Part shown: positions 1-36,680 of the stretch, one piece after another
Layout of the letters: the number at the start of each line of letters is the position of its first letter
Numbering within the stretch: position 1 is the first letter of the stretch
Assembly (NCBI GenBank): GCA_900088475.1
Contig: FLMG01004384.1
Coordinates: forward strand, 1 to 36,680
Source of the DNA: Hyphochytrium catenoides
Lineage: Eukaryota > Protista > Hyphochytriomycota
Length of the DNA: 36,680 bases
Direction of reading: 5' to 3'
Notes under the pieces: model-generated
What the model saw: the letters and a program-made list of their open reading frames with translations, nothing else
Told to the model about the DNA's origin: nothing
Database searches by the model: none
Program-made: the position numbers and the translations under genes

Positions 1-400
1 CTGGCCGCTCTCAACGGGCAAATGGCAGAGTCTGTTAATATCTTCCTTCGCAGGACGATGGTAGTTTTTCCTTCGTCCATTATTAGTAATGGTTCAATTT
101 TAGTGTCTGATGAGTTCCTACAATGTCTGACCTGTCACTGTCCTGCTGCCCACACTGGAGGTGTTGCCATCTTCTTGAAGCCGACCGGCGCTGGGGTCTT
201 TCTCTGTCTCTATAGTCGTAGCTACCGCGACCGCTGTCTCTCATTCCTTCCAGCCCTTCCATTGTTCCGACAAATTCTTCTGGCAACCCTGGGCCAAGTG
301 TTAGGTGCAGTTCCTCTGTGTCAAGCCTCAGGTGTAGGAGTGATGGGCACTGCCAGCAGTGACTGAGTAGGACGAGCAGTCCTTCGAATGCGGAGGTCAC
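1..400 (-). CDS. Possible 5' part of an unknown gene running off the left edge
   Basis: Minus-strand ORF 83..400 contains an ATG-started hydrophilic stretch (MEGLEGMRDSGRGSYDYRDRERPQRRS...) followed by a possible donor (AG|gtcag). It is divergent from TBL2. No family recognised. Confidence 0.2.
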
Positions 401-714
401 TAATAATGAGAGAACATCAAGAGCAATGTCTTGATATCTCTGGGCGTTAGCGGCAACCCTCCTTGAGAATGACCAGCGATTTATCTAATAATAAAAAGAT
501 ACTGATGAGGATCTTCTCAGTTGCTCAGTTGTCAAACGTCATCAAGCGTCTGCGCGAAGAGGCAGCAATGAGCATCCAGGAAATAGCTGTCAATCTTCCT
601 TTTCCACGACCTCTGTTCTATCTATGCCATCTGATGAGACAGTAGTAGGTTGCCGATAGAGTAGTAGCGGTCAGCTGAGAAGCGACAGAGGGGGGCATAG
701 AGATACTTCCAAGG

Positions 715-3050
715 ATGACGGGTGTCGTCATATTCACACTGTCTATAGGCCTGGCAATTGCTGTTGTTCTTTTAGCCACCTTCAAATTCCTTCATGGGCG
801 GCACTCGGCTCCCTCTCCCCAGCCTCTAGTAGCAGAACGACCGGCAGACAAGCCCATACAGAAGCTGAAGGTCCTGTTATAGCTCTCTCTCAGCTCCTAG
901 ACCGAAAGTGAACTGACCCCATCTCCATTGTAGAAGACAGACAAAGTAGCGGAGAAGGTCAAGCACCAGCGGGCCCAGAAGGAGGCCGGGCAAGCTCAGT
1001 CAAATGTTACTCCCTTCGCGACTCTAAAGGGTCACACGGCTCCGGTGACGGACGCAGCGCTTAGTGCTAATGGCAAACTCGTGGGCTCGTGTAGTCAAGA
1101 TCGCACAGTGCGAGTGTACTTTATGGAGTCGCTAGGAGACAAGTCTGCAAAGTAGGAGGACGCCGTCCATAGAAGCCTAACGTTATTGCGCGCTGCTCGA
1201 CCTGAGCTGTTGGTTCTCTCTTTGCCAGAGTCTACCTAATCTTGTGGGCCTTACCAGTGGTCACAAGCTTCGCGAGCTTCTGAACCCTTGTGTGCAGCGC
1301 TTATGCCTAATACCTTCCTTGCCATTGTCAATGTGTCCCTCATCTTCACCGATTGCTCCCTCACTTACCTATTTCCGCGCGGGCCCTTCTGATTCCTGCT
1401 CAGATTTCATCGCATCAATATAGAGCTTGAGACTCCAGTGGCGATGGGGTTTAGTTCAGATGGCAAGCTCCTGGTATAAGCTGCTCCTCGATTTCAATGT
1501 CCCAGTAGGCGGCCTTCAAAGTTGTTCACCATTGCTCTGCGTAGGGGGTTGCAACGGAGGAAGGGAATCTAAAGCTCTATCGTAAGGGCTCCACCTTTTT
1601 GACTCATGCGGCCGTTCAATCCTTCTTCTTTCCTTGCAAGTCCCATTGGTCTTCTTGGTCCTTCTTTAAGGTATTCAGTTGCGAACTGAATATCTTCTTT
1701 CGTGCTAAGCCATTGCGCTGTCGTCTGGATCCTGTTATCTCAGAAGTTCGTCCTGCCAGTCTTAGGAATGTGCCCTCTCACCAGCTATTACTCTTGCGGC
1801 GATTTCCTCTTCTTCACAGGAAAGGTTATAAAGAGGCCTGAATTCTGGACGGAGTTCAAAACCTCACACAGAGGAACAATACACTCTTGCCTACTAATAG
1901 ATGAGGGTGAGGTGCGTGATATCTCCTGGCGGAAGTGTTTTCTGCTATCTCCCTCCTCTAAGTCACGTTTGGTTTCTCTTGCTGACGCTTCAGTGGGTTA
2001 CAATTGTAACTGTGGCTGGAGAGGGTGACACCGAGGCCCGGGTCTGGAATAGCCAAGGGGAGCTTCTGCAGGTCATCGACACCCATCAGATCCACAACTA
2101 CGAAGCCGCCGTCTCTCCGGATAACCGATTCCTAGCGGTACCATCATTTTCTCCAGATATTAAGGTACAATTTGCCGTTCTTGACAACTCTGAGGAGCTC
2201 AGATTGTCACCCGCTTGCTCTACACGGTAATGCAGGTATATGAAGTCAGCAGAGACAAATCAGGCCATTTTAAGCACATGGATAAGGCAATGAGTCTCTC
2301 TGGACATAAGGTAAGCGATATCTGCTCTCCATAAGTGTCAAAAGTCGTTCCTCCGTCTTCTTCTCCTACCTGGCCTCTTCTTCTGCTCTACTTTTGCTAA
2401 TGCAATGCAATATAGGCAGGAGTACTAAGTACCAGCTTCAATGGAGGAGGAAGACATATGGTGGACCGCATGGCCACGGTGTCCAAGGACATGACCTGGA
2501 AGATCTGGGACATAAATGGTGGGAGCAGCAGCGCGATGGGAGAGACGCATTTACGCATTGCTGAAAGTTCCTTCATTGGGTTCCAACGATGGTTGGGAAG
2601 TTAAGCGATAGCGAAAGCGTGGCAGAAGTCTGACTCAACTATGCAGTTCGGTACACTGTCAAGGAGGATCCTAAAGCCCGTCACACCTTCAGGCTGGCAG
2701 AACCGGCAGAAAAAATAGCCATTAGCTCGGATGGGAAGGTAAAAGAGCCAAATGTTTCTCCTGACATAGCTCCTACTGACTTCGGATCGCCTATGGAGGT
2801 GGTTGCACTGTCAAGGGGCACCCAAGTCATTTTCTTTGATGCAGTTAGTGGATCCATGCTCCAAGAGATAGCGACAGCCCAAGAAGGTAGGAATCTATTG
2901 ATTTGCCTGGGCAGGGCTCAACCAACAAGTCTCACCGGTCCTTCTATTATAGGTCCTATTAGTCGTATCAACTTCCATGCAGACGGCTCCCTTCTCCTGG
3001 TTGCATCGCGTGGCAGTAAGCATGTCAGACTGTACAAGCGACCAGAATGA
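715..3050 (+). CDS. TBL2: Transducin beta-like protein 2 (N-terminal TM anchor plus WD40 propeller), multi-exon
   Basis: ATG at 715 gives the hydrophobic anchor MTGVVIFTLSIGLAIAVVLLA. Later exons give WD40 repeats LKGHTAPVTDAALSANGKLVGSCSQDRTVRVY, AAVSPDNRFLAVPSFSPDIKVYEV, LSGHK and MATVSKDMTWKIWDINVRYTVKEDPK, which match TBL2 signatures. Ends KHVRLYKRPE* at 3050. Confidence 0.85.
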
Positions 3051-3600
3051 CCTGACAAAGACGACGAATGTTGGCGGTATGTGGCTTACTGGGACCTACA
3101 TTCGGTGGGGTTTTCTGGTCTCTTGTACCTCGAACGCCGTCGCCGTCAGCCCTCGTCACTGGTCGTCAGCGTCCCGACAAAACCTCTTAGGGTGCGATCT
3201 TTATCAAAGTAAATAGAGCTGAAATCATGAGGTGAGGTAGAGATTTAAGGGTACTACTGGGCCCAAGATGCAATTCAACTTCCAGAACATGACCGTCGCT
3301 TTGATATTTGAAGAGGAAGTATTACCCCGATGTGCTTGCCCACAAAGGCTCCACTTAATGTAGCAGGACACTGCCTACCTCCCAAAGTCAGAGCACAAGT
3401 CTGATCTGCGTCTATATTATTCACTATAAGGACAATTCCGATTTAACCATCCACGCGCCTTCAATCAGCACTACGCCTTGGTAAAAGACCTTTCTATATT
3501 CCAGGTTGGAGGGAAAGGCCTAAACTCTATAAGGCTGTAAGTCGAGATTGCTAGCCCCCCATAAATGTGGACTTCGTGCACTCTGGTGTTAAGCTCACTG

Positions 3601-6600
3601 CTACTCCGTTAGCCGCTTAGCAATGCTCCTTACCTGTGGATCATCAGAGAGAAACGAGTTCTGATACTTAAGACGTAGTTCTTTGGCGACATTCCACTCC
3701 ATCTCCAGCACCTCGGTGGATACATAGTCCCAGCCCTCAAACCATTTCTCCTCCTCTGGCAGCACAGACCGAGGTTCTTGCACTAATGGTTTGTTCCAAT
3801 CAACGTGTTCCAGTTCCTGCTCATCAAACTTCCGCAGCATCTCGTCAAGCCCCCGGAACTGCGGCGGATCGTCCTTTCCCGGCAAGGGCTCGACTGTGGG
3901 GATGAAAGGGGGCTTGGCCTTGTTGCCAATCAGCTCATCCCAATCTATACCTTTGAAGAAGTAATGGTTCCTAATGTCGTCTATGCTGCCCTCAATTGTG
4001 CAACCTAACCTCTTGCCGACGTCCTTCTCCAACAGCCTCGCAATGACGTCCGCAGCAGCTGGAGAAAGACCTTCGGGAATTGCCAAGGGGCCTTCAACTG
4101 CCATCTTTTCTGCCTTTTTGGAGTTCCGATACTTGGTGTTTTGGTAGGGCTTCTTACCCGTGAGTAGTTCACAGATCATCACCCCGAGCGACCAAAAGTC
4201 CACGGACACTCCGTAACCTTCAGCTTTACCCTTCTGGGTGAACATCTCTGGTGACCTGTAACCCGCAGTGCCAACATTAGAGAACCGACGGGACGACTTC
4301 CGTCTCTTTGTCTTGCTAGTAAAGCTAGGGGAGGCGGAGGTTAAGGTATGCTGTGTGTTTGTTGAGTTTCGCCGTGGGCCTCGATAGGCGGCAGCCTGAG
4401 GGCTTCCACCAGTATCTAAGGACTCTCTCCGAATAAGTTGAGGGGTCGATGGCTCCGCTCCCGCTTTCTTTGGGGGACTGTCCATGAAAAGCGATTCAGT
4501 CTGTTGATGGCCGCGTGCGAAAGACTCAAGAGGATATACTCTAGAGTTTTCTCTATTAGGAGAAGTGTTGCCGATTGGCGTTGAGACTTCCTGGGACCTG
4601 GTCGTGCGGACCGGGGACCCAACCGAGCCCTGATTGGCGGGACTATTGGGACGGGATGCTACTTGAGGCTGGGCGTTTGGACCTGCAGAAGGATCTGTTG
4701 CTACGCTCTTTATTTGCACCTCCAAGGTGAAGCCAGAGCCGCCAGTCTGCATTGGTCCAGATACAGCATCTTGGGCTCTTTCGTCTCTTCCAACGGTTCG
4801 ACCTAGCTGATTGAGCGTCCCGGACTTAGCGGACACTGTCTTTCCAACAGCTGCTGCCGACGCAACGGCCCCGCCGGAATCAGAAGCTCGTCGGCCAATA
4901 GCCTCTAATGATGGTCCTTGGCCGGGCTCAGCTTTAGGAAGGGCTTTGGTAGGTACCGTCTCTGCTCGCTCTATATCGGTTGCGGGCTGAGGGGGAGTAC
5001 TTGAACCTCCTGGATAGCCCTTTAGCTGCAAATTGAACTTCTCCCGACCCCCTTTTGGAGACGTTGAAGGTGTGGATTCTCCCTCAGGTACTGGACCATT
5101 CTCAATCAGTTGCTTGGCCTCCCCAATTACCGTGCCGTCATTCAACACCATTGGCTCATTAAGGGGGAAGACGTCAGACTTCCGTCTCAGCGGTGATAGG
5201 GAGTGTGAGTCGGCGAGAGAAGACTGCAGCGAGACAGTTTCCGTGCCATCGGTCTCATCATCTCCATCCGCCAGGGGAGCTGCCAAGCCCATATCCGCCA
5301 AGCAGACGTTCCCGTCTTCCCTTAGCAGGACATTCCGAGGTTTTAGATCTCTGTATAGCAGATTGAGGTCATGAAGGTGATGCAAAGCGAGCACCACCTG
5401 AGCGGCATAGAACTTGACACAAGCTTCCGACAGAGTCCCACCATTGGAGCGTCTATTCACTGCCAGATCTCCTCCTCTTACAAGTTCCAAGACTAAGAAA
5501 ACATACTTCTCGTTCTGAAAAGCATAATGTAGGTGTACTATGTAGGGATGGTGGGCTTTAACCAAGACGTTCCGCTCTGTTGCGAGCCGAGTGAGGTCGA
5601 ACTTGTACTCTTTCAGCAAAGATTCCTTGGACATCACCTTCATGGCGTAGAACATGCCTGTACTCTTTTTTCTCACCACGGCCACCCTTCCGAAGCCACC
5701 TTTTCCTAGAATCTTCATATAGTCGAAGTCATTGGGCTCTACCTTATTGTAGATATTTGCCCTGCCGAACTAATATCAGGAGATAAGAAGAAGGGTAGGA
5801 GAATTGCAATCTGGTGAGCCAAAAGGTTCTAGCGAGACTACTGACTAAGCTTGTTTGCAACTGGCCATCCGGACATACTATTTCATGCGCCCTATGTGTT
5901 CCGCGTTCACGCTCTCACTTTTTCTCTCTCTTCTTTCTTTTGTCTTCCTAGTACTCGTCAATGTCTTTTGTGATCTCACCTTGTATTTCCTATAGCTGTC
6001 CGACTGTACAAAGTTCCGGAAAATATTTTTCTCGATCCAAAAGAAGCACTGGGACTGAATCTCCTGGAAGAGCCCTGGTACCACTTCGTCTGCTGCATTC
6101 TGCTTCGTGATAGCTTCTTGGACAGCCTGCACATCCTTCCCCTTTATAAAATCTAAATAGTGAACACCCTTCAGGTCAAGAAATGTCGTGTACACACTTT
6201 TGGCTTGGTGTAGACGGAGAGTCCGGCTGGGAATCTCTACAAACTTCTGGATCTCAGCCTGTGATGGAGGATTATCAGTGGATTGACGGAGTGCCTTAGA
6301 TACCAAGTAACAGTAAGAGAGAATCAGGAAACCGACAGGGGATAGCAGAGTGGAGCAAAAAGAGCGATAAAAGGTGAAGAGACCGTCGACTGTCAGGCAG
6401 CGGTAAGGACTTGAAAGATTACTAGGTAAGCACAGACGATAGGTAGTGAAGTATCCACAGAGCAAAGGTAGCGACAACAAAGAAGCACGAGAGAACCTAC
6501 CCAGCAGGCTACTGGAGAATAAATAATCTCATGCTCCTTAGCATAGCGGGTCATAAAGACTATACCAATGGGCTCGTCTAGCACCCTTCGAAGCTCTAGG

Positions 6601-6782
6601 TAACTTTTGTTAGTATTGTAGTCCAGCTTTCCCAGAGGAGGGAAGGAGCTTGGTATCTGTTTCCATAGCATCGCATGTTTCTTGGCGTTGAATGAATGTG
6701 ACCTGGGATTTGCCTTTGTAATGGAGGGCACGCCAGAGCTGAGTCCATCCGGCTTGACGTGGACGGACGAGCTGCAGCCCAT
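3601..6782 (-). CDS. GRK-like AGC Ser/Thr kinase with N-terminal RGS (RH) domain and very large activation-segment insert; exons about 6782-6501, 6258-5980, 5769-3601 (~910 aa)
   Basis: Starts MGCSSS. RGS-like segment LRRVLDEPIGIVFMTRYAK...VACW|AEIQKF...AKSVYTTFL...LFQEIQSQCFFWIEKNIFRNFVQSDSYRKY. Kinase motifs GKGGFG, YAMK, YRDLKPRN, DMGLA, VGTAGYRSPE, VDFWSLG. AGC tail PPFIP and FEGWDYVS. The GT-AG junctions join in frame. Confidence 0.88.
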
Positions 6783-9129
6783 TTTATGAGATCTCACTAT
6801 CTAGAGAGTAAGAGTCTCAACATGGAAACATTGCCCATTTCGACTACAAGGAGAACAGGAGTGGTGGCGCTTTCCCTCCCCTGATAGTAGCAAAGAGGGC
6901 GGAACTTATGATCGTTGACAACCCTGACAATCTTCATTCATGATGGAAAGCTACAAATGAGTCTATTAGCGGCCCCAAGCCAACGACAGCGCGGCGCGAT
7001 CCCAGTGGTGGATGGACGGACAAGCGAAGGCGTCGGAAGCTCTGCCCTGGATGTGCTGTTTCTCTATTTAGACATAACTTCCTTCCTTCCTCATCAGCAG
7101 GAGCGAACCTGCGGACCTATTGTTCCTCCACGAGGTTTATCTAACCTGCTAAAAACTAGCAACAAGAAGGGAGATGGATGGAGAAAGAGAAGACGTGGAG
7201 CCGAAGAAAGAGAACACATTGAGGCGAGCTAATGACAGGAAGAAGCAGTGGAGCTGTCTCTCTGTGTCTCCCTGTCTGTCTGACAGGCCTGGCAAGGCAA
7301 GGCAAGGCCCCGACACCACGCAGTGCATCCGCCTTATAAACGGTTTCTGCGGTCGTTACAGGAAGCTTTCAGTGAAGCCTTCAGCTAGGACAGGATTGGA
7401 ATGTTTCAGAAGCAGATAATACTTTGTCTTGGGAGAGGATACTTTCAAGAGGACATTGTGGAAAGGTTCTTTCATCCTTGCCGTGATGGTTCCTGTGGCT
7501 TCTCCTTTCGTCTCTCAGCCCTTGCTTTTCCATTGGCTTTGCTTTCTTCGGGTCAAGGAAGAGATGCAAGCCGCAGATAGGCCATGAGGACGAGGGCAAC
7601 AATGACAAGGAAGAGAATATGAAGGATACGAGGAGAGGAGAGTAAAGGTGCTTGGGCAGGCAGATGGACGATCACCAAGGTGTGAGGAGTGCCTAGACAT
7701 AACCTAGCAGAGAGGATTGCCGGCTTCATCCGGAGCTGACCCTTCCTTCTTCAAGGACTCGCTTAGAAAAACTCTTTTTGAACCAGTGTGTCCGTACCAC
7801 GTGTACTCGTAGTCTTGGTGCTAGGACCGTCATGTGGTGCCACTAAGAGTGGAAGAGGAAAGGACAGTACCCCTCTCCTACCATTCCTTACATTTCTGCA
7901 AATCATAAAACGCACGGTGGCGACAGCTCTTCCTGTCTAAGACGTGCGAAATCAAGAGTGAGTCATTGTTCTGAGCTATTCGGAGGAACACCTTTAAACT
8001 TTGAAGGGAGAAAAGTAAACGCCCATCACCACTCATACTACTTCTGGTACGCAGAGATAAGGACGAGAGTCTCAGAAATAGCTTAGAGTCCACGCTATAG
8101 CAGAAGGTTAAAATCAAGCGTCGACCGATCTCCATCATTGATATCGTTTCAAAGCAGGTCTTTACAACCGTTAAAGCCAAAAGACTCTTCAACGGGCCAG
8201 GAGGATCAAACACGACCGAAGGGGCCGAGGCTAAGGAAAGAGGTTTGGGCTCCTTAAAATTGCCTCGTAGGCATATAACGCTTCTTTTCACCACCGCGCT
8301 TGTCGCTCGTGCATCAGCGCCAGACACTATTAGTACGATCCCACCACTCTTTGTTGGCGCCACCGAAGTTCGGAGCAGACGCCATTTTTGGCTCGTTTCT
8401 TTCATGATTTACTTCGTTCCACCAATAGTGTGAGGCGGAAGGTAGATGTGCAGCCTCTATTGTACAAAGGAAGTCATTGTATGCTAAGGACTATTTGGGG
8501 ACTTCTTCTCCGCCGCCGAAGCTGTCTATTTGTATTTCCAATGACCAAAAAAACACCATTCACGGCTCATCGATCACCCACCTGGGATAAGAGACACGTG
8601 TACCGAAACGTTGACAATATCGTTGTAGTGGTTTGACTGAAGGAAAGAGGAGGTGGACACCAGCAAAAGAAGGTAGAACGAGGTGTAGTTAGCGCCGGAT
8701 TCGGCCCAGGTTGCTCAGGGGTGTTGATAGCGGCAGTGGACTGCCCCTTGGGACCTCTTCTAGCAGCAACCTAATAGCGCATCAAATCCTTCCAGGGTGC
8801 GATGACACAGCGGAGTGGCTTGGAAGGGTATGTTCTGCAAATAGGTAGATGTAAGAAGAGATCAATAGAATTTAAGGAGTAACAAAGTTTCTCAACCTCT
8901 CATCTCAATAAAGAGGCGACGCTTCTCTTAGAAGACGCAGACTCAGAAGAAGACGAAGTCTCATCAGCAAGTTGGTGGTGTGGATAGTAGCAGAGATGAA
9001 GACGTTTGAAAGCTACAACTTCACAACTTCAATGTGTGTCATTACAGTTATGCTTATTGATCCCAGTTACCAGATGTCAGATAAGCTATGATCTGATTCT
9101 TTTTCTCAACTCCTACAACACTGTGTGAC

Positions 9130-9143
9130 TGTGTGTGTGTGTG
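9130..9143. repeat. (TG)7 microsatellite
   Basis: Read directly from the sequence. Confidence 0.8.
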
Positions 9144-9520
9144 AGGATCCCCTGTTATTTCTTAGAGACTGTGTCAAGAGAGGAGGGCAAGAACCAAGGT
9201 GTCTTGCCGAGTTCTAACATTTTATAAGGTCATTATCCATCAGAAAGCTCATCAGACAACACGGACGATGGCGACGGCCTTTGAAGTCATGGAGCTTGTT
9301 GTTCGAGTAGCATAGCATCATCAGCCTCTTATAAAGGCCTTTGGAGCCACGGCGCCTTCCATGAGAGCATTCAAAGAAGAGAAGAGGGCGGCACGGGTCT
9401 GCATGAGAGAGGAAACCTGGACACCGGGTGCCTTGTGCCTTTGATAAGGTTTTGGCTGAGTAGAAGGCAAGAGAGTCGCTCTTAGAACGGAGTTATTCTA
9501 CTGACGTTGATATGCTCTAG

Positions 9521-10015
9521 ATGGCACAACCTCTTCCTGCTGTAAGGACGAAAGCCGAGAAGAAGACGGAAGCATCAGTTGAAGAGCAAACTGCTGCAGA
9601 ACGCCCTCGAGTCTTCTATAACCTCGTACTGCATCCACGGCCAAGAGTCACTTGGGACCCAAATGTCATCAACAACGAGGGTATGGGAAAAAAGAGCTCA
9701 AAGAGTAAGTATTCTGGAGTCTCGCTTTTATTGAGCTGTGACAACTCACTGATAATGTTGCCTCAAGAATGTTGCATCTTCCATAAGACCCGCCCGTTTG
9801 ATGAAAGCTCTAGCGAGAGCAGTGAATCTTCCTCAGATGAGAGCGGGGAGGAGGAAGGTGCCAAGCCAAGTAAAAAAAAGAAGAAAGTAGTACGGAAGAA
9901 CGGTGAGCACAAACAATCCGGCACTTCTGGACATTCCTGCCGCCATGATCATCGTTCCCATGGCCCTAACAGTGATGAAGCAGCATGCATACCAGGTGAT
10001 CGAGCAAATGGATAG
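9521..10015 (+). CDS. PPP1R11: Protein phosphatase 1 inhibitor-3 (Ypi1/PPP1R11); intron 9705-9767
   Basis: RVxW PP1-docking motif in PRVTWDPNVINNEGMGKKSSK. After splicing this continues into KCCIFHK followed by an acidic Ser-rich tract, the hallmark of the family. Confidence 0.93.
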   Translation: MAQPLPAVRTKAEKKTEASVEEQTAAERPRVFYNLVLHPRPRVTWDPNVINNEGMGKKSSKSKYSGVSLLLSCDNSLIMLPQECCIFHKTRPFDESSSESSESSSDESGEEEGAKPSKKKKKVVRKNGEHKQSGTSGHSCRHDHRSHGPNSDEAACIPGDRANG

Positions 10016-10814
10016 TGATTGAATAGCAATATTATTTTATTAGTCCTATCGTTATGGGGATGGCACGGCCGCCAGTAAGGGACGTATTCCTGGCTTGGCT
10101 GATGCCCCTGACCGCTGACAAATGTTCTTTATTTATGTTGGGGCTCAGCTATGATAATAATAAGGGCGGCGGGGCCCCTACGATTTACTACTATTAGCTA
10201 TTCTCATTGGTGTCCATTCAAGCGAACTGTTCTTCACTCTATCGTCGTTGAGCTTCAGACAAGCAGCAATTCAGCGTGTAGGCGGGAGGGCACGACAATG
10301 GTTGGTTTGCATGCAGGATGATGGCTCAACAGACAGACACACTCTCATCATTCTTCTAATCAACATCATCCGTGCTGCTCCCGCACTGTAAGGGAAGCGC
10401 CACTATAGCCGTTAACCGCTGAGACTGTGGCTTGTCTCTTCTTCCAACAGGATGAGGAAAGCCCTGAGAAGAGGACAACAGGACAACAGACAGCCCGCCG
10501 TCCTCGTCCTTGCTCGTTGCTGGGCCTCGCATCAGTCAACCCAGAACCTACACTTCTTGCGGCTACCAGCTACCGTTCACCTGGTTCTTTCTTATAGCTC
10601 TCTTCATTGTACTCCTTAGCTATCTCGTCTGGGAGTACAGACGATAGGTGCAAGCTGTGAGAACGACGCCCTTGAGTCTCTCCGCTTCAGCAGTGAACTA
10701 GAGGTTCTCAGCATGACCACTTTCTTCTTCTCTGGGTATGAGCGGCCCTTGTCTGCTAGATTATGCCAGTAACATAACCTCGAGTTTGAGGACAAGAGGG
10801 TGGTTGAAGCGATT

Positions 10815-11983
10815 ATGGATATTGCCGGATCTGTCATAGCGGCTCCGGCCACTGAAGTACCTCCAATGCAGTCGGAGGAGCAGAAAGCTCGAATAGAGGC
10901 GAACCGATTGCGCGCACTAGAGAGATTGCGAGCAAAGGGTCATCAAAGAACGCCGGCGGAAGTGATATCAGCTACAAAGAGTGTTGAAATCAGGAAGAAA
11001 GATATTGGCAACGGCCATGACTCGCCGCGGACCCCCACCTTGGTATCGCCACCTTCTGAGGTTAAGAGCGGTGCCCAGGATGAGCTGGTGAGCCGTGGTG
11101 GCTTCATCAACGACGACATGGGTGGCGGTGGCTTTCTAGTGGATGACGGTGACGATGAGGAGGAGGTATCAGGTATTGGAGCTGAGGAGACGCGTGAGGG
11201 ATCTGACTCTTCCGGTGCAGCTCTTAGCAGGAGCGACTTGAAAGAAAAAGATGAACTTATCAGTGGCCAAGCGCCATTTTCCTCATCGTGCCAGCACTGT
11301 TCAACACTGACGGTCATCGGGGACCTCCTCTCAACTTTTAAAGAAGCTGTCTGCTATGAATGCCGACCAAAGTATAGCGAGTTTGATCTGCTGATCAAGA
11401 CAAAGGCTAAAGAAGAATATTTATTGAGCGATAAAGCTCTAGAAGGTATGTGGACAGCCGCCGCATCGGAAGCCAGTTCCCAGCTATTCACCGATCAGTC
11501 TTCTTGTCCCATTTTAGGAATTCCCTTCCTGGAGAAGGTGAATCCCAACAAAACAAACTGGACTCCGATGAAGCTCTATCTTCGAAAGCTGGTGGGTATC
11601 TGCCGTCCTCTGTAGTTCTATGTCTGGGGGAGGATGCTGATGAAGTAACAGGTTGAACGCATGGCCCTAGCGAAGTACGGAAGTCTAGAAGAGCTTGAAA
11701 AGGAGAAGGAAAAGCGGAAGCAGGAGAAATGGAAGCGTTCGTCTAAGAAGAATAAAGATCTATTAAAGCAGACCTCAGGTACAGGATACTGCTTGACCTC
11801 CTGAGCCCACTCTATGCTGCTAATGCTATGACTATAGGCTCTTCTGTCGTCAAAAAGCGTTCGGTACGCTTAGCTTTTGAGGACGACCATACCCACACCT
11901 ATATAGAAGAGTTCGCACAAGCCTCTCAGACGTGGTATAACGTCTGTGAATGTGGGATGCGAGTGCCATTTGAAAAATTCTGA
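10815..11983 (+). CDS. XPA: DNA repair protein XPA (Rad14 family), 4 exons
   Basis: N-terminal helix EEQKARIEANRLRALERL, GGGF ERCC1-binding motif, C4 zinc finger CQHC...CYEC, LLIKTKAKEEYLL, NPNKTNWTPMKLYL, ALAKYGSLEELEKEKEKR, and C-terminal HTHTY...CECGMRVPFEKF*. Confidence 0.92.
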
Positions 11984-12038
11984 GCTTCATAAAGGAGCTA
12001 ACGAAGTGGTCATGACATCCGACGGCTATGCTTCTGCA

Positions 12039-13679
12039 TTAGGCCAGCAGATGGATGTGTTCTTCCCCTAACGATGAAGCTTCTTCCGCTACCCGCGCGT
12101 CTCCTTCTTCCTGGAGCCGTTTCTGAGCAGCCTGTGCTTGTGCAGTCCAATTGAACTTGTAAACAAATCGAGTGAAGACCGCAAAGTTGCAGGCAATTGC
12201 CAAGGTCAGACCACCCCACAAGCCGAGGACTCCTAAGCCACAAGGAAATCCTAAGAATAAGCCTAGAGGAATGCCTAGGAGATAATACATAACGAGATTG
12301 TACTTGGCTGCTGTGCTCTGCTCTCCGCAGCCCTTCACTATCCCCTGTAATGTCGCTACACATCCATCGAAGATGTGGGCTGCAATACTGATGAACATCA
12401 TCGGGATGACATACTTGAGAACCTCTGGGTCCTTAGAAAAGCCATTACTGATCTGCTCCCTGAAAATTAGAAGAAGCCCGACGTCAAGTGTGGTCACGAG
12501 TAGGCACAGGCCCATTCCCAGATAACACGAGTTGCGGGCAAGAAGAGGATGGTTTGCCCCCAGAAGGTTGCCACATCGGATGGTCACCGCTTCAGCCAGG
12601 CCCATGGGTATCATATAGAGCGTAGAAAGGATGCTGAGAACAATATTGTAGGCAGCTAGCTCCGAGGTACCCAAAATCCCAGCGAATATGCAGAGAACCT
12701 CGAACGCCCACCATTCAAGACATATTTGAAGGCAGGAGGAGGTTGCCAGTGAACAAAGCTGGCTCCATCTCTGTAAGGCCGCCCTGTGAAAGCCGAAGAA
12801 TAGCCGTTCCTCTCCCTGTGGATCAAAGGGGCCACAATTAGCATAAAAAGGATTAAAACATACAAAAACATCAACTAAGGTACGCACCTCTGGCCTCGGC
12901 CACGTCTTCTTATGGATGCCAAAATACAGGATCCAGCCCACAGTGAAAGCAAAGGAGACCCAACGCTGGACTGCAACGGCCAGCGCCGCACCGATGAACC
13001 CGACCTCAGCAACCTCAATAAGCAGATAGCAAGTGGAGGTGTTGACCACCATACATGCCAAGCTCGAATACATCGTGAAGTCGACGATGCCTTGGATCTG
13101 CAGATACTTTAGCAGAACGATGTTCCACGTTAGAGGTAGATAGCCAAGGCTCAGCCAGCGCACGTAGGAGCCTGCATACTGAGCAATATCGGGGTGCTGC
13201 CCCAGAAGCAACAGGATGTCTTCCGCAAAGATTGACAGGAGTAAACAAGGTATTAAGAGAACTGAAAGGAAGAGAAGTCCCCTCTGCACGTAAATTCCGA
13301 CGAGGTGATACTGTTTGGCGCCATTAGCTTGGCTGAGGAGAGTGTCAAGCGCTGTTGACATACCAACAAGCACAGACACGGCAGTGATGTTGCTGTACAT
13401 TATTGCTAAGGAAGCTGCTGCAACATATTCCGTCCCCAGAGGACCAATGAAGAGTAGATTCAGCAGCTGAGGAACACTGCTAATGAGGTTCGACACTACT
13501 AATGGTAGGGCTAACCTCATGAGTAGAGGTATCTCGAAGGCTATGATACCATATATAGAGGCTTGCTGTGCAACAGGGACAGGCATTTCTTCCGGGTGTA
13601 GACCGTCCTCCATGCTCAGCTTGCTCGACGTTGACGCTGTCCGTACTTTATCTTGAGGGAGAGGCTGCACTGCAGACAT
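12039..13679 (-). CDS. MATE family (SLC47/DTX-like) efflux transporter, copy 1; probable intron 12816-12887
   Basis: ALDTLLSQANGAKQY, CLEWWAFE, RCGNLLGAN, QGIVKGCGEQ, YYLLGIPLG and GLWGGL motifs, with about 12 hydrophobic segments. First ATG is at 13679 (the ORF track start at 13715 is GTG). Confidence 0.93.
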   Translation of the reverse strand: MSAVQPLPQDKVRTASTSSKLSMEDGLHPEEMPVPVAQQASIYGIIAFEIPLLMRLALPLVVSNLISSVPQLLNLLFIGPLGTEYVAAASLAIMYSNITAVSVLVGMSTALDTLLSQANGAKQYHLVGIYVQRGLLFLSVLLIPCLLLSIFAEDILLLLGQHPDIAQYAGSYVRWLSLGYLPLTWNIVLLKYLQIQGIVDFTMYSSLACMVVNTSTCYLLIEVAEVGFIGAALAVAVQRWVSFAFTVGWILYFGIHKKTWPRPEVRTLVDVFVCFNPFYANCGPFDPQGEERLFFGFHRAALQRWSQLCSLATSSCLQICLEWWAFEVLCIFAGILGTSELAAYNIVLSILSTLYMIPMGLAEAVTIRCGNLLGANHPLLARNSCYLGMGLCLLVTTLDVGLLLIFREQISNGFSKDPEVLKYVIPMMFISIAAHIFDGCVATLQGIVKGCGEQSTAAKYNLVMYYLLGIPLGLFLGFPCGLGVLGLWGGLTLAIACNFAVFTRFVYKFNWTAQAQAAQKRLQEEGDARVAEEASSLGEEHIHLLA

Positions 13680-13984
13680 TTTTGGGAGGCCTTCAGTCTG
13701 CCACTGGTGGGACACTTGGTTAAAATAGAAGTGTGGGTCTGCTAATTAGCTGATTCAACCTTGAACCTCGGAAAGCTGCGCAGCGGATAAGGTGGAAGTA
13801 GAGAACTCGATGAGGAGTACGAGCACTAATGACTGCTGTTGGATGGGTTGAAGGCGAAGCGCGAGACGTGAGTGGTAGTCCTTAGTAAGAGTCACTGGAC
13901 GTCGGGCAACAGTGATGGACTGCTGAGCTGATGAACAACGAATGATGAGTTGTGGAGGCCAAGAAATGGAGGATAGGGCACGGG

Positions 13985-13992
<8 letters not shown>

Positions 13993-14020
<28 letters not shown>
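13993..14020. repeat. (AG)14 microsatellite upstream of MATE copy 1
   Basis: Read directly from the sequence. Confidence 0.9.
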
Positions 14021-14023
<3 letters not shown>

Positions 14024-14857
14024 GCGGGAGAAAGAGAGAGAGGTAGACTGGGAGGAGCCCACAAGCCGCCGTTGAAACCTCGCAGGGTTGCAGCCGAAGC
14101 GCCACCAAGCAGCTGTTCGTACCAGAAAGATGTGCGCACATTCCTATTTCCCAGGTCAATTCAGACTGCCTCCAGTAGCAGTAGTGATGGTTGGCCTCTG
14201 CTGGGTCAACAACAGAAAGATTCGCAGCATTTTCTCCTCGTAACGCCGCTGTAGGAGTGAAGGTGAACACTGCAACTGAAGATTGTAACCCCTTTCTTGA
14301 CCAACAATGCACACCTTTACTTGTTCTTGTTCTTGGCCATGCTCAAGGTGAGGGAAGAAGGATTCGTGTAGATAAACCCTGCCTTGCTATGATATCCGCT
14401 GGGAGATCCGTTGAACAAAGGCTCTTGAGCGCTTGAATAAAAGAAGAGGGTTTTCAGTAGGCTGTTGTCTCTGCTGCCTTACGAGTCCATTTGCCCTGCT
14501 GAGGCGGACACTGCTTTGTTATGGATGGGAAGAAAGATCATAATGAACCTTAGAAGAAAGTGGCCTGTCCACTGGTTGAAGTGCATTGATCGTTACCTAA
14601 AAGCTAGTGGATTTTATAAATTATTTATGCCTGTATGGGTGGGTGAGGCCTTCAGTGAGAATACATTGACACCGCCCTCCTTGGGGAGCCCTGCCCCTTG
14701 TCTGCAACTGCCCCTGCTCTAAAGGGAGGCAGTGATGCTCGGGTGGGGCATCATGATAGGATTTTATAATAGATACCCCATGGAAGTGCATTGAGCTTGA
14801 GCGCTAGACACTGGCAACCAAGCGTGAAAACATCTTCTTCTCGAAGGTTTAACAACG

Positions 14858-16455
14858 TCAACGTCTATAGAGAAGCGCTGTCATCTCGTCTGGACTTACT
14901 GGACCGTCAGCCCGACTCGTTGTTGGTGATAACGAATCCTCTTCAATAAGTCTCTTTCGAACTAGCCCTACCTCAGCCTTCCAATCCATCTTCCAAACAA
15001 AGCGGAAGAAGACCACCGCATTGCAAATGATGCCCAACGTCAGCCCCCACCATAGTCCCTTAACTCCCATGCCACAAGAGAAAGCTAAAAGTATAGCTGC
15101 TGGGATACCTAACAGGTAGTACACCCCGAGGTTGATCTTAGCAGCCACTCCCTGCTCCCCACAACCCTTCATAATGCCCTGGAGCGTCGCAACACAGGCA
15201 TCTGCACAATGTGTAACAACATTTACCAAGATCAGTTGTACAACGTAGTCCTCCACCTCTGCGTCATTGGAGAAGGCCCTGCTGATCGGGTGCCTGAACA
15301 GAACCAGACATCCGACATCTACAATGCCCATAAAGAGGGCCAGCCCCAGGCCTATGAAGCAGGTGTTCTGCGCCAGTGACGGCAAATCCGCCCCCAGAAG
15401 GTTGCCACAGCGAATAGTCACAGCTTCAGATAGACCCAGAGGAATCATGTATAATGTCGAGATGATACTTTGCACGATGTTGAATGCAGCTAGCTCTACC
15501 GTGCCAAGCATACCGGCAAAAATACAGAGAACCTCGGATGCCCACCACTCCAGGCACACTTGCATGCAGGATGACAACGCCAACCTAGCCATTTGTGACC
15601 AACGTCGGAGAGATTCTCGATGAAAGCCAAAACATAGTCTATCCTCACCCTAGTTCCAACCGAGAGGAGTTAGCTGCGTCTTAGTAGGGTTTCCATAGCG
15701 GAGTACTGGCTTCGTTTCAGGGCATCTATGATTTCACTTACCCGCGGATTTGGCCAGGCCTTCTTATGCAGTGCGAAGGAATATATCCAGGCCCATGTAA
15801 AGAGAAAGGAGAACCAGCGCTGGATGGTAACAGCCAGGGCAGCTCCAATGTAGTTGAAGCGTAGTACTACTATGAGAAGGTAGCAGGCAGTAGAGTTAAC
15901 TGCCAACCCTATAATGGTGGAGTACAGAGTGAAGTTCACGATGCCCTGGACCTGGAGGAACTTGAGCAACACGATGTCCCAGATGAGTGGTAGGTAACCC
16001 AGCGATAGCCACCTAACATAACGACCCGCTAAATGCGCAACCTCTGCATCTTGCTTCAGTATGACCAGGACATCTTCAGTGAAGTACGATATAAGACAGC
16101 ACGGAGCAGAAAGAGTTGAGAAGAAAAGTAATCCCCGCTGGAGGTAGATGCCCAGAAGGTCATAGCGCTTGGCCCCGTTAGCCTGGCTGAAGAGAGTATC
16201 CAGCGCTGTCGAGGCGCCGATAATGATTGAGAGGCTGGTAATGTTTGTGAACATTATGGCCAACGACCCTGCTGCCACCACTCTGGTTCCAAACTCCGAA
16301 AGGAAATACAGGTTGACCAGCTGTGGGAGATAGCTGATGAGATCAGCTGCAATCAATGGGAGGGCAAGATGGAGCAGAAGAGGCAGCTCCAAGCTGAAGG
16401 CTTCCATGAGGCCCTCCCCCTCCCTCCGAGGTAAGAATTGTAAGCAACCTTCCAT
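14858..16455 (-). CDS. MATE family efflux transporter, copy 2; intron 15650-15741; true start may lie in an upstream exon (to ~16700)
   Basis: ALDTLFSQANGAKRY, CLEWWASE, RCGNLLGAD and QGIMKGCGEQ motifs. ORFs 15670..16458 and 14858..15592 are joined by a GTAAGT...TAG intron (WPNPR|GEDRLCFGFH). Confidence 0.92.
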
Positions 16456-17502
16456 CACATTGCTCCCCTACACACGGCAAAGGCAAATCATCAGTGAGAC
16501 GTATCAGCTGGCACGGGCCATCATTGCTACGCGGTGCTAAGCCCTAGGAATGCTAAGCCTGAAGAAGTACAGCTTTCTACAGTTACAGCTACTTCCTCGT
16601 CCCCCCAGCACACTGACGTCAAAGGTGATGATGAGCTCTTACAAGCTAGGAATTCAAGGAGAAGAGAGAAGAGTGCGCCTGCGCGACGACGATGCTCATC
16701 GCGCCGAACTTGGACAAGAAACAAGAGGGTCCTGCTAGTAGGTGGGATTCCTTACAATCACTTGACAACTAGTTAATTATAAGTGTCAACCTTGCCACAG
16801 CTTTTCATCACCAGACTATGATACAGGGTGTGAATTAACACTATTCACACCTCACTAGAGACAGTGGGTGTGAAAAAGAAGGATCGATGGCAGGTTTGTC
16901 CAGGGTGAAAGGTCATTGTTAGATCCTTCAGAAGCAGGCTTTGTATGTAAGCTGAAGACGGCAAGGCCCAGCAAAAGGGCTGAAGAAGATGACGATGGCC
17001 GCCGCACTGCAATAGCGCTGAGAGCTGCGTCTTCCTCGTAAAGTGTTCATCGAGGAAACACTGTAAATCACATGTTGGATGATTCCATTCTAGGGTAAAC
17101 GGGATCTCAGTTCCTCCAAACGGCAAGGGTGCGGGAAGGAGCACAGCACGACTATGTCCACCTTTGTTCTGATGCTATTTGGACTGTTATGTCGCGAGCT
17201 CTGATGAGGTCGGGACCTCCGGCTCTGTAAATCGACGGCGGAGGTCACGTTTTCAAGCAGTCTAATAATTCGAAAAATTTTCTTAAGCTTACTTGTTGCC
17301 AATCCAATGTACCTGACTAGTTATAATCAATGGTACTGATGTTGTCTTCTTCGGGGCAACAATACTTGGCTGCGGCTCCGCGGTGTTAAAAGCAGCACAG
17401 GATATCAAAATAGCTTGTGCTCTGGCACCATGTGACATGTTGTTTCCGCGGTTAACGCCACAACCTCACCCACAAGATCCGCAGCACGAGTATGACCGGG
17501 AC

Positions 17503-19404
17503 CTATATATAAAGGTAGATGGGGCCGTCTGATGACCCATCTTCAAGGTAGTATTCCTCTTCACGGCCTCCCCGTCCACCCCCATGTGCAGGCGATGGAA
17601 CTGATTGGCTTCGATGAAGCGTTCGGGACCTAGTCGGAGCAAGCCCAGCATCCTGGCCCTCCAAGTACAACGGCAGCGTAGTTGATCTCTGAAATGTTCG
17701 TGGATTGGGAGACTCCCATGCCATATAGCTGTTGCGCAGGACGGAAATGCCTTCAATCCCATAGGGCGTTACGGGAGTCTTCGCATTTAGAGAGAGATAG
17801 TACTTGAGCGCAGACGACTCTGGAGCCGTGTTGCCAGGCAGAGTGTGTTTGTTCATCGCTTCCTCTGTATGCTTTGGCTTCACAGGGGTGAGGAGATCCT
17901 CAGGAGCTAACCTGATCTCTATCTTCCCTGATTGACGCTCCTGGCCCTCTCTGAGCCGCGCGCCAGCCTGCAGAAGAGTCGTATCCCTCTCACGGTTCTT
18001 CTTTAGAGGTTGCAGTTTCTACATAAGGGAAAGAGGTGTTGCAACGGCGTGTTTGTCCTTAGCTTCAATGGGCATAACTGGCAGCCAAGTTGAGTATTGC
18101 TTACCAGGGGGTTCTGAGGATGGAGCTTGTTATGAACGTAGCTGTAGACCCTGGTCCAATCCACACGGTAGATCAAAAAGACCACTACCTGTGAAAAATG
18201 AGGGGCAATCTCAGTAATCGTGGCCACAATTTAGCGGAGGGCAAAGACCCAGCTTACCCCGATTATAGATGTCTTTATCTGAAACATGACGCAGACGGGG
18301 TAGATAGTGCTCGTGGCAAGGGCAATGGCCCTTGGCCTCTCCGACTTTCTCATAATGATGAGATCAGCGGCCAAGAAGGCGTTCAGGAACGTGTATGAGT
18401 AGAAGTAGCCGACGTGAAGGAAGTAGTGGATAATATAGCCGTTAGTGAAGGCCCTTCGTTCTTCAAAGTCTGGAGGCAGGGCCGGATGATTGGTGGCTCT
18501 TCTAAGAACGATGATGACCCGGATGACATAGTAGAGAGTCACCCAAGTAAACACAAAGGCCCAAACTTGTCCCAAAAGGAGTCTGTTACCATAGAGTGGT
18601 CAGTACACCGAAGCGCGGTTGCGTCAGCTGCTGCATGGCTAAGATGTACCTTGCAAACCTCACTTCATCAGATATCCAGCACTCAAGCTGGTAGTCTGCA
18701 GGGCCATATCCTGCGAGAAATAGTGCGCCAATGGTCGTGATGGCTGGTACAATCCAACAAGCAGCGTGGTAATATTTGGCCCTCTCTCTCATTTTTTTGA
18801 TGTTCTTGTTCAGTGCTAGGATCTATGAGAGAGGAGGTCCTTAGCCCTTAACGACTTGCTTGATTGCTATTCGAGTTGTCGTCTCGGCTTACCTGGTAAG
18901 CAACAACAAAGACAACCAAGAAGATATTTCCCATCGCGGCAACTGTAACTTGAAATAGCATGCCCTACCATGTGCTTCTATCAGACAAGCTCAGCCTTCC
19001 AGCTAGAGATCAGCTATAAGGGGCAACATACCTGGATCGAGCAGAGGCTGAAAGTCGATGGGCTGGGGATAATGTGGGAGTAACCAACCAATATCCCGAG
19101 CCCAGCATTTATGTGGAAGATCAAGAGGCATATCCTAGGGAAGACGAAGTTAGCTTGATATAGAGTAGCTTCTTTTTTTGATGCTCCAGACGAACCAGAT
19201 AGCGACTTTGAGATTGTCTGGAAACCCCAGGGTCTTTATTTTTGACCACTCTCGAATGAGGATGCTGATCAGTGCCAGAACAGAAAGCCATGATAGTACC
19301 CCGTGAATGTCAGCCACGTCCGCTCGGCATTGCAGGAGATTCTCAACTGCTTTATCGGCCAAGGGAGAATAAGTGGTGACCTTGGTTCGCAACGGATCCT
19401 CCAT
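17503..19404 (-). CDS. 7TM GPCR-like protein, cAMP-receptor-like (CAR/GCR1-type), 7 exons
   Basis: The spliced product has seven hydrophobic segments: GVLSWLSVLALISILI; VAIWICLLIFHINAGLGILV; CSIQGMLFQVTVAAMGNIFLVVFVVAYQIL; YYHAACWIVPAITTIGALFL; LLGQVWAFVFTWVTLYYVIRVIIVL; YIIHYFLHVGYFYSYTFLNAFL; AIALATSTIYPVVVFLIY. It has the TM3 Cys (LCSIQG) and ECL2 GYGPADYQLECWI. The last exon (18018-17503) encodes a long hydrophilic tail. Confidence 0.8.
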
Positions 19405-20727
19405 TTAGCGGCGCCTTCTGCTTGCGTCTACTACGCACTTACTTCTGTGCACAGATATATCCGTCCATAATGCCGTAGATTCCGTTGTGCTGCGTTCACC
19501 GATCTAGCCCCGGTATCGGGGAAGCTACTGTCCACCAATGACACGAGGAGATCTCTTACTACTTTCCAGGTTATGAAGCAGCCCTCTGCTCTCAGTTCGA
19601 GGCTCGTTAACCCAGTAATCTAGGATGGTGAGCTCAGCAGAAGCCAAAGTGAACAATAGTTGCCAACCCCGGCGCCCATACAATAGAGTTCGGGTCTTCA
19701 CAGTCGTTTGAAGATGTTCCTCTGGCTGCTTCTGCTTGGCCTTGTCGGCGTCCGCATGGGCAGGCTTTCAGACCCGATAGAACTTCTATAGTTGCTCCCC
19801 AACCGGGCTTCCTCCTATCGGAGGTCAGAAGTGGGTGTCAGACTCTGAACAAGAAGCAGCGCTCACATTGCGACGACACCACAAGGCACAGAGGCAACAA
19901 GGCCCTTATCACTGTGGTGAGGAGACTGCGAATGCCCTCAGCAAGTTGAGCAGATAACAAGAGAGACAGAGGACAACGCTTGGTGGTAGGTATGGTCGCA
20001 GAGTTAATCAGAGCCGGTGCTATATATTTGTGTCCTGAGGAGGGATGCTCTGTCACAAGTCCCCAGTAGGCAATGATGCGTGAACAAGACAGAGTGGAGA
20101 GAGAGACATCAGGGACGGACTTACCATGGCCCGTTAGCACCACAACTGTTCAGTTGCAGCAAATACAAGAAACAGATTGGCTCACAGTCTTATACCAGTC
20201 CGTCTAAATCTCCATACAGCTGTCGAATAAGTAGTAAGTAGGGTAGAGCTTAGAGCTACACCCTAACCTAAAGTCGCTAGGATATAAAATAGTGAGCACT
20301 CTACCTAAAACCTAACCACTCAAACACCACATATGAGCAAACAAAACGATTCCTAGTAGGAACATCTATCGGTTACCTTAGGTAGTATTACACTGAAAGG
20401 CCCAGATGCCTAGAGTTCCATCCTAGTTTTATACCCAACCAGTAATAGCCTTGATGCGTTGCCATACAATGCGGTGTTCTATTTTCCTCTACAATATTAG
20501 GGCCGAATAGGGAATAGCACTATTTATTTAGAAACAACCATGATGTGGTTCTACCTGTACGGTCATAGATGTCAGTAGGAACTACGCGAGCTTTCATTTG
20601 AAGCAGCCGTTCTTACCCCAGATAAGCAAGCCCCAGAGCTAGAGTGATGGCGGTCATAAAGCTCTTCCTTTCAGTCTCAAGTACGGTAGAGGCTGAGGTT
20701 ATGCCCGTCAGCAGATTTATTTATTAG

Positions 20728-21463
20728 GAGTGACTTCGCGAGAAACGCGAAGAAAAACGTGCAACCCTAAAGTGCCGAGTGCCTAACATTCACTGTGTGA
20801 GCTTTTCGATGGAGAGTGCCGAGCTTAGACCTGGAGTTTGTATGGGGACACTCCAGCCCATTCAGGTCTATGATCCCCTGTACTGGAGCTGTACTGCCAC
20901 TCCTGGGGGCTGTGACCGACCTCCCCCCTTCCAGGGGACAGCCAGACTAAGATCTTGATTTCAATGTTTTCCGATGGGAAGTGCCGAGGAACACGTTAGA
21001 TTCTGTCTGTGCCAAACTCGTTGTACGTTTTGGAGCGTAAGCCAGTCTTTTTGTTCGTCAACTCTCTGGTGCCTAGTCCATATATATCGTAGAGGATTTG
21101 GGGTACAACATGTAAGGCATGAGCTACTACCTAAGACAATATGCCTAAGGTTTATTTTACATAGAAGCGTTCATCTCCCTTCACCTTATAAGTTCGTTGT
21201 GTCACATGGAATAGCTGCACAACGGACTCCTTGGTACAGGAGTAACATCGAACAGACAGGATTTGTCCCCTTCCTGCAGACGGCAGTAGGGAAGTCTACC
21301 AGATAACACTGGGAAGGGCTATCAGCATGCGGAATATTGGAGCGAAAACCCCCATTCAACTCGATTCGGCATATTGATATCTGTGCCACATATTTAGAAT
21401 TCTGCAGAACTTCAGATTGCCAAAATTTGTATGCAAATCTTCGCATCTCTCGCGAAGTCACTC
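20728..21463. mobile_element. Putative non-autonomous DNA transposon (MITE-like) with 26-bp terminal inverted repeats
   Basis: 20728-20753 reads GAGTGACTTCGCGAGAAACGCGAAGA and the reverse complement of 21438-21463 reads GAGTGACTTCGCGAGAGATGCGAAGA (24/26 identical). TA/TTA-like flanks on both sides. No recognisable internal gene. Confidence 0.65.
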
Positions 21464-22102
21464 TTAGATTTCTGAATCAGCACCATACATGAGATGGAGA
21501 CCAGACCCTACAAGATCGAATGCGCACTCTTTGGTGCTGAGCAGCGGAGTGAGCAGGAGACTTGTCCGGGGTGCACGCCGTGGCCCCACTTCAGGGTAAG
21601 TGAAGCTTTCCACTGCTGTCCAACGGCCTCATGGTGTCCTCTCGAAGTCCACTATTGAGGTGTTGCTTAGCGAGTTTAGCGAGGCCCTTCTCGGCATCGG
21701 GCAAACCAGAGTAGATGATAACGGATGTAATTTCTGATGTCTTGTGATGTCCTGAACGGAGCATCCAGGGCCATCGCCAATTGACTAGGGAAGTGCAGGC
21801 CATACTAATAAAGCGGCATTTCTGGGAGTTGGGGACAAGTAAGGAAGAGCAAGCAGAACACATAGCTGAAGTGGATGGTCTACATGGAAACAAGACACCT
21901 GAGCGACCATCGAACTGTACAAAGTTAGCCCTGTTGTTACAGGTGCTACTTTATTTAGGCCCCGGGCCCTACAGCTATTATAAGAAGCGTGAAGATGAGT
22001 GTGTACATTGAAGAGGATCTAGACCTCATCCTTGTCGCACAATGTCCGTAGTGAGGAGTGTGTTGCGCTCATCCAGACTAGTCCAGGCTTAGATGTTGGA
22101 TC

Positions 22103-25100
22103 CTAGGAAGCGAATAAAACGTTCTGGCAAAAGCGCTGCAGCCTCCAAGCGTGATGTCTACAGCGCAAAGATTAGAGGCATAAACACGGCAAGGGCTTTC
22201 TAAAGTGGCAGTAGAGCAGATATCCTGCAGCCTTACTCTTCGGCGAAGTGGTACAGGCTCTGTAGATCCACAGAGTTAAGGTCTTCCTTCGTTCTCTGCG
22301 AGATCAGTTAATATCTCCGTAGCATGTTATAACAACAACCGCGACACCTGTTACCTGAATGACTTCTAGCTCACAGATCATCTGAAGGTCTTCTTCCCCT
22401 ATCAACAAAAACAGAGTACGGTTATCGCTAACCGATAACGCCGCTTGCATTCACCTCACCTAGTCGGTCTACTAAGACCAGCATGTTGAGTAGCCTGTCC
22501 ATTGGCAACCCGCGAATCTTCTGCCTCGATTGGGTGTAAAGCCATTCCAGAAAGACTTGCACTGTTTCGAAGAAGACACCTTCTTCTTGCAGGGAGGTGA
22601 GATCAACAGCCTCTCCCGATTCAGCCTCTCTGCAGTAAAGTAGACATCAACCGGATTTTGACTAGCAGTCAGTGCCTTATCAAAGAGATTGCCACCTAAA
22701 TCCAACCGTAAACAGCGCCTCGAAGTATTCGCTTAGCGAGAGGATATCCTTCAGTGCAGGTATAAGGACCGTTCGCCCCAAGTCATCCAAGACCGCCACT
22801 TGAGCATCATGATGCGCATGACCCTGAAGACTAAGCACGGCAAGTTATGACCATCAATGCACTGACCATCAACAGGCTTGTAATACAGGGTTTACCACGC
22901 TCGCATGTCCTCCTCAAAGGTTGATGGAGACACGTCGACTTCAGGACCAGACTGACGGGACTCAATAATCTGGGCGAGTCTTTCCTGCAATCCAGCAATC
23001 AGTGATATTCGAGAATTTGAGTTAATGAAAACCAACCATGCGCCAGTTCGAAGCCAACTCCGCAAGAAACCGAAGGCGATGAGGCTTGGCCTGAAAAATG
23101 GGGCTCAGCAAAGAATCCAACAGCCGTTGGGGCTGCCGTTTGAACCCAAACCTGAAGCTCATCGCAATAAATATAACATAGAACACTCTCCAGGTCCTGA
23201 GATGCAATGTCTGGAATTTGCAGAACTGCTGGGGTAGCTTCTTTTATCAGCCCTAGCTCAATTCCTGCATCTATAGGCGCAAGCAAAGGTTAGATATAAC
23301 GGCCATGAAAGCGTGGGAGAGGGTTTACCTTGGGCGAGGGCGCGAATGTATCCCCACAGGTACGGCGAACGCGTTCTTATAATGTCCAAATGGAGACTAA
23401 ACTCCGTAGAGTCATCGGTGCTGATGAGCATTGTCGGGAACTAAAAGCAAGGGCATAAGATGGGAAACTAGTGAGATGAATAGGGCCAACATCCCTACCC
23501 GGGCGTTCTTGAACAAGGAGAAGTACTTGCGAAAGGAAGGGCTGCTTTCCAGGACGACCCCACAGTTTGAGTATCCGGCCTAGAGGGGATGCCCCCAATC
23601 AGATAAAGAGTCCCAGTAGTGTTGCAAGCCGATTCACCTTTGCTATCATAGCAGTCTTGGGTAGCTCGAGCTTGCCGATATTCTCTCTCTGGTAGCCTCC
23701 ACCACGTCCAAGCACCCCAAAGCTGCAAGTACGATTGTCATTGTCAAAAAGCAGGCATACCAAGGGCCAAAGCTCACGTACTCATTCCAGCCCCATGTGT
23801 ACACATTGCCCGAATCTGCAATGCCTATTGTGTTATGTGATCCTAAGGTAGGGATAGTCATTGATTCAGCCATCGAGGGTAACTTGCTATTATAGCCTTA
23901 CCGCAGGAGATAGAAACGAGCTTTTCGTTGATGTCTGTGATACATTGTGGGATGAAGTACATTCTCGCTGATACGAGATCACCACCTGTATCAGCTCTAT
24001 TTCCATGCTGTCGAGATACGCGTCATTAGTCCTCGACGTCACAAGCGATGTCGTCAAGATCAAAATACCTGGTTATACTCTGCATGTCCCCAGCTGTAGA
24101 CCTCGCCTTCGTCGGAAAGTCCCACAGAATGATTCATACCCTGAAGAGGGTGTAACGTCTTAGTCGAAGCTTGTAAGAAAAGACAGAACACTTATTACCG
24201 CTGCCACAGCTCTGATAAAGACAGTGGAGTCAAGCGCTTCCACCCTGCGTGGACACTTTATTCATGAAGATATTATCAGTGAAGGTATCGAAGTTCAAAG
24301 TAATCTGCACAACTTAAAGTACCAGAGAGCCCTCGGTAGTGCCATGGCCCAACTGACCCAGAGCCCCAAGACCGAATGTAAAGACCGTGCCGCCCCTTCG
24401 ACGCATTTTGCCGCTTGCCTCCAGGATGTCTTCTATTGTTGAGCACACTAAGGTATGCTGCTGCCCGCAGGCAACGTCGACAATGCGCTGCTCCTTGAGC
24501 AAATCCAGCTAGATATTGATAGGCAGATTGTCATACAAGTGAGCCAGCATTCCTCGATATTGATTACCCTACCTGCTGGAAGCTGGCTGTGCTGAACCTA
24601 TGGCCCAATCCAAGCTGGCCTCTGTCATTATAGCCACAACCATAGACCATACCGTCTGTGCTGAGTACTATGCTGTATGTGAAAGTTGCGAATGATGAGC
24701 GCGCTGAAAAAAGCTGCACGATTTGGCTCTCTATACACCTGTGGCCGAAGCCCGCAGCGATTTTCGTGACTTCAACTCTCAACAGGCTTTCGCATAGGCA
24801 TGGCGCAGTTAGAGGTCGCCGCACCTGGTGGATTAGGATCAGCCGGAGCTAGGAATCTGTACAATGGCTAAGTATATTATTCTCACAATCTTCATACGAA
24901 GAAGTCCTGATGAGAGGGATTAGGGATAGCTTTACTGAATATGCTTTGTTGTGTTGCGACACACCTGCGTTATTGCCTGATTGGCTCTGTTCTAGGCCTG
25001 CAAGCGCATACTGCTGTTCAGACCACCTCGCTAACCGGCTTCCGCTTAGAGGTTCTTCTTCTGCTAAACCTTCAAGCCGGATATTCCCTTCAGCAGCATC

Positions 25101-25747
25101 GGCGTCAGCCTGCAATCAGATCCAAACCAGTTAGGACCAAGGCCAAACACTCTACGGGATTGTGGGTAACCCCACCTGTTGACTCTCCTGATTTGCTGAA
25201 AGGTCCCGATGAACTAGACCCCACATATACACTTGACCGGACGAAGTCAAGGCCTGCAAAGGTCAGTCAGTGTGAAGACTGCAGCATTAGAGAAGACCAT
25301 GTATTCTTAGCCCACCATCGAGTGCATGGCCCCACATGATACGTTCGTCACGTTCTCCAGCTTTAACGCATCAACTTTTTTTGGTTGAGCGTCTTCCAGA
25401 GAGCCTAGTCCTAGCTGCCCAAACTTATTATACCCCCTGAAGAGATTTTTTCGGTTAACCTTATGCCCGTCTTACAAGAGATATGTCACGCACCAAGAGT
25501 ACACGTGGCCCATATCTGATGCTGCCAGCGCGAAGCCATCGCCAATTGCAAAGTCTTGAACGCTGACATCTCGCAGGGCTTCTAGCGCCGCCTTAAGGCA
25601 AGTAAGAAACAATGAGATGCTCAAATTAGCTTGTTATTGTAGAGCAACAAGATAACACAGAGCCCTTACCGGTACTGCAGCAGCTTTGAGGTTCTCCTCA
25701 CCTTTGATCTGTTTGTGGCTGTTCGATCCCCAGAAAAACAGCGACAT
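22103..25747 (-). CDS. RCC1-repeat and BTB/POZ-domain protein, many short exons
   Basis: Starts MSLFFWGSNSHKQ. RCC1 repeats include VYSW|GYNKFGQLGLG, VSCGAMHS, YGCGYNDRGQLGLGH, VACGQQHT, VFTFGLGALGQLGHG, and VYTWGWNE. BTB-like segments are LQIPDIASQDLESVLCYIYCDEL and HAHHDAQVAVL...LSARSEYFEALF. Ends LYHFAEEHHAWRLQRFCQNVLFAS*. Confidence 0.82.
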
Positions 25748-26453
25748 TGAACCAGCTCGTCCCGCACACAATGTGTTTGCTCTCTCCTATCTTTGGATGC
25801 CAAGAAAGAAGGAAAGTAAGCACCTCAATGAGAATGGGAAAGTGACTCTCTCCAAAGCCACTTCGCACAGACAAGGCAGAACCGCCACTGCACCAAGCCA
25901 GCAAAGAACTGTGCTTTCATACCCTCAACTGTTATCCTCTGCTCCTTCCATCCAGCAGCCGACGGCCAACTAACAGCTTGCTCCTCTCCAGGCTTCCTTT
26001 TCCCTTGTCTCTGCTGCTCTTCTTAGGAGAGCAGGATGATGAGCCGCCACCTGGACAGAGATGTCACACTGGTTTTCAGGCCACTTCGTACGAACTGTTC
26101 TACCGACAAGAACCCTTTATCCCCTCTCTATCACCTGAAAAGTATTCCGTGCTGAAGGCCCTCGCTCTAATGTTATCAGCTGCTATAAACCCTAGGATGC
26201 CATTAGCGTTCCGCCTTTGATCTCCTTGTGTGCTTCGCTGTTTGGAGCCCCAATGACCATCACTCAGCAATCCCCTTGAGAGTGAATGCGCTTTTCTTCT
26301 GAATAACGGCTAGATGTGGAAACATTATTCAGGAGCCGGTGTAGGAATGGAAAGCGATATTCCGAATAGAATTATATATGAGCTAGCAAGGGTAATTGAA
26401 GCTGTTTCTGGGCGATGATGGCTTACAGCTCTGTCGATCCATTGAAAGGTCAG

Positions 26454-26470
26454 CATCATCATCATCATCA
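26454..26470. repeat. (CAT)5-6 microsatellite
   Basis: Read directly from the sequence. Confidence 0.7.
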
Positions 26471-26835
26471 GAGGCAACAGGAGCACTGTCAGAGAGAGCA
26501 GGAGATCGGAGCGAGCTAGGGCGCAGGTGAGTGTCGAACAGTCACCAGCCCTGTGCGACAGATTGCCTACATTATAGAGTGGAGTGGCATAAGATTAATA
26601 GCTCACAGCTTGACATCCATCGCCTTTGGAAGCAATGAACGGTCGTCATCGTCCTTCAAAGGGACAGAAATATCTACTTATGACAGAAACAATGACGTTC
26701 ACTAAATTGATTGCACTTGGTAAGAGACAGTAATGTGGCCACTCTGCGCTTTGCGAAAGAGAGGCCATCATTTGATGAAGAACGAGAGGTCTTTGGAGGT
26801 CAAAGAGATAGAGGTCTATCAGCTAGCATCGCGCT

Positions 26836-29812
26836 TTATTTACTCTTTTTCTTGCTCTTCTTTGTCTTCTTTGTTCCTGAGTCCGCTTCATTCTCCTCAG
26901 CAGACCTACTGAGAGCCTTGAACACGAACTCTAAGTCTTCCTTTGGGTTCTGTTTCACCTACAGAACAAACAAGGAAACGGACAGGACCGCAGTCATGTC
27001 AGTGCCAAACATGACCCTGACATCCCTCACAAAAGAGAGTGTGCCTAAGGATATTACCTCTTCAAGTTTCTTCCTTTTCTTTCTAAGTCCTTCTTCAGTA
27101 TGGGTCCCTTTCCGTGATGCAAAGCCCAGCGTCTCCAGGAAGGGTTCCAGCTTCTCGTCACTCTTTCCCTCAGGTTCCCGCTTGCGTTTCGGTTCGGACT
27201 CGCTCTTGCCAGTCTTTTGGTCGGACGTTAGGATATCAGCAAACATCTTGGAAACCTTCTCTGCCTTGTCTGTAGCAAAGCCATAGGTTAGTCCTCAGAT
27301 AAACACAAAGGAACCCTTGTGCACATGGCTTCAATCTGAACATAGAAAGTGAGGCGATAAAAAGAAAGTGAAAGAAGTACTGGGAAGATGGATGTAGTTA
27401 CCTTGGCCCCCTAGCCACTGCCTTTTGTTTGTCTTGAACAGCTGAATTTTGCATGTCTCAAGGACCATTCGGCCAAAATGGCTACCCGCCACTCGACTCC
27501 GAGCTGCCAAAAGCTCCTCAGCTATGGCCACCTGTGACGATCACTAAGAAGCGGATTGAGGTAGAGAGCATGGAGCAACATACCCTGCGCTGAGTGTCCG
27601 AGATGGCCCTGAAGGCTTTCTGTACAAAGTAGCACCCGAACCTCTCCGATGCTAGGTTTGCAATTTGGCCTTTGGCGGCGTCGACAAGCTTCAGTTTTGC
27701 TGCATCAAACTCCTTCGGGCCGTCAAGAATTGGCTCCTGTTGGGGGTACAAAAAGGTGGATGAGAGCCGGCTTTGCTAGTAAAGCAAACTGACTACTTTA
27801 CCACGACACATCGACTTCCAGTACCATCCTTAGCCAGAGCGATGAGCTTTTCCTTCGATAGAGATGCAATGCTGTCCCCATATGCCGGGCGCACGGCTCA
27901 TATTTTAGTGCAGTGCTGCAAGCTTGCCGAAGATGACACGCATACCTGTCCACAAGGGGCATAACGGTGCTAGGCGGAAATAGTAGAAGATTCTGGATGA
28001 TCCTTGCGCCAGGGACATTTATGGATATTCGGTCCTACAAGGCCAGGTTAGTGGCTCTCAACACTCAGTGTTGATTGAAGCTTGTGGTGTCAACATTAAC
28101 GACATTCTCCTCCTACTCTTTCGCTTCAACACGAATCATGAAGGCTGACCTTTCCTTCATCCAGACTAATAGCCAGGAGGTTTTCGCTTAGTCCTCCTTT
28201 GGCGTTATGGCCTTCGGCAGCCGATAAGACCGCCTCCGCTACCTCTTCCTGTAGAGTTTCCAATCTGAGAGCCGCTTCCACCACCCGCCAGAGCACACCC
28301 AGGCGGTTCTGCCGATAGGGAGATGAGAGATTGCAGCAGGATACTAAATAGCTACTGTGCAGCGTACCGCATTGAAGAGCTTTCCGATTCCCCAGCCGCT
28401 GAGCTCATCGAACATAGATCGGAANNGATTTTTTTGAAGAGTGAGCTCGAGCAAGTCTCAAGAATCTGCACCATAGGAGAAGTCACTTTAAGAGCGAAAA
28501 ATGCCTCCAACTATTTACTGCACTTACAGCTTCAACATAGTGGCTTCCCACACGGTCGTGGTTTAATGTCTGAATGCTCTTGGCGAAGCTTTCAGGGTCG
28601 TTCCATCTGAGTGACCTCTTGATCTGTCGACAGAGCGAGTGCGAGATCAGCGGGAGAATGGAGAATTTGGTAAAGCAGGCTTGCTTGCTTACAATATCAT
28701 CCGCTGACCCATCGCGCTCTTTGCTTATCCGTAAAATCAGCTGAAGCAATGGCCCTGTATTCTCATTACATGCAGACTGTAGTAAGGTCGCGGAAGGAGA
28801 TTCTGACAACTTCGTGCAGATGGATTCCAAGAGCGGTGCGAAGCTCTCTGGAACCTCAAAGCGCTTCGGCTCAACTCCGTCTGATGCCACGAGCGTTCGT
28901 TAGAGTCACCGTCTCCAAGAGTTGTCCCCATGACCCATACCTGTACGGGCATTGATTGGGAAGATAGGCCTGTGCTTGACATGCTTGCCCCTTTTTTCTT
29001 GAACCTCTTCCCTGCCAGCTAATACACAGACCAAGGACCTCACGACATGACTAGCACTACCATAACTCTCATTAGACTCAAGAAGCGCTCGGGAGGAAGA
29101 ATGGGCGAACGGCTACACACTAACCTCAAGTCGTAGAACAAATCTTCCCACTGACCAGAGATTTCCTCACACATAGCAAGGATAAGCTCTGTCATGGGGG
29201 GAACTTCCTCCTCATCGTCTGTACCCCGCTCATCTTCATCTACTTCGTTCTCTATTTTACCCTACGGTCCAACCCAAAGGGTGAGACTACGTCACATATC
29301 AAGTCATCACTCTTTATATCCTGCCGTTTACCTGTGCCTCAGCCTCGATTTGAGGGCCTGCAAGTCTAAGAATTGTCTGAAGTACGTGCGAAGAGTATCT
29401 GTTGCAGAAAAGAAAGAGAAAGTATCCCTTGAACTTGCTCAGGTATCGCCGCACTTCCCGGGGAGGAGAAAGGCGGAGTAGCTGCTCTATGATGGCGCTG
29501 ACATGCTTATCGCTTGCTGGGGGAGGATAGGAGGTGCATTCAGATTCAAATATGGTGGTTAAGGAGAAGTCGATAGCTTTACCTGCACTCGCCTCCTTGT
29601 GTTGGAGCTCTTGAATAACGTTTCCAATTAGAACCTCTCTCTCTTCTCCTTGAGTCTCCTCGTCCGCGAGGAGCCCCTGTACCTGCTTGAGATAAGAAAT
29701 TGTCTCTTGGTCAAGCCTCCTTGGCCTATCTGGTCTCCTCTCTGTTAACCTGTTTGCCAGACTTTAGAGGTATAAGTGGGTAGCTAAGAATATGCGCTTA
29801 CCCTTCCTCCAT
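26836..29812 (-). CDS. NOP9: Nucleolar protein 9 (Pumilio-repeat 40S biogenesis factor), multi-exon
   Basis: PRRLDQETISYLKQV...REVLIGNVIQEL...ASDKHVSAIIEQL, SHVVRSL, HDRVGSHYVEA, LASERFGCYFVQKAF, IAEELLAARSRVAGSHFGRMVLETCKIQLFK, and a Lys-rich C-terminus (KKTKKSKKKSK*). Two Ns at 28425-28426 fall in an exon. Confidence 0.85.
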
Positions 29813-30586
29813 TATGAGACACGGTAAGGTGGGGTCTTCACGAGCGAGGAGAATAGGGAGCTGTTCTCTTCCTTTCCAAGAGAGGACTGCAAGCTATAGA
29901 GAAGTTACGGGTCAAGATATAAGAATAGACCTTCTGCAGAATGCAAAACGCAGCTTCTCAGAGTGCCTCTCTCATGGATCTCAGCCGTATCCCGCGCTCA
30001 TGAGGAAGAGAAGAGGCCATCCGCAAGCATGATGCGCCTCGTCACTCTGCACTATCAGATCCTTCGACGTGGTTCTGATTCTCAACGCTTGTCGCTTCTG
30101 ATTGCTTGAGACTTGAGAACTGATGGAGGAGCCTTCCTCCACTGTTAACCCAGTGAATGGCCGTTAGCGGGCTCCATAACGGCCTGTCTGTCAGAAAGCC
30201 ATTGGACCTGCAAACGGCTAGAATACAAATCAGGTTTAGTCGTTACCGGTAATTAAAGCCCTGATAGCTGGCGCACCAAAAGACATGACTTTCAGTTAGA
30301 CTTACTCGGCTCCAAGGCCGTAATAATGACTCTTAAAGGAGATGATGATGGATCGCCCGCTGAAAGATGCTGCCTTGGCGCAGAACACTGTGCTCGATTC
30401 AGCAACAGCGGTAGGCGGAGATCCGCGCGTAGATTTATCTGCTGATAGCAGCTCCGCACATAGAGTCTCTGGTGTATAAGCATGCCATCCTAAAGAGATG
30501 GTATCGGGGAATATGGATAGTCGTGATGTGCTTTCTTTCAAGGAGTGATTGCAAGAAGAAATCTGCTCAAGAGTCGTGCACGTCAA

Positions 30587-33500
30587 ATGCAGGCGGCACC
30601 GCAACCAGGCAGCACACCGAGGAGTGCTCCTGCCTCCCTCTCCTTATCAGCCGCAGAAGAGCAACAGCAAGAGAGAGATTCCACCCGCGGCCTCTCAGAG
30701 TCCATGGATAGTCCTCCACCGGATTTTTCTCGAGAAGGTAACTCTTTCTTCTATATCACTGTCGTGCGCTAACTGTGAGCACTGATCTTTGGCATCGCAG
30801 ATCAACAAGAGCTCCTTGTGCGAACGAATCGCCTTCTAAGCTATGTAGGTATTGATGCCAAACCTTTGCAGACTTTCGCTGAGTTGCAGAAGAGCGCTTC
30901 AAGCATGTTCGTGGCAATATTCGAGCAAATGTTTCAGGTAAGATAGACCAAATGTGACAGAGGGATATCACCGATAGTGGAGTGAACTCTCTGGTGGACT
31001 ATATCGCATTGTGTTTGATGAGCTTACTCATCCTTAGGTGCGACTGCGAAGAATTGTGAGGGTGCCATCGCACGTGGCGGACTATGTGAATAATGCACAA
31101 GTCGTCATTGAAGCCCTATCTCGCTCTATACTCGGGATGAATCTCTCGCATATTCGAGGAGACGCCATTTGTCAGGTAGCGCTAAGCAAGCTTTCCATGT
31201 GAACGACAGCATTTCTGAAGAAAGTACATTTCTATTGAACGGTGCCAGGGAGATGGCAAAAACATAAAGAACTTAGTGGACATCTTTTTGGAGATCCACG
31301 ACGTTCTTCTTCAGAATCCTGCCGCGGAGGTCCCGTTTGATGTTCGCGTGCGGGCACATGAAGCCCAAGATGAAGCCGAGAAGCCTATCGGTAGACTCGA
31401 GTTACGACCTTTATTGCTTCGCTGAGTACTAAGAGGAACTTGTTCTGCTCCAAGGCCTTTCATTCGCCGAGAGCTTGCAGACGGATCTGCAGGCCAGGCT
31501 TCGTGAACGGGTGTACGCACAAGAGAATGAACTGGAAGGTGAGAATGAAGGGATACTCCTTCAATCGCTGGAGCCTAGCGCTCCCAAAGACCAAATAAAT
31601 GAAAATGTTCCGAGGGAACACAGGCGGCAAGATAAGGAAGACCGTCTTTCTTCTGCAGATCCAATTCTAGCTCATGAGCCTTCTCAAAGAATTGCTGTCG
31701 GAGTCGGAGGTAGACGACGGCAGTCTCGTAGGGCGCCTAAGGGTAACTCAGGTCAGTCCTACTGATCTCCCATCCGCTGGACCTATTTTGTATCTGCTTG
31801 GTGCCCCTTTCCTTCACTGGCTGGTCCACCACCATTCCGGCTCTAGTGATTTTTAAACCCTGACTCTCATGCCTCAGATGTAAAGAAAGTAAAGAGAGTA
31901 GCTCCACGAAGCTTTTTCGATCGAGGTAGGTCGTCTAAAGGAAAAGGGGTGGCCCAACATTGGCACGGAGGATAACATTAGCTGTGTATAGATCGAAGTG
32001 ATGAGAGCGCTTCGGAGAAAGAAAACAAGGAGGAGGTGACAGCCAAGGATGATGACCTAAGCGATCTCAGCTCAGCTGAGGACGAACACCAGTCCGATGT
32101 AAGCCCTACGCTGGAGTTCTTTACTGACCATTCCTCATAAACTGATATGTGATGAATTTCACAGGCCTTCGATGCATCAGAGAGCAACATAATAGAGAAA
32201 GACCAAGACCTATCTGCGGACTCCTTGGCAGACCTATATCCTGGCGTATGGAACAAGCTCACATCCCTAAGGTTGTAGGTCTGTCAGCTTTATCCTGTTT
32301 AGATAGAGCTCACATCTACCTGAACGAGCTAGAAAGCAGCTCAACAGGTTTGAAAACATTGCTGCTTCGAAGTCTGCGAAGGTCCAGCAGAGGAGGATGC
32401 ATCAGGTGGGAGGTTAGGTCGCCCTTTATAGAAGACCTTTCCTAGCGAAGAGTGGTGAATGATTCAATGACGTCACAGAAGGAGGAAGAAAGTCTGACGA
32501 GGGCCAGGCAGAAGTACCGGCATATGCTGGAGGAGAAACTGCACGAGCTGCGCATGGTAAGCGGACACCCAGACTCTCGTGGGACCCTCGTGGTTTGTAC
32601 CTGCCCGCTTTTTACTCCATGATAACCGGGCTACCTTTCCAAATAGAAAGAACTGTCAGACCGCAAAAAGTTTCAGTCGGCAGTAAGGGCAAAAGAACAC
32701 TCTGACAAGGTTGAGCAGGTCAGTGAAACAAGGGCTGGCGCTGCCTTTCAACTACTCTAAAGTGGTTTCTTCTTTGGCAGGCTCGACAAGAGAAAATAAA
32801 GAGAGATATTGGCCTGCAGTCCAAGAGAATGAGTATGCTGCAACGAGACCGGGTATAGTCTTCAGAAGTGCCTATCATTGAACTGCATTGTCTCGCAAAA
32901 GTAAACCAGGCCAATCCTGCCCTCATCCCCTAGGACGAGAATGCTATGAAAGAATTGTTACAATCCATGGTCGACATAGAAAAGCAGAGAGCGCTTGAGG
33001 AGCGTAAAGAGGTGTGCTGGCAGACACTATTCTAGATGCTATCAGATATTCACAGAAAGCGATGCCTTCAAACCACATACTAGGCCTTGGTCAAGATGAA
33101 AGAGATGGAAGAAGAGATGATGTCCCGGCTTCGCGCAATGGAGGAATTGTAAGGACCGACTTCTTTCATTAAGTGTCAAGCCCTAACACCCAGCGCAACT
33201 TTCCACAGCTATCACTCGCAGCTCTCACTGCTTAAGGAACAGAATAAGCAAGACGAGGAAACAAGGAGCAAGTACGAGCGCGCACAAAAGCAGGTGGTCT
33301 AAGTTTGTCTGTTACTCTCTTTAGAAAGGGCTGGAGGTGCACTAAAACACTCACTTTGATAGGCCGCAGAGAAACTCCTTCGAGACATCCGCGTGCATAG
33401 AGAGCAGCGATTGCGAGCGGCTCTCGAGTTACGTGAGCACAAACTAGAGGTGTCTATGGTGCATCGTGACCAGGAAATGAGCAAACTACGGGAGCAGGCA

Positions 33501-33806
33501 CTCACAGGCTCCTCCGCTCTGGATGTTTTCGACAGGTAAGACGCCAGTTTCGCATTTACGGAGCACTGCCCGTTCACTCACTCCAGAAGCAGGGAGTCCT
33601 TACTATCAAAGCTCTCTCGAGAGTCATCCCGCCATTCCTCCTCCACATCCGCACAACGGAGAAGCAGAACAAGCTCTGCCTCACGGTCGCGCAACACATC
33701 GTCCACGTCCAAATCGTCGCGTTCATCCAAAGCAGAGAAGCCGGTTGTCCGATACCATGGCATCCGCACAATAGTCGGGAGGAAAAAGCGCTTCAACTCC
33801 AAATAA
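30587..33806 (+). CDS. CEP95: Centrosomal protein CEP95-like (N-terminal DUF5745 plus C-terminal coiled coil); alternative ATG at 30704
   Basis: Spliced N-terminus LLVRTNRLL...SMFVAIFEQMFQVRL...DYVNNAQVVIEALSRSILGMNLSHIRGDAICQGDGKNIKNLVDIFLEI resembles the CEP95 N-domain (LSHITGENIVKGD...IKNLLEIF type). The C-terminal coiled coil RLRAMEEFYHSQLSLLKEQ resembles the CEP95 'MENYY..QFSLL' motif. Confidence 0.78.
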
Positions 33807-33839
33807 TGGACTTATCCGAAGTAAATGCATAGACAATCA

Positions 33840-35409
33840 TCACTTCTTTCCATTCATCTTGGCAAGCTTAGCTCCTGCATACTTGGCAGCTTTGATGAGC
33901 CCAGCGGTTGCAATGCCCTAAATGTAATCATCTTAGAAGATAGTTTCACATCAAGGTGCAAACGGGAGGAAGAGGAGCAGTTGAGACACGAAACATTGCG
34001 GTTGAGTTGCGCCGAGCGTCGAGAGAATGGAAGAAGAGCGTCAAAGTTAGGATAATCCGTCCTTAGTGTACATTGCTTTGCTCAAATAAATACGGCTTGA
34101 AGTAGCCAGTAGCTTAGCCAAACCTTTATGCTTTGGGTCGCGCTGTATCGAAAGACGATTTTCTGCAAGGCCTTGGATACGTTGCTCTGGATCAACCTCC
34201 TAGAATTATCTCGAAGTAGGTCCTGAGGAGCTGAGGAGTGGTGCTGAGACGACTAAGGCTTCTAGGATCGATCTGACAAGTCTGTCGTGAGATGCCTCTC
34301 TTACCCCCTAGTCGACTCTTCAAGGCTATCGGCATCTCTGCTATGTGCTCTCGCAAGGTCTGGGGGCTGAGATTCTGTTGGAACTTCGCGTAGTCGTGAC
34401 TGATTGGAGCTAGAAAGGTGCTTTTCTCCAAGTGTTCTCTGTAAAGAGTTCTAAAGTTCTCTAGGTTTCCGCCAACGATATTTGTAACCTTTTTCGGGTT
34501 CTCTCCCACCGTCATCCTAAAGTCCCCGTGGTAGGATAGCGATGCGATTTTCTATTGGCAGCAGGAGAGTAAGGCTGAAGCGACTGGATAGAGTCTTTTT
34601 CAAAGCGCATACCAAGTAGAGCTCTTGATCCGTAAATGTCTCCGGCAAAAGGAGACTGGCTACCCGCACAGCCTTTCTAAGGTTAGCTGTGGTGGCGACC
34701 CTTACACGCTCATTGTCTTGCAGCACACGGACCTGGTCACATTAACAAGCAGTCCATGTCAATGCATTTTTGACGCATGTAACACCTCGAAGATGCTCTA
34801 CTTACGGGCTTGTGCATACGACCACTGAAGTATAAATATTTCCATGTTTCCAGGTCTGCGCATGCTGTATCAATGTGCATCACTCCGTACTTCATCAGCC
34901 GAGAGTTCGGGTTATGTTCTCCTGGAATTGGAACCTAAAAATGTAGTCAGTACTGAGAGGAAGAGTCTGCCTTGCTACCGCGAAAGTCGCGCTTACCATA
35001 GTGTTGAAGTAGAGCCCTGCACCTAGCCTATCCTGAAGGACGAAACGTCAGTGCTAGCCCAAACAGTCCATGTCAGTATCTACTATGATTTCACCTGCAT
35101 TGCTCCGATGACGGTAGGTCCCAGAACGCGAAGTCCCGAGTAATGGTGGCGATTTATCGCCAAGTTCTCGGCATGCCAGTCTTGGGAATTGCGGACTACC
35201 AAGATCAGGTCCACCATGGGACCAGCCGGCCAGTCTGAGGTAATGCCTTAGCCAAGACCAAGAGGCACTGCCGGCTAGTCAAGCTCACCTAAGCTACCAC
35301 TCTCCTTGGTGTCCTCATACCCCAGCTGCTTGAAAACCCCGGAGCCGTATGCCACCGCCCATTCGACGGGGGGAAAGTAATCCAGGACAGCCTGCCACCG
35401 CTCATCCAT
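33840..35409 (-). CDS. TAM41: Mitochondrial phosphatidate cytidylyltransferase Tam41/Mmp37, multi-exon
   Basis: FPPVEWAVAYGSGVFKQLGY, MVDLILVV...WHAENLAINRHHYSGL, YFSGRMHKP, IASLSYHGDFRMTVGENPKKVTNIV and QSIKGIATAGLIKAAKYAGAKLAK motifs. Confidence 0.93.
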
Positions 35410-35913
35410 CTTGCGCTCTAGCTCCTTGAAGCACCTGCCTCCTAGCCCAGCCCTGAGTGCCACAGAAGGAACCTGGATCTTACACCAGAACGGTGACCAT
35501 CTAATCCGCTGGCGCTTTCCTAAGCCGTTGAAGCCTCCTGGCCAAAGCTTTCTAGAGTGAGTTGCAGGTGTCCCCATTCTTCACTTCAAGACCTCTAGGA
35601 AGTAGCTTTCCATCATCGTTCAGCCGGATCTGTTGACGACGAGGTGATGATGAAGGATGATTGATGCTGTTAGGAGGGCGATGAACAGGATGATAATAAG
35701 AAGCTGGAGGATGGTCTTGAATCCGCTTGTTCGTTGTACGTGTACCGTAACCAGTGCGGGGTTTGTACATGCACAGATGACACGACCAAACCCAAGGGCC
35801 AATACGGAGCTCAGCTACCAAAGCCAGTGAGCTCAGCTACCATCAGAGTGAATCACTGCAGCTTGCAAACTTTCACCGCTTTGCCTGTCCCACCCGTTTA
35901 GTAACTCGTAGCC

Positions 35914-36013
35914 NNNNNNNNNNNNNNNNNNNNNNNNNNNNNNNNNNNNNNNNNNNNNNNNNNNNNNNNNNNNNNNNNNNNNNNNNNNNNNNNNNNNNNN
36001 NNNNNNNNNNNNN
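35914..36013. other. Assembly gap (100 N)
   Basis: Run of exactly 100 N, a typical scaffold placeholder. Confidence 0.98.
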
Positions 36014-36419
36014 ACAAGAAGAAGTGGATGATGAGAGGGCGGGCTTCGAGGAGAGGTGAGGAGGATAATGCATTGTCTTCTTGCCTGCTGCTCTGCTGCC
36101 GGCACTGGGGACATTATTCGCAAAAAAAATCTTCAACAAAAAACCTGTCACTTGAACAGTAGGAAGAGCAGATGCCAGCAGCTGTCACCACCACATCATC
36201 GTTATTGCTAGCTGGGTGGCGTAGGGAATAGCGCTACGGACTCTCAGAAACGAAGTCTCAAGAAGACCAATAATCGCCAAGAAGCTAGCAGCCAAGCAGG
36301 AAGATAAAGGGGCTTTTGATAGCCCTCATCGCACTTTCTTGATCTCTAAAAAATTCACCTACTACTACAGAGAAGCTGCGGTGGTTTGCAGCGCCTTCAA
36401 GAAGAAACGAGGAGGACAC

Positions 36420-36680
36420 ATGGCCAGTAGCATGTCAGCTGCAGAGCTGAAGCGGAGAAAGCACGGGAAGGCTCATCAGGAGGTGAATATCTTTCCACCC
36501 GCCACATAATCAGCCATTTCTATCTGCCCGCGACGAGGCTGACCTTCTTCGTAATCGTTCACGATATTTAACTTCATAGGGCAACTCAGAGCTTAATGGC
36601 GAGAAGACAGAAGACTCTTCAGAACCCCAAAGCACTGATTCGCTGTCATCGAAGGAAATGATCACTGCCGTTCTGGTGTT
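36420..36680 (+). CDS. 5' end of an unknown gene running off the right edge (exon 36420-36482, intron 36483-36579, exon 36580 onward)
   Basis: MASSMSAAELKRRKHGKAHQE|GNSELNGEKTEDSSEPQSTDSLSSKEMITAVLV... joins in frame across a GT-AG intron and appears to enter a hydrophobic segment. Confidence 0.55.

Follow-up and report, generated by a model that had tools for sequence, protein, structure and literature searches.

Judged by its sequence, the RGS-kinase encoded on the minus strand of the window (the whole 36,680-nucleotide stretch of Hyphochytrium catenoides DNA analysed here) is a member of the stramenopile GRK-like family with an extreme activation-segment insert, and not a new kind of kinase. 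The first-pass annotation had placed a Ser/Pro/Gly/Thr-rich stretch of about 335 residues, carrying six RRxS motifs, between DMGLA and VGTAGYRSPE. The stretch is exactly 335 aa long (4276-5280) and separates DMGLA (residues 142-146) from VGTAGYRSPE (from residue 482) in a minus-strand ORF of 705 aa (3601-5718). All six motifs were confirmed, and their clustering is non-random.

The gene was modelled as three exons encoding 909 aa, with no internal stop in the translated model and with splice junctions inferred from homology (Table 1). Joining exons 1 and 2 restores the family motif ..CW/AEIQKF.EIPS (the slash marks the junction; compare FFCWVEIYEYQNIPS in P0001), while the junction of exons 2 and 3 gives RKYK/FGRANIYNKVEPNDFDY, with a spacing equal to that of YKQEIKSTYNRVTVDDFEY in P0001. 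The N-terminal MGCSSS is a motif of the myristoylation/palmitoylation type, and acylation is predicted; relatives begin MGC, MGA or MGS and have in common the ELR..L.DP.GQ and CW motifs at the end of exon 1. RGS and Pkinase were the only Pfam domains of the protein, and the RGS domain of exon 2 was also recovered by an RGS scan of its own genome. The GRK-like architecture originally proposed, an RGS domain (PF00615) and an AGC kinase in one polypeptide, is upheld in the 909-aa model.

Table 1 Features of the RGS-kinase gene in the window
Feature	Positions	Strand	Basis
Exon 1, 94 codons: start, MGCSSS, disordered leader, first RH/RGS helices (…LELRRVLDEPIG…PVACW)	6501..6782	-	sequence reading
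Intron 1, 242 nt, GTAGGT…CACAG, GC 46%	6259..6500	-	family motif restored on joining
Exon 2, 93 codons, main RGS/RH part	5980..6258	-	Pfam PF00615 RGS, 34.2 bits (cut-off 23.9)
Intron 2, 210 nt, GTGAGA…ATTAG, GC 44%	5770..5979	-	junction spacing
Exon 3, first part: N-lobe and catalytic loop to DMGLA	5281..5769	-	Pfam Pkinase stretch 1
Activation-segment insert, 335 aa, ORF residues 147-481	4276..5280	-	translated ORF; orphan, disordered (predicted)
RRKS motif 1, LRRKSD, ORF 178-181	5176..5187	-	sequence
RRAS motif 2, GRRASD, ORF 276-279	4882..4893	-	sequence
RRES motif 3, IRRESL, ORF 430-433	4420..4431	-	sequence
RRNS motif 4, PRRNST, ORF 449-452, in RGPRRNSTN	4363..4374	-	sequence
RRKS motif 5, KRRKSS, ORF 472-475, in polybasic patch KTKRRKSSRR	4294..4305	-	sequence
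RRFS motif 6, SRRFSN, ORF 477-480	4279..4290	-	sequence; T-loop phosphosite position
Exon 3, last part: C-lobe (VGTAGYRSPE…), AGC C-terminal tail with FEGWDYVS, terminal helices, stop	3601..4275	-	Pfam Pkinase stretch 2

The Pfam Pkinase match is broken into two stretches, one on each side of the insert. The first kinase part retains GKGGFGRV, AMK, YRDLKPRN and DMG intact, and its best PDB sequence matches were RSK N-terminal kinases (132 bits); the C-lobe matched aPKC, MSK1 and GRK2/3 at about 71-80 bits in one comparison and 74-81 bits in another. A pseudokinase was rejected because the catalytic motifs are all present (GxGxxG, the AMK Lys, YRD, Asn, DMG and SPE). In the AF2 model of the exon-3 ORF both lobes fold, with pLDDT per 10-residue block mostly 59-94 in the first kinase part (dips of 45-48 at residues 1-10 and 41-60) and 62-95 in the C-lobe. 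A full-length model of the family representative P0008 (pTM 0.72) was compared with known structures, and 50 of the 50 matches listed were GRK1/2/4/5 crystal structures (best E 1e-27, 535-590 columns). By homology to P0008, the RH domain and kinase core of the window protein are predicted to be GRK-like in fold.

Phylogenetic analysis of the kinase domain placed the window kinase within a 12-member clade of stramenopile RGS-kinases (support 98/90), and the same clade was recovered after adding Triparma and a metagenomic fragment (94/88). The clade takes in oomycete, brown-alga, bolidophyte and thraustochytrid RGS-kinases, with a best identity to its members of 45% over 366 columns. Outside it fell the AGCVIII phototropin P0022 and the single animal-type GRK of the tree (P0021), the latter on a branch of length 2.07. 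Members have in common an N-terminal Gly acylation motif, an RH/RGS domain, an AGC kinase with DMG for DFG, the T-loop RRx[ST]xVGT and a C-terminal FxxWDY[IV]S. The window protein has all the family signatures tested, as MGCSSS (N-terminal MG), DMGLA, RRFSNVGT and FEGWDYVS. This stramenopile GRK-like clade was described in 2012 (Mushegian et al., PMC3307776), with members from Phytophthora infestans (PITG_16476), Albugo and Ectocarpus, and in the published tree the oomycete and alga proteins form their own clade near GRK2/3; oomycete kinases have also been surveyed (Judelson & Ah-Fong 2010, PMC3019232). The kinase thus belongs to a family that is already described, but in PMC3307776 and PMC3019232 we found no mention of the variable insert. 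GRK-like kinases of non-animal lineages have been catalogued, but the literature searched yielded no functional study of them.

Inserts at this position are not confined to the window gene. A variable insert follows DMG in every clade member examined, ranging from 32 to 127 aa in most, with about 214 aa at the same place in P0014, a thraustochytrid-type MMETSP transcript, and about 255 aa in a Triparma transcript. For most of the other eukaryotic kinases that the searches returned, the DFG-to-APE span is 19-23 residues. The window kinase nonetheless differs from the rest of its family: it is a separate deep branch, its insert runs to about 335 aa as against 32-102 aa in the oomycete-type members, five of its RRxS motifs are additional, and the terminal PYK..QLTGE tail is missing. 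The gene is a second, divergent paralogue, the oomycete-type copy lying at G000:C2738 of the same genome; the 2012 survey reported one GRK-like gene per unicellular species (PMC3307776). No orthologue of the window paralogue, in which the five extra motifs could be compared, was found when a word index of a collection without the window's own protein was queried with the whole ORF and then with the C-lobe and tail (best 55% identity over the N-lobe and 39% over the C-lobe).

The insert is rich in Ser, Pro, Gly, Ala and Thr (S44 P33 G33 A30 T29 R24), and hydrophobic residues make up 17% of it compared to 35% of the kinase lobes. Residues 144-478 were modelled by AF2 without secondary structure, with 10-residue block means of pLDDT of 29-43, and the insert is predicted to be intrinsically disordered throughout. 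Used alone as a HMMER query against 1.84 billion representative proteins, it gave no match at E<=0.001. An origin from a mobile element or repeat was rejected, the insert DNA being single-copy in the 61-Mb assembly, with no tandem or direct DNA repeats and no protein self-similarity.

Six RRxS motifs were observed in the insert, compared with a mean of 0.22 in 20,000 shuffles, none of which reached six. Every RR in the insert is followed by xS (6/6), compared with 13% in other ORFs of the genome, and the density of RRxS is 17.9 per 1000 aa as against 0.81. Because their Arg codons differ and neither the DNA nor the protein is repetitive, the motifs are not copies of each other. The sixth, however, does not count as an extra site. 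The Ser of motif 6 stands four residues ahead of the GT in VGTAGY and aligns with the T-loop position of MSK1, where GRK3 has Ala, and the T-loop strings of the family show this position conserved as RRK[T] (RRKT in oomycetes) or RRKS. Since RRFS-NVGT is the family activation-loop site (RRK[T]-TVGT in relatives), the count is properly five lineage-specific sites plus a T-loop site. The insert also holds 12 [ST]P sites (7.2 expected, P=0.03), a weak excess on which no claim is made.

An unlikely but serious alternative is neutral expansion: the insert would be a low-complexity linker, in a loop that places no limit on length, and its RRxS motifs other than the T-loop RRFS would have no regulatory role. 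Greatwall-type kinases can for the most part do without their disordered inserts in catalysis, so the window insert, too, could act chiefly as a passive spacer. Consistent with this, inserts across the family vary from 32 to 336 aa with no conservation of sequence, the window insert has no homologue among the proteins searched, and the thraustochytrid inserts (127 and 214 aa) contain no RRxS. Drift, however, poorly explains both the enrichment over shuffled sequence and the invariable succession of RR by xS, and the differing codons, the lack of repeats and a frame that stays open for more than 1 kb also argue against it.

It is less probable still that the RRxS motifs are self-directed, serving as cis autophosphorylation or pseudosubstrate sites in a loop that inhibits its own kinase, as the basic insert does in NDR kinases, and not as targets for PKA or some other upstream enzyme. 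The family-wide RRx[ST] context of the T-loop site is what autophosphorylation would be expected to produce, the polybasic KTKRRKSSRR lies directly upstream of the T-loop as in NDR kinases, and an acidic residue is retained at the PKA Glu127 position (GGD). Against this stands the residue after DLKP, equivalent to PKA Glu170, which we take to be the residue binding the P-2 Arg. Animal GRKs keep Glu here, whereas the window kinase has Arg and most relatives have A, C, G or Q, which should disfavour RRxS substrates; metazoan GRKs are not known to be basophilic toward sites of this type either. The Arg at this position argues that a different kinase writes the RRxS sites.

The insert looks coding and appears to be translated within exon 3. 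Its 1005 nt contain no in-frame stop, whereas each of the other five frames contains 9-21; GC is 47-63% compared to 44-46% in the two introns of the gene, and most sliding windows show a positive codon preference for frame 0. An in-frame intron was considered unlikely: among lengths of 43-420 nt that are multiples of three, a scan for GTRRG…YAG pairs gave none. That one or more unrecognised in-frame introns leave a much shorter mature insert is very improbable: the introns elsewhere in the genome are indeed short (about 60-240 nt), codon preference weakens near residues 301, 376 and 421 and GC falls to 47% at residues 372-400, but along with the open frame and the missing intron candidates, transcript-derived relatives retain inserts of 214-255 aa and the RRxS motifs are scattered over residues 178 to 480.

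From these observations on anatomy, coding character, disorder, motif enrichment and family membership we infer a series of phosphorylation events and effects, and on balance we lean towards an RH-AGC kinase whose expanded disordered linker acts as a phospho-regulated tether or switch. The family activation segment would consist of two parts, a variable unstructured linker immediately after DMG(DFG) and a conserved T-loop site in a basic context, RRx[S/T]-x-VGT-x-GY-x-x-PE. In the window kinase the linker would have grown to 335 orphan, disordered residues translated as part of exon 3, and five extra RRxS motifs would have arisen in it independently and appear to be maintained. Together with the T-loop RRFS they may constitute a cluster of targets for some basophilic kinase, be it PKA, PKG, another AGC kinase or one of CaMK type. 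A phosphate on the T-loop Ser would switch the window kinase on; phosphates on the other sites would shift the seat of the long loop over the catalytic cleft or, alternatively, attract a protein that binds phosphorylated sites, for example 14-3-3, as happens with yeast Rim15. In this way a second-messenger kinase input would be coupled to a kinase held at sites of G-protein signalling by its RH domain and acyl anchor. With Rim15 as a precedent (PMC1479807), multisite phosphorylation can reasonably be proposed as the gate.

On the same precedent, control by a basophilic kinase is plausible, PKA being one candidate writer among several. The RRxS consensus suits PKA, PKG, other AGC kinases and CaMK-type kinases, and PKA prefers a hydrophobic residue at +1. 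In the insert such a residue is found only at RRESL (motif 3, followed by L); it is missing from at least four of the six sites, two of which have Asp. For P. infestans, a related oomycete, the published counts are 7 PKA and 6 PKG genes (PMC3019232). The more specific proposal that the insert is a dedicated signal-integration module, with a cyclic-nucleotide-dependent kinase writing the T-loop site as well as the five in the loop, we hold to be doubtful. If true, a single membrane-anchored enzyme would receive G-protein signals at its RH domain and cAMP/cGMP signals at its loop, an independent design convergent with the PKA control of Rim15 and Greatwall, and the ancestral GRK-type kinase would have been regulated through its T-loop before that control was lost in animals.

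Very large disordered inserts between subdomains VII and VIII are also found in the AGC kinases Greatwall/MASTL and Rim15. Membership of the MASTL/Rim15 group was rejected on sequence: the 60 best PDB matches of each lobe include no MASTL chain, and we see no kinship in sequence with Rim15 or Greatwall past the AGC fold. The window protein has an RH domain instead of the PAS, zinc-finger and REC domains of Rim15. NDR/LATS and plant AGCVIII kinases likewise carry an activation-segment insert, located after DFG/DFD and before the T-loop, and a basic patch immediately precedes their T-loop; these inserts differ in being 30-100 aa long with conserved functional motifs, in proteins without an RH domain. 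The best functional analogue of the window kinase is probably Rim15 (PMC1479807). Its subdomains VII and VIII are separated by 188 aa that include a 14-3-3 site, and PKA inhibits Rim15 via five RRXS sites, not necessarily inside that insert.

Metazoan GRK1-7 have the same combination of RH domain and AGC kinase, and GRK2/3 also share the T-loop string SVGT.GYMAPE. In animal GRKs the activation loop is short and lacks a phospho-acceptor, and they are activated by receptor docking, not T-loop phosphorylation; the window kinase differs in its T-loop Ser and its 335-aa insert. The non-animal GRK-like branch retains a phosphorylatable basic T-loop site together with a disordered insert of variable length in the activation segment, such inserts being otherwise tied to Greatwall, Rim15, NDR and plant AGCVIII kinases. 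The window copy stands at the extreme, and its cluster of basophilic-kinase motifs is statistically solid. It lends itself well to testing the way in which early GRK-type kinases were switched on, and whether second-messenger kinases feed G-protein signalling in stramenopiles, which include major plant and animal pathogens. Should the motifs prove non-functional, it would be an ordinary example of disordered-loop expansion.

The closest parallel in insert size is a transcript of Triparma pacifica (P0122/P0124, MMETSP0785). It has the same architecture and insert start (DMGLAAPL), its insert at the same place is likewise Ser/Pro/Gly-rich and about 255 aa long, and it carries an internal SRRKSN and the T-loop ERRKSVVGT. 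The Triparma protein differs in its place in the tree, beside the brown-alga copy and apart from the window kinase, and in having only one extra RRxS. The two insert sequences are unrelated bar a short RGP.R.NS likeness, the RGPRRNSTN around motif 4 being loosely similar to RGPYRKNSSTRN of the Triparma insert.

The window kinase gene was modelled as three exons (see table), with a predicted product of 909 aa. The exon junctions are supported by the family motifs that splicing would restore, …CW/AEIQKF.EIPS and YK/……YNKV (slash, junction). The product begins with a dual-acylation-type motif (MGCSSS), carries an RGS/RH domain (PF00615, 34 bits) and has all AGC kinase catalytic motifs intact (GKGGFGRV, AMK, YRDLKPRN, DMG, SPE). 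In the 705-aa minus-strand ORF 3601-5718, the DMGLA motif (residues 142-146) is separated from VGTAGYRSPE (from residue 482) by 335 residues. These map exactly to 4276-5280, confirming in full the activation-segment stretch described by the first-pass annotation, and the Pkinase domain is recovered as two Pfam stretches flanking the insert.

Features of the window kinase gene (exon 1 to exon 3) and of neighbouring ORFs
Feature	Position	Strand	Basis
Exon 1	6782-6501	minus	upstream ORFs and comparison with relatives
Intron 1 (242 nt, GTAGGT…CACAG)	between exons 1 and 2	minus	upstream ORFs and relatives
Exon 2	6258-5980	minus	upstream ORFs and comparison with relatives
Intron 2 (210 nt, GTGAGA…ATTAG)	between exons 2 and 3	minus	upstream ORFs and relatives
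Exon 3	5769-3601	minus	upstream ORFs and comparison with relatives
Ypi1-type PP1 inhibitor (PF07491)	9521-10015	plus	Pfam match of neighbouring ORF
XPA C-terminus (PF05181)	10800-11615	plus	Pfam match of neighbouring ORF
MATE transporter (PF01554), two adjacent genes or one split	12039-13715, 14858-16458	minus	Pfam

S, P, G, A and T predominate in the insert, where hydrophobic residues make up only 17% compared with 35% in the kinase lobes. Using the family alignment, AlphaFold2 folded both lobes (10-residue block mean pLDDT up to about 95) and predicted no secondary structure for residues 144-478 (block means 29-43). A full HMMER scan with the insert alone against 1.84 billion representative proteins returned no homologues at E ≤ 0.001. 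All six reported RRxS motifs were present (residues 178, 276, 430, 449, 472 and 477), against a mean of 0.22 in shuffled inserts, none of 20,000 shuffles reaching six. Every RR in the insert is followed by xS (6/6), compared with 13% in other ORFs of this genome (17,270 aa), where RRxS density is 0.81 per 1000 aa against 17.9 in the insert. Since the arginine codon pairs differ among the six motifs and no self-similarity was found inside the insert, the motifs are not recent copies of one another. That the insert serves as a passive spacer is unlikely, the motif enrichment speaking against it.

The last of the six motifs, RRFS-NVGT, aligns with RRKT-TVGT in oomycetes, RRKS-VVGT in Triparma, KRRS-IMGT in the brown alga and RRTKS-FVGT in a metagenomic member. 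By HMMER alignment its serine matches the T-loop position of MSK1, the phosphosite of that kinase; GRK3 has alanine there. Five of the six sites thus stand as additions, and the sixth is the family T-loop site. Unlike animal GRKs, the family has therefore retained a T-loop residue that can be phosphorylated, set among basic residues. The normally invariant residue after DLKP, Glu170 in PKA, where it holds the substrate P-2 arginine, is Glu in every AGC outgroup inspected and in the three thraustochytrid-type members. In the window kinase it is Arg, and most relatives have A, C, G, Q or R. This lowers the likelihood that the window kinase itself prefers RRxS substrates and suggests that a different basophilic kinase writes the sites. 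Use of the motifs for cis autophosphorylation or as pseudosubstrate sites is, given this substitution, rather improbable. All family members examined have DMG in place of DFG.

The best-supported reading is that the insert is a disordered, phospho-regulated activation-segment linker. Ser480 (ORF numbering) in the T-loop would be the activating phosphosite, and the five other basophilic sites, with a polybasic patch adjoining the T-loop (KTKRRKSSRR), could modulate cleft access or recruit phospho-binding proteins. The site contexts do not single out one upstream kinase: a hydrophobic residue at +1 occurs in RRESL alone, Asp takes that position in two of the six, and the hydrophobic(-5)-x-R motif of CaMK-type kinases is matched by two. 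At the C-terminus, the family motif F-x-x-W-D-Y-[IV]-S is similar to the hydrophobic/PIF motif, phosphomimetic in type, seen in aPKC and PRK kinases (PKC iota, FEGFEYINP). PDK1 could also conceivably act on the T-loop by way of FEGWDY, which is PIF-like. The nearest functional precedent is Rim15, which has a 188-aa VII-VIII insert containing a 14-3-3 site and is inhibited by PKA via five RRXS sites (PMC1479807).

The whole insert is very probably exonic. Its 1005 nt read through without a stop in frame, whereas the two remaining forward frames have 13 and 21 stops and the reverse frames 9-16; GC content ranges from 47 to 63%, the two introns having 44-46%, and codon preference pointed to frame 0 in every sliding window except three weak ones. 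A single copy of this DNA is present in the 61-Mb assembly, and neither tandem nor direct repeats were found in it. The most telling sign of translation is the very large inserts at the same point in transcript-derived relatives: about 214 aa in P0014 (a thraustochytrid-type MMETSP transcript close to Hondaea P0013, whose insert is 127 aa) and about 255 aa in Triparma pacifica P0122/P0124, opening with DMGLAAPL as in the window kinase. A hidden in-frame intron is highly improbable, as no in-frame candidate of the form GTRRG…YAG exists in the insert. A 113-aa ORF antisense to the insert start (5033-5374, plus strand) is probably a side effect of GC richness in the coding strand.

The best relatives are stramenopile RGS-kinase proteins, the closest including Aphanomyces, Pythium, a 'putative GPCR kinase' and the brown alga Ascophyllum, with further members in Triparma, thraustochytrids and metagenomes. 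In a maximum-likelihood tree with inserts removed, whose sampling took in one animal GRK but neither MASTL nor Rim15, the window kinase fell in the stramenopile clade (support 98/90; 94/88 once two more members were included) as its own deep branch. The GRK-like assignment thus held. Members of the clade were already described as 'GRK-like' proteins in Phytophthora, Albugo and Ectocarpus, each unicellular species having a single gene (PMC3307776), and the P. infestans kinome lists one as its only GRK (PMC3019232). Neither of these papers was found to mention the insert, and no functional work on the family turned up in the papers searched. A full-length model of the family member P0008 (pTM 0.72) had GRK1, 2, 4 or 5 as all 50 structure matches listed, over 535-590 columns. 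By sequence, the window kinase N-lobe is nearest RSK (132 bits; GRK1, 107) and the C-lobe nearest aPKC, MSK1 and GRK2/3 (about 71-80 bits). The best 60 matches of either lobe include no MASTL chain.

The insert is not peculiar to this kinase. Across the family, DMGxx-to-GT lengths are 32, 32, 34, 55, 61, 66, 73, 99, 102, 127, 214, about 255 and 336 aa, large sizes occurring in three separate subclades, and relatives carry 32 to about 255 aa at the same spot. An insert of variable length is characteristic of the family, and the window kinase lies at the far end of a continuous range rather than representing a one-off innovation. A further large-insert lineage is the metagenomic P0123/P0133/P0135 (N-terminally cut), with at least 170 Ser-rich aa before the T-loop (VRKRRTKSFVGT) and, in a long tail rich in Ser and Lys, repeats of GKMLS.

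The family, its architecture, and large activation-segment inserts and PKA-site clusters in other AGC kinases were already known. New are the recognition of the non-animal GRK-like clade as insert-bearing with a basic T-loop site kept, a second, divergent paralogue, and an insert larger than any seen before, whose RRxS cluster is statistically robust. The other GRK-like gene of this genome, the oomycete-type copy (G000:C2738:54102-57485) with a 102-aa insert, comprises an MGSGVS… start, RGS domain, AGC kinase, T-loop RAKSTVGT and oomycete-type tail (…PYKICQLTGE), with two short phase-1 introns (GTAAGA…TTTTAG, GTAAGG…ATTAG). H. catenoides has two such genes; one per unicellular species was described in 2012 (PMC3307776). 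Three RRxS motifs (RRQS, RRSS, RRES) lie in the disordered N-terminal leader of the oomycete-type copy, and RRxS clustering in disordered parts may be a recurrent theme among this genome's GRK-like proteins. The ORFs neighbouring the window kinase have no evident functional link to it. The RGS repertoire is large for a protist, with at least 65 separate PF00615 matches above the Pfam cut-off in the 61-Mb genome, most not adjoining kinase matches.
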